From positions 4,169 to 68,168 of the forward strand of contig SVGU01000002.1 in NCBI GenBank assembly GCA_015056155.1: a DNA stretch of 64,000 nucleotides, read 5' to 3'. Numbering within the stretch: the first letter of the stretch is position 1; each line of letters opens with the position of its first letter. The stretch is from Clostridiales bacterium. GTDB lineage: Bacteria > Bacillota > Clostridia > Christensenellales > Aristaeellaceae. The notes below the pieces were generated by a model. The model did not search any database. It was not told the DNA's origin and saw only the letters and a program-made list of their open reading frames with translations. The position numbers and the translations under genes were made by a program. Shown here in pieces: positions 1 through 64,000 of the stretch.

Positions 1-1650
1 CGTCATGTCGATGGTCATGCGTCCGTCACGGGTGAAGAGCGGGCTGTAATACCGCTCCTGCGGATGCTCTCCCCAGGCGCTGCGGAAGCGCTGCAGGTCC
101 TCCCGGGGCGTTTCGCCGTTCAGGCAGGGCAGCGTCCCCCGGCACACCATCCGCGCATGGGGCGTATAAACGTTGACCAGCCCGGCCCCGAGGCACTTCA
201 GGCCCAGGTCTGCGCCGGCAAGGTCGCCGGCATAGTCGCCGAAGCCGCCCAGACGCAGGAACAGCTCCCGCCGGATCAGCAGCAGCCCGCCGCTCACGCC
301 CGTCACATTCCGCACCAGCCGGTCGGTGATCATATACGGCCGGCCGTACAGCCACTGCCCGGCATGATGGCTGACCGCGCCGCCGGGGACGTCCACCGCA
401 TAGCCCGCGTGGCGGTAGAACCGCTTTGCGTCCAGGATCGCCGAGCCCACGCAGCCCACGTCAGGCCGCCGGGCATACATGAGCATCTCGTCCAGCCAGT
501 TTTCCTTCGTCTGCCGGTCCAGCGGGGTCATGCCGCTGTGCAGGAACAGCAGGTACTCCCCTTTGGCGCGCCGGGCGGCCTCATTGCGCTCCTCCGGGCT
601 GCCGACGCGGATGACCTCTCCCGGCAGCGGCGGGATGCGCCCCTCGCCCATGACGATGGCCGTCACCGCCCCTTCCGGCACGGCATAGCGGATGCGGACC
701 CTGAGCGTCTCCATGCCAACCCGGCCCTCCAGCCCGGTCCTGTGCAGCTGCTCCTGCACCGCATGGCAAGCCGCCTGCACGCACTTCTCCGCCTTCTGAT
801 GGCTGAAGGACGCGTCCAGCATCCGCCAGTGATACAGGATGCGCGGGATATGCACGATCTTCCGGGCCCGCTCGCAGGCCCGCAGCGCCAGGTCATGATC
901 CTGCGAGCCGTCGAACGCGCTGCGCAGCAGAGCCCCGTCCGCCCGGATGAGCTCCTCCGCCAGGTCGCGGGTCATGGCAGTGATGTGGCAGACATAGTTG
1001 CCCGCCCGCAGCGCATCCGGGGCGTAATCCGCCTTCAGGTGCGACTCGAAGAAGCGCGTGCCGTCCTCAGAGACCTTGTCCTCGTCGGTGTAGATGAAGT
1101 CCGCGCCGCCCTCCGCCGCCTCCAGGATGCAGCGCACCGCATCCGGCGCCAGCAGGTCGTCATGGTCGCACAGGGCGATCACATCCCCCGCTGCGATGGC
1201 ATAAGCCCTATTCGTGTTGCCGGAGATGCCGTCGTTTTCCTCCCCCATGACCACGCGGAAGCGCGCATCCCGCGCCGCCAGCTCCGCCAGCGCCTCGCGG
1301 GTCCGGGCGTCGGGGCTTGCACCATCGTAGATGCAGGCCTCCCACCGGTGGCAGGACTGCGCCAGGAGCGAATCCGCCAGCGCCCGCAGGTGCTCCGGAC
1401 GGGTGTTGTACGCCGGGATCAGGAAGGACAGCCGCCTGTCCGTGTGGAAGGGCGCGGGGTCCGGCCGCTCATGCCGCCGCCTCCACGTCTGATACGCCGC
1501 CTCCTCCGCCCGCCGGGCTGCGTTTTCCCTTTCGAGCACGTCCCGGTGGATGAGGGTCATCAGGCGCGTATAAACCATATCGGGAATGCAGCGGACGCCG
1601 TCATGGCGGACCCGCCGGACAAAGCTCCGGGCCGATGTGATGAGCGACAT
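1..1650 (-). CDS. Glycosyltransferase family 2 protein with two GT-A modules; the C-terminal end lies beyond the left window edge
   Basis: Absent from the ORF track because it is edge-truncated. Hand translation of the minus strand from ATG 1650 (GGGGAGG about 10 nt upstream) stays open for 550 codons to base 1: MSLITSARSF..RLSFLIPAYNTRPEHLRALADSLLAQ..ALCDHDDLLAPDA..ADFIYTDEDKV..ILYHWRML. A second module follows: GEYLLFLHSG..VTGVSGGLLLIRRELFLRLGGF. The overlapping + ORF 64..1692 is Arg/Pro/Ala-rich antisense noise. Confidence 0.8.
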   Translation of the reverse strand, partial: MSLITSARSFVRRVRHDGVRCIPDMVYTRLMTLIHRDVLERENAARRAEEAAYQTWRRRHERPDPAPFHTDRRLSFLIPAYNTRPEHLRALADSLLAQSCHRWEACIYDGASPDARTREALAELAARDARFRVVMGEENDGISGNTNRAYAIAAGDVIALCDHDDLLAPDAVRCILEAAEGGADFIYTDEDKVSEDGTRFFESHLKADYAPDALRAGNYVCHITAMTRDLAEELIRADGALLRSAFDGSQDHDLALRACERARKIVHIPRILYHWRMLDASFSHQKAEKCVQAACHAVQEQLHRTGLEGRVGMETLRVRIRYAVPEGAVTAIVMGEGRIPPLPGEVIRVGSPEERNEAARRAKGEYLLFLHSGMTPLDRQTKENWLDEMLMYARRPDVGCVGSAILDAKRFYRHAGYAVDVPGGAVSHHAGQWLYGRPYMITDRLVRNVTGVSGGLLLIRRELFLRLGGFGDYAGDLAGADLGLKCLGAGLVNVYTPHARMVCRGTLPCLNGETPREDLQRFRSAWGEHPQERYYSPLFTRDGRMTIDMT

Positions 1651-1760
1651 GCCGCGCCAGCCTCCCCTGCAAGAATACTGTCCCCATTATAACACTCCCG
1701 CCGCAGCTTGCACAATACGCCGGGGAGGAAAAAAGCTTGGACAAATTCTCATTTTGGGGG

Positions 1761-1789
1761 CTGACAAGCGCCGCCGGATGTGCTAATAT
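1761..1789 (+). promoter_or_regulatory. Sigma-70-type promoter candidate for the 1825 gene
   Basis: CTGACA (1761-1766), 17-nt spacer, TGc-TAATAT (1784-1789). Confidence 0.4.
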
Positions 1790-1824
1790 AGGCAGGAAAA
1801 TCATCCCCCTCCGGAGGATCCCCG

Positions 1825-2475
1825 ATGCTGAAGAAGCTTTACCGTCATCTTTTCTGCCAGCCCCACATGGAGCGCCGCATCCCGGTGCTGCTGCTGAGCG
1901 TCATCCTGATGGGCATGTGCGTGGCCTTCTTTGAGAAGCTGCGCGTGGGCACCGACCCCAGCACCGTGCTGAACCTGAGCTTCGCGCAGAACGTGCTGGG
2001 CTGGGAAGGCCTGGGGACGTGGCAGTTCATCTTCAACCTGATCCTGCTGGTGATCATCCTGCTGCTGAAGGAGGGCCGGTTCATCGGCCTGGGCTCCCTG
2101 GCGAACATGGTGCTGGTGGGCTACTCCCGCGATTTCTTCAAGCCCGTGGTGGAATCGCTGCTCCCGGGCGAGGTCGAATCGCTGCTGGTGCGCGGCGGCG
2201 TCTTCATCCCGACCACGGCGCTGTTCCTGGTGGCCGTTGCGTTCTACATGGTGGTGGAGCTGGGCTCCGCGCCCTACGACGCGGTCCCGCAGATCATCGC
2301 CGCCCATACGAAGAAGATCCCCTTCGCGCCCATCCGCATCGGCTACGACACGCTCATGACCGCCATCGGCGTGCTGCTGGGCGGCCAGATCGGCCTGTTC
2401 ACCGTGGCCGCCTGCCTCTTCCTCGGTCCGGTGATCCAGTGGATCGCCGACAAGTTCCGCCCCTGGTTCCAGTGA
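1825..2475 (+). CDS. Polytopic membrane protein, YczE/YitT-like
   Basis: 216-aa ORF with 5-6 hydrophobic segments and coding-like G+C-rich third positions. The family name is from memory of YczE-type proteins only. Confidence 0.65.
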   Translation: MLKKLYRHLFCQPHMERRIPVLLLSVILMGMCVAFFEKLRVGTDPSTVLNLSFAQNVLGWEGLGTWQFIFNLILLVIILLLKEGRFIGLGSLANMVLVGYSRDFFKPVVESLLPGEVESLLVRGGVFIPTTALFLVAVAFYMVVELGSAPYDAVPQIIAAHTKKIPFAPIRIGYDTLMTAIGVLLGGQIGLFTVAACLFLGPVIQWIADKFRPWFQ

Positions 2476-2525
2476 CCCCCTCCCTGCGGCCTGACCGCCC
2501 GACCTCCCGTCAGAAAGGAACACCT

Positions 2526-2744
2526 ATGAACAAACAGCGTATCGCCGCCATCGTCGGCCTCGTCCTGATCATCCTGAGCGTCCTGTGTGTCGTCCTCGTG
2601 GGCGTGCTGCCCCAGGCCAAGGACCTGCTGATGGCCATCAGCACCGTCACCTTCCTCTCCGCCGCCACCATCCTGGGCATCCTCGTCTACCGCCGCAAGG
2701 CCGCCGAGGAAGCCGGGAACGAAGACAGCGCCGACGACCAGTGA
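2526..2744 (+). CDS. Small two-TM membrane protein with acidic tail (hypothetical)
   Basis: ATG 2526 preceded by GAAAGGAA. Translation: MNKQRIAAIVGLVLIILSVLCVVLVGV..TVTFLSAATILGILVYRRKAAEEAGNEDSADDQ. Followed by a terminator-like hairpin. The track shows it only as the tail of a longer out-of-frame-looking ORF, 2019..2744. Confidence 0.55.
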   Translation: MNKQRIAAIVGLVLIILSVLCVVLVGVLPQAKDLLMAISTVTFLSAATILGILVYRRKAAEEAGNEDSADDQ

Positions 2745-2752
2745 CCCCCACA

Positions 2753-2788
2753 GGCAGGCTGCCCACGACCGGGCGGTCTGCCTTTTTT
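2753..2788 (+). terminator. Intrinsic terminator candidate
   Basis: GGCAG..GCCC-acgacc-GGGC..CTGCC followed by TTTTTT (2783-2788). Confidence 0.55.
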
Positions 2789-2928
2789 GTCCGGGGAACG
2801 GATCCGCCGGCAGGGCGGGGCGCATGAACATTCCCGCCTCTTCCGCAAGGACGGAAAGCCCCGGCGGCCTCCTCCGTGCTATCATCAGACCATCGCCGGG
2901 ATGACCCGGCACGAAAGGAGGGATGACG

Positions 2929-4200
2929 ATGCAGCGCATCCTCGACCTGATCGAAGCGACCCTCGATGCAGACCTGTCGCCCGCAGAGCTCGCCGAAAAG
3001 TCCGGCTACTCCCTGTGGCATTTCCTGCACCTGTTCTCGCAGGAGGTGGGCATGCCGCTCCGGCGCTACCGCACCCGCCGCAGGCTGGCGCATGCCATCT
3101 GGCACATGAGTCAGGGCATGGGCGCGACCGACGCGGCGCTCCGCTGGGGCTTTGACACCCATTCCGGCTTCTTCCGCGCTTTCCGCCGCGAATACGGCAT
3201 GCCCCCCGCCGCTTATCTGCGCCTCCACCCGGCCGCTGCGCCGTCCGTCCCTGTGCTGAAGGAGGAGGTATACCGAATGCTGACCCGTGAACGCTTCCGC
3301 GAAGCCCTCGCCCACTGGGGCGGTGAGTACGCTTCGCTTCCCCTGACGCCCGTGATCTTCCCCCATGGCGGGCAGATCAGCGACTCCGCGATGTATGCGG
3401 GCGACGACCATGTCCTCAAGGCCTATCTGGATGAGCAATCCTGCCGCCTGGCGGTGCTTCTGGCCGATGCGCTGGATGCGCAGGGCATCCCCTCCGCGCG
3501 GGCGCTTCCGCTGCCGGACGGCCGCTGCGCCCTGCCCTTCCCGGCGGGGATGTGGATGACCCTGTGCCGCCGCGTCCCGGGCGCACCCATGCGCTCCGCC
3601 GACCTGATCCGCACGCCCATGGAAAGCGGCCTGCGCATCGGCGCGGCGCTGGCGCGGCTCCACAAGGCTGCCGAAGCCCTCGGCGACGCCGCCGGCGCGG
3701 ATGACGAGCCGTATTCCGACCACATCCTGAACTGGGCGCTGCCCCGCGCCCGGGACTTCCTGCCGGAGGATTTCCCCGCCGATTACGCGCAGCAGGTCGA
3801 AGCCCTCCGCGCGCTTCCGCCGGTCCTCATCCACCGCGACCCCAACCCCGCCAACCTGATCGACTGCGGCGGGGAGACAGGCTTTGTCGATTTTGATCTC
3901 AGCCGCCGCTTCACCCGTGTTTTCGACCCCTGCTACACCGCGACGGCCGTGCTGTCGGAGGTGTTTGAGCATGACGATCTCCCCTGGCAGGAGAACTGGC
4001 CGGTGTTCTGCCGGGCGCTCCTGACCGGCTACGATCAGGTTTCGCCGCTGACCGCCGGGGAATGGCAGGCAGTCCCCGCCCTGCTTCTGGGCAACGAGCT
4101 GCTCTCCATCGCCGCCTTTGCAGACAGCAGCAAATACCGTCATGTGTTCGAGACGAACCGCCGGATGCTCCCCTGGCTCCTGCGTCACCTGCCCTGCTGA
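2929..4200 (+). CDS. AraC-family HTH domain fused to an aminoglycoside-phosphotransferase/choline-kinase-like (APH) domain
   Basis: The start was moved to ATG 2929 (AAGGAGG 7 nt upstream); track ATG 2923 is too close to the SD. The N-terminus SGYSLWHFLHLFSQEVGMPLRRYRTRRRL..GFDTHSGFFRAFRREYGMPP is an AraC HTH_18 signature. The C-terminal part carries the kinase-fold motifs VLIHRDPNPANLI (HxDxxxxN, about 3825-3860) and GFVDFDLS. Confidence 0.85.
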   Translation: MQRILDLIEATLDADLSPAELAEKSGYSLWHFLHLFSQEVGMPLRRYRTRRRLAHAIWHMSQGMGATDAALRWGFDTHSGFFRAFRREYGMPPAAYLRLHPAAAPSVPVLKEEVYRMLTRERFREALAHWGGEYASLPLTPVIFPHGGQISDSAMYAGDDHVLKAYLDEQSCRLAVLLADALDAQGIPSARALPLPDGRCALPFPAGMWMTLCRRVPGAPMRSADLIRTPMESGLRIGAALARLHKAAEALGDAAGADDEPYSDHILNWALPRARDFLPEDFPADYAQQVEALRALPPVLIHRDPNPANLIDCGGETGFVDFDLSRRFTRVFDPCYTATAVLSEVFEHDDLPWQENWPVFCRALLTGYDQVSPLTAGEWQAVPALLLGNELLSIAAFADSSKYRHVFETNRRMLPWLLRHLPC

Positions 4201-4302
4201 GCGTCCGGTGTTACACTTGTAAACTCTTGCGCCGCAGGGAATATCTTCCGTGCGCCTCCCGTTCTGTTGGTGTACACCACATGAACGACAGGAGGTCATC
4301 CC

Positions 4303-5412
4303 ATGAAGAAGCTGTTCCCGATCCTGCTGGCACTGGCGCTGATGCTGTGCAGCCTTCCCGCGCTTGCCGACGGCGCATCCGTCCTGAATGCCCTGCCCGC
4401 GGACGTGCAGTCCTACCTGCGCATCCGGGCGGAAAAGGACGACTACCGCACGCTGGACTGCGTGCAGCCCGCCTCCGGCGACTGCCTGTTCGTCGCCGCC
4501 TCCGACGGCGATGACAACCGCCTCCTCTGCTTCCGCCTGAAGGACGGCGTCTGGACCTACCAGTGGAACCGGATCAGCCCCATGCCCCGCGTGGAATACG
4601 ACGTGACGCTGTGCGACCTGTCCGGCAGCCTCTACAACGGCATGCAGCTGGGCGTCGCCTTCTCCATCCGGGAAAACGCCGCTCCCTGGCGCGAATGCGT
4701 CTATGAGCTGGACGGCAGCGTATGGCAGCTGGTCATGGTCTGCCAGCACGACACGGACGATACCATCATTGACACCTACCGCGTGGAGAGCGGCGTCGTG
4801 CGCTACGACGGCTGGCGCAAGGACGGCCAGCAGCGCATCTACGGCACCCTCCAGCGGGACCTGCGCTACTTCTCCTGGTACGATTTCCCCTTCTTCGACC
4901 TGGAAGCCCTGCGCGGCGTGATGTCCAGCCCGCCCCGCATCCCCGCAGGCACCCTCTCCGCCCAGCGCGTGCAGTTCCGCGGCGGCAGGAAGTACCCCGT
5001 GTACAACGGCCCCGGCACTGCGTACGGCCAGTCCGGCAACGGCAGCGCCCACGTGAGCACCAACGACTGGATCCAGGTCTTCGGCGAGGAGGACGGCTGG
5101 ATCATGATCCAGTACGACATCACCCGCGATCGCATGCGCATCGGCTGGATCGAGGCGGACGCCCTGCCTTCCGGCACGACCGTCCCGCAGCTGCGCTTCA
5201 CCCCCATCCCCGTCGCCGTGCTCTCCGGCGTCAGCCTCACCGACGACCCGCTGGGCTCGCAGGATTCCTGCGGCTATCTGCGCGAGGGCGTGACGGTGCA
5301 GTGGCTGGCCACGATGGGCGACTGGGCCTATGTCGAGAGCACCGACGGCAGCCTCCTGCGCGGCTTTGTCCCTCTGAACCGGATCTCCTCCGGGGCGGAA
5401 TGGGAAAAGTAA
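4303..5412 (+). CDS. Secreted protein with C-terminal SH3b-like repeats (hypothetical)
   Basis: Signal peptide MKKLFPILLALALMLCSLPALA. The C-terminal segments ..NDWIQVFGEEDGWIMIQYD.. and ..VQWLATMGDWAYVESTDGSLLRGFVP.. resemble bacterial SH3 folds. SD AGGAGG before the ATG. Confidence 0.75.
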   Translation: MKKLFPILLALALMLCSLPALADGASVLNALPADVQSYLRIRAEKDDYRTLDCVQPASGDCLFVAASDGDDNRLLCFRLKDGVWTYQWNRISPMPRVEYDVTLCDLSGSLYNGMQLGVAFSIRENAAPWRECVYELDGSVWQLVMVCQHDTDDTIIDTYRVESGVVRYDGWRKDGQQRIYGTLQRDLRYFSWYDFPFFDLEALRGVMSSPPRIPAGTLSAQRVQFRGGRKYPVYNGPGTAYGQSGNGSAHVSTNDWIQVFGEEDGWIMIQYDITRDRMRIGWIEADALPSGTTVPQLRFTPIPVAVLSGVSLTDDPLGSQDSCGYLREGVTVQWLATMGDWAYVESTDGSLLRGFVPLNRISSGAEWEK

Positions 5413-5430
5413 GCCGCCGCGCCATAGCAA

Positions 5431-5475
5431 AGCAGCACCCTGTCCCTGTGCGGGATGGGGTGCTGCTGCGTTTAT
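5431..5475. terminator. Bidirectional intrinsic terminator between convergent genes
   Basis: AGCAGCACCC (5431-5440) pairs with GGGGTGCTGCT (5457-5467). It is flanked by an A-run upstream and GCGTTTATT downstream. Confidence 0.6.
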
Positions 5476-6002
5476 TCGTCCTCGAGGCGGGTGAGGGTGC
5501 CGCGCTGGTTCCTCAGGGCAAACAGAAGCGAAATGAACGCCGGGTGATACGGCAGAAACGTGCCCTCCCGGATCATCCGCTGGATCTCCGCCTCCTCCGC
5601 CCACCGGACCGCCTGCACCTCGCTTTCCTGCAGGGTCAGCGACGTCAAATCCACCTCCCGGACAACGATGTAGATATCGTCAAAGCCCACGTCGAAGGGA
5701 ATGGTCACCTTGGGCGTTTCACCCGTCAGGTCCAGGTCGAGGCCGATCTCCTCCCGGACCTCGCGCTGGGCGGCAGTGCGGCTGTTGTCGCCGGATATCG
5801 CGCTGCCGCCGACGGTCAGGTCCCACATGTCCGGCCAGCCCGCCTTGAAGGGCTGCCGCTGCTGGATGAGCATCTGCCCCCGGGGATTGAAGATCACCAC
5901 ATGCGCCACCATATGGTAGCGCTCCGGCGGCAGCTGCACGCCGCGCACATGGGTCTCGCCGGTCTTCCGCCGGTCGATGTCGTACAGGTCCCAAAGCTCC
6001 AT
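5472..6002 (-). CDS. NUDIX hydrolase
   Basis: True start is ATG 6002 (GGGAGG upstream): MELWDLYDIDRRKTG... The Nudix box is GGSAISGDNSRTAAQREVREEIGL. The track ORF 5472..6359 extends spuriously upstream into the tandem repeats. Confidence 0.9.
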   Translation of the reverse strand: MELWDLYDIDRRKTGETHVRGVQLPPERYHMVAHVVIFNPRGQMLIQQRQPFKAGWPDMWDLTVGGSAISGDNSRTAAQREVREEIGLDLDLTGETPKVTIPFDVGFDDIYIVVREVDLTSLTLQESEVQAVRWAEEAEIQRMIREGTFLPYHPAFISLLFALRNQRGTLTRLEDE

Positions 6003-6078
6003 TTCTTGAGCGCCTCCCTGCCTTTGTGTAATCGGGAAAGCCATTATATCACCGGCAGCGGAGGGTGTCAATGGCGCG

Positions 6079-6099
6079 GGCTCCCTCAGAGAGGGAGCC
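6079..6099. repeat. GC-rich palindrome GGCTCCCTC-aga-GAGGGAGCC (core of repeat family C)
   Basis: Perfect 9-bp arms. The same core occurs at 25851-25869 and 39862-39880. Confidence 0.8.
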
Positions 6100-6117
6100 T
6101 TTTTGTAGCAGTACCGT

Positions 6118-6435
6118 GTCGCGCCGCGCCTGTCGCACGGCGTGACTCCCGCAAGGCAGCCGCCAAGCCACCCCCGCACCGCCCCACGCGAACGCAGCCC
6201 CAACCGAAGGCACACAGCCCGATCGCGCAGCGGGAGTCCAGAGAGGCTGTGTCCCTCTGGCGGGGCGCCGGGGCAGAGCGTCGCGCCGTGCCTGTCGCGC
6301 GGTGTGACTCCCGCAAGAAAGCCACCAAGCCGCACCGCTCCACGCGAACGCAGCCCCAACCGAAGGCGCGCAGCCCGATCGCGCAGCGGGAGTCCAGAGG
6401 GGCTGTGTCCCTCTGGCGGGGCGCCGGGGCAGAGC
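6118..6435. repeat. Tandem direct repeat, two copies of about 160 bp, non-coding
   Basis: Copy 1 is 6118-6279 and copy 2 is 6280-6435 (GTCGCGCCG.GCCTGTCGC.CGG.GTGACTCCCGCAAG...CAGCCCCAACCGAAGGC.C.CAGCCCGATCGCGCAGCGGGAGTCCAGAG.GGCTGTGTCCCTCTGGCGGGGCGCCGGGGCAGAGC). The copies differ by point changes and a 6-bp indel. Confidence 0.9.
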
Positions 6436-6527
6436 CCCGGCTGTCCTTCCTGTGTTCGGGACTTTCGCGAGGGGGAAAAATGTGCTACAATAGCAGGCGA
6501 GAACTGTCATTAAGGAGGCGTCCCCTC

Positions 6528-7706
6528 ATGGATTATAATCAGCTGTCCCTGGAAATGCACGAAAAGCACCGCGGCAAGGTCGGGGTGGTCAGCAAGGTCC
6601 GGGTGGAAAACCGGGAAGACCTGTCCACGGCGTATACCCCCGGCGTGGCGGAGCCCTGCCGGAAGATCGCCGCTGACCCCCGCGAGGTGTACCGCTACAC
6701 GGCCAAGGGCAACCTGGTCGCGGTGGTGTCGGACGGCACGGCGGTGCTGGGTCTGGGCGACATCGGCCCGGAGGCAGCCATGCCCGTCATGGAGGGCAAG
6801 GCGATCCTGTTCAAGGAATTCGCCGATGTGGACGCCTTCCCCATCTGCCTGGCCACGAAGGACGTGGAGGAGATCATCCGCACGGTCAAGTACCTCGCCC
6901 CCACCTTCGGCGGCATCAACCTGGAGGATATCTCCGCCCCCCGCTGCTTCGAGATCGAAAAGCGCCTGCGGGAGGAGCTGGACATCCCCGTCTTCCACGA
7001 CGACCAGCACGGCACGGCCATCGTCGTGTCCGCAGGCCTGATCAATGCGCTGAAGCTGGTGGGCAAGCGGATGGAGGAAGCGGAGATCGTCATCAACGGC
7101 GCAGGCAGCGCGGGCATCTCCATCGCGCGGCTGCTGCTGCAATTCGGCGCGGGCAACATCGTGCTCGTGGACAAAAACGGCGCCGTCAGCGCGGACGAGG
7201 ACTGGCTCAATCCCGCCCAGCGCCAGATGGCCGCGATCACGAACCGGCGCAACGAACGCGGCCCGCTGAGCGAGATCATGAAGGGCAAGGACGTGTTCAT
7301 CGGCGTGTCCGCGCCGAAGATCGTCACGGCGGACATGGTCGCCACGATGGCACAGGATGCGATCGTCTTCGCCATGGCCAACCCGACCCCGGAGATCATG
7401 CCCGAGGAGGCAGCCCGGGGCGGCGCGCGCGTCATCGCCACCGGCCGCAGCGACTATCCCAACCAGATCAACAACGTGCTGGTCTTCCCCGGCATCTTCC
7501 GCGGCGCGCTGGACGCCCAGGCCACGGACATCACCGAGGAAATGAAGCTGACCGCCGCCCGCGCCATCGCCGCCATCGTCACCGACGGGGAGCTGCGCGA
7601 GGACTACATCATCCCCGGCGCCTTCGACAAGCGGGTCGCCCCGGCGGTGGCCAACGCCGTCATGGAATGCGCCAGAAGGCAGGGCGTGTCCAAGCTGGAC
7701 AGGTAA
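6528..7706 (+). CDS. NAD(P)-dependent malic enzyme (short form)
   Basis: ATG 6528 after TAAGGAGG. Translation: MDYNQLSLEMHEKHRGK..YTPGVAEPC..VVSDGTAVLGLGDIG..PVFHDDQHGTAIV..INGAGSAGISIA..NNVLVFPGIFRGALD. The track ORF 5301..7706 carries a false N-terminal extension across the repeats. Confidence 0.93.
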   Translation: MDYNQLSLEMHEKHRGKVGVVSKVRVENREDLSTAYTPGVAEPCRKIAADPREVYRYTAKGNLVAVVSDGTAVLGLGDIGPEAAMPVMEGKAILFKEFADVDAFPICLATKDVEEIIRTVKYLAPTFGGINLEDISAPRCFEIEKRLREELDIPVFHDDQHGTAIVVSAGLINALKLVGKRMEEAEIVINGAGSAGISIARLLLQFGAGNIVLVDKNGAVSADEDWLNPAQRQMAAITNRRNERGPLSEIMKGKDVFIGVSAPKIVTADMVATMAQDAIVFAMANPTPEIMPEEAARGGARVIATGRSDYPNQINNVLVFPGIFRGALDAQATDITEEMKLTAARAIAAIVTDGELREDYIIPGAFDKRVAPAVANAVMECARRQGVSKLDR

Positions 7707-7721
7707 GTGCAGGAGGTCCCC

Positions 7722-8294
7722 ATGTCCATTCTTCTCACGGGCTTTGAGCCCTTCGGCGGCGTGGAGCGCAACCCCTCGTGGGAGGCGGTGCAGCTCGTGC
7801 CGGATCAGATCGTCGGCCGCGCGGTGCACAGGCTGTGCCTGCCGGTGGAGTACGGCAGGGCCGCAGAGCTGCTTATGGCGGAAATCCGCCGGCTGCGGCC
7901 TGCGCTGGTCATCTGCTGCGGCGTGGCGGTGGGGCGCGAGGGCGTGACGCCGGAGCTGGTCGCGATCAACTACCGTCAGGCGGCCATCGCCGACAACGCC
8001 GGTCTTCTCTGCCGGGGCGAGCCTATCTGCCCCGGCGGCGAGACTGCCTACATGACCCGCCTGCCCGTCAACGACATCGTCGACGCCATCCGCGCGCTGG
8101 ACATCCCCGCCCGGCTGAGCCTCTCCGCCGGAGCGTATGTCTGCAATGACCTGTATTATCATGCGCTGGCGGCGGAAAGGGAGCTTGCCTGCCGGAGCCT
8201 GTTCGTGCACGTGCCGGGCGAGGAGGCCGTCGATGCCGCCCGGGCGGCGCAGGCGATCGCCGCCTGCATCGAAACGGCGCTGAAAACCGAATAA
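7722..8294 (+). CDS. pcp: Pyroglutamyl-peptidase I
   Basis: ATG 7722 after AGGAGG. Translation: MSILLTGFEPFGGVERNPSWE..LVICCGVAVGREGVTPELVAIN..SAGAYVCNDLYY..LFVHVP, consistent with the Cys/His catalytic context of peptidase C15. Confidence 0.9.
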   Translation: MSILLTGFEPFGGVERNPSWEAVQLVPDQIVGRAVHRLCLPVEYGRAAELLMAEIRRLRPALVICCGVAVGREGVTPELVAINYRQAAIADNAGLLCRGEPICPGGETAYMTRLPVNDIVDAIRALDIPARLSLSAGAYVCNDLYYHALAAERELACRSLFVHVPGEEAVDAARAAQAIAACIETALKTE

Positions 8295-8336
8295 GTCCGC
8301 TCATTCAGGGGGATGCTTTCTGCGAGGTGAAACGAT

Positions 8337-8732
8337 ATGCGCAGGGTGCATCCCCTTTGGCGTGGGTTCTGGCTGGCCGTGGTGATGACGGCGGCGCTGG
8401 TACTGACGGGCGGCGTGGACTGGCTGGCGGCATACCGGATGGACAGGCAGGCGGCTGCACTCGGCGCCGGAACGGCAGCGGGGGCGCTGCTGGCGTCGCT
8501 GCCCGGACGGCTCCTGCGGCGCGGCACACGTCCCGCCCGGACGACGTGGCAGGGCTGTCTGCGCGCCTTCCTCTGCGGCTGCGCCATGGTCATCGCCGCC
8601 GCTGCCGCCGGGTCCGGGCGCATCCTCCCTGCCCTCATGGAGGGCAGCGCAGGCGCGTACGCCTTCGTGCCGGCCGCCTGGCTGAGCGGCTGCATCACAG
8701 CTCGCATCGCAGAAAGGAGGGCCCGCGCATGA
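8337..8732 (+). CDS. Membrane protein, possibly a YeeE/YedE-like half-transporter
   Basis: 131-aa hydrophobic ORF. Its stop overlaps the next start (ATGA at 8729-8732), which suggests a coupled pair. The function call is weak. Confidence 0.5.
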   Translation: MRRVHPLWRGFWLAVVMTAALVLTGGVDWLAAYRMDRQAAALGAGTAAGALLASLPGRLLRRGTRPARTTWQGCLRAFLCGCAMVIAAAAAGSGRILPALMEGSAGAYAFVPAAWLSGCITARIAERRARA

Positions 8733-9640
8733 ACGCGATCCTGCTGAGCGGCGTGACCGGTCTGCTGCTGGGACTCCTGCTTCACTGGACGGGCTTCTCC
8801 CGGCCGGACGGGCTGCGTCAGGCGCTTGCCTTCCGCCGGGGCAGCTGCGTCCGAAGCGCCCTGTATGCCGTGGGGGCCGCCATGGCCATGACGGCGCTGC
8901 TATGCTGGCTGGCGGTGATCGACGTGGACGGGATCGCCGTGCTGCCCCTGTCCGGCGGGGCGCTCATCGGCGGAACAGTCTTCGGCATTGCGGCAGGGCT
9001 GTGCGGCTTCACACCGCTGACGGCCTTCGCCGGGCTGGGCGGCGGGGCTGCGCCGGAGGGGCTTTGCGCCATCGCCGGATGCCTGCTGGCCGGGCAGCTG
9101 CTGCCGCTGCTGGAGGGGCCGCTGTCCGCGCTGGGGCAGCTGCCGCCCCTGTCTGCCGCAACGGTCTTTGAGGTGACGCTGGACGAGCCGTTCCTGCTGG
9201 ACGGCGGCTTTCTGGGACAGGGCTGCGCGGGGCTGCTGCTGGCGGTGATCGCCGCGTGCATCCCCATGCCCCGGCCGCCCGTGGTCAGCAAGCCGGATAC
9301 GCCCTCCGAGCCCGACCCTGGCAGCATCGCAGAGGACGTCCCCGCGCCCGAAGCCGAACCGGACGCAGCTCCCGCCGCCGATGCAGAGGAGCCCCCGCCC
9401 GACCCGGCAGCGGAATCCCCCGCGCCGCTGCTCCTCCCCGCCGCCGCGCCGGAGGAGACCTTCATCGCCCTGCTCCCCGGCGAGGAGCCGCTGGTGGTGG
9501 ACACCCTCCTGGACGAGCCGCAGGAGGATCCCCCCACCTCGCCGGATGACCCGGAGTCTCCCGCCGCACAGGAACCGGATGAATCCCCCGCATCGCCCCC
9601 GCCGGACGAACCCAGCCCGGAGAACCGCGCCGAACCTTGA
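8729..9640 (+). CDS. YeeE/YedE-like membrane protein with a long Pro/Glu/Asp-rich C-terminal tail
   Basis: ATG 8729 after AAAGGAGG. Translation: MNAILLSGVTGLLLGLLLHWTGFS..LIGGTVFGIAAGLCGFTP.., followed by about 150 low-complexity residues (PSEPDPGS..PEAEPDAAPAADAEEPPPDP..SPPPDEPSPENRAEP). Confidence 0.6.
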   Translation: MNAILLSGVTGLLLGLLLHWTGFSRPDGLRQALAFRRGSCVRSALYAVGAAMAMTALLCWLAVIDVDGIAVLPLSGGALIGGTVFGIAAGLCGFTPLTAFAGLGGGAAPEGLCAIAGCLLAGQLLPLLEGPLSALGQLPPLSAATVFEVTLDEPFLLDGGFLGQGCAGLLLAVIAACIPMPRPPVVSKPDTPSEPDPGSIAEDVPAPEAEPDAAPAADAEEPPPDPAAESPAPLLLPAAAPEETFIALLPGEEPLVVDTLLDEPQEDPPTSPDDPESPAAQEPDESPASPPPDEPSPENRAEP

Positions 9641-9692
9641 CAGCCGCCGCGCGCTGGGGTATCATGACAGAAGACGAACAACGGAGGTCCCT

Positions 9693-12600
9693 ATGCAGAC
9701 CATATTCGAACACATCTGCCGCGAGCTGTCCCTGGGCTGCCTGACAGGCGAACCGAGGCAGCTCAGCGGCGGCTATACCCACCGCATGTACGCCTTGCCG
9801 ACCGGGCAGGGCCTGTTTGCCGTCAAGCTCCTGAACCCGGAGATCATGCAGCGCCCGGACGCGCCGGGCAACTACCGCCGCGCCGAGGCCTTCGAGCGTC
9901 TGCTGGAGGAGGCCGGGCTGCCCATCCTGCCCGCGCTGACCATCGGCGGCCGCAAGCTGCACTGCGTGGACGGGCAGTACCTCTACCTGTTCCCCCACTA
10001 CGCCGGGCATGTCCTGACTGACAGGGAGATCACCCCGGAGCACTGCCGGAGGATGGGCGGCGTGCTGGCACGCATCCACGCCTGCGCCGACCGGGAGCGC
10101 CCGGAGGAGGAGGACGCACCGCCCGCGCCCATCGACTGGGCAAAGCTGGCGGATACGCTCCTCGCCTGCCCCGCCGCCCGGGCTGAGGGCGAAAGGCTGC
10201 AGCAGGCGCTGCCCATGCTGACAGCCCTCACGGAGTCGGCCATCAGCGCCGCCCGCCGCCTTCCCCGCCGGGAAACGCTGTGCCACAACGACATGGACCC
10301 GAAGAACGTGCTCTGGCAGGGGGATGATTTCCGCATCATCGACCTGGAGTGCCTCGGATACGCCAACCCGCAGCAGGAGCTGCTCGACCTTGCCGTGACA
10401 TGGGCAGGGACGGAGGGGCAGGAGGCGCGGTTCAAGGCCTTTGTGAAGGGGTATTACGCCGCTGGCGGCAGCCCCGTCACCGATGCGGAGGTCTGCTGCG
10501 ACAGCCGCCGCAACGATCTGGACTGGCTGCGCTACTGCGTGCAGCGCGCCCTTTCCCCCGACCCGCAGGAGCGGCGCACCGGCCGGGAGCAGATCGCCCC
10601 GACTCTCGACCGGCTGGAGGACAGGCTGCACAGCCGGGAGTGCATCCTGCGCTGGCTCCGGGAGACGGAGGTGTACGGCCTGCAGCTGATCCACTACTGC
10701 CACCCGGACTGCGAGCCGCTGAAGAACATCATGCGCCTGCCTGAGGAAGAGGCCTTCCGCCTCGCCGCGGACATGGCACGCAAACACCCCGACGCCTCGG
10801 CCTTCTTCCGCTTTTCGGACTTTGACAGCTACTATCCGCGCCGGATGGAGGCGGACGGCATCCTCAGCGCCGCCTTCCGCGACCGTGGCGGACGCCCGGC
10901 GCAGGCGCATCCCCTCTCCTTCGCGCTGGAGGGCAGCGACTTCCTCGACGGCTGGTTCGACCGGGGGACGGTGCTGCGCCTGCCCCTCGCCTGCGTCCCG
11001 GAGGACCGGATCAGCTTCACCCTCGGCGACAGCCTCGGCATGCTCGACCGCACCGGCGGCTTCATCTTCCTCACCCTGCCGGAGCTGCTCAGCCGCATCC
11101 GCGCCCATCCCGAAGGGGCGACGGGCTTCCTGCGCGACATGAAGCAGCAGTACCGCTACATCGAGGCACAGCTATGGGACGACGCGCCCTGCCGGCACGC
11201 CCGGACGCTGCGGTCGGCAGAAAAATCCCCTCCGGCGATGAAACCTGATCCGCCTTTCGCACACTATATGGGCGAAGGGAGGGCGAAGACGATGCCCGAT
11301 ACGATCCTGACGGAGGCCTCCGGGCCGCTGTTCTACTTCTTCCTGCGCAAGACCGGCGACGCCTCCGCCGCCGAGGACCTCGCGTCGGACGTGCTGCTGG
11401 CGTTCCTTGCCGCCTGCCGGGCAGGCAGGGAGCTCGCGCATCCCCGCGCCTGGATCTGGCAGGTGGCGCGGAACCGGTATGCCGCATGGGCGCGGGACAG
11501 GCGCATCCGCCTGGAACAGGAGGTCTGCGGGGATGACGCAACCGCCGCGGCGGACGATGCCGACATGACCGCCGGGCTCCTGCAAAGGGAGGATGCGGCC
11601 CGTCTGCGGCGGGAGCTGGCCTTCATCCGCAGGGAATACCGCGAGGTGGTCGTCGCGCACTACATCGAGGATCGCTCCGTCGCCGACATCGCCCGGCGTC
11701 TCTCCCTTCCCGAGGGGACGGTCAAGACCCGTCTCCGCCGGTGCAGAAGCAAGATCAGGGAGGGAATGGATATGGCCCGAGAATTCGGCCCCCGGAGCTA
11801 CAACCCGGAAAACATGGACTTCGTCACCAGCGGCAACATGCCGTCATCGCTGCCGAACAGCGCCATGGCGCGCAAGCTGCCGCTCAACATCCTGCTGGAG
11901 GCCAGCGAGAACCCGTCCACCGTTGAGGAGCTGGCGATGGCGCTGGGTGTGGCGGTCCCCTACATGGAGGAGGAGGTGCGCCTGCTGGCGGACGCGACGC
12001 TCCTGCGGCAGTCGGGCGACCGCTATGTCACCGCCTTTTACATCATGGACGGCGAGACCGCCAGCCGCCTGCGCCGCACCCTGCGGGAAAACGCCGCCGG
12101 CCGCACAAAGGCCGTCCGCGCCATCGCCCTGGACATGCTGCCCCTCCTGCGGCAGCTCCACCCGGACAACGCCCGCCGCACGGACAACGACCTGCTCTGG
12201 TGGCTGCTGCCCCATGTGCACGAGACCGCCATGTTCTCCGACCCGCACTACGTCTGCGACTTCCCGGAGCGCAGCTGCGGCAGGAATGAGACCTGGGGCG
12301 TGGAGGGCTTCGAAAGGGTCGAGGACCCGGACTGGGAGCGCTGCCTGATGGGCCGCTGCCTGAATCAGCAGGACAACACCGCCTCCGGCCTGTACCAGTA
12401 CGACCATGAGTGCGAGGCCATGTGGAACCGCGCCGGCATCATGAACGGCCGCCAGGCCGCGCTGCTCGGCTCGCTCCTGCGCCAGAACCGCCCCCTCTCC
12501 GCCCTGACGGACACGGAGAAAGGCGTCTGGCAGACCCTCTGCGGCCGCTTCGCCCATGAGCAGGACGGGCATGCCGTGTCGGACGTCGTGGTGCTGCCCC

Positions 12601-12872
12601 GCGAAGGGCTGCAAAAGCTGGAGCGCGCCATCCGCGCCCATCCCTGCTACGCAGCCCTTGAAAACGCCGTCAAAGCGGATTTCGACCGCCTGCTGCGCGT
12701 GTTTTCCGCCATCCCCGGCGCGATCCTCCGGGAGCAGAAGAACTACGCCGCCTCCAACGAGATCTGCAACAGCCGCATGATGGTCCTCAACGACTGCCTC
12801 GCCGACGGCACCCTGACGCTACCTGCACAGCCGGAGAGCTCCACCGCCGGCATGTGGATCGAGCTGCGGTGA
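9693..12872 (+). CDS. Multidomain fusion ORF (1059 aa): APH-like kinase fold, unknown module, ECF-type sigma-70 factor, about 370-aa C-terminal extension
   Basis: ATG 9693 after GGAGG. There is no in-frame stop until 12870-12872 (the track ORF 9381..12872 is one continuous translation). The kinase fold shows SGGYTHRMY..FAVKLL..LCHNDMDPKNVLW (about 10281)..FRIIDLE. The middle module is YGLQLIHYCHPDCEPLKNIMRLPEEEAF... Sigma region 2 is DLASDVLLAFLAACRAG..WIWQVARNRYAAWARDRR. Sigma region 4 is REYREVVVAHYIEDRSVADIARRLSLPEGTVKTRLRRCRSKIREG. The long tail has a wHTH-like stretch, STVEELAMALGVAVPYMEEEVRLLADATLL. Confidence 0.7.
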   Translation: MQTIFEHICRELSLGCLTGEPRQLSGGYTHRMYALPTGQGLFAVKLLNPEIMQRPDAPGNYRRAEAFERLLEEAGLPILPALTIGGRKLHCVDGQYLYLFPHYAGHVLTDREITPEHCRRMGGVLARIHACADRERPEEEDAPPAPIDWAKLADTLLACPAARAEGERLQQALPMLTALTESAISAARRLPRRETLCHNDMDPKNVLWQGDDFRIIDLECLGYANPQQELLDLAVTWAGTEGQEARFKAFVKGYYAAGGSPVTDAEVCCDSRRNDLDWLRYCVQRALSPDPQERRTGREQIAPTLDRLEDRLHSRECILRWLRETEVYGLQLIHYCHPDCEPLKNIMRLPEEEAFRLAADMARKHPDASAFFRFSDFDSYYPRRMEADGILSAAFRDRGGRPAQAHPLSFALEGSDFLDGWFDRGTVLRLPLACVPEDRISFTLGDSLGMLDRTGGFIFLTLPELLSRIRAHPEGATGFLRDMKQQYRYIEAQLWDDAPCRHARTLRSAEKSPPAMKPDPPFAHYMGEGRAKTMPDTILTEASGPLFYFFLRKTGDASAAEDLASDVLLAFLAACRAGRELAHPRAWIWQVARNRYAAWARDRRIRLEQEVCGDDATAAADDADMTAGLLQREDAARLRRELAFIRREYREVVVAHYIEDRSVADIARRLSLPEGTVKTRLRRCRSKIREGMDMAREFGPRSYNPENMDFVTSGNMPSSLPNSAMARKLPLNILLEASENPSTVEELAMALGVAVPYMEEEVRLLADATLLRQSGDRYVTAFYIMDGETASRLRRTLRENAAGRTKAVRAIALDMLPLLRQLHPDNARRTDNDLLWWLLPHVHETAMFSDPHYVCDFPERSCGRNETWGVEGFERVEDPDWERCLMGRCLNQQDNTASGLYQYDHECEAMWNRAGIMNGRQAALLGSLLRQNRPLSALTDTEKGVWQTLCGRFAHEQDGHAVSDVVVLPREGLQKLERAIRAHPCYAALENAVKADFDRLLRVFSAIPGAILREQKNYAASNEICNSRMMVLNDCLADGTLTLPAQPESSTAGMWIELR
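11275..11294 (+). promoter_or_regulatory. Internal Shine-Dalgarno plus ATG in front of the sigma-factor module
   Basis: AAGGGAGGG (11275-11283), 8-nt spacer, ATG 11292, in frame with the upstream ORF. The about 75 nt before it have intergenic-like third-position composition, and both other frames carry TGA there. Confidence 0.5.
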
Positions 12873-12897
12873 ACACCCCGCCGCCGGAGGTCCAATA

Positions 12898-12926
12898 TTG
12901 ACAAATCACATTGTGTACTATATAAT
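12898..12926 (+). promoter_or_regulatory. Consensus sigma-70 promoter
   Basis: TTGACA (12898-12903), 17-nt spacer, TATAAT (12921-12926). Confidence 0.7.
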
Positions 12927-12961
12927 ATGAGCGCTGTATCCAATCCGGGTACAGCGCTCAT
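12927..12961. promoter_or_regulatory. Perfect 12-bp inverted repeat (operator or attenuator hairpin) overlapping the predicted transcription start
   Basis: ATGAGCGCTGTA-N11-TACAGCGCTCAT immediately after the -10 box, followed by ATTTTG. Confidence 0.5.
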
Positions 12962-12986
12962 ATTTTGCTGAAAGAAGGCGTCCCTC

Positions 12987-13475
12987 ATGAGAGATTTCTC
13001 CGTGAAAAAGCTGACCTTCGCCGGGCTGATGGCCGCGCTGATCTGCGTGCTGACGATGTTTCCGCACCTGCCGATCCCTGCGGGCTCCGGCTATGTCCAT
13101 CTGGGCGACGGCATGATCCTGCTGGCCGCGATGGTCGTCGGGCCGATGGCGATCCCCGCCGCAGCCGTCGGCAGCGCGCTGGCCGATCTGTTCTCCGGCT
13201 TTGCGCTCTATGCCCCCGCAACCTTCTCGATCAAGGGCCTCGTCGCGCTGATCGCCTGGCTCCTCTACCGCAAGGGCAGCATCCTCCGGACGGTCGTGGC
13301 CTTCCTGCTCGCCGAAGCGGCGATGGTCGCCGGTTATTTCGTGTTCGAGTGGTTCGTCGCCCGGGACTACGCCGTCGTGGACATCATCGGCAACACCATC
13401 CAGGGCGTCTCCGGCGTGGCGCTGGGCGTCGCCTTCACCTACGCCGTGCCCCAGCTGGAACGGGCGCTGAAGTAA
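12987..13475 (+). CDS. ECF-transporter substrate-specific (S) component, substrate unknown
   Basis: 162 aa with 5-6 TM segments. KKLTFAGLMAALICVLTMF..IPAGSGYVHLGDGMILLAAMVVGP.. is typical of solitary S components. No EcfA/T genes are nearby. Confidence 0.7.
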   Translation: MRDFSVKKLTFAGLMAALICVLTMFPHLPIPAGSGYVHLGDGMILLAAMVVGPMAIPAAAVGSALADLFSGFALYAPATFSIKGLVALIAWLLYRKGSILRTVVAFLLAEAAMVAGYFVFEWFVARDYAVVDIIGNTIQGVSGVALGVAFTYAVPQLERALK

Positions 13476-13517
13476 GGACTGCGCGCCCGCGTGCCGAAAC
13501 TGCACACATCAAAAGAG

Positions 13518-13560
13518 CCGCCGTTCCCGGTCGTCATTGAACCGGAAACGGCGGTTTTTT
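13518..13560. terminator. Bidirectional intrinsic terminator
   Basis: CCGCCGTTCCCGG (13518-13530) pairs with CCGGAAACGGCGG (13542-13554). AAAAGAG lies before it and TTTTTT after it. It sits between convergent genes. Confidence 0.7.
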
Positions 13561-13566
13561 CTGTAT

Positions 13567-14262
13567 TCATTTCTGATTTGCGGGGGAAAAGGGGCAGCGC
13601 ATTCCGATGCACTGGGCATTCATCGCGGAATACCGGCAGACTACCTGCCGCCGCGCCATCTCAACGCCCAGATGCTCTGCGGAGAATTCCACCGCCTGCT
13701 GAACGGACAGGAAGGAATCCCGCTTGCAGCACCGCGGCCCGCCGACCTCCCCGATGGCGTTCAGTGCCCGCGCCGTCATCCGGTGCGCAAGGGCGAAGGA
13801 TGCATCCGCCAGCGGCGTGGCGCCCGTGACGATGGACACGAACTGCCCCGCGCTCAGCCCTGCGCCGCACGCGCCCCAGAAGCCGCATGCCCCGCCGGGC
13901 ACCTGACCTCCCCGGGAGCACATCTCCCTGAGCGCCGCCGCCAGGTCGATCCTGCCGCCCGCGTTCCGGTAAGCCGTCAGCAGCGCCGCGCCGACCATGA
14001 TGTGATGCTCCGGGCCGTGCATGTGGCAGCATTCCAGCTGCATCAGCCGCTCCAGCACCGCCGCCGGGTCGCGGGACTCCTCCCGCAGGCACACCCCGAC
14101 GATGCTGTCCACGCCCTTTATGTGGCACGCATCGCAGACATAGTGTCCCTCGCTGCAGCGGGCCTTGCTGTGAAACGAGCCGCCGCACAGGGCGCAGGTC
14201 ATTTCCGCTCCCGCGTTCAGATACACCAGCGGCGCACCGCAGATCAGGCATTCTTCCGCCAC
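13567..14262 (-). CDS. Cys-rich metal-binding protein (DUF5714-like)
   Basis: Preferred start is GTG 14262 (GGAAGGAGG upstream). The track start 14319 would overlap the upstream gene. It contains an N-terminal CxxC..CxxC ribbon, HGPEHH, and many conserved-looking Cys. The family name is from memory. Confidence 0.6.
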   Translation of the reverse strand: MAEECLICGAPLVYLNAGAEMTCALCGGSFHSKARCSEGHYVCDACHIKGVDSIVGVCLREESRDPAAVLERLMQLECCHMHGPEHHIMVGAALLTAYRNAGGRIDLAAALREMCSRGGQVPGGACGFWGACGAGLSAGQFVSIVTGATPLADASFALAHRMTARALNAIGEVGGPRCCKRDSFLSVQQAVEFSAEHLGVEMARRQVVCRYSAMNAQCIGMRCPFSPANQK

Positions 14263-14291
14263 AATCCGTCCTCCTTCCGCGTCAAAGGCGC

Positions 14292-14897
14292 TCACTCCCG
14301 GGTGAAGCGGAAGTCGCACCGGTCGCCGCCGGTTCCCAGGGTCTGCGTCCGCTCAAAGCGGATGCCGGGCAAACCGCCATAGGTGGCGAAGTCGCTCTCA
14401 CAGAACGTGGGCATCAGCGCCTCCACCCCCAGCAGCGACGCATACCTGCAGTAGGGGCAGGAAACCGTGTCCATCGCCAGATGCGTCTGATCGGCATGGT
14501 AATTCGTATAGTCGAAGCCGCATTCCCGCCCGAACAGGGACATGGCCATGTCCGGCAGTACGCGCATGAACAGGCTCTTCATGCCCGGAATGCGCAGGAT
14601 GATGCGCATCATGCGGTTGCCCGTCCGGCACAGGCCGAGCAGCGCGTCCCGGGTGACAGCCAGCGCGTTGTCCGGGTCCGTTTCCAGCAGCGCCGTATAG
14701 ACCGCCGCCGTGGGCAGGATGGTATTCTTCAGGTGCGTCCATTCACCGGGGGTGGCGTCTACGCACTTTGCAGCCAGGCCGGCGTACTTCTCCTCCGCCC
14801 GGCGGAGGATCGCATCGAGCGCCGCCCGGTCATAGCGCTTCTTCAGCGCGCTGCGGATAAAGGGGTACTTGCTGTTCTTCCGGAACGCTGTGTCCAT
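14292..14897 (-). CDS. L-2-amino-thiazoline-4-carboxylic acid hydrolase-family protein
   Basis: 201 aa. The C-terminal part, SCPYCRY..FCESDF..GGDRCDFRF, matches my memory of the ATC-hydrolase family architecture. Confidence 0.55.
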   Translation of the reverse strand: MDTAFRKNSKYPFIRSALKKRYDRAALDAILRRAEEKYAGLAAKCVDATPGEWTHLKNTILPTAAVYTALLETDPDNALAVTRDALLGLCRTGNRMMRIILRIPGMKSLFMRVLPDMAMSLFGRECGFDYTNYHADQTHLAMDTVSCPYCRYASLLGVEALMPTFCESDFATYGGLPGIRFERTQTLGTGGDRCDFRFTRE

Positions 14898-14903
14898 GCT
14901 GAT

Positions 14904-15554
14904 TCATTCCTCCTGTGCAATCGGCCCGCGCCATGCGTGCCCGTCGGGGTACAGCCGCGCAAGACCCGCCTGCAGCCACCGCTTCTGTTCAGCGTTCATC
15001 AGCGGGTACACCGCCGCGTGATCCAGCCGGGCCGTTTCCTCATCCGCCCGGGCCGCCTTGTACAGCAGCGCAGCCTCCGGCGCAAGGACGGGCAGCCCCG
15101 CCCGCAGCAGGATGATCTGCTCCAGCGGGCAGCTCACGCCGCACACGGTCATGCCATCCTCATCCGCAGGGCTGAACAGCAGGTCGATGAAATTCAGTTC
15201 CGCCATCCCGGGGATGAACTGATGATACAGCAGGCCCTCCTCATCGCTGGGGAAAAACCGCACGGGCGGCGTTTCCCCGCAGGCGGCCATCAAATTGCGC
15301 CCGGGTTCGCTGTCAGCAGCGCTCCGGACCGGCCGGACCTTCCCCATCCCGCGGTATTCGTGGATGCGCCAGCCCCTGTCCAGCAGGTACGCAATGACGT
15401 CTGCGCGCGCCGTTTCCGGCAGGCACAGGTCGATATCCCCATGGGGACGGATCTCCCGCCCCACGAAGACCTCCAGCGCATATCCGCCGCACAGCGCCCA
15501 CGGGAACTCCGCCTCCGCAAACAGCGCCCGCAGCTGCATCAGCAGGGGTTGCAT
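14904..15554 (-). CDS. Nucleotidyltransferase, ANT(2'')/Lnu-like fold
   Basis: WALCGGYALEVFVGREIRPHGDIDL is the GG..(R)xHxDIDL motif of the aminoglycoside-2''-adenylyltransferase-type family. Confidence 0.6.
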   Translation of the reverse strand: MQPLLMQLRALFAEAEFPWALCGGYALEVFVGREIRPHGDIDLCLPETARADVIAYLLDRGWRIHEYRGMGKVRPVRSAADSEPGRNLMAACGETPPVRFFPSDEEGLLYHQFIPGMAELNFIDLLFSPADEDGMTVCGVSCPLEQIILLRAGLPVLAPEAALLYKAARADEETARLDHAAVYPLMNAEQKRWLQAGLARLYPDGHAWRGPIAQEE

Positions 15555-15556
15555 CC

Positions 15557-16585
15557 TTACAGCTCCTTCAGCGCGGCAATGAACTGATCCACGTATTCAT
15601 CCGGCGTGCACCAGGACGTGCACACGCGCAGCACCACATGCTCCTCGTCCAGCCGGCCGTTGAACTCCAGCTTGAAGCCGAGGTCCTCGATCTTCTCCCA
15701 CTGCTCGTCGCTGAAGACGGGGAAGAGCTGGTTCGTCGGCGAGTCCACATGCAGCGCGAAACCCTTCTCCATCAGCGCCTTGCGGATGCGCATCGCCTGA
15801 TCGACCGCCCGCTTGCCCAGCTGGAAGTACAGCCCGTTCTCCATCAGCGCGGAGAACTGGATGCCCAGCAGACGGCCCTTGGCCAGCATGCCGCCCTTCT
15901 GCTTGATCATGTAGCGGAAGCGCACGTTCAGCTCCGGGTTGTTGATGACCACCGCCTCGCCAAAGAGCGCGCCCATCTTCGTGCCGCCGACGGTGAACAC
16001 ATCGCAGTACCTGGCGATGTCCGCCGCCTTCAGGTCGCCCGTCGGGGCGGCCAGCGCATAGCCCAGGCGGGCGCCGTCGATGAACAGGTACAGGCCCAGC
16101 TGCTTGCAGGTCAGGTACAGGTCCTTGAGCTGGCTGAGGTTGTACACGGTGCCCACCTCGGTGGACATGGAGATGTAGACCATGCCGGGCTTGACCATAT
16201 GCTCGTCATCCGCCTGCGTGGCGGCGGCGACAGTCACCTGGGAAGCGGTGATGCGGCCGTCCTTGTTGGGCAGCGCAAGGCACTTGTGGCCGGTGGATTC
16301 AATGGCGCCGGTCTCGTGGACGTTGATGTGGCCGGTATCGGCGCACAGCACGCCCTCGTAGGGGCGCAGGATGGAGGAGATGACGGTCATATTCGCCTGC
16401 GTACCGCCCACAAGGAAATGCACGGCGGAGTCCGGGCAGGAGAAGGCGCTGCGGATGGCGTCGGCAGCCTCCTTGCAGTAATCGTCCGTGCCGTAGCCGG
16501 GGGTCTGGACCAGGTTGGTTTCAGTCAGCTTCTCAAGGATGGACGGATGGCAGCCCTCAAGGTAGTCACAATTCAGGCGGATCAT
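15557..16585 (-). CDS. ltaE: Low-specificity threonine aldolase (PLP-dependent, beta-eliminating lyase family)
   Basis: Translation: MIRLNCDYLEGCHPSILEKL..GYGTDDYC..FLVGGTQANM..FIDGARLGYAL..FTVGGTKMGALFGEA. Confidence 0.85.
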   Translation of the reverse strand: MIRLNCDYLEGCHPSILEKLTETNLVQTPGYGTDDYCKEAADAIRSAFSCPDSAVHFLVGGTQANMTVISSILRPYEGVLCADTGHINVHETGAIESTGHKCLALPNKDGRITASQVTVAAATQADDEHMVKPGMVYISMSTEVGTVYNLSQLKDLYLTCKQLGLYLFIDGARLGYALAAPTGDLKAADIARYCDVFTVGGTKMGALFGEAVVINNPELNVRFRYMIKQKGGMLAKGRLLGIQFSALMENGLYFQLGKRAVDQAMRIRKALMEKGFALHVDSPTNQLFPVFSDEQWEKIEDLGFKLEFNGRLDEEHVVLRVCTSWCTPDEYVDQFIAALKEL

Positions 16586-16659
16586 GGCGTTCAGTTCCTT
16601 TCACATGTCAATTCTGTATGCAATCGGCACATCCCGTGCCGGAGTACGCGAACAGCACT

Positions 16660-16688
16660 ATTATAACGTTTTCGTAACTCCTCGTCAA
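16660..16688 (-). promoter_or_regulatory. Sigma-70 promoter candidate for the ltaE operon
   Basis: On the minus strand: TTGACG (16688-16683), 17-nt spacer, TATAAT (16665-16660). Confidence 0.55.
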
Positions 16689-16754
16689 CAAGGGATTTCA
16701 TTCCCGCGCCCCTTTGGCGGGAGCTTTTCGGCTTGGTACTTCCGCCCGCATATA

Positions 16755-16785
16755 GAAAAACTCCGCATGAGCAAATCATGCGGAG
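16755..16785 (-). terminator. Intrinsic terminator after the P-loop kinase gene
   Basis: On the minus strand: CTCCGCATGA-tttgc-TCATGCGGAG followed by TTTTTC. Confidence 0.75.
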
Positions 16786-16793
16786 ATATTCAT

Positions 16794-17441
16794 TTACCGA
16801 TGAAGACCGAAGTGCCGCTCAACCAGTTCAACCGTCTTCTGCACGGTGCTGTCCGGCGTGCGCTCCAGCCAGAAGTATTCGCTGCGCTTAACGGCGCAAT
16901 AGAAGTCCGCATTCAGGCTGCGGAGGGTTTCGTTGCAGGTGGCCTTGGCCCTTTCCGGGTCAGACGCGCTGTTGATGAAGCGGTTGAACCCCTGATGATC
17001 AGGCCGGTTGCAGTAATCATCAATGATGTTGGACGGTTCCTTCAGCAGGAATACCACCCGGGCCGGATCCGTGAAGAGCCCGGCTTGCTCCAGCGTCAGA
17101 TGACAGTCGCACACCACGGGCCGGTCATGCGAAAGCCGGATCAGGTCCAGCAGCACAAAATCCAGCTGTTCCCTTGTGTTGTCAAGCAGCCATTTCCGGT
17201 ATTCCTCCACGCTTCGACCAAAGAATTCGTCAGCATCCCGGAAGTTTCTGTTCATCGCCGGCTGAAATGCCGGATCAGACAGTTGCCGGTGCCGGTCAAA
17301 CTGCTGGTCGATATCGAACAGCAGCAGATGATGGCGCTGCGCAAGAGCCCGGGAAATGGTGCTCTTTCCGCCGCAGGCAGTTCCGGTGACGAAAAACACA
17401 TTCTTCAAATACGTCTTGATAACATTGTTCTGAATATCCAT
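16794..17441 (-). CDS. P-loop NTPase / small-molecule kinase-like protein (AAA family)
   Basis: Start moved to ATG 17441 (GGAGGAAAGAATC-ATG). Walker A is VTGTACGGKST. The segment is visibly A+T-richer than its surroundings. Confidence 0.75.
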   Translation of the reverse strand: MDIQNNVIKTYLKNVFFVTGTACGGKSTISRALAQRHHLLLFDIDQQFDRHRQLSDPAFQPAMNRNFRDADEFFGRSVEEYRKWLLDNTREQLDFVLLDLIRLSHDRPVVCDCHLTLEQAGLFTDPARVVFLLKEPSNIIDDYCNRPDHQGFNRFINSASDPERAKATCNETLRSLNADFYCAVKRSEYFWLERTPDSTVQKTVELVERHFGLHR

Positions 17442-17635
17442 GATTCTTTCCTCCATTAAATAGTTTTGTGCGCAAAGTACATAAAACTATTTAACACAGT
17501 TTCATGTACTCAGAAGCTCCTGCGCAGCCTGATAACCATATCCCATACCTCCTCCGGTTTACTCACAGCCAGTATACCACTGCGCCCTTTTCTGCGTCAA
17601 GTTCACCTGCCGCACAACCAGCCCCGCAGGAGCAA

Positions 17636-17677
<42 letters not shown>

Positions 17678-17709
17678 CCCACTTCCCCCTCCCCCTTCCC
17701 GGAAAAACA

Positions 17710-17739
17710 TTGTCATCCCGCCCCTCCGTGTGATAAAAT
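17710..17739 (+). promoter_or_regulatory. Extended -10 promoter candidate for the helicase operon
   Basis: TTGTCA (17710-17715), 18-nt spacer, TGa-TAAAAT (17731-17739). Confidence 0.45.
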
Positions 17740-17810
17740 AGAGAAAACGCAACGCTGACAGGAAATGAGGGGGGAAGGACTGCCCCCAACACGCAGCACG
17801 GAGGGAAGCC

Positions 17811-20800
17811 ATGAGCAAGCTGGAGCAAGCGATCGTCCAGTGGGAGAACAGCCTGCTGGATCTGGGCAAGCGGAACCGGATGATCAACTATCCTGTCGCG
17901 GAGGGCAAGCGCCGCAGCCAGCAGCGGCTGGCGATTGCCGAGCCGGGCTATCATGAGGTCTACGATCTGCTGGTGCGTCAGGGGAAATCGCTGACGGTGC
18001 AGCAGCCGCCGGTGGAGAAGTTCGACCTGCGGTGCGAGGGCGTCATGCGCCTGTTTGAGCGCCTGGGCAGCCCGGTCGTTCCCATGCAGGGCGATCTGCG
18101 CCCCGAGGGCAGCTTCCCGGAGTACCGCAAGATCCTGGGCAACATGCGCGCCAAGATGAAGCTCGCCCGCGAGGAGCAGGGCATCGACATCCTCTACCTC
18201 ACCGTGGGCTTTCTGGACTGGAAGCAGCTCTCCGGCAAGCAGGAAAGCCTGACCTCGCCGCTGCTGCTGGTGCCGGTGCGGCTGAAGATGAAGAGCATCC
18301 GCGCGCCCCATGTGCTGGAGATGCTGGACGAGGACGTGGTGGTGAACCCGGCGCTCGACCAGCTGTTCCGGATGGAATACGGCCTGAGCCTGCCGGAGCT
18401 GCCCGACCAGGATGCGCCGGTGGACGAATACCTCGACCAGGTGGAGCTGCTGGCGAAGAAGCACGGCTGGCGCGTCCGCCGCGAGGCGCATCTGGCGCTG
18501 ATGTCCTTCCAGAAGCTGAGCATGTATCACGACCTGAAGCGCAGCCACGACCGCATCGCCGCCAGCGACGTGCTCCGCGCCATCTCCGGCGAGGCGCCCT
18601 ATCCCCTGGACGCCTCCGTGATGGACGGCGTGTCGCTGGACGCCATCCCCCCGGAGGACAGCCATCTGGTCGTCAACGCGGACAGCAGCCAGCAGTATGC
18701 CGTGGAGCTGAGCCGGCGCGGCGTCAGCTTCTGCCTGCAGGGCCCGCCCGGCGGCGGCAAGAGCCAGACCATCACCAACATCATCGCCCAGGCGCTGGCC
18801 GACGGCAAGAAGGTGCTCTTCGTCGCCGAAAAGATGGCCGCGCTGGATGTGGTGCACCGCCGCCTGAAGGACGCAGGCCTGGGGGAATTCACCCTGGCGA
18901 TGCACAACCACCGCGCCGACCGCCGCGCCATCCTCAATGAGATCAGCCATCCCCTGTCCCTGAAGAAGCAGGAGCTGGACCACAAGGCCATGGCGACCCT
19001 CGACGAGCTGGAGGAGCTGCGCCGGAGCCTGAATGTGTACCCGGTGCTGCTGCACCGCCGCCGTGAGCCGCTGGCGGAGAGCCTCTATTCCGTCCTGGGC
19101 GAGCTGGCGCAGCTGCAGGAGGTCCCCCTCGTCATGGCGCAGCTGCCCGGCGCGTCAAACGTCACCCGCGCCGACCTGACGACGGAAACGACCCGCGTCG
19201 CCCGCCTCGCCCGCGCCTACGAGCGCTATCAGACCCTGCCGGACAACCCGTGGGAGGGGCTGCAGGGCATGTGGACGACCTTCATGGCCCGCACGCAGCT
19301 GCAGGACGAGGCCCGCGCCGCCCTGGAGGCGCTGCAGACGCTCGCCCCGGCCGCCCAGGCCCTGACAGCCGCCGGTTATCTCCCCGCGGACTGCACGCCC
19401 GCCTCACTGGAGGCGCTGGCGCTTGTTTGCCATACCGTCAGGACGCAGGGAACCGTTCCGGAGGAACTCCTCAGCGCCTGCGGGCAGGTTTCCGCCCTGG
19501 CCCGGCAGGCACAGGAGGCCGCCGCGCAGCACCGCAGGGCGCGGGATGAGGCCGGCGAGGTGCTGCTTCCCGGCGCACATCTGGACGCAGACAGCCTCCT
19601 CACCCGCATGACCGCGCTGGACAGCGATCTGCGCGCCGTCATCACCGGCGTCCGCTACCAGTCGCAGACCGATGCCTTCCAGGCCCACTATGCCGCTCTC
19701 GTCCCCAGCGTGCAGCGAATGTACGACAGCGCCCTGCAGGCCCTGACGCTCCTGAACGACCCGGTGATGACCGGCTGCGAGGCCGACTGGGCGCTGGACG
19801 CCGCCGCCGCGCTGGCCGGCTGCCCCTACCTGCCGCAGGAGCTGGCGGAGACCGCCGCGCTGGAGTCCCTCTGCGCGCAGGTGAAGGCCGTCCGTCAGGA
19901 AGCCGCCCGCCTGCATCAGAAGATGAAGGAGCTGCTCATCAACTGGACGGACGAGGCGCTCCGGCTCGATCCCGCGCCCTATCTGCGCCGCTTCCAGAAC
20001 GAATACGCCGGCTTTACCCGGATGCTCAACCTCGCCCAGTATGCGCAGGACATGCGCGCCCTCGGCAGCGTCTACTGCGGCCATGCCCGGCTGGACGACA
20101 CGATCGCCCGGGGCTTCCTGACCCGCCTGACGACGTGGCAGGAGGAGGTCCGCGCGTGGGAGAAGGAGTCCCGGAGCGTCACCGCAGCGCTGGGGCTCCC
20201 CGCGATGGGCGTGGACGGCGCTTGGGACGCCGTCGAAAACCAGCTCACCGCGCTGACCGCCCTTTCCCGCTGCGCCGACAGCCCGGCGCACCGCCGCCTG
20301 CTGCTGGCCGCGATGGCTCAGCCGGACGTGCGGACGCACGCCGCGCGCATCACCGAGCCCCTGCGCTTCACCATGCTCGACCGGTCGCTCAGGAGCGCCG
20401 ATTTCCTCGGCGATGCGCTCGCGGACGAGATCGGCATGACCCTGCGCAGCGTCCGCACCGCCTGCGAGGACCTGACCAGCCTGCGGGACATGGTGGACCA
20501 GCTGCGCCCCGCCTGCCGGGACGGCGCGACCATCCCCGCCATGCTGTCCGCCCTGCGCGCGCTGGACGAAGCAGAGCGCAGCGCCCGCGCCGTCGCCGGG
20601 TTCGCCGGACAGCTCCGGCCGCTGCTGCCCGGCATGCCGCTGCATGCGGATACGGACTTCGCCGCCCTCGCCGACCGGGCCGACCGGATCGCCGGGGCCA
20701 TGGAGCAGCATGCGCTCCTGCCCGCAGATGCGGCCCGTCGCCTGCTGACCGGCGCGCTCCCCCTGCCGGCACCGGCTGCGCTGGAATGCTGGACCGCCGC

Positions 20801-23327
20801 GAAGGAGCCGGTTTGCGCCTTCGCTTCCCGCTTTGAAGGCAGCGCTCCCCTGTCCGATCCCCTCGACGCCCTCCAGACCCGTCTGACGCGCTGCCTGTCC
20901 GAGCCGGACGCCCTGGACCTGTGGCAGGAGTGGCGCGATATGCTGTCCGACATGGACGGCAGCCTCTTTGCGCCCTTCGTCCCCGCCGCCCGCAAGGCAA
21001 ATGTGCCCGCCCCGCAGTGGGCGGACGCGGCCCGCAGGCTCTTCCTGTACACCTGGGTCGAGGGCGTGCTGGACGAGGAGCACCTGCTGGCGCTCTTCCG
21101 CGCCCATGTGCATCAGGAGCGCATCGGCCGCTTCGCCGACCTCGACCAGCAGCAGCTGCACATCGCCCGCAGCCGCATCCGCAAGCAGCTGATCGACCTG
21201 GTGCCGGACGAGAAGCACCGCGCCCTCTCCGCCTCGGACGAGCTGGCGGTGCTCCAGCGCGAGCTGCTCAAGAAGCGCGGCCATCTTCCCCTGCGCAAGC
21301 TCTTTGCGAAGATCCCGAACCTGCTGTTGACCCTCAAGCCCTGCCTGATGATGTCGCCGCTGTCCGTCGCCTCCTTCCTGGAGAGCGGGGAGATGACCTT
21401 CGACCTCGTCATCTTCGACGAGGCCTCCCAGATCATGCCCGAAAACGCCATCGGCGCGATCCTGCGCGGTCGGCAGGTCATCGTCACCGGCGACACGAAG
21501 CAGATGCCCCCCACGGACTTCTTCACCGTGTCCGTGGGCGCGCACGACTATGACAGCGACGAGGAGGAGGAAGCGCAGGAAGCCCCGCCGGAGGAGTCCA
21601 TCCTGGAGCAGTGCGCCTGCGTGCTGCCCTCCTGCCCGCTTCTGTGGCACTACCGCAGCCGCCACGAGAGCCTCATCGCCTTCTCCAACCGGGAGATCTA
21701 TGCCGGCCGCCTCGTCACCTTCCCTGGCAGCATCGACCGCCAGCCCCATCTGGGCGTGGAGCTGGTCCATGTGCCCGACGGCGTGTTCTCCCGCCGCCGC
21801 AACAGGCAGGAGGCGAAGCGCTGCGTGCAGCTGATCGAGGATCACATCCTGCACCGGGCGCACCGGAGCCTCGGCGTGGTGGCCTTCAGCCGCACGCAGC
21901 AATCCGCCATCGAGGAGGAGCTGCACCGCTTCCGCATGGCCCGCCCGGAATTCGACAGCTTCTTCGACGAGAGCCGGGACGAGCCGTTCTTCATCAAGAA
22001 CCTGGAGAACGTGCAGGGCGACGAGCGCGATACGATGATCTTCTCCGTCGGCTATGCCCGTCCCGCCGACGGCAAGCCCATGTCCCTCAATCTCGGCCCC
22101 CTGTCCGCCTCCGGCGGCGAGCGCCGCCTGAACGTCGCCGTCACCCGTGCCCGCTACAACGTCAAGCTCGTCACCTCCGTGCTCGCCGGGGACATCGACC
22201 TGCGCCGCACCGCCTCCGAGGGCACGCGCCTCCTCCGCGCCTACATCGACTATGCCGAAAAGGGCTATGCCGCCCTGGAAGAGCCCGCCGCCGAGACCGC
22301 TCCCGCCTGCGACGCCTTCGTGTCCCGCCTGTCCGGGGTGCTCGCCGCCGCCGGGCTGACGGTGGAGCAAAGCGTCGGCTGCTCCGACTGCCGCGTGGAC
22401 CTGGCCATCCGCCGCCCCGCCCCCGAGGGCGACCCCGCCGGCAGCAGCTACGCCCTGGGCGTGATGACCGACGGCGCCGCCTATGCCGCCCAGCGCACCT
22501 GCCGCGACCGAGACAGCCTGCAATCCTCCGTCCTGCGCGGCATGGGCTGGCGGCTGCACCGGGTGTGGTCCGCAGACTGGCTGCAGCGGCCCGACAGCGT
22601 AGAGCGCGAGCTGCTCGCCGCCGCGCAGGAGGCGCTGCTGGCCCCCGATGCGCTGCCCGACGAGCCCGATGCGCCGCCGGAGCAGACCTGGTCCCACCCG
22701 GCCGCCGCATCCGACGCGCCCATCGCCTTCGCCGAGTATCAGCAGGCGCTCCTGCCCGAAGGCACGGAGCTGCCCATGAACGAGCTGATCCTGCGCATCG
22801 TGGAGACGGAGCAGCCCGTCCACCGGGACGAGGTCTGCCGCCGCCTGGCCCCCGCGCTGGGGCTGGAGCGCGTCACCCCCGCCCTGCGCAGGGACGCAGA
22901 GGTCGCCGTCGCCCGGCTGCTGCTGGACGAGCTGCGCGAGGATGACGGCTTCCTGTCCATGGCCGGCTTCACCCTGACCCATCCCCGCCGCGCCGGATCG
23001 CGCCCCATCGACATGATCTCCCCCGAGGAGCTGCGGCTGGCGCTGATGCTGGTGGCGGTGCATTCCATCGGCGCGGCCCCTGACAGCGTGATCGCCCGCG
23101 TGGCAGAGCTCCTGGGCTTCGAGCGCCGCGGCCCCCGCATCCAGCGTACGCTGGAGAGCACCCTGGACGCCCTCGCCGCCGACGGGCAGCTGACGATCGC
23201 CGACGGAAAGGTGCTCACGGCGCAGGAGCCGTCCGCCCTGCCCGCCGCGGACGCGCCCCTCGGCCTCCCTGCCCCCGCAGACACCGCGCTCATCCCGACC
23301 CTTCCGGAGGTGACTGACCATGACTGA
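17811..23327 (+). CDS. Giant SF1 (Upf1/DNA2-like) helicase of the DUF4011..AAA_11/AAA_12..REase-like..DUF3320 architecture
   Basis: 1838 aa, SD GGAGGG. The N-terminus WENSLLDLGKRNRMINY is DUF4011-like. Walker A is GPPGGGKSQT (18741). Walker B is VIFDEASQI (21408). Further motifs are VTGDTKQMPPT, HYRSRHESLIAFSN and RRLNVAVTRARYNV. A DUF559/MTES-like nuclease fold follows: CRVDLAIRRP..LGVMTDGAAY..RDRDSLQSSVLRGMGWRLHRVWSADW. The C-terminus ILRIVETEQPVHRDEVCRRLA is DUF3320-like. Confidence 0.9.
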   Translation: MSKLEQAIVQWENSLLDLGKRNRMINYPVAEGKRRSQQRLAIAEPGYHEVYDLLVRQGKSLTVQQPPVEKFDLRCEGVMRLFERLGSPVVPMQGDLRPEGSFPEYRKILGNMRAKMKLAREEQGIDILYLTVGFLDWKQLSGKQESLTSPLLLVPVRLKMKSIRAPHVLEMLDEDVVVNPALDQLFRMEYGLSLPELPDQDAPVDEYLDQVELLAKKHGWRVRREAHLALMSFQKLSMYHDLKRSHDRIAASDVLRAISGEAPYPLDASVMDGVSLDAIPPEDSHLVVNADSSQQYAVELSRRGVSFCLQGPPGGGKSQTITNIIAQALADGKKVLFVAEKMAALDVVHRRLKDAGLGEFTLAMHNHRADRRAILNEISHPLSLKKQELDHKAMATLDELEELRRSLNVYPVLLHRRREPLAESLYSVLGELAQLQEVPLVMAQLPGASNVTRADLTTETTRVARLARAYERYQTLPDNPWEGLQGMWTTFMARTQLQDEARAALEALQTLAPAAQALTAAGYLPADCTPASLEALALVCHTVRTQGTVPEELLSACGQVSALARQAQEAAAQHRRARDEAGEVLLPGAHLDADSLLTRMTALDSDLRAVITGVRYQSQTDAFQAHYAALVPSVQRMYDSALQALTLLNDPVMTGCEADWALDAAAALAGCPYLPQELAETAALESLCAQVKAVRQEAARLHQKMKELLINWTDEALRLDPAPYLRRFQNEYAGFTRMLNLAQYAQDMRALGSVYCGHARLDDTIARGFLTRLTTWQEEVRAWEKESRSVTAALGLPAMGVDGAWDAVENQLTALTALSRCADSPAHRRLLLAAMAQPDVRTHAARITEPLRFTMLDRSLRSADFLGDALADEIGMTLRSVRTACEDLTSLRDMVDQLRPACRDGATIPAMLSALRALDEAERSARAVAGFAGQLRPLLPGMPLHADTDFAALADRADRIAGAMEQHALLPADAARRLLTGALPLPAPAALECWTAAKEPVCAFASRFEGSAPLSDPLDALQTRLTRCLSEPDALDLWQEWRDMLSDMDGSLFAPFVPAARKANVPAPQWADAARRLFLYTWVEGVLDEEHLLALFRAHVHQERIGRFADLDQQQLHIARSRIRKQLIDLVPDEKHRALSASDELAVLQRELLKKRGHLPLRKLFAKIPNLLLTLKPCLMMSPLSVASFLESGEMTFDLVIFDEASQIMPENAIGAILRGRQVIVTGDTKQMPPTDFFTVSVGAHDYDSDEEEEAQEAPPEESILEQCACVLPSCPLLWHYRSRHESLIAFSNREIYAGRLVTFPGSIDRQPHLGVELVHVPDGVFSRRRNRQEAKRCVQLIEDHILHRAHRSLGVVAFSRTQQSAIEEELHRFRMARPEFDSFFDESRDEPFFIKNLENVQGDERDTMIFSVGYARPADGKPMSLNLGPLSASGGERRLNVAVTRARYNVKLVTSVLAGDIDLRRTASEGTRLLRAYIDYAEKGYAALEEPAAETAPACDAFVSRLSGVLAAAGLTVEQSVGCSDCRVDLAIRRPAPEGDPAGSSYALGVMTDGAAYAAQRTCRDRDSLQSSVLRGMGWRLHRVWSADWLQRPDSVERELLAAAQEALLAPDALPDEPDAPPEQTWSHPAAASDAPIAFAEYQQALLPEGTELPMNELILRIVETEQPVHRDEVCRRLAPALGLERVTPALRRDAEVAVARLLLDELREDDGFLSMAGFTLTHPRRAGSRPIDMISPEELRLALMLVAVHSIGAAPDSVIARVAELLGFERRGPRIQRTLESTLDALAADGQLTIADGKVLTAQEPSALPAADAPLGLPAPADTALIPTLPEVTDHD

Positions 23328-24204
23328 TCTGCCCCTGCTGCCCCTGCCGGACGATGACGCCGGACTGCGCCTCCCGGAAGGCGCCGCATTTTCCCAATTG
23401 CCTACCCCTACGGATTTTGCAGATTCCCAAATCATACCCCATAGCACGCTGATCCCCCCTTCGGAGGAGGAGCTGGCCGTTCCCTTCCGCTTCACCTTTG
23501 CCGGACGCGAATGCACCAGCCCTGCCGATCTGGCGCAGGCCATGGTCGACGCATGGGACGAGGCGCGCCTCGGGCTCCTCACCGGCAGGCTCGCCGGGGC
23601 GCTGGACGCGGTGAGCCTCCCCGCCGCCTCCGTCTGCCGGGAGGCTACCGCCGCTGCCGCCGCCGGGACGATCACCCCCGACCGGGCAGTGCTGTCGGTC
23701 ATCCACCGGCTGAGCGGCAAAGCGCTGGTCGTCTGGCAGGGCCGACGCTACGCCAGCGCCATCGACCTGGGCAGCAGCCTGCTGCAGGCGCTGCGCGGCA
23801 CCGGCGCCATCCCCGCCCACTTTGACAGCCTGATGACCAGCGCCGCCGCCTCCGTCTTCGCCGAGGAGGCGCAAAAGCCCGGTCTGCGCCGCCTCGAGAG
23901 CCGCTGCGCCGCCCCCGACTGCACCCTCCGGGAAAAGACCTGCCTGATGTACATGGTCGGCTTCCTCCTGTGCGGAACGGCCGCGCTGGTCATGGAGGGA
24001 GAGACGTTCTACACCGTGGAGCAACTCGCCGCGTGGCTGGAGGGACGGGCACGCCGCTCCAGCGCCGCCTTCACCCGCGCCTGCCACCGGCTGCTGGACG
24101 CAGACCACCTCCTCGACCCGCAGCTGGAGGCATGGCTGATCGCCCTGGGCAGGCGGCAGGACGTGGCGCTCTGGCAGGCCGAGATGGACGCCGGAATGCT
24201 GTGA
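23320..24204 (+). CDS. Hypothetical protein translationally coupled to the helicase; three internal about 65-aa repeats
   Basis: Its ATG lies inside the helicase stop region (ATGACTGA, 8-nt overlap). The repeats are FRFTFAGRECTSPADLAQAMVDAW.., LVVWQGRRYASAIDLGSSLLQAL.. and ETFYTVEQLAAWLEGR..LEAWLIALG. I recognise no catalytic motif. Confidence 0.7.
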   Translation: MTDLPLLPLPDDDAGLRLPEGAAFSQLPTPTDFADSQIIPHSTLIPPSEEELAVPFRFTFAGRECTSPADLAQAMVDAWDEARLGLLTGRLAGALDAVSLPAASVCREATAAAAAGTITPDRAVLSVIHRLSGKALVVWQGRRYASAIDLGSSLLQALRGTGAIPAHFDSLMTSAAASVFAEEAQKPGLRRLESRCAAPDCTLREKTCLMYMVGFLLCGTAALVMEGETFYTVEQLAAWLEGRARRSSAAFTRACHRLLDADHLLDPQLEAWLIALGRRQDVALWQAEMDAGML

Positions 24205-24268
24205 TCAGCAGGAATTCCGCCCCCGCAGCCCGAATATACCCACAACGATTCTTGTCGGATTGGAGCGA

Positions 24269-25537
24269 ATGAAGACGATGGACTATTCCTGTTATCTGAA
24301 GAAGATCAAGGCATCCCTTGCCCCCTCCACCGGCTGCACCGAGCCCGCAGCCATCGCGCTCAACGCCGCCACCGCCCGCGCCAGCGTCCGGGGCAGCATC
24401 ACTCGTGTGACATCGCGCCTGGACGCCTACCTGTTCAAGAACGCCATGGGCGTGGGCATTCCCGGCGCTGATGAGCGCGGCGTGAGCCTGTGCGTGGCGC
24501 TGGGCATCACCGCCGGCGACCCCCATGCCGGCATGAACGCCCTGCACACCGTCAAGCCCGATCAGCTGCAGGAGGCCAAGCTCCTGCGGGAGATGGTGAC
24601 GGTGGAGATCGCCGAGGAGGCCAGGGGGCTGTATATCGAGACGATCATCGAGACGGCGGAGGACACCGTGCGCGTCATCACCTCCGGCGAGCATGAATGC
24701 ATCGCCCGCATCGAGCACGCGCCCTTCGCCCCCTTCACCCCCGCAGAGGCGGAGGATGCCGAGGCCGCGCACGAGGGCTCCCTGGGCGAATTCATCGAGT
24801 TCGCCCGCACCTGCCCGCTGGAGGAGCTGACCTTCCTGCGCGATGCGCTGAACATGAACCGCGTCGTGTACTACCGCGCGATGGAGGAAGGTCTGGCGCA
24901 CCACGTGCTGCCCAACATGCTCCTGCAGGACGGCAGCCTCTACGCACAGGCCAAGAAGATGGCCGGCACGGCGAGCTACGCCCGCATGCACGGCATCCCC
25001 CTGCCCGTCATGACCGCCACCGGCAGCGGCAATCAGGGCCTGACGCTGTTCCTCACCGTGGATGCGGCCGCCCGCACCTTCAACGTATCCGAGGAGCGGC
25101 TGCTGCGCGCGCTGGCGGCGGCCTGCCTTGCCAACGTGTACATCAAGAGCTTCATCGGCCCGCTGTCCAGCGTATGCGCCTGCGGCGTGGCGTCCGGACT
25201 TTCCGCGTCCATCGGCGTGGTGTTCCTGATGGGCGGCGGCGAGAAGGAGATGCTGCAGGCGAGCCGGAACATTCTGGGTTCCGTCAGCGGCATGATCTGC
25301 GACGGCGCGAAGGAGGGCTGCGCATCGAAGGTGGCGCTGAGCGCGGGCCTGGCGGTGGAAGCGGCGTGTCTGGCGATGGAGGGCGGCGGCATCCATGCGC
25401 AGGATGGTATTCTGGATGAGAGCTTTGACCGGCTGATTGCGCATCTGGGCGAGCTGGTCTGTGTGGGCATGGGCGGCACGAACGACACGATCGTGCACAT
25501 CATGAAGGACGAAAAAGTACGCCGCCCCAACTGCTGA
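24269..25537 (+). CDS. UPF0597/YhaM-type L-cysteine desulfidase-like protein (serine dehydratase alpha-chain family)
   Basis: ..IKASLAPSTGCTEPAAIALNAA..MTATGSGNQGLT..GMICDGAKEGCASKVA.. The start is uncertain: TTG 24260, ATG 24269 or ATG 24278, none with a good SD. Confidence 0.8.
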   Translation: MKTMDYSCYLKKIKASLAPSTGCTEPAAIALNAATARASVRGSITRVTSRLDAYLFKNAMGVGIPGADERGVSLCVALGITAGDPHAGMNALHTVKPDQLQEAKLLREMVTVEIAEEARGLYIETIIETAEDTVRVITSGEHECIARIEHAPFAPFTPAEAEDAEAAHEGSLGEFIEFARTCPLEELTFLRDALNMNRVVYYRAMEEGLAHHVLPNMLLQDGSLYAQAKKMAGTASYARMHGIPLPVMTATGSGNQGLTLFLTVDAAARTFNVSEERLLRALAAACLANVYIKSFIGPLSSVCACGVASGLSASIGVVFLMGGGEKEMLQASRNILGSVSGMICDGAKEGCASKVALSAGLAVEAACLAMEGGGIHAQDGILDESFDRLIAHLGELVCVGMGGTNDTIVHIMKDEKVRRPNC

Positions 25538-25546
25538 CAAGGGGAC

Positions 25547-25697
25547 GGGAAAAAAGGGTTAAGGGGTGAAACCCCCTTACGGGGTGCAGGGCCGCGGAGG
25601 CCCTGCCCGCCGGAGGCCCGCCGCAGCGTCCCCGCGCCCGCAGGCGCAATCCCCACGACGCCTTTGAACGATCTCCGATCGTTCAAACAGTCCGACC
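25547..25697 (+). repeat. Repeat family A arm (about 105 bp) plus family B hairpin
   Basis: GGGAAAAAAGGGTTAAGGGGTGAAACCCCCT..CGCGCCCGCAGGCGCAA.. is homologous to 35577-35684. It is followed by GCCTTTGAACGATCTCCGATCGTTCAAACAGTCCGACC (10-bp stem, 3-nt loop), as at 35690 and 35893. Confidence 0.85.
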
Positions 25698-25824
25698 GAC
25701 TCCAAAAGAAAAAGACACCCCAGTGCAGTAACTTCAATCCTCCGCCCCGCACCAGCAACACAGGAAAAGTCCTGAAGCAAGAGGCAGATCTGGCCCAACA
25801 GAATTCCGCAGTTGCCACGGAGAA

Positions 25825-25869
25825 CTCCCTCAGTCGCCTTGCGGCGACAGCTCCCTCAGGGAGGGAGCC
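25825..25869 (+). repeat. Repeat family C double palindrome
   Basis: CTCCCTCAGTCGCCTTGCGGCGACAGCTCCCTCAGGGAGGGAGCC. The reverse-complement copy lies at 39862-39905. Confidence 0.85.
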
Positions 25870-25956
25870 TTTGGACGGCGGCCCTGCGCCAACGCAAGTT
25901 CCCTGTTTTCAGACAGAGGAAGCTGCACGCCCATCCCAACAAAAAGGAGAATTTCC

Positions 25957-26778
25957 ATGTCTAACAAGCCCGCATCCGCCTCGGAGCTGCTCAGCCGCGT
26001 ATGGAGCGCCATGGCCGCCACGTGGCAGACCCTGCTGAGCATGACCTTCGCCATCAGCCTGATCAACTTCGCAGCCTCGGTGCTGCTGCGCTATATCCCC
26101 GCGCCGCTGGCTCTGGTGGCGGACATCGCGGTAATACTGTTCACGACCGTGCTTTCCTGCGGCGTGCTGAACGGTACGCTGAGCTATGTGCGCCGGGGGA
26201 TCATCACCTTCGACCACCTCACCAGCATGCTGCCCTACGCGAAACAGATGATCTGCGCCTACCTGTGGCAATGCCTGTTCATGTTCCTGTGGATGCTGCC
26301 CGGCCTGCTGTGCGTCTTCATCGGCTTCGCCATGATGTTTACTGCCCTCGACGGCGCAGCGATCATCGGGATCAGCACCATGGCATATACCCTGGCCAAG
26401 GGCGCCGACGGACTCATGATGGCCTCGACTGCCTTCAGCCTCGCCGGCATGGTGCTCATGCTGTGGCTGGGCTTCCGCGCGGCGCTGAACTACACGCTGG
26501 CCACCTGCTTCATCGTGGATACCCCCGATATGGGCGGCGTAGCGGCGCTGGAAAAGAGCAAGCAGGCCATGCGCGGCCACCGCTGGCGCTTTGTGAAGAT
26601 GTCCATTCCGGTGTTCGTGATGACCCTGATCATCTCCATCATCACCGATCAGCTTTCCGGCATAACGAGCGGCGTCACGTGGATGCTGATCTCCTCCATC
26701 CTCAACGTCGTGCCGCAGGTGATGAGCCTGTACATCGTCCCTGTGCTGTACGAAGAGGCGCTCGACACAGAACAGTGA
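25957..26778 (+). CDS. DUF975-family integral membrane protein
   Basis: 273 aa, multi-TM, SD AAAGGAGAA. The layout is typical of DUF975. A paralogue lies at 58442..59431. Confidence 0.75.
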   Translation: MSNKPASASELLSRVWSAMAATWQTLLSMTFAISLINFAASVLLRYIPAPLALVADIAVILFTTVLSCGVLNGTLSYVRRGIITFDHLTSMLPYAKQMICAYLWQCLFMFLWMLPGLLCVFIGFAMMFTALDGAAIIGISTMAYTLAKGADGLMMASTAFSLAGMVLMLWLGFRAALNYTLATCFIVDTPDMGGVAALEKSKQAMRGHRWRFVKMSIPVFVMTLIISIITDQLSGITSGVTWMLISSILNVVPQVMSLYIVPVLYEEALDTEQ

Positions 26779-26795
26779 AAGAACAATCCCCACCC

Positions 26796-26825
26796 TTGAC
26801 ATGTCTGTATACAAAGTGCTATCAT
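26796..26825 (+). promoter_or_regulatory. Sigma-70 promoter of the aro leader-aroF-aroB operon
   Basis: TTGACA (26796-26801), 18-nt spacer, TATCAT (26820-26825). Confidence 0.6.
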
Positions 26826-26850
26826 CAACCACACAAGGAGGATGAATGCC

Positions 26851-26922
26851 ATGCGGTACGCTTATTACTTCGCGTTTACGTTCCCGGCCGCTTATGCTGC
26901 CGGGCTGGTTGACGTTCCGTGA
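26851..26922 (+). CDS. Aromatic-rich leader peptide (23 aa) of the aroF-aroB operon
   Basis: SD AAGGAGG (26835-26841), 9-nt spacer, then ATG 26851. Translation: MRYAYYFAFTFPAAYAAGLVDVP*. Seven of 23 residues are Tyr or Phe. An in-frame upstream ATG at 26842 would add MNA. It is below the track length cutoff, so it was found by hand. Confidence 0.55.
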   Translation: MRYAYYFAFTFPAAYAAGLVDVP

Positions 26923-26966
26923 AGTAAGCTGACGCATGCCCGATTCCCCTGAATTGTGACATGATG

Positions 26967-27001
26967 CGCGGAGGCTCCTTTGCGGGCTTCCGCGTCTTTT
27001 T
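26967..27001 (+). terminator. Attenuator terminator between the leader peptide and aroF
   Basis: CGCGGAGGC (26967-26975) pairs with GCTTCCGCG (26986-26994) with one G-U pair, followed by TCTTTTTA. The aroF SD starts about 22 nt later. Confidence 0.6.
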
Positions 27002-27037
27002 ATGCCGCGAGCGACTTATTTCGAAGGAGGAACCACC

Positions 27038-28054
27038 ATGATTATCGTTCTGAAGCAAGGCACCACCCGTCAGGAGATCGACTACGTAACGAATGTCATC
27101 GTCAGCAAGGGTAACATCACCGTCAACCCCATGATCGGCAACGACCTGACCATCCTCGGCCTGATCGGCGACACCAGCCGCCTTGACCCGGCGCAGATCG
27201 AGTCCCTGCGCTGCGTGGAACGTATCATGAAGGTGGCAGAGCCGTTCAAGAAGGCCAACCGCATGTTCCATCCGGGCCCCTCGGAGGTGAAGATCGGCGA
27301 CAGCGTCGTGGGCGGCGAAAAGCTGAGCGTGATGGCCGGACCCTGCTCGGTGGAGTCGGAAGCGCAGATCGAGGAGGTCGCCAGGAGCGTGAAGGAAGCC
27401 GGCGCGACCGTGCTGCGCGGCGGCGCATTCAAGCCCCGCACCAGCCCCTACTCCTTCCAGGGCCTGGAATACCGCGGCCTGGACCTGCTCTGCCATGCCC
27501 GCGAGGTCACCGGCCTCCCCATCGTGACGGAGCTGATGAGCCCCTTTGACATCGACAAGTTCGAGGACAAGGTAGACTGCATCCAGGTCGGCGCGCGCAA
27601 CATGCAGAACTTCGACCTGCTCAAGCGGCTGGGCAAAACCAGCAAGCCCATCCTGCTCAAGCGCGGTCTCTCCGCCACGATCGAAGAGTGGCTCATGTCC
27701 GCCGAGTACATCATGGCGGGCGGCAACGAGAACGTCATCCTCTGCGAGCGCGGCATCCGCACATTCGAGACCTACACGCGCAACACCACCGACCTGTCCG
27801 CCATCTGCGCGGTGAAGCGCCTGAGCCACCTGCCGGTCATCGTCGATCCCAGCCACGCCACCGGCAAGTACTGGATGGTGCAGCCCCTGGCCCGCGCGGC
27901 CATCGCCGTGGGCGCAGACGGTCTGATGATCGAGGTGCACAACGACCCCGCCCACGCCCTGTGCGACGGCGCCCAGTCCATCAAGCCCGACACCTTTGCC
28001 GAGGTCATGAACGACATCAGGAATATTGCACGCGCGGTCGGACGAGAGATTTAA
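27038..28054 (+). CDS. aroF: 3-deoxy-7-phosphoheptulonate (DAHP) synthase, type I-beta with N-terminal ACT/ferredoxin-like regulatory domain
   Basis: Start moved to ATG 27038 (GAAGGAGG upstream). MIIVLKQGTTRQEIDYV.. is the regulatory domain. Then ..VMAGPCSVES..LRGGAFKPRTSPYSFQG..VGARNMQNF..KRG..CERGIRTFE..VDPSH.. matches KDSA/AroF-type. Confidence 0.92.
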   Translation: MIIVLKQGTTRQEIDYVTNVIVSKGNITVNPMIGNDLTILGLIGDTSRLDPAQIESLRCVERIMKVAEPFKKANRMFHPGPSEVKIGDSVVGGEKLSVMAGPCSVESEAQIEEVARSVKEAGATVLRGGAFKPRTSPYSFQGLEYRGLDLLCHAREVTGLPIVTELMSPFDIDKFEDKVDCIQVGARNMQNFDLLKRLGKTSKPILLKRGLSATIEEWLMSAEYIMAGGNENVILCERGIRTFETYTRNTTDLSAICAVKRLSHLPVIVDPSHATGKYWMVQPLARAAIAVGADGLMIEVHNDPAHALCDGAQSIKPDTFAEVMNDIRNIARAVGREI

Positions 28055-28165
28055 TTCGGAATTCGGAATGCGGAATGCGGAATTGAGAATGTGGGCACGC
28101 CTGTTTCCGATTTTTCCGTCCCACCAAACAAATTCCGAATTCCGAATTCATAATTCATAATTTCC
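28053..28165. repeat. Inverted pair of heptad arrays forming a long imperfect hairpin between aroF and aroB
   Basis: The left array is AATTCGG AATTCGG AATGCGG AATGCGG AATTGAG AATGTGG (28053-28094). The right array is AATTCCG AATTCCG AATTCAT AATTCAT AATTTCC (28131-28165). GTGGG..CCCAC closes the loop. It starts inside the aroF stop codon. Confidence 0.9.
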
Positions 28166-28179
28166 ATCAGGAGTTTGCT

Positions 28180-29253
28180 ATGCAGAAAATCATCGTTCCA
28201 TTAGCCTCCCGCTCCTACCCTATCCATATCGGTTCAGGTCTGCTGGACAGCCTGGGCGCTTATGTGCGCGAGGCGCTGGGAGAGATCACCGTCGCGGTGG
28301 TCACGGATGACAACGTCGCGCCGCTGTACCTCAGCCGGGCGGTGAAGTCCCTGCTGGCCGCCGGGCTGAAGGTGAAGTCCATCACCCTGCCCCACGGCGA
28401 GGCGACCAAGTGCCTCAGCCGCCTGAGCGACCTGTACGACTTCCTCTGCCATGCCCGCATCACCCGCAAGGACGCGGTCATCGCGCTGGGCGGCGGCGTC
28501 ATCGGCGACCTGACCGGTCTCGCCGCGGCAACCTTCCTGCGGGGCGTTCACTTTGTGCAGGTGCCCACCACCCTGCTGGCGCAGGTCGATTCCTCCGTGG
28601 GCGGCAAGGTCGCCGTCGACCTCCCCCAGGGCAAGAATCTCGTCGGCGCGTTCTATCAGCCCGATTTCGTCCTCATCGACCCCGACACGCTGAACACCCT
28701 GACGGAGGAGTTCTGGCGGGACGGCCTGGGCGAGGTGGTCAAGTACGGCTGCATCAATGACGCGGAGCTCTTTACGCTGCTGGAGCAGGCAGCCCCCGGC
28801 GGCCGCGCGGCGCTGATGGAGCACATCGACACGATCCTGCGGCACTGCGTGCAGGCCAAAGCCGACGTGGTCGCCCAGGACGAGCGCGATACAGGGCTGC
28901 GCATGACGCTCAACTTCGGCCACACCATCGCCCATGCCGTGGAGACCTGTCAGCACTACGAAGGCCTGCGCCACGGCGAGGCCGTGAGCCTGGGCATGCA
29001 CGTGATGACCCGGCTGACCGAGCGCAAGGGCATGACCGTCCCCGGCGCCGCCGACCGCCTCGATGCGCTGCTGACCGCCCTGCAGATGCCCATGCAGCTG
29101 CCTGCCATCCCGGAGAGCGACCTCCTGTCCGCCATGGGCATGGACAAGAAGTCCGCCGGAAAGGTGCTGCGCATCATCGCCCTCTCCCGCATCGGCGAGT
29201 GTTTCATCCATGAGACGGATGTGAGCTTCTTCGCCGGCATGACAACGCTGTAA
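28180..29253 (+). CDS. aroB: 3-dehydroquinate synthase
   Basis: ..VVTDDNVAPLY..LPHGEATK..ALGGGVIGDLTG..VPTTLLAQVDSSVGGK..LNFGHTIAHA..HGEAV.. Confidence 0.93.
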   Translation: MQKIIVPLASRSYPIHIGSGLLDSLGAYVREALGEITVAVVTDDNVAPLYLSRAVKSLLAAGLKVKSITLPHGEATKCLSRLSDLYDFLCHARITRKDAVIALGGGVIGDLTGLAAATFLRGVHFVQVPTTLLAQVDSSVGGKVAVDLPQGKNLVGAFYQPDFVLIDPDTLNTLTEEFWRDGLGEVVKYGCINDAELFTLLEQAAPGGRAALMEHIDTILRHCVQAKADVVAQDERDTGLRMTLNFGHTIAHAVETCQHYEGLRHGEAVSLGMHVMTRLTERKGMTVPGAADRLDALLTALQMPMQLPAIPESDLLSAMGMDKKSAGKVLRIIALSRIGECFIHETDVSFFAGMTTL

Positions 29254-29260
29254 GCCTCAA

Positions 29261-29292
29261 GCCGTCCGGTACGCCTTGCCGGGCGGCTTTTT
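29261..29292 (+). terminator. Intrinsic terminator after aroB
   Basis: GCCGTCCGG (29261-29269) pairs with CCGGGCGGC (29279-29287), followed by TTTTT. Confidence 0.7.
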
Positions 29293-29392
29293 CTGTCCGC
29301 TTGCAGGAGTTCCGCCACAGGGCAGCGAAAGGTATAACCATTTCCGCCGAAATATGCGATCAGGAGGCGTCCGGTGGAGCAGATCATCCCCC

Positions 29393-29647
29393 ATGTTCAC
29401 GGCGCAGACCCGCCGGCCCATCGCCTCGCAGCCCGCGGAAAGCTGGATCTCCGGCTTCTCCGGCTACCGCACATATGGCAACAGCCTGATCCCAGAAGCG
29501 CTCTCTCCCGCCATCATCCGCTGCCATTGCAGCGACCATGTCAATGACGGCCATTACAGCAACCTGGTCTTTGACATGGAGCTCCACCCCACCGACGCCC
29601 CTGAAGCGCACCGCCATCACATCACACAGAAAGAGGTATCCGCATGA
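29393..29647 (+). CDS. Small hypothetical protein possibly coupled to the GH43 gene
   Basis: Its stop overlaps the GH43 start (ATGA at 29644-29647). The SD is weak and no motif is recognised, so it could be non-coding. Confidence 0.3.
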   Translation: MFTAQTRRPIASQPAESWISGFSGYRTYGNSLIPEALSPAIIRCHCSDHVNDGHYSNLVFDMELHPTDAPEAHRHHITQKEVSA

Positions 29648-31047
29648 GTCAGAAGCAGGCCTTCAATCCCTATCTGCCCTCGTGGGAGTACATCCCCGAC
29701 GGCGAGCCCTACGTCTTTGGCAACCGCGTGTATGTCTACGGCTCCCATGACCAGTTCAACGGCCATGTGTTCTGCATGGGCGACTACATGTGCTGGTCCG
29801 CGCCGGTGAACGACCTGAGCGACTGGCGCTGCGAGGGCGTGATCTACGAGCGCAACGCCGACCCCCTGAACGCCGACAGCCACATGTGCCTCTATGCCCC
29901 GGACGTGACGCAGGGCCCGGACGGCCGCTACTACCTGTACTACGTGCTGGACAAGGTGAGCGTGGTGTCGGTCGCGGTGTGCGATTCCCCGGCGGGCAGG
30001 TACAAGTTCCTGGGCTATGTGCACTACAAGGACGGCACGCGCCTCGGCGACCGCCCGGGCGATGAGCCGCAGTTCGACCCCGGCGTGCTGACCGAGGGGG
30101 ACAAGACCTACCTGTACACGGGCTTCTGCGGCTACGGCGACCGGAGCCGCCACGGCGCCATGTGCACGGTGCTGGAGAGCGACATGCTCACCATCTCAGA
30201 GGACCCGGTGTTCGTCGTGCCGGGCGTGTGCTATCAGGAGGGCTCGGGCTTTGAGGGACATGCGTTCTTCGAGGCGCCCTCCATCCGCAAGCGCGGCGAC
30301 ACGTACTATTTCGTCTATTCCTCCACCCCCATGCACGAGCTGTGCTACGCGACCAGCGACCGCCCCACCGGCGGCTTCCGCTACGGCGGCGTCATCGTCT
30401 CCAACGCCGATCTGCACATCGACACCTACAAGCCCGCCGACATGCCCGCTGCCGCCGGCGGCAACAACCACGGCAGCATCATCGACATCCTGGGCCAGTG
30501 GTACATCTTCTACCACCGGCAGACCAACGGCCACTGGTACAGCCGCCAGGCCTGCGCCGAGCCCATCGCCTTCCGGGAGGACGGCTCCATCATCCAGGCG
30601 GAGATCACCTCCTGCGGCCTCAACGGCGGCCCCCTGCGCGGCGAAGGGACCTACCCGGCCTACATCGCCTGCCACCTCTTCGGCCGCGAGCCCCAGCTGA
30701 TCGTCGGCAAGCCCGGCCAGCCCTGCATCACGCAGGACGGCAAGGACGGCGACAAGGTGGACGGCCACATCGCCGGCATCGTGGACGGCACGACCATCGG
30801 CTTCAAGTACTTCGACTGCCGGGGCGTGAAGGGCGTGCGCGTGCAGACCCGCGGGTACTGTAAGGGCGCCTTTGAGGTCCGCACGGCATGGGACGGCGAA
30901 ACCCTCGGCGAGATCCCGGTGAACTACTCCAACGTCTGGCAGGAGAGCCGCTGCGACGCCGCCATCCCCGACGGCGTGCACGCCATCTACCTCGTCTACC
31001 GCGGCAGCGGCCCCGCCGGCCTGCGCTGCTTCACCCTCGAGGTCTGA
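29644..31047 (+). CDS. Glycoside hydrolase family 43 (beta-xylosidase/alpha-L-arabinofuranosidase-like) with C-terminal beta-sandwich
   Basis: NPYLPSWEYIPDGEPYVFGNRVYVYGSHD..LYAPDV..YYLYY..FEAPSIRKRGDTYYFVYS.. is a five-bladed propeller signature. The C-terminal part, GFKYFDC..VRVQTRG, is CBM-like. Confidence 0.85.
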   Translation: MSQKQAFNPYLPSWEYIPDGEPYVFGNRVYVYGSHDQFNGHVFCMGDYMCWSAPVNDLSDWRCEGVIYERNADPLNADSHMCLYAPDVTQGPDGRYYLYYVLDKVSVVSVAVCDSPAGRYKFLGYVHYKDGTRLGDRPGDEPQFDPGVLTEGDKTYLYTGFCGYGDRSRHGAMCTVLESDMLTISEDPVFVVPGVCYQEGSGFEGHAFFEAPSIRKRGDTYYFVYSSTPMHELCYATSDRPTGGFRYGGVIVSNADLHIDTYKPADMPAAAGGNNHGSIIDILGQWYIFYHRQTNGHWYSRQACAEPIAFREDGSIIQAEITSCGLNGGPLRGEGTYPAYIACHLFGREPQLIVGKPGQPCITQDGKDGDKVDGHIAGIVDGTTIGFKYFDCRGVKGVRVQTRGYCKGAFEVRTAWDGETLGEIPVNYSNVWQESRCDAAIPDGVHAIYLVYRGSGPAGLRCFTLEV

Positions 31048-31239
31048 TCCATCAAAACGACGCACATATTCTTGTGCATATATGACGAATTGCAACAAAT
31101 TATCATAAAACTCTTTTCAAATCCCAGCGATTCGATTAAAATAGAACGTAGCCCCAAAAGCGGCACGTCTGCCCGGCAGGCGCGTCCGCTTTTTGATTCA
31201 TGCACAATGCACTGAAAGAAAACGTTTAGGAGAGAAGCG

Positions 31240-32325
31240 ATGTCGACTGAACGTGAGAATGAACTGATCCGCGCCATGGCGGCGCTGCTGGCGGGCGATC
31301 CCGGCGCATCCGCCCCGGAGGGCGAGGGCGTCTATGCATGGCGGCTGCTCCGCTGGGAGGCGGACGTCCCGCTGACGGACGACCAGCGCGAACAGCTGCT
31401 GGAGGGCGTGGAGGCCACGATGGCCGCCGCCGGCGCTGCGGCCGCCTGCTTTGCCGCCGACGGCGACGTGATGACCATCATGCTGGCGCTGACCCGATTC
31501 CCCGCCAAGGTGCACCGGGATACGGTGCTGTGGCTGTGCACCCGCTCGCTGATGGAGCATGCCTCGATCAATCTGGAGCAGGACGGCACGATGTTCATCG
31601 GCGAGGAGTTTTCCGCTGCGGAGGACTGGCTGAACCATCTCGCCCCCATGCGGGAGATCTCCGACTGGTGGAACCGCGTGTCCCCCATCGACGGCAGCAT
31701 CGCCCATGCCCACCGCAGCCACCTGCAGATGAGTATCAAGCGCCGGCAGTATGCGGTGCTGGGCGGCTATGTGTCCCGGGCGTTGCGGACGGAGACGGAG
31801 CTGAGCCGCGTGTGCTTCGGCTTCATCCCGCTGGTGATCGAGGCCGTGTGGAGCCAGCATGCGGAGCTGTCGCTACGGAGCCTGACGGGGGAACTGAACC
31901 TGAACGAGATGACCCGCCGTCCCCGGGAGGCGCTGCTGACGTGGCTGGCGTCGCTCCAGCCGGTGCTGCGCGCCTGCCCTGCGGCGCTGAACGCCGCCCC
32001 CATCGACCGGGTGATCGAATCCATCCGGCAGGACTGCTCCCTGCCCTATTCGCAGGCGAACCTGAGCCGCTCGCTGGGCCTGACCCCGGCGTATTTCTGC
32101 CGCCTGTTCCACGAAAAAACGGGCCAGCACTTCTCCACCTTCCTCACCCGCACGCGCATGGAAAAGGCGCAGTACCTCCTCTCCGATTCCCAGAGCATGT
32201 CCCTGGCGGAGATCAGCGCTGCCTGCGGCTATCCCAACAAGAGCTATTTCTGCCAGGTGTTCAAGAAGTACACCGGCATGACCCCCGGCGAATTTGAAGC
32301 CGCCTCCCGGGACATAGACGTATAA
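31240..32325 (+). CDS. AraC-family transcriptional regulator
   Basis: The C-terminus is LSRSLGLTPAYFCRLFHEKTGQHFSTFLTRTRMEKAQYLL..EISAACGYPNKSYFCQVFKKYTGMTPGEF. Confidence 0.88.
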   Translation: MSTERENELIRAMAALLAGDPGASAPEGEGVYAWRLLRWEADVPLTDDQREQLLEGVEATMAAAGAAAACFAADGDVMTIMLALTRFPAKVHRDTVLWLCTRSLMEHASINLEQDGTMFIGEEFSAAEDWLNHLAPMREISDWWNRVSPIDGSIAHAHRSHLQMSIKRRQYAVLGGYVSRALRTETELSRVCFGFIPLVIEAVWSQHAELSLRSLTGELNLNEMTRRPREALLTWLASLQPVLRACPAALNAAPIDRVIESIRQDCSLPYSQANLSRSLGLTPAYFCRLFHEKTGQHFSTFLTRTRMEKAQYLLSDSQSMSLAEISAACGYPNKSYFCQVFKKYTGMTPGEFEAASRDIDV

Positions 32326-32430
32326 ATTTCTTCCATACGGATGATAATGTGTTTGTCATCCGTTTTTCACTTGAGCAAAAGAATATGCGATACGACTCCT
32401 GCAAAACCGAAACGAGGAGGCATCTGTCGA

Positions 32431-34245
32431 ATGAAGCATCTTCTGCGGGCGCTGTGCCTGCTTCTGTGCCTGCTGCTGCCCCTTACCCTCCCGGGACGGG
32501 CGGCGGCAGACTCCTCCGACCCTGCGCCGGATGTGCGGGTGCTGCTGCGCCGCCTGAACCTCACCGACCGCGCCGACCTCGTGCTGGACGGCGTGTACAC
32601 CGCGTCGGTGGACGGCCGGGTGATCATGGCCTTCCCGCAGGGCGCAAAGGTCACCATCCAGATCCGCGAGGGCGAACTGTACCTGTTCTATGCCGGCATG
32701 AGCCTGCACATCGGCCGGGAGATCACCCTCCTGCGCAACGAAAGCGGCGACAATGCCCGCACCGGTCTGCGCTTTGACCCCAACGGCACGCTCTATCCCG
32801 GCCATCTGCGCATCACCGTCGACGCGGGGATCCTCCGGCCCATCCTCACCATCAACGTCGAGGACTACCTGCTGGGCGTGGTGCCCTACGAGATGAGCGA
32901 ATACTTCCCCCTGGAGGCGCTCAAGGCGCAGGCCGTCTGCGCCCGCACCTATGCGCTGAACAAGCTGGGCAGCGGCCGGGACTACGACGTGGTGGACACC
33001 ACCAACGATCAGGTCTTCAAGGGCGTGAATTACAACTACGCCAATGCCGTGCGCGCGGTGCAGGAGACGGCCGGCGTGGTCGGCACGTACAAGGGGGCGC
33101 TCGCCACCTGCTATTACAGCGCCTCCAACGGCGGCCAGACGGAGCTGGTGCAGAATGTCTGGAGCGGCCGGGGCGACTGGGATTACTACCGGATGGTGGA
33201 CGATCCCTACGACCTGGAGAACCCCGAGAGCATCGTCCGTACCGCCCGCATCCCCCGCTCCGGGCAGGTCAGCGACGAATTCCGCTCGATCCTCTTTTCC
33301 TACCTGCTGCCGGAGATGCGCGCGCAGGGCTTCGTCGCCTCGGCGGACAATCTTCGCATCGACCGCATCGACGGCCTGTCGCTGGGCGGCACGGTGTTTG
33401 ACGAGCCCAGCCGGTACTTCACGGAGCTGACGCTGACGCTGACATGGTCCGGCAGACGGCTGGTGCTGCCCGCCACGCCCGTACCGACGGCCGAGCCGGA
33501 GGAGGACCTGTACTTCTTCGCCACACCCCTGCCCACCGCGACCCCGGAAGCGACCGGCACGCCCGTCCCGACCGCTACGCCCGAGCCCGTCCCCGTCCTG
33601 TCCGATTTTATCCCCGCATCGCAGCCCTCCACCATCACCATCGACCTGTTCCCCGAGGTGATCGAGGTGCTGGGCCTGACCATTTCCGGCACGGACAACG
33701 AGATGCTCTCCATCGCGGAGACGGACACGCACTACCTCCTGCAGGCGCGGCGCTACGGCCACGGCGTCGGCATGAGCCAGCGCGGCGCCCAGTGGATGGC
33801 CGGACAGTACGGCAAGCAGTTCCACGAGATCCTCTCCTTCTACTACCCCGGCATGACCCTCAAGCGGGTACAAGCCGGCGTCGCCGTGCTGCCCACCGCG
33901 CCGATGGTGCTGGCCGCGACCCCCGCGCCGCCCGCCACCCCGACTCCCCGCCCGACGCTGATGCCCGTGAGCACCGATGACCTGCCGGAGGGCGCCTATG
34001 TCGCCACCGTCCTGCACATCGAGGACGATTCCAGCCTCAATCTGCGTCAGGAGCCCTCGCAGGCCGCGGAGATCCTGCGCCGGCTGTACAAGTACCAGAA
34101 GCTGATCGTGCTGGAGACCTGCGAGGACCCGGCCTGGGTGAAGGTCCGCACGGACGTGCTGGAGGGCTATGTGATGGCGTCCTTCCTGGAGCGGGAGGAC
34201 GGCAGCGCCGCTGCGACCCCGGTTCCGCCCACGCCCGCGCCCTGA
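32431..34245 (+). CDS. SpoIID/LytB-domain protein with Pro/Thr linker regions and C-terminal SH3b-like domain
   Basis: Start moved to ATG 32431 (GAGGAGG upstream), giving signal peptide MKHLLRALCLLLCLLLPLTLPGRAAA. Motifs are VEDYLLGVVPYEM..EALKAQAVCARTYAL..YYSASNGGQTE and GHGVGMSQRGAQWMA. The tail is YKYQKLIVLETCEDPAWVKVRTD..GYV. Confidence 0.85.
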   Translation: MKHLLRALCLLLCLLLPLTLPGRAAADSSDPAPDVRVLLRRLNLTDRADLVLDGVYTASVDGRVIMAFPQGAKVTIQIREGELYLFYAGMSLHIGREITLLRNESGDNARTGLRFDPNGTLYPGHLRITVDAGILRPILTINVEDYLLGVVPYEMSEYFPLEALKAQAVCARTYALNKLGSGRDYDVVDTTNDQVFKGVNYNYANAVRAVQETAGVVGTYKGALATCYYSASNGGQTELVQNVWSGRGDWDYYRMVDDPYDLENPESIVRTARIPRSGQVSDEFRSILFSYLLPEMRAQGFVASADNLRIDRIDGLSLGGTVFDEPSRYFTELTLTLTWSGRRLVLPATPVPTAEPEEDLYFFATPLPTATPEATGTPVPTATPEPVPVLSDFIPASQPSTITIDLFPEVIEVLGLTISGTDNEMLSIAETDTHYLLQARRYGHGVGMSQRGAQWMAGQYGKQFHEILSFYYPGMTLKRVQAGVAVLPTAPMVLAATPAPPATPTPRPTLMPVSTDDLPEGAYVATVLHIEDDSSLNLRQEPSQAAEILRRLYKYQKLIVLETCEDPAWVKVRTDVLEGYVMASFLEREDGSAAATPVPPTPAP

Positions 34246-34296
34246 GGCAGTTCCCCCTGCCGCCAGGCAGGAAACCGCCTGTTCCGGAACGAATAT

Positions 34297-34338
34297 TACC
34301 TCCCGACAAGGAGCCTGACGCTTCCTGATCGGGAGGTA
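34297..34338 (+). terminator. Hairpin that could both terminate the spoIID-like transcript and sequester the cinA SD
   Basis: TACCTCCCGA (34297-34306) pairs with TCGGGAGGTA (34329-34338), a perfect 10-bp stem. TTTCTT follows, then ATG 34345. The 3' arm contains the only SD (GGGAGG) for cinA. Confidence 0.5.
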
Positions 34339-34344
34339 TTTCTT

Positions 34345-35598
34345 ATGATCGCTGAAATCCTCTGCATCGGCACGGAGCTGCTGATGGGGCAGGTGCTCAA
34401 CACCAATGCCCAGTTTCTTTCCCGGCGGCTGAGCGCGCTGGGGATCAGCCAGTATCACCAGACGGTCGTGGGCGACAACGCCGCGCGGCTCGAGGCGGCC
34501 TACCGCCTTGCGCTGAGCCGGGCGGACGTGGTCATCACCTCCGGCGGCCTCGGCCCCACCGCCGACGACATCACCAAGCGCATCGCCGCGAAGGTCGCCG
34601 GGCAGGAGCTCGTCCTCTTCCCCGAGGCCGAGGAGATGATCCGCACCCGCTTCCGGCAGTATCGCAAGGAAATGACCGCCAACAACCTTTCCCAGGCCAT
34701 GTTCACCCCGGACACGACCGTGCTCCTGAACCCCAACGGCACCGCACCGGGCGCGATCGTCCCCATGGGCGGCAGCAAGGTCGTGATCCATCTGCCCGGC
34801 CCGCCCTTTGAACTGGAGCCGATGTTCATCGACCAGGTGGAGCCGTACCTGCTCCAGCGCTCCGGCCGGGCGCTGGTGAGCCGCTACATCCGCATTTTCG
34901 GCATGGGCGAGGCTGCCATCGACCTCAGGCTGCGCGACCTGATGGCCGGCAGCAACCCGACCCTCTCCCCCTATTGCTCCCTGGGCGAGGTCATGCTGCG
35001 CGCCACCGCCTCCGCGCCCACGAAGGAGGAGGCCGAGGCGCTCCTGCCGCCGCTGCTCGACGAGGTCAGGGCACGGCTGGGCGATGTGATCTACGCCATC
35101 GACGAGGATGACAGCGGTTCCCTCGCCCGCGTCGCTGTGGATGCACTCAAAGCGCGCGGCTGGACCTGCGCCGCCTGCGAAAGCCTGACCGGCGGCATGA
35201 TCTCCGCGGCGCTCGTCGGCGTGCCGGGCGCTTCTGCGGTGGTGCGCGGCGGGTTCGTGACGTATCAGACGGATACGAAGACGCTGCTGGCCGGGGTACC
35301 GGCGGAGATGATCGAACGGTTTGATGTGGTGAGCGCTGAGGTCGCGATGGCGATGGCGCAGGGAACACGGGAACGGCTGGATGTGGATGTTGCGGTCAGT
35401 GCGACAGGGCTTGCAGGGCCGGATGGGGGGACCCCGGAGAAGCCGGTGGGGACGGTGTTTGTGGGGATCGCGACAAGGGCAGGGGCACGGGTGCTGCCGC
35501 TTGCCCTGACGGGCAACCGGGAACGCATCCGTACCCTCACGGTAAAGCACGCCCTAAGTCAACTCGCAAAGGAAGCGGGAAAAAGGGTCCAGGGGTGA
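34345..35598 (+). CDS. cinA: CinA-family competence/damage-inducible protein (MoCF-binding domain plus PncC-like NMN deamidase domain)
   Basis: MIAEILCIGTELLMGQVLNTNAQFLS..VVITSGGLGPTADDITK..NGTAPG.. with C-terminus ..CESLTGGMISAALV..GASAV..GGFVTY.. Confidence 0.92.
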   Translation: MIAEILCIGTELLMGQVLNTNAQFLSRRLSALGISQYHQTVVGDNAARLEAAYRLALSRADVVITSGGLGPTADDITKRIAAKVAGQELVLFPEAEEMIRTRFRQYRKEMTANNLSQAMFTPDTTVLLNPNGTAPGAIVPMGGSKVVIHLPGPPFELEPMFIDQVEPYLLQRSGRALVSRYIRIFGMGEAAIDLRLRDLMAGSNPTLSPYCSLGEVMLRATASAPTKEEAEALLPPLLDEVRARLGDVIYAIDEDDSGSLARVAVDALKARGWTCAACESLTGGMISAALVGVPGASAVVRGGFVTYQTDTKTLLAGVPAEMIERFDVVSAEVAMAMAQGTRERLDVDVAVSATGLAGPDGGTPEKPVGTVFVGIATRAGARVLPLALTGNRERIRTLTVKHALSQLAKEAGKRVQG

Positions 35599-36260
35599 AG
35601 CCCCTGGCGGGGTGGAGGGGCGCGGAGCCCCTCCCCGTCGGAGACCTCCGCCGCAGCGGCCCCGCGCCCGCAGGCGCAAACACCATGACGCCTTTGAACG
35701 ATCTCCGATCGTTCAAACAGTCCGACCAACGCCAAAAGAGAAGACAACAAAGTGCACCATTCCCACATCTGCCTGCATCATGTAGTACCAAAGGGCAGTA
35801 CATCCATAATACACGATAACAGAACCGGCAGCGTTGCTTTCCTTTAAGACGCTGCCGGTTCTGTTTGTTGGATTGGGCGCAAACACCATGACGCCTTTGA
35901 ACGATCTCCAATCGTTCAAACAGTCCGACCAACGCCAAAAGAGAAAACAACAAAGTGCACCATTCCCACATCTGCCTGCATCATGTAGTACCAAAGGGCA
36001 GTACATCCATAATACACGATAACAAACCGGCAGCGTTGCTTTCCTTGCAGACACTGCCGGTTCTGTTTGTTGGATTGATTGGTGGACTGAAGCCTTTTCT
36101 TTGTTTGTTGGCTTAGCTGTTTCAGGAAAATCGGGGATTTTCCTGAAAGGCGCTGCGGTGTGTGCGCCTGCGGGCGCGGAGGTCTCCGACGGGGAGGGCT
36201 TACGCAGCCCTCCACCCGCGCCAGGGGCTTCACCCCTGGACCCTTTTTCCCTCTTCCTTG
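35567..36260. repeat. Composite repeat element: about 105-115-bp inverted arms (family A) bracketing two tandem 203-bp units
   Basis: The left arm (35567-35684) and right arm (36157-36260) are reverse complements apart from a few substitutions and a 15-nt indel. The tandem units are 35673-35875 and 35876-36077. Each has the family B hairpin and a terminator-like hairpin, AACCGGCAGCG..CGCTGCCGGTT-CTGTTTGTT. An extra hairpin, CAGGAAAAT-cgggg-ATTTTCCTG, lies at 36123-36145. The left arm supplies the last 7-10 codons and the stop of cinA. The right arm abuts the scfB stop. Confidence 0.9.
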
Positions 36261-37625
36261 TTAGTTGTCCTTGGAAGCGGCCCTTTCCTTCGCATAGATC
36301 GCCATCGCACATTCCAGACGCTTGCGCTCCATCTGGCACTCCATATCATACGGCTTGCTGATGTCCCCGTGGAACGCTTCCGCATTCGCCGCACAACCGC
36401 CGGAACAGAAGAACCGCGCCCAGCAGTCCCGGCACTTCTCCTTCGTCAACACCGTGTTCTTCTGGAACTTCTCCTGAATCCCCCGGTCAAACGTGCCGTC
36501 CAGTACGCTGCCCATCCGGTAGCCCTCGCGGCCCACAAACTGATGGCAGGGATAAATATCGCCGTCCGGAGTGACCGCCACATACTCGTTGCCCGCGCCG
36601 CAGCCGGTCAGACGCTTGCGCAGACAGGGACCGCCCTCCAGATCGACCATGAAGTGGAAGAAGTTGAACCACTTGCCGTTGGCGCGGCGATCCAGATAGA
36701 TCTGCGCCAGACGCTCGTACTCCTCGCGGATCTGGGGCAGATCCTCCTCCTTGATGGCGTACTCGCAGTCGGGATCCGTCACCACAGGCTCAATGGACAG
36801 CTGCTCGAAGCCCTCGTCCGCCAGGAAGAGCACATCGTTGCCGAAATCCTTGTTGTAGCCGGTGAAGGTGCCGCGAATGTAGTATTCCTTGTCGCCGCGG
36901 CGCCTGGCGAATTCCTTGGCGCGCTCGGCAATGATCTGATAGCTGCCCTTGCCGTTGACGGTGGGGCGCATGCGGTCGTGCACCTCGGGGCGGCCGTCGA
37001 TGGAGATGACCACGTTGTGCATTTCCTTGTTCAGGAAGTCGATGATCTCGTCATTGAGCAGCACGCAGTTGGTCGTGGTGGTGAACTTGAACTTCTTGTT
37101 CTTTTCCTTCTCGATGGAGCGGCCGTAGGCGACCAGCTGCTTGATGACCTCGAAGTTCATCAGCGGTTCGCCGCCGAAGAAGTCCACCTCCAGGTTGACG
37201 CGCTTGCCGGACTTCTCCACCAGCCAGTCCAGCGCCGCCTTGCCGACCTCGTAGGGCAGCAGCTTGCGCTCGCCCATGCAGAAGTCGCCCGTCGCCGCGA
37301 AGCAGTACTTGCAGCGCAGGTTGCAGTCGTGCGCCGCATGCAGGCACATCGCCTTGATCGTGCCCGGATCGCGGATCTGCTCCACGTCGTCATAGTTGTC
37401 AGGAGCGTTCAGCGCGCCGATCTCCTCCAGCTGCTTCAGCTCGCCGATCACCTCGTCCAGCTCCTCGGCGGTATACTTGCCCGTCAGGCTGGCCTTGATC
37501 TCCTCGGGCGTGGACTCGTTCCACTTTTCCAGCACATCGTAGGCCAGCTCGTCGATGGCGTGCACCGCGCCGCTGCCGACGTCCAGCAGCATCGGCTGTC
37601 CCACAGCCTTGAATGTATGAATCAT
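36261..37625 (-). CDS. scfB: SCIFF radical SAM maturase (thioether cross-link-forming)
   Basis: 454 aa. Radical SAM CLHAAHDCNLRCKYCF is present, and the C-terminal SPASM-type Cys clusters are CGAGNEYVAVTPDGDIYPCHQF..CRDCWARFFCSGGCAA. It lies immediately downstream of the SCIFF peptide gene. Confidence 0.93.
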   Translation of the reverse strand: MIHTFKAVGQPMLLDVGSGAVHAIDELAYDVLEKWNESTPEEIKASLTGKYTAEELDEVIGELKQLEEIGALNAPDNYDDVEQIRDPGTIKAMCLHAAHDCNLRCKYCFAATGDFCMGERKLLPYEVGKAALDWLVEKSGKRVNLEVDFFGGEPLMNFEVIKQLVAYGRSIEKEKNKKFKFTTTTNCVLLNDEIIDFLNKEMHNVVISIDGRPEVHDRMRPTVNGKGSYQIIAERAKEFARRRGDKEYYIRGTFTGYNKDFGNDVLFLADEGFEQLSIEPVVTDPDCEYAIKEEDLPQIREEYERLAQIYLDRRANGKWFNFFHFMVDLEGGPCLRKRLTGCGAGNEYVAVTPDGDIYPCHQFVGREGYRMGSVLDGTFDRGIQEKFQKNTVLTKEKCRDCWARFFCSGGCAANAEAFHGDISKPYDMECQMERKRLECAMAIYAKERAASKDN

Positions 37626-37693
37626 AGGATGTACCTCCTGATCGCTTCGATCTATATGGATGCGCGGACATCCGCGTCTTATTCACACGAAAA

Positions 37694-37720
37694 AAGGGCA
37701 GTGCACAAAGCTCCGCCCTT
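37694..37720 (-). terminator. Intercistronic hairpin / partial terminator between scfA and scfB
   Basis: On the minus strand: AAGGGC-ggagctttgtgcact-GCCCTT followed by TTTTCG, preceded by GCAGGG-caa-CCCTGC. Confidence 0.5.
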
Positions 37721-37748
37721 TTTGCAGGGTTGCCCTGCGGATCCGCGA

Positions 37749-37949
37749 TTACTTCTTGCCGAAGTTGCGGTTCAGCTTACCCTCGTTGCCGGCCAGCACA
37801 GCGCTGTTCTCCTTGTTCGCGCAGGACTGGTTCGCGACAGTGCAGCTGGTCTTGCAGGCAGACTGGCAGGAGGCCTGGCACTCGCCGCAGCCGCCGTGCA
37901 CCAGGGAATCCTTCAGGCAGGGCTTCTGGATGGTTTCGATATGCTTCAT
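37749..37949 (-). CDS. scfA: Six-cysteine peptide SCIFF precursor with an unusual C-terminal extension
   Basis: ATG 37949 (GGAGGAAACCAAC-ATG). Translation: MKHIETIQKPCLKDSLVHGGCGECQASCQSACKTSCTVANQSCANKENSAVLAGNEGKLNRNFGKK. It has the canonical GGCGECQ.SCQSACKTSCTV.NQSC core. Confidence 0.9.
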   Translation of the reverse strand: MKHIETIQKPCLKDSLVHGGCGECQASCQSACKTSCTVANQSCANKENSAVLAGNEGKLNRNFGKK

Positions 37950-38014
37950 GTTGGTTTCCTCCATTTTCTATAGGGGTTCTCATCCATTATACACGAAATG
38001 CCCCCGTAATGCAA

Positions 38015-38452
38015 TCATTTTGGCGAAATATTTGACAGGATCATGCCCATGATGCCGCCGCCAGCCACGCCCATGCCCAGATCGGCCAGATAAGCCGTCG
38101 CGGGCGCCTGCTGGCCGGACAGAAGCGCATACACCGCCACACCCAGCGCCATGTACATCGCGCCGACGGCAGCGCCCCTGAGCAGCCCGCCCTCCTGACC
38201 GCAGCCCACCGCGAAGGTGACGCCCGCGCCGATGGACACAAGCTTGAGCACCTGGTTGAAGACGCGCACCACGCCGTCCGACGGTCTGATCCACTGCATC
38301 AGCAGCGCGAAGACCGCCACGCCCGCGATCGTCACCACCAGCGCTGCGCCCAGCCCCTTGAGCAGCCGCAGCCACAGGGGCGCTCCGCCGCGCTTCCTTT
38401 GCGTTTGGTTTCCCCGGCCCGTCTTTTGGCGCGGGGCTGCTGTTCCTGTCAT
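38015..38452 (-). CDS. TIGR04086/YrzE-like membrane protein (usual SCIFF-locus neighbour)
   Basis: 145 aa with a basic N-terminus followed by 3-4 Gly/Ala-rich TM helices. It sits in the position expected upstream of scfA. Confidence 0.7.
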   Translation of the reverse strand: MTGTAAPRQKTGRGNQTQRKRGGAPLWLRLLKGLGAALVVTIAGVAVFALLMQWIRPSDGVVRVFNQVLKLVSIGAGVTFAVGCGQEGGLLRGAAVGAMYMALGVAVYALLSGQQAPATAYLADLGMGVAGGGIMGMILSNISPK

Positions 38453-38525
38453 GCCGATCCCTCCCCTTGGTTGTCCGTTTGCTGGGAGGATATGCGGAAT
38501 CGCGCAGGGATATGATCGGTCTGCC

Positions 38526-39695
38526 TCAGGGACGTTCGGTGACCCGGATCAGGCGCTCGTGCATCAGGACCATCAGGACCAGCACCGCCAGCAGGAACAC
38601 CGGGAACAGCCACATGCCGATCCCCTCGCCCATCACACCGAACAGCGGCGGCATCAGCGTCGTGCCCAGATACGCCGAGGCCATCTGCACGCCGATGAAC
38701 GCCTGCGACTTCTCCGCGCCAAACCGGGCCGGCGTGGCATGGATGATGCACGGATACACCGGCGCACAGCCCAGCCCGAAGCACACCAGACCGGCCATCG
38801 CCGCGGCCTGCCCCAGAGGCAGCAGCAGCACCGCCGCGCCCGCCGCCATCACCGCGAGGCTCGCGCGCACCAGCTGGGTATCCGAGAACTTCATCGTCAG
38901 GAAGCCGTTGACCGCCCGCCCGACGGTGATGCCGATGTAGAACAGGCCGCCGCAGAAGGCCGCCGTCGCCTCCGCCAGATGGTGCTGGCTGACCAGGAAG
39001 CTGCTCGCCCACAGGCCCGCGGTGGATTCCAGCGCGCAGTAGCAGAAGAAGGTCAGGATGACCTCCCGCGCGCCGGGCATGCGGACCAGCTCCCGCAGGG
39101 GGATCGCCCGCGCAGGCTCACCGCTGCCCTGCTGCACCTCCGCGCCGGGACGCTTGCGCCACAGCGGCAGGCTCAGCACGATCACCGCCGTCAGCACGAT
39201 CTGCATCAGCGAGATGATCCGGTAGCCCATCGGCCATTCGTTGCCGCCCGTCAGCACCCAGCCCATGATGACCGGGCCCACCGACGTGCCCACGCCCCAC
39301 ATGCAGTGCAGCCAGGACATGTGGCGGCTGGAATAGTGCAGGGCGACGTAGTTGTTCAGCGCCGCGTCGATGCTGCCCGCGCCAAGTCCGTAGGGAATGG
39401 CGATCACGCACAGCATCCAGAACTGCGTCGAGCAGGAGAAGCCGAAGAGCGCCGCCGCCGTCAGCGCGACGCTGATAGCCGTGACCCGGCCCGGGCCGAG
39501 CTTCAGCGTCAGCCGGTCGCTCATCAGGCTGGAGACCACCGTCCCCATAGAGATCAGCGTGGACAGGATGCCCGCGAAGGATTCAGGTACATTCATCTGC
39601 AGGTGCATCGCGGGCCATGTCGCGCCCAGCACCGAGTCCGGCAGGCCGAGGCTGATAAAGGCCGCATAGATCACCGCCAGCAAAAGAGCCGTCAT
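38526..39695 (-). CDS. MFS transporter
   Basis: Start moved to ATG 39695 (GGGGAGG upstream). Translation: MTALLLAVIYAAFISLGLPDSVLGATWP... About 12 TM segments. Confidence 0.88.
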   Translation of the reverse strand: MTALLLAVIYAAFISLGLPDSVLGATWPAMHLQMNVPESFAGILSTLISMGTVVSSLMSDRLTLKLGPGRVTAISVALTAAALFGFSCSTQFWMLCVIAIPYGLGAGSIDAALNNYVALHYSSRHMSWLHCMWGVGTSVGPVIMGWVLTGGNEWPMGYRIISLMQIVLTAVIVLSLPLWRKRPGAEVQQGSGEPARAIPLRELVRMPGAREVILTFFCYCALESTAGLWASSFLVSQHHLAEATAAFCGGLFYIGITVGRAVNGFLTMKFSDTQLVRASLAVMAAGAAVLLLPLGQAAAMAGLVCFGLGCAPVYPCIIHATPARFGAEKSQAFIGVQMASAYLGTTLMPPLFGVMGEGIGMWLFPVFLLAVLVLMVLMHERLIRVTERP

Positions 39696-39861
39696 TGGTA
39701 AGACCTCCCCGATTGGAATCATGTTCGCAGGGATTGTAGCACAAACCGCCGCAACAGACAAGGGGCTGCACGAATTCTTCCGATCGGAGGGAGCTCTATT
39801 CGTCTTCCTTGCTCCGATATGTATCAGGCAGCAAAGGTAAGAACGAGCAGCGGAAACCTGA

Positions 39862-39905
39862 GCTCCCTCCGGGAGGGAGCTGTCGCCGTGAGGCGACTGA
39901 GGGAG
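39862..39905 (-). repeat. Repeat family C copy (reverse orientation)
   Basis: GCTCCCTCCGGGAGGGAGCTGTCGCCGTGAGGCGACTGAGGGAG is the reverse complement of the 25825-25869 element with 3-4 changes. Confidence 0.85.
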
Positions 39906-40174
39906 TACGCGCAAGCAACACCAATGATCACCTGTAAAAGACATGACACAACTCCGCCAACTCCCATTTTGTCAAGCAGCCCCAAATCCACAAGGGAGCG
40001 CCATGATCCGCACTTTTTCCAATGCATTGCGTTCGTGGAACGCATAAGCAAATGAGCATCCGGCATAGCACCGGATGCCCGTCCTATATTGATGGATAGA
40101 ACATTTTTCAAGAGATCTTCCGCCCATTCGCGAAGCCCCTGCTGTTTTCTCTTCCGGCACTCCGGCGGCGCTCA

Positions 40175-41143
40175 TCATTCCGCCGCGTCCGCCAGAAAGC
40201 TGTGCCAGATGTAGCCGGTCAGGCCGAGGGCATGTCCGGGACGGTCGGCTTCCGGCAGCGCATCGCCGCTGACCCACACCATGACCCAGCCTGCATCCTC
40301 ACCGCAGCCCTCCCGGAGCACCTGTACCTCCGCACCCCGCTCCAGACGCGCCAGGGATGGGGAATCCTTCCTGTCCAGGTGGCGCAGATGGACCCAGTCC
40401 GCTCCGGCGACCCGCATCCGCCGCCCATACGCCGCTCCGCCGGTCAGCGCATCGGCCGCCCCGGCGCGTTCCCCGTATACCCGGCCGTCATCGCCATGGT
40501 ACCAGTCCTCGGGATAGCTCTGGTCCCACACAGGGACGCTCCCGGCAGACAGCAGCGTCAGCATTTCGCCGATCAGCGCCTCCCCGGCGTCGTACACCTG
40601 CAGCTCCGCATGCCGGACAGGCCGGCGGCCGCCCTCCCAGCCCCAGATGGTCTCCGTGCGGAAGCGATACCCGTCCGCGACGACGGACAGCACCTCCTGC
40701 GTATCCGCGCGGAACTCCGGGCTGCACATCTCCAGCTGGGCATACCCGTCGTCCGTCAGGACCGGGTCGAAGCGCTCTGCCGCCGGATTCCACAGGGACA
40801 GCGCATAGAACACATTCCGCGCGCCCTGCGCGGTGAGCAGCTGCAAATCGGCATAGCTGTCGAAGTTGAAGTCTCTGAGCATCACCATGGCCGCCGCCCG
40901 GTCCACGCCGGGCCGCTCGCCGGAAAACCAGCAGAGCGTCTGGTCAAGGCTGCCGTCCTCCGCCGCGACCGACGCCGCCAGCAGATACTGCCGCTCGGCG
41001 CTCTCGTCGAAGGCGCCGATCTCCGCCACGGTGACGGTCAGCAGCGGCATGTCCTCCCGGACGCGCCCGGTGCGCGTTTCCGTCTCCGCGCAGGCCGCAA
41101 AGGGCAGCGCCAGCAGCACGAGCCACATAAACCATCGTTTCAT
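40175..41143 (-). CDS. Secreted protein with C-terminal SH3b-like domain (hypothetical)
   Basis: Preferred start is ATG 41143, giving signal peptide MKRWFMWLVLLALPFAACA. The C-terminus is ..VHLRHLDRKDSPSLARLERGAEVQVLREGCGEDAGWVMVWVSG.. Confidence 0.7.
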   Translation of the reverse strand: MKRWFMWLVLLALPFAACAETETRTGRVREDMPLLTVTVAEIGAFDESAERQYLLAASVAAEDGSLDQTLCWFSGERPGVDRAAAMVMLRDFNFDSYADLQLLTAQGARNVFYALSLWNPAAERFDPVLTDDGYAQLEMCSPEFRADTQEVLSVVADGYRFRTETIWGWEGGRRPVRHAELQVYDAGEALIGEMLTLLSAGSVPVWDQSYPEDWYHGDDGRVYGERAGAADALTGGAAYGRRMRVAGADWVHLRHLDRKDSPSLARLERGAEVQVLREGCGEDAGWVMVWVSGDALPEADRPGHALGLTGYIWHSFLADAAE

Positions 41144-41194
41144 CCGGTCAGCCCCCATCATCATGTTGTCCATCAAACGGCGAAGCATGGCCGC

Positions 41195-41704
41195 TTATTC
41201 CCGCCCGGTCAGTTCCACCGTCAGGATCTCCCGCGTCGGCCAGAAGGCGCACAGGTGCAGCCGGTCGATCCGCGCCGCAAGGGGCGCAAAGTGCTGCATC
41301 AGCACGGGCAGCGCACGCCCGATCGTCTCCATATCGTCGATGAGCATCGTCGTATGGGGCAGCCAGGGATAGCCGTTCAGCGGCCGGGTCGTGCAGGCGG
41401 CCTGCAGGGCGGTGAGCGCGGGGCTCATGTCCGGCGCGGCGAAGAGCACCTTGCCGCCGGGCATCACGCCCACATGGCGGATCGCCGCCTCCACCGGGGC
41501 AAAGCGCGCCGCGACCGCCTTCGTCAGGGCAACGGCCGCTTCCTCCTCCTCCAGGCCGAAGGTCGCCAGGCTGATGTGGTGGTTCAGTCCGGGCGTCTGC
41601 GTGCCGGTGAAGCCCGCGCGCTGCAGCGCGTCGTACCACTGGGAAATGCGGCGCTGGTCCTCCTCGCAGTAGTCCGCCATCAGCGTCAGAAAGGTCTCCG
41701 CCAT
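41195..41704 (-). CDS. 2H phosphoesterase superfamily protein (LigT / 2'-5' RNA ligase-like)
   Basis: ATG 41704 (GGAGGTG upstream). Two HxS/T motifs are present: HHISLATF and PHTTML. Confidence 0.7.
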   Translation of the reverse strand: MAETFLTLMADYCEEDQRRISQWYDALQRAGFTGTQTPGLNHHISLATFGLEEEEAAVALTKAVAARFAPVEAAIRHVGVMPGGKVLFAAPDMSPALTALQAACTTRPLNGYPWLPHTTMLIDDMETIGRALPVLMQHFAPLAARIDRLHLCAFWPTREILTVELTGRE

Positions 41705-41831
41705 CAGGATCACCTCCGTGTTTTTCTGATAATAGCATGCGGCCCCGAAGCCCGTCAAGCAGGGATTCCCGCCCGCAGCGGCGAATACTGTCACAGATGC
41801 AAATCTGAACGATATAAAAGGAGGAATCCCC

Positions 41832-42563
41832 ATGTCCATCACGCCCCATGACATCGCCAAGATGCTTGACCATTCCACCCTGCAGCCCTTCCTGACCGAG
41901 GCCGATATCCGCAAGGGCTGCGAGCTGGCGCTGAAGTACGACTGCGCGTCCGTCTGCGCCCGTCCCTGCGACGTGCCGATCCTCGCCGAGATGCTCAAGG
42001 GCTCCGACGTGAAGGTCTGCACCGTCATCGGCTTCCCCCACGGCAGCCACGAGACCGCCATCAAGGTCGCCGAGGCGAAGCTCGCCCTGGACGAAGGCTG
42101 CACCGAGCTGGATATGATGATCAACATCGGCAAGATGATCGCCGGCGATACGCTGTATGTGAAGAACGAGATCAAGCTGCTGGCCGACCTTGCCCATGCG
42201 CAGGGCGCGATCCTGAAGGTGATCCTGGAGACCTGCTACCTGACGGACGAGCAGAAGCTTGCCTGCTGCCAGCTGGCCGAGGCCGCCGGCGCGGACTTCG
42301 TGAAGACCTCCACCGGCTACGGCTCCAAGGGCTGCACCATCGACGACCTGAAGCTGATGCGCGCGGCCGTGTCCGACAAGGTGCGCGTGAAGGGCTCCGG
42401 CGGCATCCGCGATCTGGACACCGTCCTCTCCGCCCGTGCCGTGGGCGCGAGCCGCTGCGGCGTTTCCGCCACGGCGAAGATCATGGAGGAAGCCGAAAAG
42501 CGCTATGCCGAAGGCACCCTCAGGGAAGTCACCGACCTGACCGAAATGAGCGGGGGTTACTGA
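41832..42563 (+). CDS. deoC: Deoxyribose-phosphate aldolase
   Basis: ..LDHSTLQP..VCTVIGFPHG..ELDMMINIG..LKVILET..DFVKTSTGY..VKGSGGIR.. SD AAAGGAGGAA. Confidence 0.92.
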   Translation: MSITPHDIAKMLDHSTLQPFLTEADIRKGCELALKYDCASVCARPCDVPILAEMLKGSDVKVCTVIGFPHGSHETAIKVAEAKLALDEGCTELDMMINIGKMIAGDTLYVKNEIKLLADLAHAQGAILKVILETCYLTDEQKLACCQLAEAAGADFVKTSTGYGSKGCTIDDLKLMRAAVSDKVRVKGSGGIRDLDTVLSARAVGASRCGVSATAKIMEEAEKRYAEGTLREVTDLTEMSGGY

Positions 42564-42620
42564 TTGCCAGGCGCAATGCTGCACCGAGCTTCTGCAGACC
42601 TGTGTGAATAGGAGCATGAC

Positions 42621-43868
42621 ATGATGAAACGTCTGATGTCTCTTTTGCTCATACTGATGCTGCTGCCTGCCACATCTCTGGCGGCTCCCATTCAGCTGCT
42701 GCCTCTGCAGCAGGGCGCCCTTGCGCCCATCTCCCTTGCGCCCGACGGTCAGAGCGGCCTGTACGCTGCGGAAGGCGAGCTGATGATCGTCCGGACAGAC
42801 GGCAGTGTTCTGCCGGTCACAATCAGCCAGACCCGCGGGGCAGCGGATACCTACGGCAATCTGGAACGCATCGCCTCCATGGGGCTGCGCGCCATCGGTG
42901 CAGAGGGGCTGGCATGGTCTCCCGACGGACGGTATGCCGCGCTGGTCAATCAGAATCAGGTCGCGATCTATGCGCACTTCTACTATGATCCCATCGTCCT
43001 GGACACGCACACGGGGGAATTGTTTCTTGCCGCAACCTATGAGAACAAGGCCACAAAAGAGAATTCCGGCGTAGTGATCACGGCTTGCTTCTCCGGGGAC
43101 AGCCGGTATCTGTACGCTGTCATCCTGGGCAGGCTGAACGGGAAGCGCTTCTCGCTCGTGCAGTACGATCTGGAAACGCTGGAGGCCGTCACGCTCTACG
43201 CCTGCGATAAGGAATCTCCGCACTACTGGCCCCACCTGAACCAGCTGCGGGACGGCAGCTTTCTGTTGCTGACGGATCAGACAAAGCAGCATCTGCCCAC
43301 GGGGATCCGGCGCATCCTTCCGCAAGGCGGAGAAGCTGCCGTGACCCATGCGGATTTCATCCTGCCCAGCGCATACTTCTACCCCCGCTCCCTGCAATAC
43401 AGCAGGAACAGCGGCTATGCGCTGATCCTGGCCAGCAGCTCCGTGCCCAGCGCGGACTCCCAAAGCGGCATGCAGACGGTGTACCATTTTACCCGGCTCA
43501 TGTGCCTGCGTCCCGACGAGGGCGACCTGGCAAAGGACGAATACTGGGAGATCCCGTCGCTGGATGCAGAAAAGGTCGCCGTGCTGACGGGCAACGAGGC
43601 GCAGTCGCCGTCGCCTGTATATCTCCACAGCATGTGCCTGTCGCCCGATGGCGAACGCGCGCTGATCGTCTGTGCTGCAGAGAAAGGCGAATACGCCCTG
43701 CGGATGCTGAACCTCACAGACGGCTCGCTCACCCCGGTCACGGGCGTGGACAGCGATACGCTGCGCAGCATGTGTATGGCAGGCACGCTCTACCTTGACT
43801 GGAGCGGCGATACGATCCTGCTGGGAAAGCAGGGCATGGTTCCCCTGGCCTATCAGATCAAAGAATAA
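42621..43868 (+). CDS. Secreted beta-propeller-like protein (TolB/DPP-IV N-terminal-like repeats), hypothetical
   Basis: Signal peptide MMKRLMSLLLILMLLPATSLAA, with recurring ..SPDGRYAAL.. / ..SPDGERALI.. blade-like motifs. Confidence 0.7.
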   Translation: MMKRLMSLLLILMLLPATSLAAPIQLLPLQQGALAPISLAPDGQSGLYAAEGELMIVRTDGSVLPVTISQTRGAADTYGNLERIASMGLRAIGAEGLAWSPDGRYAALVNQNQVAIYAHFYYDPIVLDTHTGELFLAATYENKATKENSGVVITACFSGDSRYLYAVILGRLNGKRFSLVQYDLETLEAVTLYACDKESPHYWPHLNQLRDGSFLLLTDQTKQHLPTGIRRILPQGGEAAVTHADFILPSAYFYPRSLQYSRNSGYALILASSSVPSADSQSGMQTVYHFTRLMCLRPDEGDLAKDEYWEIPSLDAEKVAVLTGNEAQSPSPVYLHSMCLSPDGERALIVCAAEKGEYALRMLNLTDGSLTPVTGVDSDTLRSMCMAGTLYLDWSGDTILLGKQGMVPLAYQIKE

Positions 43869-43916
43869 TACAGCGAAAGCCCGCTGCGTCCTGCGATGCA
43901 GCGGGCTCTTGTCATA

Positions 43917-44282
43917 TCATTCCGGATGGATATTCGCCTTTTCCAGCCAGCTCCGGGCATATTCCAGCGCCTCTGCCTCCCCGCAGCGCATGGGATGCTC
44001 AGGCGGCAGGTATGGCCGGGGCAGATTATGGAGAGCGAAAAGCAGTGCAGCGACCCGTTCCTTGTCATGTCGGAAGCCGCACAGCCCAATTCCCAGCGCC
44101 TGCAGCATAAGCCACATCGCCCGATCCACGACGGGCAGCCGCGGCTCCGGCAGCGCGCGGAACAGGCACAGCATCTCCGCTGCTTCCGCCCGAAGCTGCC
44201 GCACATACCGCGGCGACCACCAACCGGTGCGGACGCTCCCCTTGCATTTCACCGCAAGCTGATAGAGCCGGACAGCAACCAT
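43917..44282 (-). CDS. Small hypothetical protein downstream of murG
   Basis: ATG 44282 with GGGGGAAACG upstream; this SD is provided by the last 84-bp repeat copy. Translation: MVAVRLYQLAVKCKGS..EALEYARSWLEKANIHPE. No motif recognised. Confidence 0.5.
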   Translation of the reverse strand: MVAVRLYQLAVKCKGSVRTGWWSPRYVRQLRAEAAEMLCLFRALPEPRLPVVDRAMWLMLQALGIGLCGFRHDKERVAALLFALHNLPRPYLPPEHPMRCGEAEALEYARSWLEKANIHPE

Positions 44283-44536
44283 CGTTTCCCCCGCACTTCC
44301 TCGATCCTCTCCAGCACACGCTTCGTGTCGTCCGGGGTCTTCGACCCGCTTCCCGGCGGACGGGATCACTTTTTCTGCACTTCCTCGATCATTTCCAACA
44401 CACGCTTTGTGCCGTCCGGGGGCTTCGACCCGCTTCCCGGCGGACGGGATCACTTTTTCTGCACTTTCCCGATCCTCTCCGGCACACGCTTCGTGCCGTC
44501 CGGGGTCTTAAACCCGCTTCCCGGCGGACGGGATCA
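44282..44536 (-). repeat. 84-bp tandem repeat: three extra, diverging copies of the murG 3' end plus its downstream hairpin
   Basis: TCACTTTTTCTGCAC.. recurs at 44534 (the true murG stop), 44450 and 44366, with a degenerate copy at 44282. The period is exactly 84 bp. The copies still translate as DGTKRVLEMIEEVQKK*, against DGTARVLEMIEEVQKK* in murG. Confidence 0.9.
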
Positions 44537-45604
44537 CTTTTTCTGCACTTCTTCGATCATCTCCAGAACTCTTGCCGTGCCGTCCGCCGGCGGCGCCGCC
44601 TTGACAGCAGCCGTCAGCGCGTCCCGGTCCGCCCAGGTCTGCATGAGGGCCTCCGTCAGCGTCGCAGCAGTCATGTTCTCCTGCAGGAGCACGCGGCACA
44701 GCCCGCGCTTCTCCAGGCTCTGGGCGTTGAGGATCTGGTCGCCCCGGCTGGCTCCCTTGGGGTAGGGCACCAGCAGCAGAGGCCGTGCCAGCGCCTGGAA
44801 CTCCATCAGCGAGTTGCTGCCCGCGCGGGAGAGCACCAGGTCGGCGCAGGCAAACACGTCCGCCAGCTCCGCAGAGACGAACTCCTTCTGCGCATAGCCG
44901 GGCGTGCCGGTCAGGGTTTCATCCAGGTTGCCCTTTCCGCAGATATGCGCCACCTCGAAGGTCTTCAAAAGCTCCGGCAGCGCCTCGCGCAGCGCCTTGT
45001 TGACCGCCTGCGCGCCGAGGGAGCCGCCCATCATCAGCAGCACCGGCTTCTCGCCCTTCAGGCCCAGGAAGGCCAGGCCCTTCTCCCGGCTGCCGCTGAA
45101 CAGCTCCGGCCGCAGGGGCGTGCCGACGGGCTCCGCCTTTTCGCCCAGCGCCGTTGCGCATTCCGGGAAGGTGGTCGCGACCTTCTTCACGAAGGGCGTA
45201 CACAGCTTGTTGGCCAAGCCGGGGGTCAGGTCGGACTCATGGCAGACCACGGGGATGCGGTGCAGCCATGCGCCGAACACCACCGGTACCGCCACGAAGC
45301 CGCCCTTGGAGAAGCAGACGTCGGGCTTCAGCTTCCCCATCAGGTGTGCCGACTGGACCGCGCCGGCGATGACCCGGAAGGGGTCGGTGAAGTTCTTCCA
45401 GTCGAAATACCGGCGGAGCTTGCCGGTCTTGACGCCGTGATAGGTGATGCCGGGGATCGCGGAGAGCTTCTCCGCCTCCATGCCGGACTCGGTGCCGATG
45501 TAGTGCACCTCATAGCCCTTTGCGATCAGGTGGGGCAGCAGCGCCAGATTCGGGGTCACATGCCCCATCGTGCCGCCGCCGGTCAGGACGATCTTCTTTG
45601 CCAT
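44534..45604 (-). CDS. murG: Undecaprenyldiphospho-muramoylpentapeptide beta-N-acetylglucosaminyltransferase
   Basis: MAKKIVLTGGGTMGHVTPNLALLPHL..HESDLTPGLANK..GGSLGA..SRAGSNSL.E... Confidence 0.93.
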   Translation of the reverse strand: MAKKIVLTGGGTMGHVTPNLALLPHLIAKGYEVHYIGTESGMEAEKLSAIPGITYHGVKTGKLRRYFDWKNFTDPFRVIAGAVQSAHLMGKLKPDVCFSKGGFVAVPVVFGAWLHRIPVVCHESDLTPGLANKLCTPFVKKVATTFPECATALGEKAEPVGTPLRPELFSGSREKGLAFLGLKGEKPVLLMMGGSLGAQAVNKALREALPELLKTFEVAHICGKGNLDETLTGTPGYAQKEFVSAELADVFACADLVLSRAGSNSLMEFQALARPLLLVPYPKGASRGDQILNAQSLEKRGLCRVLLQENMTAATLTEALMQTWADRDALTAAVKAAPPADGTARVLEMIEEVQKK

Positions 45605-45783
45605 ATGTCATACCTGCCTTTCAGGTTCTTTCGGTTTTCGGAATGCGGTCTTCCTCTTTGCTGCATTCGTTCGTATCCTATGATAATCCTCCCGGCAGCA
45701 TGTGTCAAGGCTTGCAGCGGCGAAGGAGGCGTGGTATACTAAGGGCTGACCAAAGAGGCAATTCGCCATATGGAGGACAGGCC

Positions 45784-46809
45784 ATGAAAAGGAATGTGAC
45801 CCTCGATCTGTTCAAGCTTGCCGCAGCATTCGCGGTGATCTGCATTCACTATATGTTCTCCGGTGCAGTCGGCATTTCCGTGAAGGCCGTCGCACGCTTC
45901 GCCGTCCCCTTCTTTTTCGCCGTTTCCGGCTTCTTCGCCTGGAAGCAGCGGCCGGAGAAGCTGATGAAGAGGGCCTGGGGCATCGCGAAGCTTTATCTGG
46001 CCAGCTTCGTGCTGTATTTCCTGTACGGCGCCTTCCGGGAGATCCTCCTGGGCAAAGCAAGCAGCGTCACAGAATATGTCATGAAATACATCCAGCCCAA
46101 AACGATCCTCAATTTTCTCATTCACAACACGACCATTTCCGCTGCTCACCTCTGGTTCCTGCCGGCGCTGATCTACTGCTACCTCCTGATGTGGCTGTGC
46201 ATCAAGGTCAAAGTACCGGAGAAGGTCCTGACAGCGGCCGCGATCATCCTGCTTTCCATTCAGCTCATCGTTGGAGAATGGCTGTCCATCCTGCAGGTTC
46301 AGCTCGACGTCGATCTGCCCAACTTCCTGTTCCTCGGCTTCCCGTTCTTCCTTCTGGGACGCACATTGAGCCGGATCCAGGAAGAGCGCCGGCCCGACTT
46401 CGGGCATTGCTCCGGATGGCTGATCCTTCTGCTGCTGATCGCAGGCATCGCGGAATCCGTTCTGTCCGTTCTGCTGTGGGGCGGTCATCTGATCTACACA
46501 GGTTCCGTCATGATCGTGTCTGCACTGCTGCTGGCCGCATTGAAATACCGCGAGCGGGCATATGCGCCGTGTCTGGTCTCCCTTGCGGAGCTCAGCACGC
46601 ATATCTACGTCTTTCACGTCGCGGTTGGCGGTACGCTGGAAACCGTCGCCGCCAAGGTGCTGCATTGCAGCGAATCGCCGGTCTGGATCAATGCCAAACC
46701 CTTTATCGTACTGATCCTTTCGATCCTGATCGGAGCGATTTTCAGACATCTGTATGCTGCGGCTGTCAAGGCCATCCGGGCACACCGGGCAGCCCCGGCC
46801 GCCCGATAA
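45784..46809 (+). CDS. Acyltransferase family 3 membrane protein
   Basis: ATG 45784 after GGAGGA. Translation: MKRNVTLDLFKLAAAFAVICIHY..FAVPFFFAVSGFF... About 10 TM segments. Confidence 0.8.
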   Translation: MKRNVTLDLFKLAAAFAVICIHYMFSGAVGISVKAVARFAVPFFFAVSGFFAWKQRPEKLMKRAWGIAKLYLASFVLYFLYGAFREILLGKASSVTEYVMKYIQPKTILNFLIHNTTISAAHLWFLPALIYCYLLMWLCIKVKVPEKVLTAAAIILLSIQLIVGEWLSILQVQLDVDLPNFLFLGFPFFLLGRTLSRIQEERRPDFGHCSGWLILLLLIAGIAESVLSVLLWGGHLIYTGSVMIVSALLLAALKYRERAYAPCLVSLAELSTHIYVFHVAVGGTLETVAAKVLHCSESPVWINAKPFIVLILSILIGAIFRHLYAAAVKAIRAHRAAPAAR

Positions 46810-46842
46810 CCGTATCTCACCGAAGCTGAGGAGGCGAAACAC

Positions 46843-47268
46843 ATGAAGATCCTCGTCATTGACGCACAGGGCGGTGGCATGGGCCGCATGCTGGTGGAAG
46901 GGCTCAAGCGCGCCCTGCCGGAGCAGCCGGTGACCGCCGTGGGTACCAATGCGCTGGCGACCTCCGCCATGCTTAAGGCGGGCGCCGACCAGGCCGCCAC
47001 GGGGGAAAACGCCATCCGCGTCTGCGCGGCGGCGGCGGAGATCATCCTCGCACCCATCGGCATGGTGCTGGCGGACGCGATGCTCGGCGAGGTCACGGCG
47101 GACATGGCCGTCGCCATCGGCCGAAGCCCCGCCCACAAGATCCTCCTGCCCGTTTCCCGCTGCCAGACCACGGTGGCGGGCGTTGGCCGGATGACCATGG
47201 CAGAGGCGGTCGATCGGGCAGTCGCGGAGGCGGTCAGCCGGATCCGCGGCGCAAATCCACAGGCATAA
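46843..47268 (+). CDS. DUF3842-family protein
   Basis: MKILVIDAQGGGMGRMLVEGL..AVGTNALATSAMLKAGADQAATGENAI.. matches my memory of DUF3842. Confidence 0.7.
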   Translation: MKILVIDAQGGGMGRMLVEGLKRALPEQPVTAVGTNALATSAMLKAGADQAATGENAIRVCAAAAEIILAPIGMVLADAMLGEVTADMAVAIGRSPAHKILLPVSRCQTTVAGVGRMTMAEAVDRAVAEAVSRIRGANPQA

Positions 47269-47315
47269 GCAGGAGCGGCAGGCGCGTGAAGGCGCTTCGC
47301 CGCTCTTTTTGCGTT

Positions 47316-48110
47316 TCACGGCGCCCCTTCCCTGCCGGACGACAGGCGGACATACTCCTCCACGCCCGCGGCGATCACCTCCGCCAGGCGCTCCTGATAG
47401 GCCGCGTCCCGCAGCAGCCTTTCCTCCGCCGCGTTGGACACGAAGCCGCACTCCACCAGCACCGAGGGGATCTCCAGCTGCAGAATGAAGTAATCCCCCG
47501 CCATCGCCGCGCGCTCCTTCTTCGGCGACAAGCCGCCGATCAGCGCCGCCTGTACGCAGCCCGCCAGCAGCCGTCCGCCCTCGCAGCCGGCGCGGTAGAA
47601 CACCTGCGGACCGGATTCCGCGCGGCTCCGGTATTCGTTCATGTGGATGGACAGCACCATGTCCGCGCTGCCGCTGACGGCCATGTCCACCCGGTTCTGC
47701 ATGTCCTGCCGCTTCTTCGTCATGGCTGCCGGGCGCTCCGCCTCCACGAGGTCCACATCCTCCCGGCGGGTCATGATGACCCCTGCGCCGCGCCGGATGA
47801 GGCTCTTTTCCAATTCCAGCGCCACGGACAGGTTCAGGTGCTTCTCCCACACGCCGCTGTCCCGGCATCTTGCACCGCCGTCGTATCCGCCGTGCCCCGG
47901 GTCGATCAGGATCGTCAGTCCCGCCAGCGGCCCGGACGGCGCCTGTGTGGCGGTCGGCGACGGCAGCGCCTCTGCCGCCGGCGGATTCGTATGCCGCCGC
48001 CATGCCGCCGCAGCCGTCAGGCCGCCGATGAGCAACAGCAGCCCCGCCGCAAGGGTCACGCAGCGCTCCGCCTTCCTCCTTGGCATGATGGGTCGCTTCC
48101 CGCTGTGCAT
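47316..48110 (-). CDS. cwlD: N-acetylmuramoyl-L-alanine amidase, CwlD-like (Amidase_3)
   Basis: SD GGAGGG 7 nt before ATG 48110. It has an N-terminal TM anchor and motifs ILIDPGHGGYDGGA..EKHLNL..VLSIHMN..VLVECGFVSN. Confidence 0.8.
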   Translation of the reverse strand: MHSGKRPIMPRRKAERCVTLAAGLLLLIGGLTAAAAWRRHTNPPAAEALPSPTATQAPSGPLAGLTILIDPGHGGYDGGARCRDSGVWEKHLNLSVALELEKSLIRRGAGVIMTRREDVDLVEAERPAAMTKKRQDMQNRVDMAVSGSADMVLSIHMNEYRSRAESGPQVFYRAGCEGGRLLAGCVQAALIGGLSPKKERAAMAGDYFILQLEIPSVLVECGFVSNAAEERLLRDAAYQERLAEVIAAGVEEYVRLSSGREGAP

Positions 48111-48278
48111 GCTGCATCCCTCCGTTTTTCACAGCCTATGCAGGCCGCGCCGCCCTCATGCCCGGCCGCTGTATACAGAGGTATTCATCCTCTCCTTCCT
48201 CTCCGGGCACACGCCTTTTCCTTTTTGGAAGCCGTATGCACAACCGCATATCCCCGCCATGCACAGCCAAAGCTTCAT

Positions 48279-48427
48279 TCATCCACAGTGTCCACAGGGT
48301 TATCCACAATTTCCTCCACCGCAAATCGCGCCATTTCGCGGACATTCTTCAAGTTATCCACATTGTCCACAACTTATCCACAACTTTCATCCACACTATC
48401 CACCGGTGTGGACAACCCTGTGGATAA
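48279..48427. promoter_or_regulatory. Cluster of ten DnaA boxes
   Basis: Four boxes are perfect TTATCCACA: 48300-48308, 48354-48362, 48374-48382, and 48419-48427 (reverse). Four have one mismatch: 48279, 48363, 48387, and 48407 (reverse). Two have two mismatches: 48288 and 48396. Confidence 0.85.
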
Positions 48428-48428
48428 C

Positions 48429-48453
48429 AAAAAACAGCCCCGGAGGACTGTTT
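48429..48453 (-). terminator. Intrinsic terminator for the 48601..49245 gene
   Basis: On the minus strand: AACAGTCC-tccg-GGGCTGTT followed by TTTTTG. Confidence 0.6.
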
Positions 48454-48600
48454 ACACATGTTGCGAAAATGTATAAAGATGCACGTTCGTGTATGTTCGG
48501 TCAAAAAATCCTGTTTCAAATGGTCGAATCCGGGGCCGGCGGGGACATGACCGAAAACTTTCGTACGGGGCGAAAACGGCATTCCCAAAAAAACGCGCAC

Positions 48601-49245
48601 TCAGGGCGCCTCGGCCACCGGCCACTCCTCCAGGATGAGCATGCCGTTCCGCCCGCTGATGGATACCGCGAAGAAGCGGCGCGCGCCGCTGCCGTCCCGG
48701 AAGTGCAGGCCATAGGTGGTCATGTCGCCGGGAAAGACAACGCCCGTCAGCAGGGGCTGCTCCGCCGTCATTTCGGGCAGGGCGTGCAGCGTCCGGTCAA
48801 TGGCGAAGCCCTCCTCCGTCAGGGCCAGGGAAACGAAGCGCACATCCGTCAGCGGCTCATAGGCGTGGAAGACCAGCCAGACCGTGTATTCGGAGTCCTC
48901 CATCAGGTAGGTGTGCGCGGCGTCCACCGGCAGAGATGCTTCCGCAAAGCCCGCTGAAACGGGCAGCGCGGCGATTTCCGGCGAGCGCACATGGGTCAGG
49001 TCGACCCAGCCCGCGCCGGACTTGAGCCGTCCCCACAGGTTGCCCTCCTCGTCCAGCGCCTCCCCGACGATGGTGTACACGCCGGCCTCGCGCACCGTGG
49101 AGACGTAGCCTGCGTCATAGCCGGGGCCGTCGAAGATCGGCTCGTCCGGCCGGGTGATCCGCTGCAGGTAGGGCGTGAACTCCGCCAGGGCCGCAAAGGG
49201 GAGGCACAGGGCGAACAGGCACAGCGCTGCCAGCCATCGCTTCAT
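48601..49245 (-). CDS. Secreted hypothetical protein (signal peptide, SH3b-like N-terminal half)
   Basis: Start moved to ATG 49245 (AAAGGAGAG upstream). Translation: MKRWLAALCLFALCLPFAALA..GVYTIVGEALDEEGNLWGRLKSGAGWVDL.. Confidence 0.7.
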   Translation of the reverse strand: MKRWLAALCLFALCLPFAALAEFTPYLQRITRPDEPIFDGPGYDAGYVSTVREAGVYTIVGEALDEEGNLWGRLKSGAGWVDLTHVRSPEIAALPVSAGFAEASLPVDAAHTYLMEDSEYTVWLVFHAYEPLTDVRFVSLALTEEGFAIDRTLHALPEMTAEQPLLTGVVFPGDMTTYGLHFRDGSGARRFFAVSISGRNGMLILEEWPVAEAP

Positions 49246-49348
49246 TAACAAACTCTCCTTTCATGGCAACCGCAGCAGAAATCCCCCGCCAGGAAGCCCT
49301 GACGAGGGAAAACGGATGCTCTTCCTGCGGCTACCCGGATCGGGCGCA

Positions 49349-50722
49349 TCAGTATTCGATGTATTCCACCAGGCTGCAGCCTTCGAAGGCGTCCGCCGCA
49401 ACGCTCGTGCCGGCGGGCACCTGCACATAGCGCAGGTTGGGCATGTCCGCAAAAGCGCGGCTGCCGATGGAAACGCAGCCCTCGGGGATGATGACCATCT
49501 CCGCATCGGTGCCGAGGAAGGCGCAGGCCTCGATGGTGACCACATCGGCGGGGAGATCGAGCACGGAGGGTGCCGTGAGCGCAAGGCCAGCCGTCTTCAG
49601 GGCGGCGGCGGTGTTGCTGTTGTCGGGGCAGATGATGGCGCAGCCCGTCGGGAAGGAGTTCTTGTTGATGGAGGTCACGCCGGAGGGCAGGTAAACCGTG
49701 GTCAATGCGGTATTGGCAAAGGCACGGCTGCCGATTCTCTGCAGCTTGCTGCCGAAAGTGACGCTGCGCAGGCTGGTGCAGTCCTCGAAGGAGGAGCTGC
49801 CGATTGCCTCCAGCGAGTCCGGAAAGTCCATGGTTTCCAGGCCGGTGCATCCCATGAACGCTTTGCTGTCTGATTCGTAGGCTGTGCTGATGCCGAGCAC
49901 GCCTTCCGGCAGGATGACGTTTTTGAGCGATGCGCAGTCCTTGAACAGCCAGCCGCGCACATGGGGCGTTCCGGCGGGCCAGCGGATGGTGGTCAGCGTG
50001 CTGCCGGTGCCCTCAAAGGCGTCAGCCTTGACGGTTGTGACAGAGTCCGGCAGCCAGATGTAGCTCAGGTTGGACCCTGTGAAGGCATTGCCGTGCACCG
50101 TTTCCAGCCCTTCCGGGAAGGTCAGGCTGGTCAGCGGGGTTCCGCGAAGGGCATATGCACTGATGCCCTTCTGCGCACTGGTCAGGGTCAGGCTGGTCAG
50201 ATTGGTGCAGCCGTCAAACAGACTGGTTGAGATGCTGACGATGTTCTGCATGTGGAATGATGAGATACCGGTGCAGTTGGCAAATGCGCCTGTTCCGACT
50301 TCTGTAATCGTGCTGGGAAGATTGGGTTCAGTCATGCTGATGCAGCCCCGGAAGGCGTAGTTGCCAATGTATGTCGCACCCTCAGACAGCGACACAGTTT
50401 GAAGCGCGGGGTACCCATCGAACATGTTTGCAGGAAGATTGGTAACGCCGCTATGGCAGTAGACGGCTGTCAGCGTATTCTTCACCTCGTTGAAAACGCC
50501 GCCCTTCGCAAAGCCGTGTACCGGTAAGCCGCCCAGCTCCAGCGGCACGACGATCACCGTCTCTGTGCCGTGGTATCCATTGATTCTTGCGTATCTTTTA
50601 CCATCTTCACCGGATGCGGTACCCCACTCATATGAGGCGGCCATTGCGCTCCCCACAGGCGCGAGCAGGCACAGGACGGCCAGCAGCAGGCTGAATATCC
50701 GGGTCACAATGCGGCGCTTCAT
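49349..50722 (-). CDS. Secreted leucine-rich-repeat protein (BspA-like LRR_5 family)
   Basis: It has a signal peptide and many repeats of the type ..IGSRAFA.C..L..V.LP..V..I...AF..C..L... Confidence 0.85.
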   Translation of the reverse strand: MKRRIVTRIFSLLLAVLCLLAPVGSAMAASYEWGTASGEDGKRYARINGYHGTETVIVVPLELGGLPVHGFAKGGVFNEVKNTLTAVYCHSGVTNLPANMFDGYPALQTVSLSEGATYIGNYAFRGCISMTEPNLPSTITEVGTGAFANCTGISSFHMQNIVSISTSLFDGCTNLTSLTLTSAQKGISAYALRGTPLTSLTFPEGLETVHGNAFTGSNLSYIWLPDSVTTVKADAFEGTGSTLTTIRWPAGTPHVRGWLFKDCASLKNVILPEGVLGISTAYESDSKAFMGCTGLETMDFPDSLEAIGSSSFEDCTSLRSVTFGSKLQRIGSRAFANTALTTVYLPSGVTSINKNSFPTGCAIICPDNSNTAAALKTAGLALTAPSVLDLPADVVTIEACAFLGTDAEMVIIPEGCVSIGSRAFADMPNLRYVQVPAGTSVAADAFEGCSLVEYIEY

Positions 50723-50796
50723 GAAATCCTCTCCTCTCTGAAATCACAAGGGCGGCGCTGATCGCATATGCATCAGGCCGCCCTCAATAAGGGGCG

Positions 50797-51696
50797 TCAC
50801 TTCTTGCTGCTGCCCCGGATGGTTGCATCGGGCTTGGCCGCCTGCTTCATGAACGCAGAGGGGCTGATGCCGACGATGTTCTTGAACTGCTTGGAGAAAT
50901 GGTAGGGATCCTGCATGCCGACCTCGATGCCGGCCTGACGGACGGTGTGGCCCTCCTCGCGCAGGAGCTCCTTGGCGCGCTCCATCTTACAGTGGAGCAC
51001 GTAGGAAAGCGGCGGCATGCCGACCTCGGAGACGAAGCGCTTGCGGAAGGTCTCCATGGGCATGCGGGAGATGGCGGCCATTTCCGCCAGAGAGAAGTTG
51101 TCGCGGTACTGATTGGCGCGCAGGGTATCGACCACCTTGGCGATCTCGTGGGAGAGCATCGCGTCCATGGCGACCGGCTGTCCCCAGTGGCTGGCGAGCA
51201 TGCCGTACATCAGGTGCTGCAGCTGATAGGTGGCGTCGGCGGTGCCGGAATGGCGCACCATCACCTGCACGATCTGCTTGGCCAGGTACATCTGGCTGGG
51301 CAGCGCGCCCTGGCGCAGGGGCATATGCAGCAGCGCGCCCATCTTGCGCACCACCATCGGCGCCAGCGGGCCCTCCAGCGCGACCCACACGCAGTGCGCC
51401 TGATCGGCGATGGACAGATAAGCCGTCTTTTCGCCCGCGGGCAGGAAGCAGGTGTCGTTCGCCTTCAGCGTCAGCTCGGTATCCTGCCAGTGCAGCGTGA
51501 CCTCGCCCGCCTCCACCGCGAACCAGACCCACTGCTCGTGGCTGGTGATGGGATAATCGCCCGCGCCGAAGGTCGCAGTGCCGGCCGCATGGATCCATGC
51601 GCCGCTGGCCTTGGTCAGGCTGCCGGGCTTATGCCAGCCCTCGGCGACCAGTGCGGTAGAAGACTCTCCAATGCTCGAAAACAGGTAGGATTCCAT
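50797..51696 (-). CDS. AraC-family transcriptional regulator with N-terminal cupin-like sensor
   Basis: The C-terminus is FSLAEMAAISRMPMETFRKRFVSEVGMPPLSYVLHCKMERAKELL..AGIEVGMQDPYHFSKQFKNIVGISPSAF. Confidence 0.88.
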   Translation of the reverse strand: MESYLFSSIGESSTALVAEGWHKPGSLTKASGAWIHAAGTATFGAGDYPITSHEQWVWFAVEAGEVTLHWQDTELTLKANDTCFLPAGEKTAYLSIADQAHCVWVALEGPLAPMVVRKMGALLHMPLRQGALPSQMYLAKQIVQVMVRHSGTADATYQLQHLMYGMLASHWGQPVAMDAMLSHEIAKVVDTLRANQYRDNFSLAEMAAISRMPMETFRKRFVSEVGMPPLSYVLHCKMERAKELLREEGHTVRQAGIEVGMQDPYHFSKQFKNIVGISPSAFMKQAAKPDATIRGSSKK

Positions 51697-51840
51697 AGTT
51701 CCCTGCCTCCTCAGACCAAATCATACATTTTCCATTATGGACATTATATCGGCCAGTCACAACATTGTCAAGGCGATTCCGGTCGTTTTCGGAGATTTTC
51801 TTGGAATTCCTTCCGCACGGGCGCTTCCCTGTCGTCTGCG

Positions 51841-52398
51841 TCACCTCCGGCTCTGCAGCCGCTCCACGATTTTCAGCACCCAGGGCCGGTTGTAGCGCTG
51901 GATGATCACGAACAGCAGGTCGAAGGCCGCCGCAAGGACGGAGGTAACGATGAACACCGCCGGAGCCCCCAGCCAGACAGATGCTGCCACCGGCACAAAG
52001 CTGAGCACCGCGATGACTTCGTGCACCAGCTCCGCCTGGCACATGGCCTGCGCGATCTCGTCCCACGAATGCCGGTGGCGGTCGAAGGCCTCCGGGTCGT
52101 AGGTGGGCAGGGCCGCCTTCCACTTCCCGACCTGCAGGCGGTCGTAGAGCTTTACCTCAAAGCGGTGCAGCCGGAACCAGCGGCGGCGGTAGTCCACGCG
52201 GTTGTTCAGCGTCCGGTCAAAAACGAAGCCCACCGCCAGGCGCATCAGCAGGTGGTACGCGAACGTCCCGGCCGTGATGGCCAGCGGCTCCGCATGCGCA
52301 AGGGCAAAGACCACCGTCAGCGCCGCAGAAACCAGCGCCGCGATCTTCATGCCGCGCGCCATCGGGCTGCCCCCGGGGAGATATCCGGTCTGCTTCAT
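51841..52398 (-). CDS. CrtO-like (glycosyl-4,4'-diaponeurosporenoate acyltransferase family) membrane protein
   Basis: SD AAGGAGGG. ..CQAELVHEV.. and ..FVIIQRYNRPWV.. resemble the ..AELIHW.. / ..IVQRYNRPRL.. motifs I recall from S. aureus CrtO. Confidence 0.6.
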   Translation of the reverse strand: MKQTGYLPGGSPMARGMKIAALVSAALTVVFALAHAEPLAITAGTFAYHLLMRLAVGFVFDRTLNNRVDYRRRWFRLHRFEVKLYDRLQVGKWKAALPTYDPEAFDRHRHSWDEIAQAMCQAELVHEVIAVLSFVPVAASVWLGAPAVFIVTSVLAAAFDLLFVIIQRYNRPWVLKIVERLQSRR

Positions 52399-52463
52399 CT
52401 GCCCGTCCCTCCTTTTGCAAAACAGGCTGCGGCCCCCGGAAATGCAGGAGCCGCAGCGGATGA

Positions 52464-53702
52464 TCAGTTGGATTTCATTGCCTTTTCGATCGCCTCGATG
52501 CGCTGGCTCAGCGGCGGATGGCTGTACTCCAGCGCCACCAGCAGCGCGGAGGGCGAGAGGTGGGAGAAGTTCTCCTTCGCCAGCTTCTTGAGGCCGGCGG
52601 ACAGGAACGCTCCGTAGCCCTCCTTGACCGCCTGACGGTCAGCGCGATACTCCGCATGGCGGCTGTACGCATTCATCGCCAGACCGGTCAGGGGCTGCAC
52701 CAGTCCCAGACCCACGCCCAGGAGCACAAAGGCAAAGCCGTAGTTGACCGTGCCCGCCGCGAAGCCGAAGGCGGCATGCATTTCCGGCACGCGCACGCAC
52801 AGCCAGACCGTCACAGCCATCAGCAGCAGGTTGCCGAAGTTCATGATCTGCTGCTTGAGCACGTCCTTGTGCAAGCCGTGGCCCAGCTCATGGGCGAAGA
52901 CCGCGCAGATCTCGTCCGTGGACATGGCCGCGAGCAGATTGTCATACAGCACGATGCTCTTCAGCTTGCCGAAGCCGGTGAAATAGGCGTTGAGCTTGGT
53001 GGTGCGGCGGGAGGCGTCCATCACCTCGATGGCCTTGACCTGATAGCCGTGCTTCACCAGCAGCGCCATCAGCTTCTCCTTCAGCTCGCCCTCCTCCAGC
53101 GGCACGAACTTGTTGCCCATGCGGCTGAATACCGGCCCGTAGAGGAAGGAGATCACCAGCGTCATCAGGAACACGCAGCCCGCGAACAGCAGGATGACCC
53201 AGTCGCCCATGGCCGTGTGGAGCCACGCCAGCAGGCTCATCAGGCCGACGGACAGCACCATCTCCAGCAGCAGCCCGCGGATCTGGTCCATCACGAAGGT
53301 CCGGACGGTCGAGCGGTTGAAGCCATACTTCTGCTCGATGACCATCGTGTCCACCCAGTTCAGCCCGACGTTCGCCGCCGTCTCCACCAGCGTCTGGAAC
53401 ACCAGCACCGCGATCAGCTGCAGGTACAGATTCTCCCCGAACAGCCCCGCCACCGCGGCATGGGCATTCAGGCACAGCAGCACCATCGTCACCGCATAGG
53501 AGACCAGGTTGGTCACCATGCTCAGGCGGTTCTTCTCCGCGCTGTACTTCCGCCAGCGCTGGTAGGTCTGGGCGTCGTACACGTCCGCTACGTTCGCGGG
53601 CGTGGGATTATCGGCGCTCCGGTAATGAATGATCTGCAGCAGCAGCCGGTAGCCATGCTCCAGCGTCGTCAGCAGCAGGACAAGCAGCTTCCAGTTCATC
53701 AA
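52464..53702 (-). CDS. M48-family zinc metallopeptidase (Ste24/CAAX-protease-like)
   Basis: It has multi-TM N-terminal half, HEXXH as FAHELGHGLH, and the downstream motif ..EYRADRQA.. SD AAGGAGGGG. Confidence 0.88.
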   Translation of the reverse strand: MMNWKLLVLLLTTLEHGYRLLLQIIHYRSADNPTPANVADVYDAQTYQRWRKYSAEKNRLSMVTNLVSYAVTMVLLCLNAHAAVAGLFGENLYLQLIAVLVFQTLVETAANVGLNWVDTMVIEQKYGFNRSTVRTFVMDQIRGLLLEMVLSVGLMSLLAWLHTAMGDWVILLFAGCVFLMTLVISFLYGPVFSRMGNKFVPLEEGELKEKLMALLVKHGYQVKAIEVMDASRRTTKLNAYFTGFGKLKSIVLYDNLLAAMSTDEICAVFAHELGHGLHKDVLKQQIMNFGNLLLMAVTVWLCVRVPEMHAAFGFAAGTVNYGFAFVLLGVGLGLVQPLTGLAMNAYSRHAEYRADRQAVKEGYGAFLSAGLKKLAKENFSHLSPSALLVALEYSHPPLSQRIEAIEKAMKSN

Positions 53703-53856
53703 GATCCCCTCCTTGTATTCTTTGACAGGATATCACAGTTTCCGCCCGGAGGCAAGTTAGAATTGGCTGAGAGCTGCTTCCTCATCATCAGCACTTGCAA
53801 AACCGCCCGGAACACTGTATACTGATACGCAGAGACTGCGAAGGAGGACACCCCCG

Positions 53857-55005
53857 ATGAATGTGATCGAGCGCTATGTGGAGAGAATGATGGCGGAGTC
53901 CACGCCGGACAGGCCGCTGTGGAACATCGAGAAGATCAAGGAGGGCAAGGTCAACGGCTGGAACTATATCGACGGCTGCATGATGATCGCCCTGCTGAAC
54001 CTGCACCGCATCACCGGCGAGGAGCGGTATTATACCTTCGCCGAGAACTTCCTGGATCACTATGTGTTCGAGGACGGCAGCCTCCGCGGCTTCAAAGAGG
54101 AGGACTACAACCTCGACAACATCTGCGAGGGCCGCGTGCTCTTCGACGTATACCGCATGAGCGGCAAGGAAAAGTACCGCAAGGCCATCGAGCGGCTGTA
54201 CGGGCAGATCCAGCGCCAGCCCCGCACCCACGAGGGCAATTTCTGGCACAAGGCGATCTACCCCAACCAGGTCTGGCTGGACGGTCTGTACATGGCGCAG
54301 GTGTTCTACGCCCGCTACACCATGGAAATGGAAAACGGCGCGCATGTGGAGGATATCCGCCGCCAGTTCCGGACCGTGCGCGAAAGGATGTACGACCCCG
54401 CGACCGGCCTGTACCGCCACGGCTACGACGCCGGCAAAACGGTCTTCTGGGCCGACCCGGAGACCGGCTGCTCGAAGAACCCCTGGCTGCGCAGCCTCGG
54501 CTGGTTCAGCGCCGCGCTGATCGACGTGACGGCGGAGATCGCGCAGGGCCATGAGGACTTCCGCGCCGACATGACCGCCATCGCGCAGGAGCTGGCGAAG
54601 AACCTTCTCCCCTATATCGACGAAGGGACGAGCATGCTCTGGCAGGTGCCCAACCAGGTCGGCCGCGAGGGCAACTACCCCGAGACCAGCGGCTCCGCCA
54701 TGATCGCCTACTTCTACCTCAAGGGCGCGCGGCTGGGCATGCTGGACGCCTCCTATGCGGAGGTGGGCGCAAGGATCTTCCGCGCCATCTGCGATCGCTA
54801 CCTCTCCGAAACGGACGGCAAGCTGAACCTGGGCGGCATCTGCCTCGTGGCAGGCCTCGGCCCGGAGAACAACCGCCGCCGCGACGGCAGCTACGAATAC
54901 TACATCTCCGAGCCCATCGTGGAAAACGACGCCAAGGGCCTCGCACCGTTCCTGATGTGCTACACCGAGCTGCTGCTGGGCGGCAAGGGCGACCTGATCG
55001 GATAA
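53857..55005 (+). CDS. Glycoside hydrolase family 88/105 (unsaturated glucuronyl / rhamnogalacturonyl hydrolase)
   Basis: ..WNYIDGCMM.AL..NLDNICEGRVL..HEGNFWHKAIYPNQVWLDGLYM..GSAMIAY.. Confidence 0.85.
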   Translation: MNVIERYVERMMAESTPDRPLWNIEKIKEGKVNGWNYIDGCMMIALLNLHRITGEERYYTFAENFLDHYVFEDGSLRGFKEEDYNLDNICEGRVLFDVYRMSGKEKYRKAIERLYGQIQRQPRTHEGNFWHKAIYPNQVWLDGLYMAQVFYARYTMEMENGAHVEDIRRQFRTVRERMYDPATGLYRHGYDAGKTVFWADPETGCSKNPWLRSLGWFSAALIDVTAEIAQGHEDFRADMTAIAQELAKNLLPYIDEGTSMLWQVPNQVGREGNYPETSGSAMIAYFYLKGARLGMLDASYAEVGARIFRAICDRYLSETDGKLNLGGICLVAGLGPENNRRRDGSYEYYISEPIVENDAKGLAPFLMCYTELLLGGKGDLIG

Positions 55006-55023
55006 CAGCTCCCCATAGACACG

Positions 55024-55068
55024 AAGGACTCCCCCGGACGCGGCTGACGCGCCTGAGGGAGTCCTTTT
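55024..55068 (+). terminator. Intrinsic terminator after the GH88/105 gene
   Basis: AAGGACTCCC (55024-55033) pairs with GGGAGTCCTT (55057-55066), followed by TTG. Confidence 0.65.
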
Positions 55069-55131
55069 GCATCCCCACCACCTGTCGCAAACGAAAGGAC
55101 CCCAGCCGTCTCGCAGCCGGGATCCGGAAAA

Positions 55132-56526
55132 TCAGTGGGACTTGTGGAAGATCAGGCGCTCGTAACGCTCCACATCGGCGTTGCGGGTCATGATCTCCAG
55201 CTCCTCGTCGCCCATGACGGTGTTACGGCCGTTGGCATACTGCTCCGCAACCATCTCGCGCACCGCGACCACCAGCGGATCGTTCTTGTCGATCACGTGG
55301 CTGCCGGTGAGGCGGAAGTAGCCGTTCATCCAGTGCGCCACGCCCGCCAAACCGGAGGTCGCATCCACCGCCACCATCGCCGGACGGTTCAGGATCGCCT
55401 TGGTGTCGAAGATGTTGTAGATCTCCTCGTCCTTGAGCAGGCCGTCGGCATGGATACCCGCGCGGGTGACGTTGAAGTGGCGGCCGACGAAGGGCTGGCG
55501 GGGGCTGATCTCCAGACCGATCTCGCGCTCCATGTAGTCCGCCATGTCGGTGATGGCGGAGAGGTCCATGCCGTCGGTGGTGCCGCGCAGGCTGGCGTAT
55601 TCGATCGCCATGGCCTCCAGGGGGCAGTTGCCCGTGCGCTCGCCGATGCCAAGGATGGAGCAGTTGATGGAGGAGCAGCCGTACAGCCACGCCGTCGCGG
55701 CGTTGGTGACGACCTTGTAGAAGTCGTTGTGGCCGTGCCATTCGAGCATATCCGCCGGGACGCCGGCATAGTGGCGCAGGCCGTAGATGATGCCGGGGAC
55801 GGAGCGGGGCGTGGCGGCGCCGTAGTAGCTGACGCCGTAGCCCATGGTGTCGCAGGCGCGGATCTTGATGGGGATGCCCGCCTCCCGGGAGAGCTTCATC
55901 AGCTCCTCAGCGAAGGGAAGGACAAAGCCGTAGAAGTCCGCGCGGGTGATGTCCTCAAAGTGGCAGCGGGGCTTGATGCCGCGGTCCAGCGCCGCCTTGA
56001 CGATGCCCAGATACTTGTCGCGGGCCTTGCCGCGGGTCAGCTTCATCTTGTTGAAGATGTGGTAGTCCGAGCAGGAGACGAGGATACCGGTCTCCTCGAT
56101 GCCCTCGTTCTTGACCAGCTCGAAATCCTTCTCGTTCGCGCGGATCCACGTGGTGATCTGCGGGAACTTCAGCCCCAGATCCTGACAGGCATGGAGCGCC
56201 GCGCGGTCCTTCTCCGTATAGACGAAGAACTCGGACTGGCGCACCAGACCCTTGGGGCCGCCCAGACGGCTCATCAGCTTGAACAGATGCACGATCTGGT
56301 CGACCGTGAAGGGGCTGACAGACTGCTGGCCGTCGCGGAAGGTAGTGTCCGTCATCCAGATCTCCTCCGGCATATCCGGCGGAACGTGACGCATGTTGAA
56401 TGCGATCTTGGGCACAGACTTATAATCGAAGACTTCCCGATAAAGGTTAGGCTCTGCCACATCCTGCAGCTCGTACTGATAACGCGCCTGCATGAGCAGA
56501 TTCTGCTTCTCGTCAAATTTCAGCAT
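55132..56526 (-). CDS. Isopropylmalate/homocitrate synthase-family enzyme, probable Re-citrate synthase
   Basis: ..MTDTTFRDGQQS.. and ..WHGHNDFY..AT..A...G (DRE-TIM metallolyase). The size and N-terminus resemble the clostridial Re-citrate synthases as I recall them. Confidence 0.75.
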   Translation of the reverse strand: MLKFDEKQNLLMQARYQYELQDVAEPNLYREVFDYKSVPKIAFNMRHVPPDMPEEIWMTDTTFRDGQQSVSPFTVDQIVHLFKLMSRLGGPKGLVRQSEFFVYTEKDRAALHACQDLGLKFPQITTWIRANEKDFELVKNEGIEETGILVSCSDYHIFNKMKLTRGKARDKYLGIVKAALDRGIKPRCHFEDITRADFYGFVLPFAEELMKLSREAGIPIKIRACDTMGYGVSYYGAATPRSVPGIIYGLRHYAGVPADMLEWHGHNDFYKVVTNAATAWLYGCSSINCSILGIGERTGNCPLEAMAIEYASLRGTTDGMDLSAITDMADYMEREIGLEISPRQPFVGRHFNVTRAGIHADGLLKDEEIYNIFDTKAILNRPAMVAVDATSGLAGVAHWMNGYFRLTGSHVIDKNDPLVVAVREMVAEQYANGRNTVMGDEELEIMTRNADVERYERLIFHKSH

Positions 56527-56654
56527 CGTGGATCCCTCCTCGTTCAGAAATAGTGCGGGTCCTGACCATCATTTTTCCCGGGAGACCGCCAAATCGCGCC
56601 CTATCTCCCCGGCCGGCACCGCGCAACTCCAGCGCGGCTCGCCTGTCGCGAGCC

Positions 56655-56935
56655 GTGCGACGCTCAACCATGCCAAACAAACACGCGACTCAGCCCAAGG
56701 CCGAAGGCGCTCAGCCCAATCGCAAGCCGCCCCGCCGGGGGCTCCCCGGCCGACCCCGTGCGACGCTCAACCATGCCAAACAAACACGCGACTCAGCCCA
56801 TGACCGGAGGCGCTTAACCCCATCGCGAGCCGCCCCGCCGGGGGCTCCCCGGCCGACCCCGTGCGACGCTCAACCATACCAAACAAACACGCGACTCAGC
56901 CCAAGGCCGAAGGCGCTCAACCCAATCGCGAGCCG
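56655..56935. repeat. Tandem direct repeat, 103-bp unit, about 2.7 copies, non-coding
   Basis: GTGCGACGCTCAACCAT.CCAAACAAACACGCGACTCAGCCCA.. starts at 56655, 56758 and 56861. The sub-motif CAGCCCAAGGCCGAAGGCGCTCAGCCCAATCGC is related to the 6118-6435 unit. Confidence 0.9.
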
Positions 56936-56953
56936 GGTCCAGCGGCACGCTGG

Positions 56954-58168
56954 TTACCAGGGGGTGTCGGTCAGCTCGGTGACGAACTGCTCGATGCGGT
57001 TCAGGCCTTCCATGCACAGGTCCTTGGCCACCGCGTAGGACAGGCGGCAGAAGCCCTCGGCCTCGAAGGCGCTGCCGGGAACCACCGCCACGTGCTGCTC
57101 AGCCAGCAGCAGCTCGGCGAAGGTCTTGCTCGTCTCGATCACACGGCCATGATAGCTCTTGCCGAGGATCTGCTTGATGTTGAGCATGATGTAGAACGCG
57201 CCCTGCGGCTTGCGGCAGGACAGGCCGGGAATCTGGTTGATGCGCTCCACCATCGCGTCGCGGCGGGCCTGGAACTCATCGACCATCGCCTGGATGCAGC
57301 TCTGATCCTCGTTCTGCAGCGCCTTCATCGCCGCATACTGGGCGATGGAGTTGGCGTTGGAGGTGGCGTGGGACTGGAAGCTCGCCATCGCCTTGATCTC
57401 CTGCAGAGGGCCGGCCACATAGCCGATGCGCCAGCCGGTCATCGCATACGCCTTGGACATGCCGTTGACGACAAAGGTCTGGTTCTTGATCGTCTCGCCG
57501 ATGTTGGCGATGGAGAAATGCTTCTCACCATCGTAGATCAGCTTCTCGTAGATCTCGTCCGACACCACATAGAAGGGGTGGCTCACGGCAAGATCCGCCA
57601 CGAACTGCAGCTTCTCCCTCGGCCAGACGCTGCCGTTGGGGTTGGAGGGGCTGGTGATGATCATCGCCTTGGTGCGGCGGGTCACGCGGGATGCGATATC
57701 GCGCTTGTGGGGGATGAAGTTGGTGGACTCATCCGTGGGGATGAACACCGGCACGCCGCCCGCCATGCGCACCATCTCCGGGTAGGACACCCAGCAGGGC
57801 GTGGGGATCAGCACCTCGTCGCCCGGATCGATGATGGCCTGGAACACATTGTACAGGCTGTGCTTCGCGCCGGAGGAAACGACGATGTCCTGGGGCTTGT
57901 AGTACAGGTCGTTGTCGCGCTCAAGCTTGTCACAGATGGCCTTGCGCAGCTCATAGGTGCCGGAGGCGGGCGTATAGCGCGTCATGCCCTTATCCAGCGC
58001 TTCCTTTGCCGCGTCCAGAATGTACTGGGGCGTGGGGAAGTCCGGCTCGCCAACGCCAAAGCCGATCACGTCCACCCCGCGGGACCTCATTTCCTTCGCA
58101 CGCGCGTCGATCGCCAGCGTGGGAGAGGGAGAAATGCTCTGACAGCGATGAGAAACGGTAAGTGCCAT
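56954..58168 (-). CDS. Aspartate/aromatic aminotransferase (class I PLP-dependent)
   Basis: Start moved to ATG 58168 (AGGAGG upstream). ..GVGEPDFPTP..YTPASG..SPSNPNGSV..NGMSKAYAMTGWRIGY.. The track ORF has a false 42-aa N-terminal extension. Confidence 0.92.
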   Translation of the reverse strand: MALTVSHRCQSISPSPTLAIDARAKEMRSRGVDVIGFGVGEPDFPTPQYILDAAKEALDKGMTRYTPASGTYELRKAICDKLERDNDLYYKPQDIVVSSGAKHSLYNVFQAIIDPGDEVLIPTPCWVSYPEMVRMAGGVPVFIPTDESTNFIPHKRDIASRVTRRTKAMIITSPSNPNGSVWPREKLQFVADLAVSHPFYVVSDEIYEKLIYDGEKHFSIANIGETIKNQTFVVNGMSKAYAMTGWRIGYVAGPLQEIKAMASFQSHATSNANSIAQYAAMKALQNEDQSCIQAMVDEFQARRDAMVERINQIPGLSCRKPQGAFYIMLNIKQILGKSYHGRVIETSKTFAELLLAEQHVAVVPGSAFEAEGFCRLSYAVAKDLCMEGLNRIEQFVTELTDTPW

Positions 58169-58273
58169 GGTCGGATGCCTCCTGCAATGCTTCTTTATTC
58201 CGGCTGCATATCCGTCGTGCCCGGCCTTCATCCCGGCACGCGGAAGCGGCAGTAATTTGCGGTAACATCCCCT

Positions 58274-58302
58274 ATTATATGCGTTCCGCCAGCTCAAATC
58301 AA
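58274..58302 (-). promoter_or_regulatory. Sigma-70 promoter candidate for the aminotransferase gene
   Basis: On the minus strand: TTGATT (58302-58297), 17-nt spacer, TATAAT (58279-58274). Confidence 0.55.
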
Positions 58303-58344
58303 TAGCAAATGCAGAAAAAATGCATCATATAAACATACATCCTG

Positions 58345-58391
58345 CAAAAATCCCCCGGCCGGAATCGGCATAAACCGTTTTCCGCCGGGGG
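58345..58391 (-). terminator. Intrinsic terminator after the DUF975 gene
   Basis: On the minus strand: CCCCCGGC..GCCGGGGG followed by ATTTTTG. Confidence 0.6.
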
Positions 58392-58441
58392 TGATATGCA
58401 TATTGGACGGCAACTTCCGTCATTTTGACATCCGTTCGGGA

Positions 58442-59431
58442 TCAGTTGAGCATGCCGTCGGCGTCCTCGGGGACCTGCTCCACCGCGTCGCCCAGCTTAT
58501 CCGCGTAAGCAAGGTAGAAGATGACCTGCGCCGTGCTGATATAGACGGACAGGAGCAGGTTTGCCATCATGCCCACCGCGCTGCCGATCACCGTACCGAG
58601 CATCAGGGTCGCCATCAGCAGCACCAGCGTGGACAGCAGGTGCCACCCGATGAAGGAAACCTCCAGGAAGAAATACTCCATCTTGCGATGGCGCATGACC
58701 TGCCAGCTGGCCCGGATGCAGGCATTGACGCTCAGGGACGGATCCTCCGCCAGCGCGATGGGCGCGAGGCAGTAGTGCATCATCGCCCGAATCCCCAGCA
58801 CCAGCGACACAGCCATGCCGACCAGCATCAGCAGCAGGGAGATCATCACCGACGTGACCGTGGGCTGGATCATCACCGGGAGCAGCCCGGCGAACATGAC
58901 CGCCATGCCCGGCAGCATCCACGCATACATGCGCACCAGCGTCCACAGCTGCAGCAGCAGCGCCTTGGGGGAATAGCGGAGCATGCGCAGCGCCCCCGCC
59001 AGAGAGACCTCCTCCCGGCGCACGGCGCTGATCAGCGAATGGGTCAAAAGGATCGACAGCGCCGGGGTCAGCAGCAGATTCAGAAGCATCATGGGAATGA
59101 AGATCTGCCCCTTTTCCTGCATGAAGGTCATCAGGGCGGTGTTCATTTCCTCGCTGTACGCCTCCGTGACGTCGCTGCTGCCGGCATCCTTGTCAAGGCC
59201 GAACAGCCCTGCGTCGCCCGTAGTCATGTACTTCGTCAGCTTATCCGTGACGGGCTGCATGTACAGGGTCGGGTCCGCGCCGGTCACCTGCGTCACCGTG
59301 CTGCTGATCAGCTCCGGCAGGGACGCGATCAGCGCGATCACCACCAGCACGGACATCAGCGGCTTGATCACCACCATCGCCAGGCGGCGGAACTCAAAGC
59401 TCGTGATCTGCTTTTTCATATTCGGATTCAT
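58442..59431 (-). CDS. DUF975-family integral membrane protein (paralogue of 25957..26778)
   Basis: 329 aa, multi-TM, with ..RHRKMEYFFLEVSFIGWHLLS... Confidence 0.75.
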   Translation of the reverse strand: MNPNMKKQITSFEFRRLAMVVIKPLMSVLVVIALIASLPELISSTVTQVTGADPTLYMQPVTDKLTKYMTTGDAGLFGLDKDAGSSDVTEAYSEEMNTALMTFMQEKGQIFIPMMLLNLLLTPALSILLTHSLISAVRREEVSLAGALRMLRYSPKALLLQLWTLVRMYAWMLPGMAVMFAGLLPVMIQPTVTSVMISLLLMLVGMAVSLVLGIRAMMHYCLAPIALAEDPSLSVNACIRASWQVMRHRKMEYFFLEVSFIGWHLLSTLVLLMATLMLGTVIGSAVGMMANLLLSVYISTAQVIFYLAYADKLGDAVEQVPEDADGMLN

Positions 59432-60980
59432 GCTCCTTCTCTTCCTTTCCTGCCGCTTGGGCAGATACTGCCTCCCGGTGCGCCAGCTGCCCCGTCAGCA
59501 TGCCCAGCGCCGCCCAGAACATCGGCGTCACCAGACAGATGCTGAAGGTGAACATCCCCTGCACCAGATAACACACGACCGCCAGCAGCAGCGGCAGCAC
59601 CGCCGCATCCCGCTGCGCGCGGCCCGTGCCCGCGATCACCGCGCCCGCGCACAGCACCAGGAACATCACCGCCGCCGGCAGCCCGCTCCCCGCCAGTACG
59701 CCCAGCACCAGATTGTGCGGATTGTCAAACCGCTGCACGAGGCTCTGCTCCGTGCGCCACAGGTGGTCCTCCATCGCGTAGAGGAAGGTGTCCGGGCCCG
59801 TGCCCCACAGGAGGTTTTCCCGGCTCATCTCCAGCGTCAGCCGCCATACGCCGATGCGCTCGGAGCCGAAGGCGTCCTGCGCCCGGCCGTGGAGGATCTC
59901 CTGCAGCTCCCACAGGCCGTTGCCCGCCGGAATGGGCAGGACATAGACCGCCGCCGTCACCAGCACGATCAGCCCGATGCCGACCGCCGCCGTCATGACC
60001 GGCGGGAGCGCCCGCCCCCGATGGCGGTGCAGCACCGCCGCCAGCCCTGCCAGCGCCACGCCCAGCGCCGCCGGAAGCAGCTTCCACCAGCGCATGTCGT
60101 GCAGGAAGGTCACCTCTTCCGTGCCGTCCAGCCAGGGCAGGCCCGTCAGCAGCCGGACGCTGAGCAGCATCAGCGTTCCGCCGAGGATCAGCAGCACCCG
60201 CCAGCGGCTCCCGGGGATCCGCAGCGCCCACAGCACCAGCGCAAACAGCAGCGCCGCCAGCGCGATCAGCCCGCACTGCACCTCAATCATCAGCGTCAGC
60301 AGCACACCGGCCAGCCCCGCCGCCAGCCACAGCCAGCGCGGCCTCTCCAGCGCCGCGAAGCCGCCCAGCACCGCCGGCGCGGCAAGGAACACATACCCCA
60401 CCACCATGTCGATATTGCCGATGGTGCCCTGGAATTCATAATTCGTGTGGATGCTCGTGCCCGCCGGGAACAGCTCCAGCACGTTCACCCCGAGGTACTG
60501 CGCCACGACGATCCCCGCATAGACCAGCAGCGTGTACGCCGCCGCATCCAGCAGCGGCCGCACGCGCGCCCCTGTCAGGCTCATGATCAGGAAGATCAGC
60601 CCGTAGCAGCCCTGCGTGATCAGCCCCTCATAGCGCTTTGCGCCGTAGAGGACCGTCAGCTGCCCGGCGTCGTTGCTGCAGTCCGCCCATGAGCCGAAGG
60701 CCGCCGACAGCGCCACCAGCCCGAAATACGCCAGCGCCGCCCCATGCATCCACGTCAGACGCACCTGCCGCCGCAGCTCCCGCCGGGACGCCATCGTCCC
60801 CAGCATATGCAGCCCGGCCACGACCGTCACACCCGTCAGCAGCAGCATGCCCAGCCACTTCGACCGGGTGATGCGCGAATAGCTGCCGTCCTGCCACAGG
60901 GGGAACAGCGCCAGCCACACCATGCCCAGCACCGTCGTGACCCACTGGGACCAGTGCGTCCGTTCTTCCGTTTTCGTCAT
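59394..60980 (-). CDS. O-antigen ligase/polymerase-like (Wzy_C) membrane protein
   Basis: 528 aa with more than 10 TM segments and ..FDNPHNLVLGVLAGSGLPAAVMFL.. The 3' end overlaps the next gene by 38 nt. Confidence 0.8.
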   Translation of the reverse strand: MTKTEERTHWSQWVTTVLGMVWLALFPLWQDGSYSRITRSKWLGMLLLTGVTVVAGLHMLGTMASRRELRRQVRLTWMHGAALAYFGLVALSAAFGSWADCSNDAGQLTVLYGAKRYEGLITQGCYGLIFLIMSLTGARVRPLLDAAAYTLLVYAGIVVAQYLGVNVLELFPAGTSIHTNYEFQGTIGNIDMVVGYVFLAAPAVLGGFAALERPRWLWLAAGLAGVLLTLMIEVQCGLIALAALLFALVLWALRIPGSRWRVLLILGGTLMLLSVRLLTGLPWLDGTEEVTFLHDMRWWKLLPAALGVALAGLAAVLHRHRGRALPPVMTAAVGIGLIVLVTAAVYVLPIPAGNGLWELQEILHGRAQDAFGSERIGVWRLTLEMSRENLLWGTGPDTFLYAMEDHLWRTEQSLVQRFDNPHNLVLGVLAGSGLPAAVMFLVLCAGAVIAGTGRAQRDAAVLPLLLAVVCYLVQGMFTFSICLVTPMFWAALGMLTGQLAHREAVSAQAAGKEEKEHESEYEKADHEL

Positions 60981-61104
60981 CGGCTGCGCCTCCCCTTCTG
61001 CTTCTTCCTGTTGGATACGATAGCATAATTATGCCTGTGTTGCAAGGGGGCACATCTGCAATTCATGATACCCCTCCTGCGTGAATTCCGAATGAACTCG
61101 CCCC

Positions 61105-61133
61105 TTGACATGCCCCCGCACCCGTGCTATCCT
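61105..61133 (+). promoter_or_regulatory. Sigma-70 promoter candidate
   Basis: TTGACA (61105-61110), 17-nt spacer, TGc-TATCCT (61125-61133). Confidence 0.45.
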
Positions 61134-61163
61134 GCAACCAAATCCACCAGGGAGGGAGCAGCC

Positions 61164-61628
61164 ATGCAAAGCATCACCTATTACCGCCCCGGCGCCCGTT
61201 GGCTTGGTCTTGCGGGCAGCGCGATCTGCCTCGTCTGCCTGATTGCCGCAGCGGTCGCTATCGCGCAGGGGAACGCCGTCCTTCTGCTGGGGATCAGCGT
61301 CCTCTTTCTGATGGGATCGCTGCTGCTGACATGCGCGTTCATTGAACGCCGCGGCACGCTTACCCTCACAGAGGACTCGATCATCATCCGCTGCCCTGTC
61401 TTTGACGCAAGCCCCGAGGCTCGCCGCCGTCTGCGTAAGGGCCTGCCCTACCAGGACATCCGCAGCATGGTCGTCAGTGATTATCCGGGCGACGGAATCA
61501 CCTCCGGGGATTCCCGGCTCTGCCGTTTCCATCTGCGGGAAGGCGGGAAGTTCAGCGCATATTTCTATCACTTCGGCAAAGAGGCAGAGCAGGAGATCAT
61601 CGACGAGCTGCATCGCCGTATCAAGTGA
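61164..61628 (+). CDS. Membrane-anchored hypothetical protein (two TM segments plus small soluble, bPH-like domain)
   Basis: Start moved to ATG 61164 (GGGAGGGAG upstream). Translation: MQSITYYRPGARWLGLAGSAICLVCLIAAAV.. Confidence 0.6.
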   Translation: MQSITYYRPGARWLGLAGSAICLVCLIAAAVAIAQGNAVLLLGISVLFLMGSLLLTCAFIERRGTLTLTEDSIIIRCPVFDASPEARRRLRKGLPYQDIRSMVVSDYPGDGITSGDSRLCRFHLREGGKFSAYFYHFGKEAEQEIIDELHRRIK

Positions 61629-61672
61629 GAAAAAGAGGAAGCAGGTTCTTTGCCTGACTTCCTCTTTCGCAT

Positions 61673-63124
61673 TTACCGGGGCATGGACAGCGCCGCGCGG
61701 CCCGTTCCCGTGAGCGTCAGCGCAGGAGCCGCCGCCGGAACGTAGAGGCTCTCGCCCTTTGCCAGCTTCCGGCTGCCGCCCTGCCAGCACAGGGTCATTT
61801 CGCCCTCCAGCACCGTCAGCATGCCGAAGTGGTTGATCGCAGGCACCGCCTGTTCGCCGCTGACCTTCAGCAGGTCGAGGGTGAAGTACGTCTCATCCAG
61901 CACACGGGCGACGGGCGCGTCCGGCGCGGGGATGGGGTCGAGGGTGAAGTCAAGGTCGGTCACGTCCAGCGCCTTGTCGATGTGCAGCTCGCGGCGGTTG
62001 CCGTTCTTGTCCACGCGGTCCCAGTCGTAGAAGCGGTAGGTCACGTCGGAGGACTGCTGGATCTCATAGAGCATGATGCCCGCGCCGATGGCGTGCACGC
62101 AGCCGGCGGGGATGAAGCACACATCGCCGGGCTTCACGTCCACCTTGCGCAGCAGGGGTTCGACCGCCGCGCCAGCCTCGCAGGCCGCGCGCAGCTCCGC
62201 AAGAGCCGTGCCGCCCCGGATGCCGTAGACCAGCTGGCTGCCCGCAGGGGCGTCGAGGATCAGCCATGCCTCGGTCTTGCCGAGCTTGCCGTTCTCATGG
62301 GCGCCCGCGTAGGTATCGTCGGGGTGCACCTGCACGGACAGGCTCTCCGCCGCGTCGATGAACTTCAGCAGCAGCGGGAAGGTCTCCCTTGCGTACTTGC
62401 CGGCGAAGCGCGCGCCGTACTGCGCGATCAGCTCCGGCAGCTTCACACCCGCGTCATCCGTGGACTCCAGTCCGGGGATGCAGCTGATTTCCAGGCTCTC
62501 GCCGGTGGGCACCTCCGCAATGGGCTTGCCGTACACCGTGCGCAGCTTCTCGCCGCCCCAGGGGGTCAGCTTGCCGCCGCGGAAGGCGGGATGCATCGTC
62601 AGGGGCAGCAGGGGCGTTTCCGCCGTCAGGGGCTTCTCATAGCAGAGGAAGGGCTTCTCCCGGTGGAAGAAGGTCACCTCGCCCGCCTTGCGCATGCCGA
62701 TGCGGCTGTAGAGCTTCTGCGCAGCGGCGTTCTCGCAATAGGTATCGATGCGCAGCGCGTCGCAGCCCAGGCCGCGCAGCACCTCGCACACAGCCTCCAC
62801 CGCCTGCGCGCCCAGGCCCTTGCCCTGCTGATCGGGCGCGATGACCAGGCGATGGAACGCGCCGGGCTTCACGCCGAAGAGCCAGTTCACGCCGGCATAC
62901 TCGGGATCAAAGTTCGTGTCGATGGTCACGGCGCACAGGAGCGCGTCTTTCGCGCGGGCGATGTAGAGCGTGCCCGCGTCCAGGCTTTCCTGCAGGAAGG
63001 TCTCGTTGGGGTATTCGCCCCAGCGCCACTGGTCGTTGCCGGCGGCCTGCATGGCACTGCAGACGGATTCGTAGAGCGCGCACACGGCGCGGAGATCAGC
63101 GGAAGTTGCTTTCACAAGATGCAT
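61673..63124 (-). CDS. GNAT N-acetyltransferase fused to class I mannose-6-phosphate isomerase
   Basis: ATG 63124 (AAGGGAGGA upstream). The N-terminus ..HRLVIAPDQQGKGLGAQAV.. is GNAT motif A. The C-terminus ..WGGEKL..SLSVQVHPDD..GKTEAW..IPAGCVHAIG.. is a PMI type I cupin with its metal ligands. Confidence 0.85.
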   Translation of the reverse strand: MHLVKATSADLRAVCALYESVCSAMQAAGNDQWRWGEYPNETFLQESLDAGTLYIARAKDALLCAVTIDTNFDPEYAGVNWLFGVKPGAFHRLVIAPDQQGKGLGAQAVEAVCEVLRGLGCDALRIDTYCENAAAQKLYSRIGMRKAGEVTFFHREKPFLCYEKPLTAETPLLPLTMHPAFRGGKLTPWGGEKLRTVYGKPIAEVPTGESLEISCIPGLESTDDAGVKLPELIAQYGARFAGKYARETFPLLLKFIDAAESLSVQVHPDDTYAGAHENGKLGKTEAWLILDAPAGSQLVYGIRGGTALAELRAACEAGAAVEPLLRKVDVKPGDVCFIPAGCVHAIGAGIMLYEIQQSSDVTYRFYDWDRVDKNGNRRELHIDKALDVTDLDFTLDPIPAPDAPVARVLDETYFTLDLLKVSGEQAVPAINHFGMLTVLEGEMTLCWQGGSRKLAKGESLYVPAAAPALTLTGTGRAALSMPR

Positions 63125-63185
63125 GAGGGTATCCTCCCTTTTCGTCATTGTTCTGTTCTGCGGCGGCCACCTCATCCGTCTTCGC

Positions 63186-63330
63186 CTTGCGGCGAATCCA
63201 CCTTCCCCTCAAGGGGAAGGCTTTGGTGCGCTCGCTTGCTGCGGTACCGTCATAAAGCACGGACACTGGCTGCCCGCAGCTACTCCCCGGCTTCCTCTTA
63301 AGGGGAAGCTCCCGCCGCAGCGGGTGATGA
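63186..63330. repeat. GC-rich palindromic repeat cluster (family E)
   Basis: TCGCCTTGCGGCGA; CCTTCCCC-tcaa-GGGGAAGG (63202-63221); GCTTCCTCTTAAGGGGAAGC (63290-63309). The last palindrome contains the stop of the DUF559 ORF. Confidence 0.75.
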
Positions 63331-63687
63331 GGTGGCATGCTGCGGTATGCGTCTGTAGATATCATCACAGACTTCCCGGAATCGATGGTGAATGTCCGCA
63401 TTCGTGTATCGCAGCACCGTCAGCCCAAGGCTGTACAGGTACGCATCCCGCATATGGTCTGCCTCCATCGCCTCCGGCTCATAGTGCTGTCCGCCGTCCA
63501 GCTCGATGACAATTCTCGCAGCAGCACAGTAAAAATCCACAATGTATCGTCCGATGACCTTCTGACGGTTCACGGTAACGGGCAGTTTTTTCAGAAAGTC
63601 GTACCACAGGCGCCGTTCCTCCGGCGTCATTCCTTTTCGGAGCGCCTTTGCATTCGGCGTCAGGCGGCTGTTACGCGTCTGGTTCAT
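63298..63687 (-). CDS. DUF559 endonuclease-domain protein (Vsr-like fold)
   Basis: ..LRKGMTPEERRLWYDFL..FRRQ-like ..VNRQKVIGRYIVDFYC..IVIELDGGQH..D..RD..L...G..VLR.. The last about 20 codons run into the repeat cluster and may not be native. Confidence 0.8.
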   Translation of the reverse strand: MNQTRNSRLTPNAKALRKGMTPEERRLWYDFLKKLPVTVNRQKVIGRYIVDFYCAAARIVIELDGGQHYEPEAMEADHMRDAYLYSLGLTVLRYTNADIHHRFREVCDDIYRRIPQHATSSPAAAGASP

Positions 63688-63693
63688 CCAGGC

Positions 63694-64000
63694 TCACCTG
63701 TCCGTGGTATACATGGCATACAGCCCGGCGTAAATGCCGCCCTTGCGGATGAGCGTCTCGTGGTCGCCCATCTCTTCCACGCCGTTCTCGGTCAGCACCC
63801 AGATGACGTCCGCGCCCTTGATGGTGGTCAGGCGGTGGGCGATGGTGAAGACGGTGCGGCCGCGGGCAAGCTTCTCCAGGCTCTGCTGCACGATGTGCTC
63901 CGACTCGTTGTCCAGCGCGGAGGTCGCCTCGTCCAGCACCAGGATGGGCGGATTCTTCAGGAACACGCGGGCGATGGAGATGCGCTGCTTCTGGCCGCCG
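63694..64000 (-). CDS. ABC transporter ATP-binding (exporter-type) protein, C-terminal part only; the N-terminus lies beyond the right window edge
   Basis: Hand translation continues upstream of the track ORF: ..[42 protein letters not shown].. This covers the ABC signature, Walker B and H-loop. Confidence 0.85.

Follow-up and report, generated by a model that had tools for sequence, protein, structure and literature searches.

Does a single reading frame in this stretch of clostridial DNA (64,000 nucleotides, hereafter the window) encode a new kind of regulator, in which a kinase is covalently tethered to a sigma factor? Running without a stop between ATG 9693 and the TGA at 12870-12872 (1059 codons), the frame joins, in this order, an APH kinase fold, a module of ~180 aa (module X), a sigma factor of ECF type and a tail of ~370 aa. 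The uninterrupted ORF had been reported in a first-pass annotation made from the sequence alone, which offered two explanations for it, a recent stop loss or a deliberate design. The former proved essentially right, while the kinase-tethered design was not supported, the genes being separate in all relatives examined. Judged by comparative sequence analysis, the 1059-codon kinase–sigma frame is an accident of a one-base deletion or of a sequencing error and not a new regulator type. The features on which this assessment draws are collected in Table 1.

The frame lacks a stop codon even back to ATG 9381, the start chosen by NCBI, whose entry for the fusion is a 1163-aa "sigma-70 family" protein. 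We rejected this start, as it overlaps the preceding gene, whereas a promoter-like site and a ribosome-binding site of its own precede ATG 9693. Because the preceding gene ends at 9640, ATG 9693 appears a credible start of the upstream gene; the promoter-like site lies just past that gene's stop and agrees with the consensus at 11 of 12 positions, with 0.3 such sites expected in shuffled sequences. The kinase-fold motifs pointed out earlier (CHNDMDPKNVLW and IIDLE) are present in the translation, and the N-terminal part passes the curated Pfam threshold for PF01636 (APH) at aa 22-254 (E 2e-21; 77.3 bits vs a cut-off of 23.2). Both the catalytic loop HxDxxxxN (HNDMDPKN in the window) and the metal-binding Asp of IDxE/IDxD (IIDLE) are found, and these catalytic motifs are also conserved in the homologue P0002 and at the related loci L006 and L092. 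The APH part has no characterised close homologue, and a PDB sequence search with it gave no match at E<=0.001. Standalone APH orthologues have their own stop at the domain end, after 322 aa (L006-L010) or 325 aa (L092). The kinase is accordingly classified here, by family and motif, as a predicted APH-type small-molecule phosphotransferase and not as a Ser/Thr protein kinase of the Pkinase family.

The middle module, earlier described as unassigned, is indeed without a Pfam match (aa ~325-533). Its 63 homologues are nearly all 173-189 aa long and contain no Pfam domain; X is a separate 181-aa gene in L092, and in P0002 the domain order is permuted to X-APH. The structure of X is predicted with confidence (pLDDT 95), a PDB fold search with this model returned no significant match, and a PDB sequence search with X found nothing. 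An ADP-ribosyltransferase-like fold was considered for X, and the fold matches were weak (E 0.11 and 7.5) and are not regarded as an assignment.

Sigma regions 2 and 4 followed by a long tail, as first described, were recovered by Pfam (Sigma70_r2 and Sigma70_r4/r4_2, with aa 694-1059 unmatched), and there was no Pfam match to Sigma70_r1 or r3 in the window protein. The NCBIfam model TIGR02937 for sigma70-ECF scored 66.5 bits vs a cut-off of 42.9, and the best PDB matches of the sigma core in family-profile and fold searches were SigW, SigE, SigL and SigH; by region content and model score the sigma part is assigned to the ECF (group 4) sigma-70 factors. The best HMMER match, P0018 (526 aa, 63% identity), aligns with its residues 1-525 to query residues 534-1058. 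All 21 of 21 family members start at the internal Met or just before it, and in native members region 2 begins 10-30 aa after the start. Moreover, an alignment of the ~370-aa tail covers 22 members with identities of 30-63% and the tail structure is predicted with high confidence, so that a conserved extension of more than 50 aa follows sigma4, as in the extension-bearing ECF factors. With the family profile, PDB matches were confined to the sigma core, and a fold search with the tail-bearing model matched only the sigma core and the winged helix.

Table 1 Features of the fused reading frame and its upstream region (window positions).
Feature	Position	Strand	Basis or remark
Sigma70-type promoter-like site TTGACA-17-TATCAT	9637..9665	+	For the APH+X gene; 11/12 matches
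GGAGG ribosome-binding site	9683..9687	+	5 nt ahead of ATG 9693; read from sequence
APH-family (aminoglycoside/choline-kinase-like) phosphotransferase domain, aa 1-322	9693..10658	+	Pfam PF01636
Module X, aa ~327-507	10671..11213	+	Joined to APH in this species; usually a protein of ~180 aa on its own
Former intergenic DNA read as 'linker', aa 508-533 (SAEKSPPAMKPDPPFAHYMGEGRAKT)	11214..11291	+	Alignment with relatives
C4 run, site of the 1-nt deletion	11227..11230	+	C5 in 4/4 close relatives
ECF-type promoter-like element TGAAAC-N17-CACTATA	11239..11268	+	12/12 to family motif
Ancestral TGA stop of the APH+X gene	11246..11248	+	Out of frame in the window; in frame when C restored
Ribosome-binding site of the sigma gene, AAGGGAGGG	11275..11283	+	Conserved in L002, L003, L092 and L008
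Sigma gene proper, 526 aa	11292..12872	+	Best match P0018; family starts at internal Met
Sigma2	11328-11504	+	Pfam Sigma70_r2, aa 546-604
Sigma4	11631-11762	+	Pfam Sigma70_r4/r4_2, aa 647-690
Conserved C-terminal extension, winged helix plus unknown domain	11772-12869	+	Predicted structure, fold search

How the halves came to share a frame is seen at the junction. In all four close relatives available there, which come from four other samples and have 95-97.5% nt identity to the window, the CCCC of the window is CCCCC; this is the sole indel in the junction, and the upstream ORF of each of the four ends at the TGA matching the window's unused one. Restoring one C in the window yields a 518-aa ORF ending ...SGDET before the stop, and the homologues P0006 and P0007 end ...EKSPSGGET. 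The stop was thus evaded, as the stop-loss explanation held, by a 1-nt deletion in the C-run 16 nt upstream, the stop codon itself being unmutated. Furthermore, the TGA that ends X in L092 aligns in frame with TCG 11214-11216 of the window. Comparison with the relatives bears out the earlier impression that the stretch is intergenic-like, and TGA is reached within 11215-11291 in each of the two remaining frames. The 'linker' does not qualify as coding sequence, containing the ancestral stop, a family-wide promoter-like motif and a ribosome-binding site, the last of these 8 nt ahead of ATG 11292 as previously noted.

The family motif occurs as a single copy in the 64-kb window. Among the family genes, 73 of 77 have it upstream with at least 10 of 12 positions matching, vs 1/77 and 0/77 in the controls, and L092 and L008 also retain it. 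The ECF promoters of B. subtilis, which are typically autoregulatory, carry tgaAAC as the -35 element (PMC5758882). TGAAAC-N17-CACTATA is probably an autoregulated promoter of the sigma gene. An Rfam search of 9000-13600 gave no credible match.

The split state extends through the whole set of relatives, from those at 95% nt identity to those at 60% aa identity. L002 has the 518-aa gene and a separate sigma gene, the sigma gene of L003-L005 starts MPDT..., and the upstream gene call of L004 is 134 aa long and ends ...SGGET. Three genes are present both in L092 (APH of 325 aa, X of 181 aa, sigma of 527 aa) and in L006-L012 (APH of 322 aa, X, sigma of 526 aa). Unrelated lesions occur in the same genes in other relatives. 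For both genes, dN/dS was 0.10-0.35 vs most relatives, and therefore the upstream and the sigma gene are each functional and under purifying selection. When 1.84 billion representative proteins were searched exhaustively with HMMER, 19,195 matches resulted, of which the best 150 included none spanning both halves, and hundreds of sigma-plus-tail proteins of 520-560 aa begin at the internal Met. A word-indexed protein search with the full-length query had the query's own cluster and P0002 among the matches listed, and among these APH and sigma Pfam domains were combined only in the query's own sequence. The first-pass annotation had proposed this comparison of fused with split homologues and had named beforehand as speaking against its design what was then found, namely close relatives with separate genes and the fusion only in the window's assembly or clone. 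An evolved kinase–sigma fusion protein, and with it a deliberate one-component factor, is not supported by the relatives, the HMMER search or the content of the linker.

We consider it likely that native genes were joined in two steps, the last being a recent strain-level loss of one C, and that no one-component regulator has evolved here. Natively this would be a neighborhood of three cistrons, encoding a kinase of APH type, the small X protein and a sigma factor of ECF type whose C-terminal extension is long. A first join would have turned APH and X into the single 518-aa gene of this species, common to relatives at 95% nt identity; in the second, a single clone would have dropped a C from CCCCC, so that the upstream frame skips the TGA and continues across 45 nt of spacer to enter the sigma ORF in phase. 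What reads as a linker would be the control region of the sigma gene, with motif, Shine-Dalgarno sequence and ATG all intact. Synthesis of the 1059-aa chimera would be confined to ribosomal read-through on mRNA initiated at the upstream promoter. Since the promoter-like motif, ribosome-binding site and start of the downstream gene are retained, its function is probably untouched, and the free 526-aa sigma factor is probably still translated from a transcript of its own, at its own start codon. The fusion is probably a very recent mutation, neutral or mildly harmful.

Adjacent co-oriented genes joined by a frameshift or stop loss are a common strain-level lesion and also a common metagenome-assembly artefact, and the fusion event is an ordinary occurrence. 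As in such read-through joins, a single-base homopolymer indel just ahead of the stop phases two ORFs in one clone only; unlike in the usual lesions, both halves are of full length in the window and the downstream gene has its own promoter-like motif, ribosome-binding site and start.

The most serious rival, in our view rather unlikely, is that the missing C is a homopolymer sequencing or assembly error and that the genes are separate in the organism as in its relatives. The difference is one base within a C-run, and single-base homopolymer indels occur in other assemblies of the locus, e.g., GGGG/GGG at 12295 in L003. The fused protein is known from three JGI contigs and from one NCBI MAG, where it is MBE5795843.1; L001 and the window agree at 100% identity over 15,180 nt, and all fused contigs appear to represent one clone, with no diverged genome carrying the C4 allele; sequence-identical contigs could stem from related data sets, which leaves room for a sequencing error. 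However, C4 is called alike in at least four assemblies whose contigs differ in length (20,456 nt; 81,533 nt; 50-200 kb for a further one from JGI; 68,759 nt for that with the NCBI MAG protein), which argues against a one-off assembly slip, four or five C are short for a systematic short-read error, and the fused haplotype has its own SNPs beside the indel (GAT vs GGT at 11235), like a real allele.

With small probability, either the C4 allele is real and expressed, giving a 1059-aa APH-X-sigma chimera beside the free sigma factor, or the conserved trio reflects a functional coupling of the kinase/X pair with a subclade of the sigma family. The APH-X-sigma order is kept in three lineages despite differing flanking genes, and a functional link among the three genes is conceivable on this ground. 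An expressed C4 allele would, if true, be the birth of a multidomain regulator caught in the act.

Still less probable is that selection favored the fusion as a sigma factor gated by a small molecule or by phosphorylation and tethered to the APH kinase fold. The ORF is intact with both halves under purifying selection, the gene order is kept as described, and ECF sigma factors under kinases or with fused extensions are known (PMC7826278). Against this, APH or X lies within 5 kb of the sigma gene at 1 of 80 family loci, the linker is a translated promoter, UTR and ribosome-binding site, the kinase is of APH type rather than a Ser/Thr protein kinase, and a fused orthologue was found neither among the best 150 HMMER matches nor among those listed by the word-indexed search, the split relatives already largely refuting this design. 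Least credible of all is a programmed switch at the C-run that would alternate separate with fused products, by slipped-strand phase variation or by +1 frameshifting on CCC-U: the indel sits in a homopolymer and in the C5 allele the sigma frame would be reached if tRNA-Pro slipped by +1, moving from CCC onto CCU, but a tract of 4-5 C is far below the length of known phase-variable tracts, occurs in two states only, each strictly bound to its haplotype, is not conserved in L092 or L008 and has no evident stimulatory element.

Groups ECF41, ECF42 and ECF56 are examples of ECF sigma factors to which a C-terminal regulatory extension is fused (PMC7826278). Like these, the sigma gene of the window alone comprises sigma2, sigma4 and a long extension of ~370 aa that hundreds of homologues share, and an ECF-like promoter motif typical of autoregulation lies upstream. 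Unlike in these groups, the extension consists of a winged helix and a domain without Pfam or PDB match, and not of a SnoaL, TPR or Cys-rich domain, and the -10 element is CACTATA instead of CGTx. In ECF43 and related groups the sigma factor is regulated by Ser/Thr protein kinases encoded nearby (PMC7826278). The window resembles them in having a kinase-fold gene directly upstream of the ECF-type sigma gene, in an order kept in three lineages, whereas its kinase is of the APH/choline-kinase type and the neighborhood is missing at 79 of the 80 other family loci; membership in the Ser/Thr-kinase-regulated, ECF43-like factors is not supported. Sigma factors with N-terminal extensions, such as the BldN pro-sigma and the long sigmaR/SigH isoform, show changed stability or need processing (PMC7826278). 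The chimera, if made, would likewise be an ECF sigma factor with an extra N-terminal polypeptide, but its extension would be 533 aa of an unrelated enzyme and translated intergenic DNA, not conserved and with no sign of selection.

A striking kinase-tethered sigma architecture that arises from one missing base is a caution, and its spread as a supposedly new domain architecture should be avoided. By-products of modest value are module X, a ~180-aa orphan domain predicted to fold confidently and repeatedly paired with or fused to APH kinases, and the well-defined upstream motif of the sigma family, TGcAAC-N17-CACTATA. Also of modest value is the family itself, a large, uncharacterised group of ~530-aa ECF-type sigma factors from gut and rumen Clostridia whose extension combines a winged helix with an unknown domain.

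The open reading frame starting at ATG 9693 indeed runs without a stop to TGA 12870-12872 (1059 codons), and Pfam matched in this one frame both the kinase fold and the sigma regions 2 and 4 that had been read from the sequence (APH, aa 22-254, E 2e-21; Sigma70_r2, aa 546-604; Sigma70_r4/r4_2, aa 647-690), with no match for aa ~325-533 or aa 694-1059. The sigma part belongs to the ECF superfamily in NCBIfam (TIGR02937, 66.5 bits vs a cut-off of 42.9), its internal start was recovered (AAGGGAGGG at 11275-11283, 8 nt, ATG 11292), and the remaining two frames each meet TGA within 11215-11291. Upstream of ATG 9693 the frame is stop-free for a further 104 codons (9381-9692), and the corresponding NCBI MAG protein (P0003, MBE5795843.1) is annotated from ATG 9381 with 1163 aa; because this extension runs back into the gene before it (end at 9640), and a promoter-like site and an RBS precede ATG 9693, it is probably a start over-call in GC-rich DNA.

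Control elements of the fused ORF and of the sigma gene within it
Feature	Position	Strand	Remark
Sigma70-like promoter, 11/12	9637-9665	+	upstream of ATG 9693
RBS GGAGG	9683-9687	+	ahead of ATG 9693
Motif, perfect 12/12	11239-11268	+	family motif

Comparison with four close-relative contigs, L002 (ERR15157040), L003 (ERZ27227506), L004 (ERZ28436052) and L005 (SRR22185096), all with 95-97.5% nt identity to the window, revealed a single indel at the junction between the middle module (X) and the sigma part, with AAAAATCCCCCTCC in 4/4 relatives vs AAAAATCCCCTCC in the window. In the five-C version the upstream ORF stops at the TGA equivalent to window 11246-11248, 43 nt before the sigma ATG, and adding one C to the window sequence regains a 518-aa ORF ending in SGDET. 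Fused and split forms occur together in the query's 90%-identity protein cluster, where, among the split forms from these contigs, P0007 (518 aa) and P0006 end in ...RSAEKSPSGGET and those of the sigma side (P0004 and P0005) begin with MPDTILTEASG..., corresponding to ATG 11292. The missing C maps 9 nt ahead of the -35 element, and motif, RBS and ATG are all unaltered; a 1-nt deletion has brought two ORFs into phase and left the downstream gene's control elements intact. The recent stop loss proposed in the first-pass annotation thus holds in so far as the stop is no longer read, but its cause is a frameshift and not a change of the stop codon.

More distant relatives carry three genes. In L092 (~76% nt identity to the window; X protein 81% identical), APH (325 aa), X (181 aa) and sigma (527 aa) are separate, with APH and X overlapping by ATGA, and in the MAG RGIG4686 lineage (L006-L012, ~60% aa identity) a 322-aa APH gene with its own TAA is followed by X, which is frameshifted in 3/3 contigs read (L006-L008, 5355-5908), and a 526-aa sigma gene. 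Given this gene order and the in-frame alignment of the L092 X stop to window TCG 11214-11216, 11214-11291 is ancestrally non-coding, in line with the intergenic-like composition described for 11215-11291. Of the two points 10650 and 11290, orthologues are split at the latter, and the X-sigma join is confined to the window's clone; the APH-X join near 10660 is common to L002 and is an older, species-specific fusion.

An exhaustive HMMER search (1.84 billion representatives, 19,195 matches) returned as best match a 526-aa protein (P0018, 63% identity) whose residues 1-525 correspond to query 534-1058, followed by hundreds of 520-560-aa sigma+tail, 320-340-aa APH and X-APH proteins; no protein covering both halves was among the best 150 matches. 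All 22 aligned sigma+tail proteins start at the window's internal Met or 10-30 aa before it, and APH or X lies within 5 kb of the sigma gene in 1/80 family loci of species-representative genomes, the closest one (L012). By these comparisons, there would be no evolved fusion elsewhere. X is usually a standalone ~180-aa hypothetical protein (P0168-P0230; window 10671-11213) that at 54% identity stands in unrelated gene context, yet it also occurs beside APH kinases, joined to APH in both orders and as X-APH-DUF3795; X and APH are thus a recurrent pair and sigma just a local neighbour. Its invariant motifs include HPLSF, SFTxGD and YIExQxWxD, and its very confidently predicted structure (pLDDT 95) gave no significant structural match in the fold search, the two weak matches being ADP-ribosyltransferases (SopF and DarT1; E 0.11 and 7.5), so that an ADP-ribosyltransferase-like X is a lead at most.

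The apparent linker is the control region of the sigma gene. Window, L092 and L008 share TG(A/C)AAC-N17-CACTATA followed by an RBS, and when the upstream 250 nt of each of 77 family genes (L012-L091, species-representative genomes) were scored, the motif reached at least 10/12 in 73, mostly at one of few recurring distances from the start, vs 1/77 and 0/77 in two controls, the reverse strand and coding sequence, respectively. The family consensus is TGcAACCAAAT....AA...CCACACTATA, with the core TGcAAC-N17-CACTATA, and the window motif is the sole copy of at least 11/12 in 64 kb (shuffles: 0). B. subtilis ECF promoters have a tgaAAC -35 element and are typically autoregulated (PMC5758882); the -35 half of the window motif equals this element, whereas its -10 half is CACTATA and not CGTA/CGTC. 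We infer that the conserved motif is probably the sigma family's own autoregulated promoter with an unusual -10 element.

The sigma gene itself (11292-12872) falls in a large, apparently uncharacterised ECF-type family of ~520-560 aa from gut and rumen Clostridia, with 532 confirmed loci in species-representative genomes. Sigma4 is followed by a conserved winged helix (sigma protein aa ~195-250) and a ~280-aa alpha/beta domain without Pfam, PDB-sequence or PDB-fold match (predicted structure: mean pLDDT 81.7, tail mostly >90). Among the ways in which ECF factors are regulated, fused C-terminal regulatory extensions rank second in frequency (PMC7826278), and the sigma gene alone has a similar layout, although its winged helix and unmatched alpha/beta domain set it apart. 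The locus does not count as a kinase-regulated ECF: its kinase is APH-type and the neighbourhood is not kept across the family.

Downstream, a perfect sigma70-type promoter (TTGACA-17-TATAAT, 12898-12926) and directly after it a 10-bp GC-rich hairpin (12929-12959) with a T-rich run precede an ECF-transporter S-component gene (12987-13475); 12898-12969, without Rfam match, could be a leader/attenuator or the sigma gene terminator. Elsewhere in the window, an intergenic tandem duplication upstream of the malic enzyme gene (6118-6435, two copies of a ~156-nt unit, 90% identical) likewise had no Rfam match, and 16713-17646 (~930 nt) corresponds to ~54 nt in the 98%-identical relative L003 (6426-6480), a strain-level insertion or deletion.

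Three JGI contigs (of 20.5, 81.5 and 50-200 kb) encode the identical fused protein, which a 68.8-kb contig also carries in the form of the NCBI MAG protein. Because several contigs carry it, and the fused haplotype has its own SNPs adjoining the indel, we regard the four-C version as quite probably a real allele. A sequencing or assembly artefact that dropped the C would fit with all fused contigs apparently representing one clone, as suggested by the 100% identity of one of them (L001) with 15,180 nt of the window, but is unlikely in view of the same contigs and SNPs. Between the window and L002-L004, dN/dS is 0.10-0.59 for APH+X (0.59 resting on 14 substitutions) and 0.14-0.25 for sigma, and both genes are functional. 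In the sigma gene of L005 (967-2030; dN/dS 0.64), a 530-nt deletion accompanies two nonsense codons, and the L003 tail has a GGGG to GGG frameshift at 2009 (window 12295); taken with the X frameshifts of L006-L008, single-base lesions, biological or technical, are common in the cassette, and these independent lesions suggest frequent cassette decay or assembly noise. The deliberate kinase-gated sigma factor also envisaged in the first-pass annotation is not supported by the split relatives or the best 150 matches, and nothing points to selection for a tether.

The free 526-aa sigma factor is probably still produced from its own transcript and start, and transcripts from the upstream promoter would yield an additional 1059-aa chimera, its APH+X part short of just the last 5 residues and its sigma part bearing a 533-aa N-terminal appendage; known N-terminal extensions of sigma factors alter stability or need processing (PMC7826278). 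Overall, the fused ORF is best read as two adjacent genes joined by read-through in a single clone, an ordinary event, or else as an error. Of minor note besides are the sigma+tail family with its promoter-like motif, and the X domain.

Follow-up and report, generated by a model that had tools for sequence, protein, structure and literature searches.

A predicted Phe-centred leader-peptide attenuator upstream of aroF-aroB in a Clostridia genome, compared with described aromatic amino acid leaders

Leader-peptide control is considered rare in the Firmicutes, the phylum to which the present locus belongs. The closest described system is uORF-13, the "aromatic amino acid attenuator", a bioinformatic prediction from Clostridium novyi (Stav et al. 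2019, BMC Microbiol 19:66; PMC6429828); it counts 336 representatives from Firmicutes and metagenomes (Bacillales, Clostridiales, Thermoanaerobacterales and Negativicutes), which have a P1 stem whose loop bears F-Y-F and a terminator, and of which about half precede aroF. The description stands in the supplement of the survey, where uORF-12 is described as well (PMC6429828). A further aroF upstream ORF (uORF) candidate, uORFC-13-1, was reported from Acholeplasma and environmental sequences, with 24 representatives and a restriction to Acholeplasma (Brewer et al. 2021, RNA Biol 18:2417; PMC8632094); here, too, aroF is preceded by a terminator and by a uORF that contains Phe codons, and attenuation is proposed, as in our locus. 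For the aroR-aroF leader of Corynebacterium glutamicum (Neshat et al. 2014, as summarised in PMC11802643 and in the supplement of PMC6429828), read-through reportedly rises on limitation for Phe and not for Tyr. In these summaries, the DAHP synthase operon of C. glutamicum is, like ours, preceded by a leader peptide with aromatic codons (there Phe-Tyr-Phe), and its response to Phe matches the Phe-centred conservation described below, whereas the organism belongs to the Actinobacteria and sequence and structure are unrelated. The kind of control considered here has thus already been predicted for aroF in Firmicutes and no new regulatory principle is involved; a sequence-only reading of this DNA, which had implied novelty for the phylum, overstated it, since aroF attenuators with aromatic uORFs were predicted earlier (PMC6429828, PMC8632094).

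The locus lies in a 64-kb stretch of DNA (the window, to which all coordinates refer), with leader and operon on its forward strand. It has in common with uORF-13 the phylum, the aroF/DAHP synthase and shikimate targets (for uORF-13, in about half of its cases), a Phe/Tyr-rich ORF within a hairpin, a terminator and the proposed mechanism, and its location, too, is that of the published description (upstream of aroF, with a short ORF and a terminator, in the Firmicutes). It differs in the sequences of both peptide and RNA: uORF-13 places its F-Y-F in the P1 loop of an ORF of 35-50 codons, whereas the window has a 23-codon ORF with F-A-F-T-F-P ahead of the apical hairpin, whose loop contains just one Tyr codon. 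Judging from comparative sequence evidence and folding models, we consider it likely that this leader acts as a classical ribosome-mediated leader-peptide transcription attenuator controlling aroF-aroB.

The first gene of the operon, aroF (27038-28054; Shine-Dalgarno sequence read from the DNA at 27024-27030), encodes a type I-beta DAHP synthase (NCBIfam NF006421, 494 bits; Pfam DAHP_synth_1 and DAHP_snth_FXD) that carries a ferredoxin-like regulatory domain (PF18152) at its N-terminus; it is followed by aroB for 3-dehydroquinate synthase (28180-29253; TIGR01357, 372 bits) and by a terminator, detected in the terminator scan at 29259-29289, which closes the aroF-aroB operon. DAHP synthases of this type undergo allosteric inhibition via the ferredoxin-like domain, and attenuation would add to this inhibition of AroF. 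On the other side, a DUF975 gene (25957-26778) ends ahead of a sigma-70-type promoter (26796-26825) that consists of the -35 element TTGACA (26796-26801), an 18-nt spacer with TG 5' of the -10, and the -10 element TATCAT (26820-26825); it agrees with the consensus at 11 of 12 positions and is the sole sigma-70-like match in 25500-29500. A leader Shine-Dalgarno sequence, AAGGAGG (26835-26841), stands 9 nt ahead of the ATG at 26851, which opens the leader ORF of 23 codons plus TGA, MRYAYYFAFTFPAAYAAGLVDVP (26851-26922), as established by ORF reading and by comparison with 17 leaders. Seven of the 23 residues of MRYAYYFAFTFPAAYAAGLVDVP are aromatic, against 7.7% in the proteins of six neighbouring genes (binomial P ~0.0013); the core DNA motif of the uORF occurs a single time in the window, and within the 64 kb this is the sole SD-preceded aromatic-rich short ORF scoring 6/10 with a T-run on its 3' side. 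The promoter, the SD, the 23-codon uORF with its seven aromatic codons, a small hairpin and the aroF SD had all been named in the sequence-only reading and are all there.

Within the leader, segment 1 (26866-26882; codons TAC TTC GCG TTT ACG TT(C)) forms the 5' strand of a stem, P1, and pairs with 26911-26926; the latter is segment 2 (GACGTTCCGTGAAGTA, with its core CCGTGAAG at 26917-26924), the 3' strand of P1, defined by its alternative pairings. In one P1 helix, UACUUCGCG (26866-26874) pairs with CGUGAAGUA (26918-26926), the leader stop codon included, so that the TGA at 26920-26922 is itself part of segment 2; in a second helix, ACGUU (26878-26882) pairs with GACGU (26911-26915). The apical hairpin of P1 (26883-26904), supported by covariation, joins CCCGGC (26883-26888) to GCCGGG (26899-26904), and its loop holds a Tyr codon in the window (26893-26895) and a Tyr or Phe codon in relatives wherever the alignment is readable. 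In the predicted fold of the window, a variable spacer hairpin, P2, occupies 26935-26963; its sequence is not kept, yet by eye the relatives show a hairpin at the same place. The intrinsic terminator (3:4; 26966-27001) comprises a stem (26966-26977/26984-26995), a loop (26978-26983) and the run CTTTTT. Its loop and the two adjoining bases of the 3' arm make up segment 3 (CTTTGCGG, 26978-26985), which is complementary to segment 2, and its 3' arm (26984-26995), from the terminator scan, is segment 4. The GC stem and T-run that had been noticed before are real, the stem measuring 12 bp (26966-26995) and not 9. The whole element is compact, at about 170 nt, with every pairing assignable.

An AroF scan with one genome per species gave 80 aroF loci. 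The closest of these, with AroF identities of 95-73%, belong to MAGs of Clostridia from the gut or the rumen, several of which bear the label Christensenellales or Christensenellaceae. We aligned the leader of the window with the 16 nearest Christensenellales-like leaders, to which metagenome contigs contributed two (L085 and L183). All the aligned leaders have their parts in the same order as the window, upstream of aroF. Both TTGACA and TATAAT are present in 16 of the 17 (in L004 the -35 alone is recognisable), a GGAGG-type SD (mostly AGGAGG) is kept throughout, and the ATG of the uORF falls in one alignment column in every case, as do, without exception, a peptide core of the form F-[A/T]-F-[T/M]-[F/I/Y]-P and a stem with T-run in each leader. 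An alignment of the regions upstream of aroF, proposed earlier as a check, thus finds the aromatic-rich uORF and the terminator kept in 17/17. Outside the core, neither the peptide sequence nor its length (20 to 29 residues) is constant; where aromatic positions vary, the changes are mostly from Phe to Tyr. The stop codon lies within segment 2 or at most 8 nt upstream of it in 15 of the 17, even where the frame has shifted. Relatives differ in the Tyr codons that precede the core, and Phe is the conserved residue, which bears on the earlier suggestion that Tyr/Phe supply is sensed for aroF-aroB: the conserved Phe core and the folding models favour such sensing, with Phe as the probable main signal, while the part assigned to Tyr finds no such constancy. 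A metagenome scan with a degenerate core pattern returned 120 matches; 118 of them were chance occurrences with no aroF beside them, which left L085 and L183 as the two genuine leaders.

The pairings of this leader are kept by compensation. On the alignment, the three P1 helices are 84-95% paired, the apical stem 90% (17 sequences, 2 pairs altered on both sides) and the terminator stem 92%, with compensatory changes in 8 of its 12 pairs. Taken together, P1 and the terminator are 80% paired, against 38-50% with slid partners, and 20 pairs are altered on both sides; the observed values were reached by 0 of 500 shuffles, a statistic that overstates independence because the aligned sequences are related. 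One pair (121-174) joins the third base of a Phe codon to the middle base of the stop codon, as UUC with UGA in 6 sequences and as UUU with UAA in 7. RNAalifold independently yields the same stems. A pairing between the start-codon region and 26935-26940, at the base of the minimum-free-energy hairpin of the window, is only 32% paired in the relatives and was set aside as window-specific. With the uORF, the Phe core, P1 and the terminator found in all 17 leaders and compensatory changes in the pairings, the sequence and folding evidence argues for the ribosome-mediated attenuator that had been proposed.

These data also bear on whether the arrangement could be trivial, with a random frame for an ORF and with a hairpin that either terminates the DUF975 gene or insulates constitutively. 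A genome of 65% G+C is indeed rich in spurious ORFs; but the terminator lies 190 nt 3' of the stop codon of the upstream gene and downstream of a near-consensus promoter, and, as the DUF975 gene ends 5' of that promoter, the leader hairpin is not its terminator. The arrangement is, moreover, kept with covariation in relatives whose AroF is just 73-95% identical, and we therefore attach almost no probability to an origin by chance.

The attenuator reading calls for an antiterminator (2:3) that competes with the terminator, and its strands can be named. In RNA form, segment 3, CUUUGCGG (26978-26985), resembles the Phe segment (CUUUACG/CUUCGCG) and complements CCGUGAAG of segment 2 (26917-26924). 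The resulting 8-bp helix, 26917-26924/26978-26985, is 86.8% paired in the 17 sequences, against 29-58% when slid. Its covariation is modest, with 3 pairs altered on both sides, because both strands are highly conserved. Terminator loops normally drift in sequence; here, the loop and the top of the stem are kept at the nucleotide level across the alignment (GCUC-CUUUGC-GGGC). The duplex of segment 2 with the terminator top has an energy of -14 to -18 kcal/mol (mean z = -1.8 against shuffles), which lies below the shuffled mean in 17/17, with single-sequence shuffle P values from 0.007 to 0.36; the duplex of the segment 2 region with the whole terminator reaches -15 to -23 kcal/mol in 17/17, near that of the 1:2 duplex. 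The earlier proposal, that a mutually exclusive fold be sought between 26899-26945 and the 5' arm of the terminator, is borne out as to the first strand, segment 2 lying within that interval; the partner strand found here is the loop and top of the terminator. Pairing of the terminator 5' arm with upstream sequence was no better than in shuffled sequence (0.54 against 0.50), and a combination that RNAfold suggested for the window, in which the apical hairpin lends its 3' arm (26896-26905) to the terminator 5' arm (26966-26975), is not kept in relatives. Those features of the attenuator class that a sequence can show are found, namely a translatable uORF with SD and ATG, codons for the end product inside a pairing segment, a terminator between the uORF and aroF and, in silico, a mutually exclusive 2:3 antiterminator.

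So strong a conservation of nucleotides might also be expected of an RNA that binds a ligand, a tRNA or a protein (a riboswitch, a T-box or a target of the TRAP/PyrR kind), with the short ORF incidental to it. In the core it is in fact the nucleotides that are kept, even at third codon positions (TTTACGTTTACGTTCCCGG), and the leader is well structured (folding z = -3.1 against shuffles). Yet all 17 leaders retain an SD, the ATG and an open frame, and the stop stays in or just before segment 2 in 15/17; the variable aromatic positions change mostly from Phe to Tyr; and aromatic-rich uORFs of unrelated sequence stand upstream of aroF in many other Clostridia. Segment 2 pairs with segment 1 and also with segment 3, and these two pairings account for the constancy of the nucleotides. 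Searches of Rfam speak in the same sense: the region 26300-27500 has no family match even at E <= 10, T-box included, whereas a T-box (RF00230) was found elsewhere in the same scan, at locus L021. Nothing reached the gathering score in the whole window and no leader family was found at 20 related loci. The leader is thus not a T-box, and we hold a binding RNA to be very improbable.

How a leader-peptide attenuator of this build would work can be followed in folding simulations, for which transcripts ending just 3' of segment 3 were folded with the ribosome-covered RNA masked. With no ribosome, the expected number of 2:3 pairs is 0.6, because P1 holds segment 2; with a ribosome on the first core Phe codon it rises to 11.1; and with a ribosome at the stop codon it is 0.8, because segment 2 is covered. 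This three-state pattern is seen in 16 of the 17 sequences. A stall on the last core Phe codon gives 5.9 pairs, the antiterminator then forming in about half of the sequences, and shuffling of segment 3 lowers the stalled-state value to 4.6. In the full-length leader at equilibrium, the complete terminator dominates in all ribosome states, with a probability of about 0.9; equilibrium folding of that length cannot discriminate the states, and truncated transcripts were used for this reason. It follows that read-through must be kinetic. In the trp and phe attenuators, the decision is likewise a kinetic one, according to the textbooks.

According to these models, the strong promoter would drive transcription and the leader RNA would be translated from the ATG at 26851. 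With charged Phe-tRNA (and Tyr-tRNA) in ample supply, the ribosome would reach the stop codon and mask segment 2, whereupon the 3:4 terminator could fold and transcription would end at about 27001; without translation, segments 1 and 2 would form P1, and the terminator would form again. When charged Phe-tRNA is scarce, the ribosome would be expected to stall at the core Phe codons and so to occupy segment 1. Segment 2, thus freed, could pair with the newly transcribed segment 3; nucleation of the terminator hairpin would be prevented, and RNA polymerase would continue into aroF-aroB. This scheme presumes translation of the uORF, stalling of the ribosome and its synchrony with the polymerase. 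Uncoupling of transcription from translation has been reported for Bacillus subtilis; such uncoupling, if valid in Clostridia too, would make this timing harder.

The leader also resembles that of E. coli pheL-pheA (RF01859). Both leaders follow the 1:2 / 2:3 / 3:4 logic, both have Phe codons in segment 1 that pair downstream (in E. coli, TTCTTCGCATTCT with AGAATGCGAAGA), and the peptides share the motif F-A-F...T-F-P; the E. coli peptide was given correctly in the sequence-only reading. In pheL as in the window, moreover, the Phe run is U-rich, and the G and C needed for its pairing come from Ala, Thr and Pro codons. The two differ in phylum and in target, which in E. coli is pheA and not aroF, and the stop codon of pheL comes directly after FTFP, whereas in the window 11 more codons would take the ribosome across the apical hairpin, the stop codon lying within segment 2. 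The Phe_leader model (RF01859, cut-off 55 bits) has no match in 26300-27500, the E. coli pheL control scoring 132.3 bits. The leader is accordingly not a member of the Rfam Phe_leader family; "pheL-like" holds for the shared motif and logic, as an analogy, and fails as a statement of membership, and the resemblance is best read as convergence.

The same motif raises the question of whether the F-x-F-T-F-P peptide is itself active, either as a TnaC-like arrest peptide, with a free aromatic amino acid sensed within the ribosome tunnel, or as a small hydrophobic peptide with a function of its own, in place of a passive run of sensing codons. A Pro follows the Phe core in 17/17, even where the hairpin is altered (L012, L017), and pheL of E. 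coli ends in the same FTFP. But the Pro codon, CCG or CCC, lies in the G+C-rich apical stem, so that RNA pairing suffices to account for it; the remaining residues vary, as does the length, from 20 to 29 residues; and the sensing of a free end product would amount to induction by that product, the wrong sign for a biosynthetic operon unless stalling promoted termination. For these reasons, an active peptide appears to us a decidedly remote prospect beside tRNA-dependent attenuation.

To place the leader-peptide attenuator of the window among the described families, we compared it with the other leaders of the scan. Of some 82 aroF loci, no fewer than 50 have an aromatic-rich uORF of one kind or another. 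At about 30 of the 80 loci it belongs to a longer leader that reads ...KFYSFFYFxFWGFYFSAGY... or ...FYSFFYFxFWGFYFSAGY..., with sources in Clostridium, Terrisporobacter, Anaerotruncus, Acidaminococcales and Acholeplasmataceae. In these leaders, a conserved AAUGAGU near the stop complements the terminator 5' arm ACUCAUU, with covariation to AGAGU and ACUCU in L039 and to AGAGG and (G)CUCU in L043. From the published description we infer that they are of the uORF-13 type. The Acholeplasmataceae leader L043 groups with this Clostridium type and not with the window type, a point of difference between uORFC-13-1 and our leader.

A covariance model built from 21 Clostridium-type leaders, including that of a C. 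novyi relative (L037), served as a proxy for uORF-13. It found eight more members and left the window and 16 window-type relatives unmatched, with the filters off too. A second model, of the window-type family, has one site in the window, at 26836-27002, with 151.8 bits; on leaders left out of its build it gave 141 bits for L010 (of which L009 is a near-duplicate), 48 bits for L012 and 35 bits for L017. The element therefore represents a sequence family uncatalogued so far, absent from Rfam 15 and not captured by the uORF-13 proxy. The second model also has weak full-length matches in L031 (28 bits) and L034 (23 bits), and L034 contains UUUACGUUUACGG together with the terminator top GCUCUUUGC; from these sequences, the window type and the Clostridium type may be distantly related. 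The opposite reading is that the window type is an independently evolved minimal attenuator and not a diverged uORF-13, the invariant F-T-F-P, which E. coli pheL shares, being a requirement at the peptide level; the Pro after the Phe run would then slow elongation or peptide-bond formation and thereby sharpen the sensing of Phe-tRNA. We regard this reading as unlikely; if it were true, tight ribosome-polymerase timing would operate in a gut Clostridia lineage.

Under either relationship to uORF-13, the predicted attenuator of the window adds a well-resolved example to the as yet untested predictions that entry into the shikimate pathway of Clostridia is controlled by ribosome stalling and not by T-boxes. 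Leader-peptide control of aroF looks like the rule in this class, which bears on the coordination of transcription and translation in Firmicutes. The family model could serve to annotate such leaders in Christensenellales-like gut MAGs, and the element offers a small candidate Phe-responsive part for the engineering of anaerobes. Codon choice, too, speaks for the attenuator: the genome favours TTC and TAC by about 4:1, yet TTT and TAT are frequent in the leader of the window and in those of its relatives.

In the leader (26851-26922), the 23-codon Phe/Tyr-rich upstream open reading frame (uORF) of the proposed attenuator ahead of aroF-aroB, three of the seven aromatic codons are TTT or TAT, despite the preference of the genome for TTC over TTT (61:14) and for TAC over TAT (53:15). 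The TTT-ACG-TTT stretch is kept among the relatives of this leader in A1, our alignment of the window leader with 16 related Christensenellales-like leaders. This use of TTT and TAT may reflect pairing constraints, or it may reflect selection for codons that are slowly decoded.

The aroF loci of other genomes and contigs suggest that leader peptides of several different designs have evolved in Clostridia for this one gene. An unrelated aromatic-rich uORF, with the peptide MNRSFANNFFYLYFYY..., lies about 150-250 nt upstream of aroF in Eubacteriales/Lachnospiraceae MAGs (L064, L065, and L078), and yet another unrelated one, ...RYYFFGTCEFFTWAF..., is found upstream of aroF in a Ruminococcus MAG (L070). 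The Acidaminococcales MAG locus L035 carries at its positions 1160-1286 an aromatic leader of the Clostridium type, which scores 61 bits with R1, the covariance model built from 21 such aroF leaders; it sits ~1.2 kb upstream of aroF and presumably precedes another gene of the aroF operon. Roughly one in four aroF loci showed no aromatic uORF in the 400 nt upstream (L047, L053, L055, L063, L068, and L080, together with others), several Clostridium species and Erysipelotrichaceae being among them. The Rfam scan of L047, L055, and L063 detected neither a T-box nor any other family at aroF.

Two genes upstream of the leader, an ORF (24260-25537) has a serine dehydratase alpha-chain domain (PF03313) as its sole domain and was matched by no NCBIfam model; it is unconnected with the aroF leader finding. 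The window also contains two copies of a G+C-rich intergenic repeat of ~140 nt (25560-25700 and 35575-35720), with a core identity of roughly 85-90%; a perfect inverted repeat, TTTGAACGATC-TCC-GATCGTTCAAA, forms the end of each copy. No part of the whole window, including both copies, reached an Rfam gathering score. A REP/MITE-like element and a small RNA are both possible identities for this intergenic repeat.
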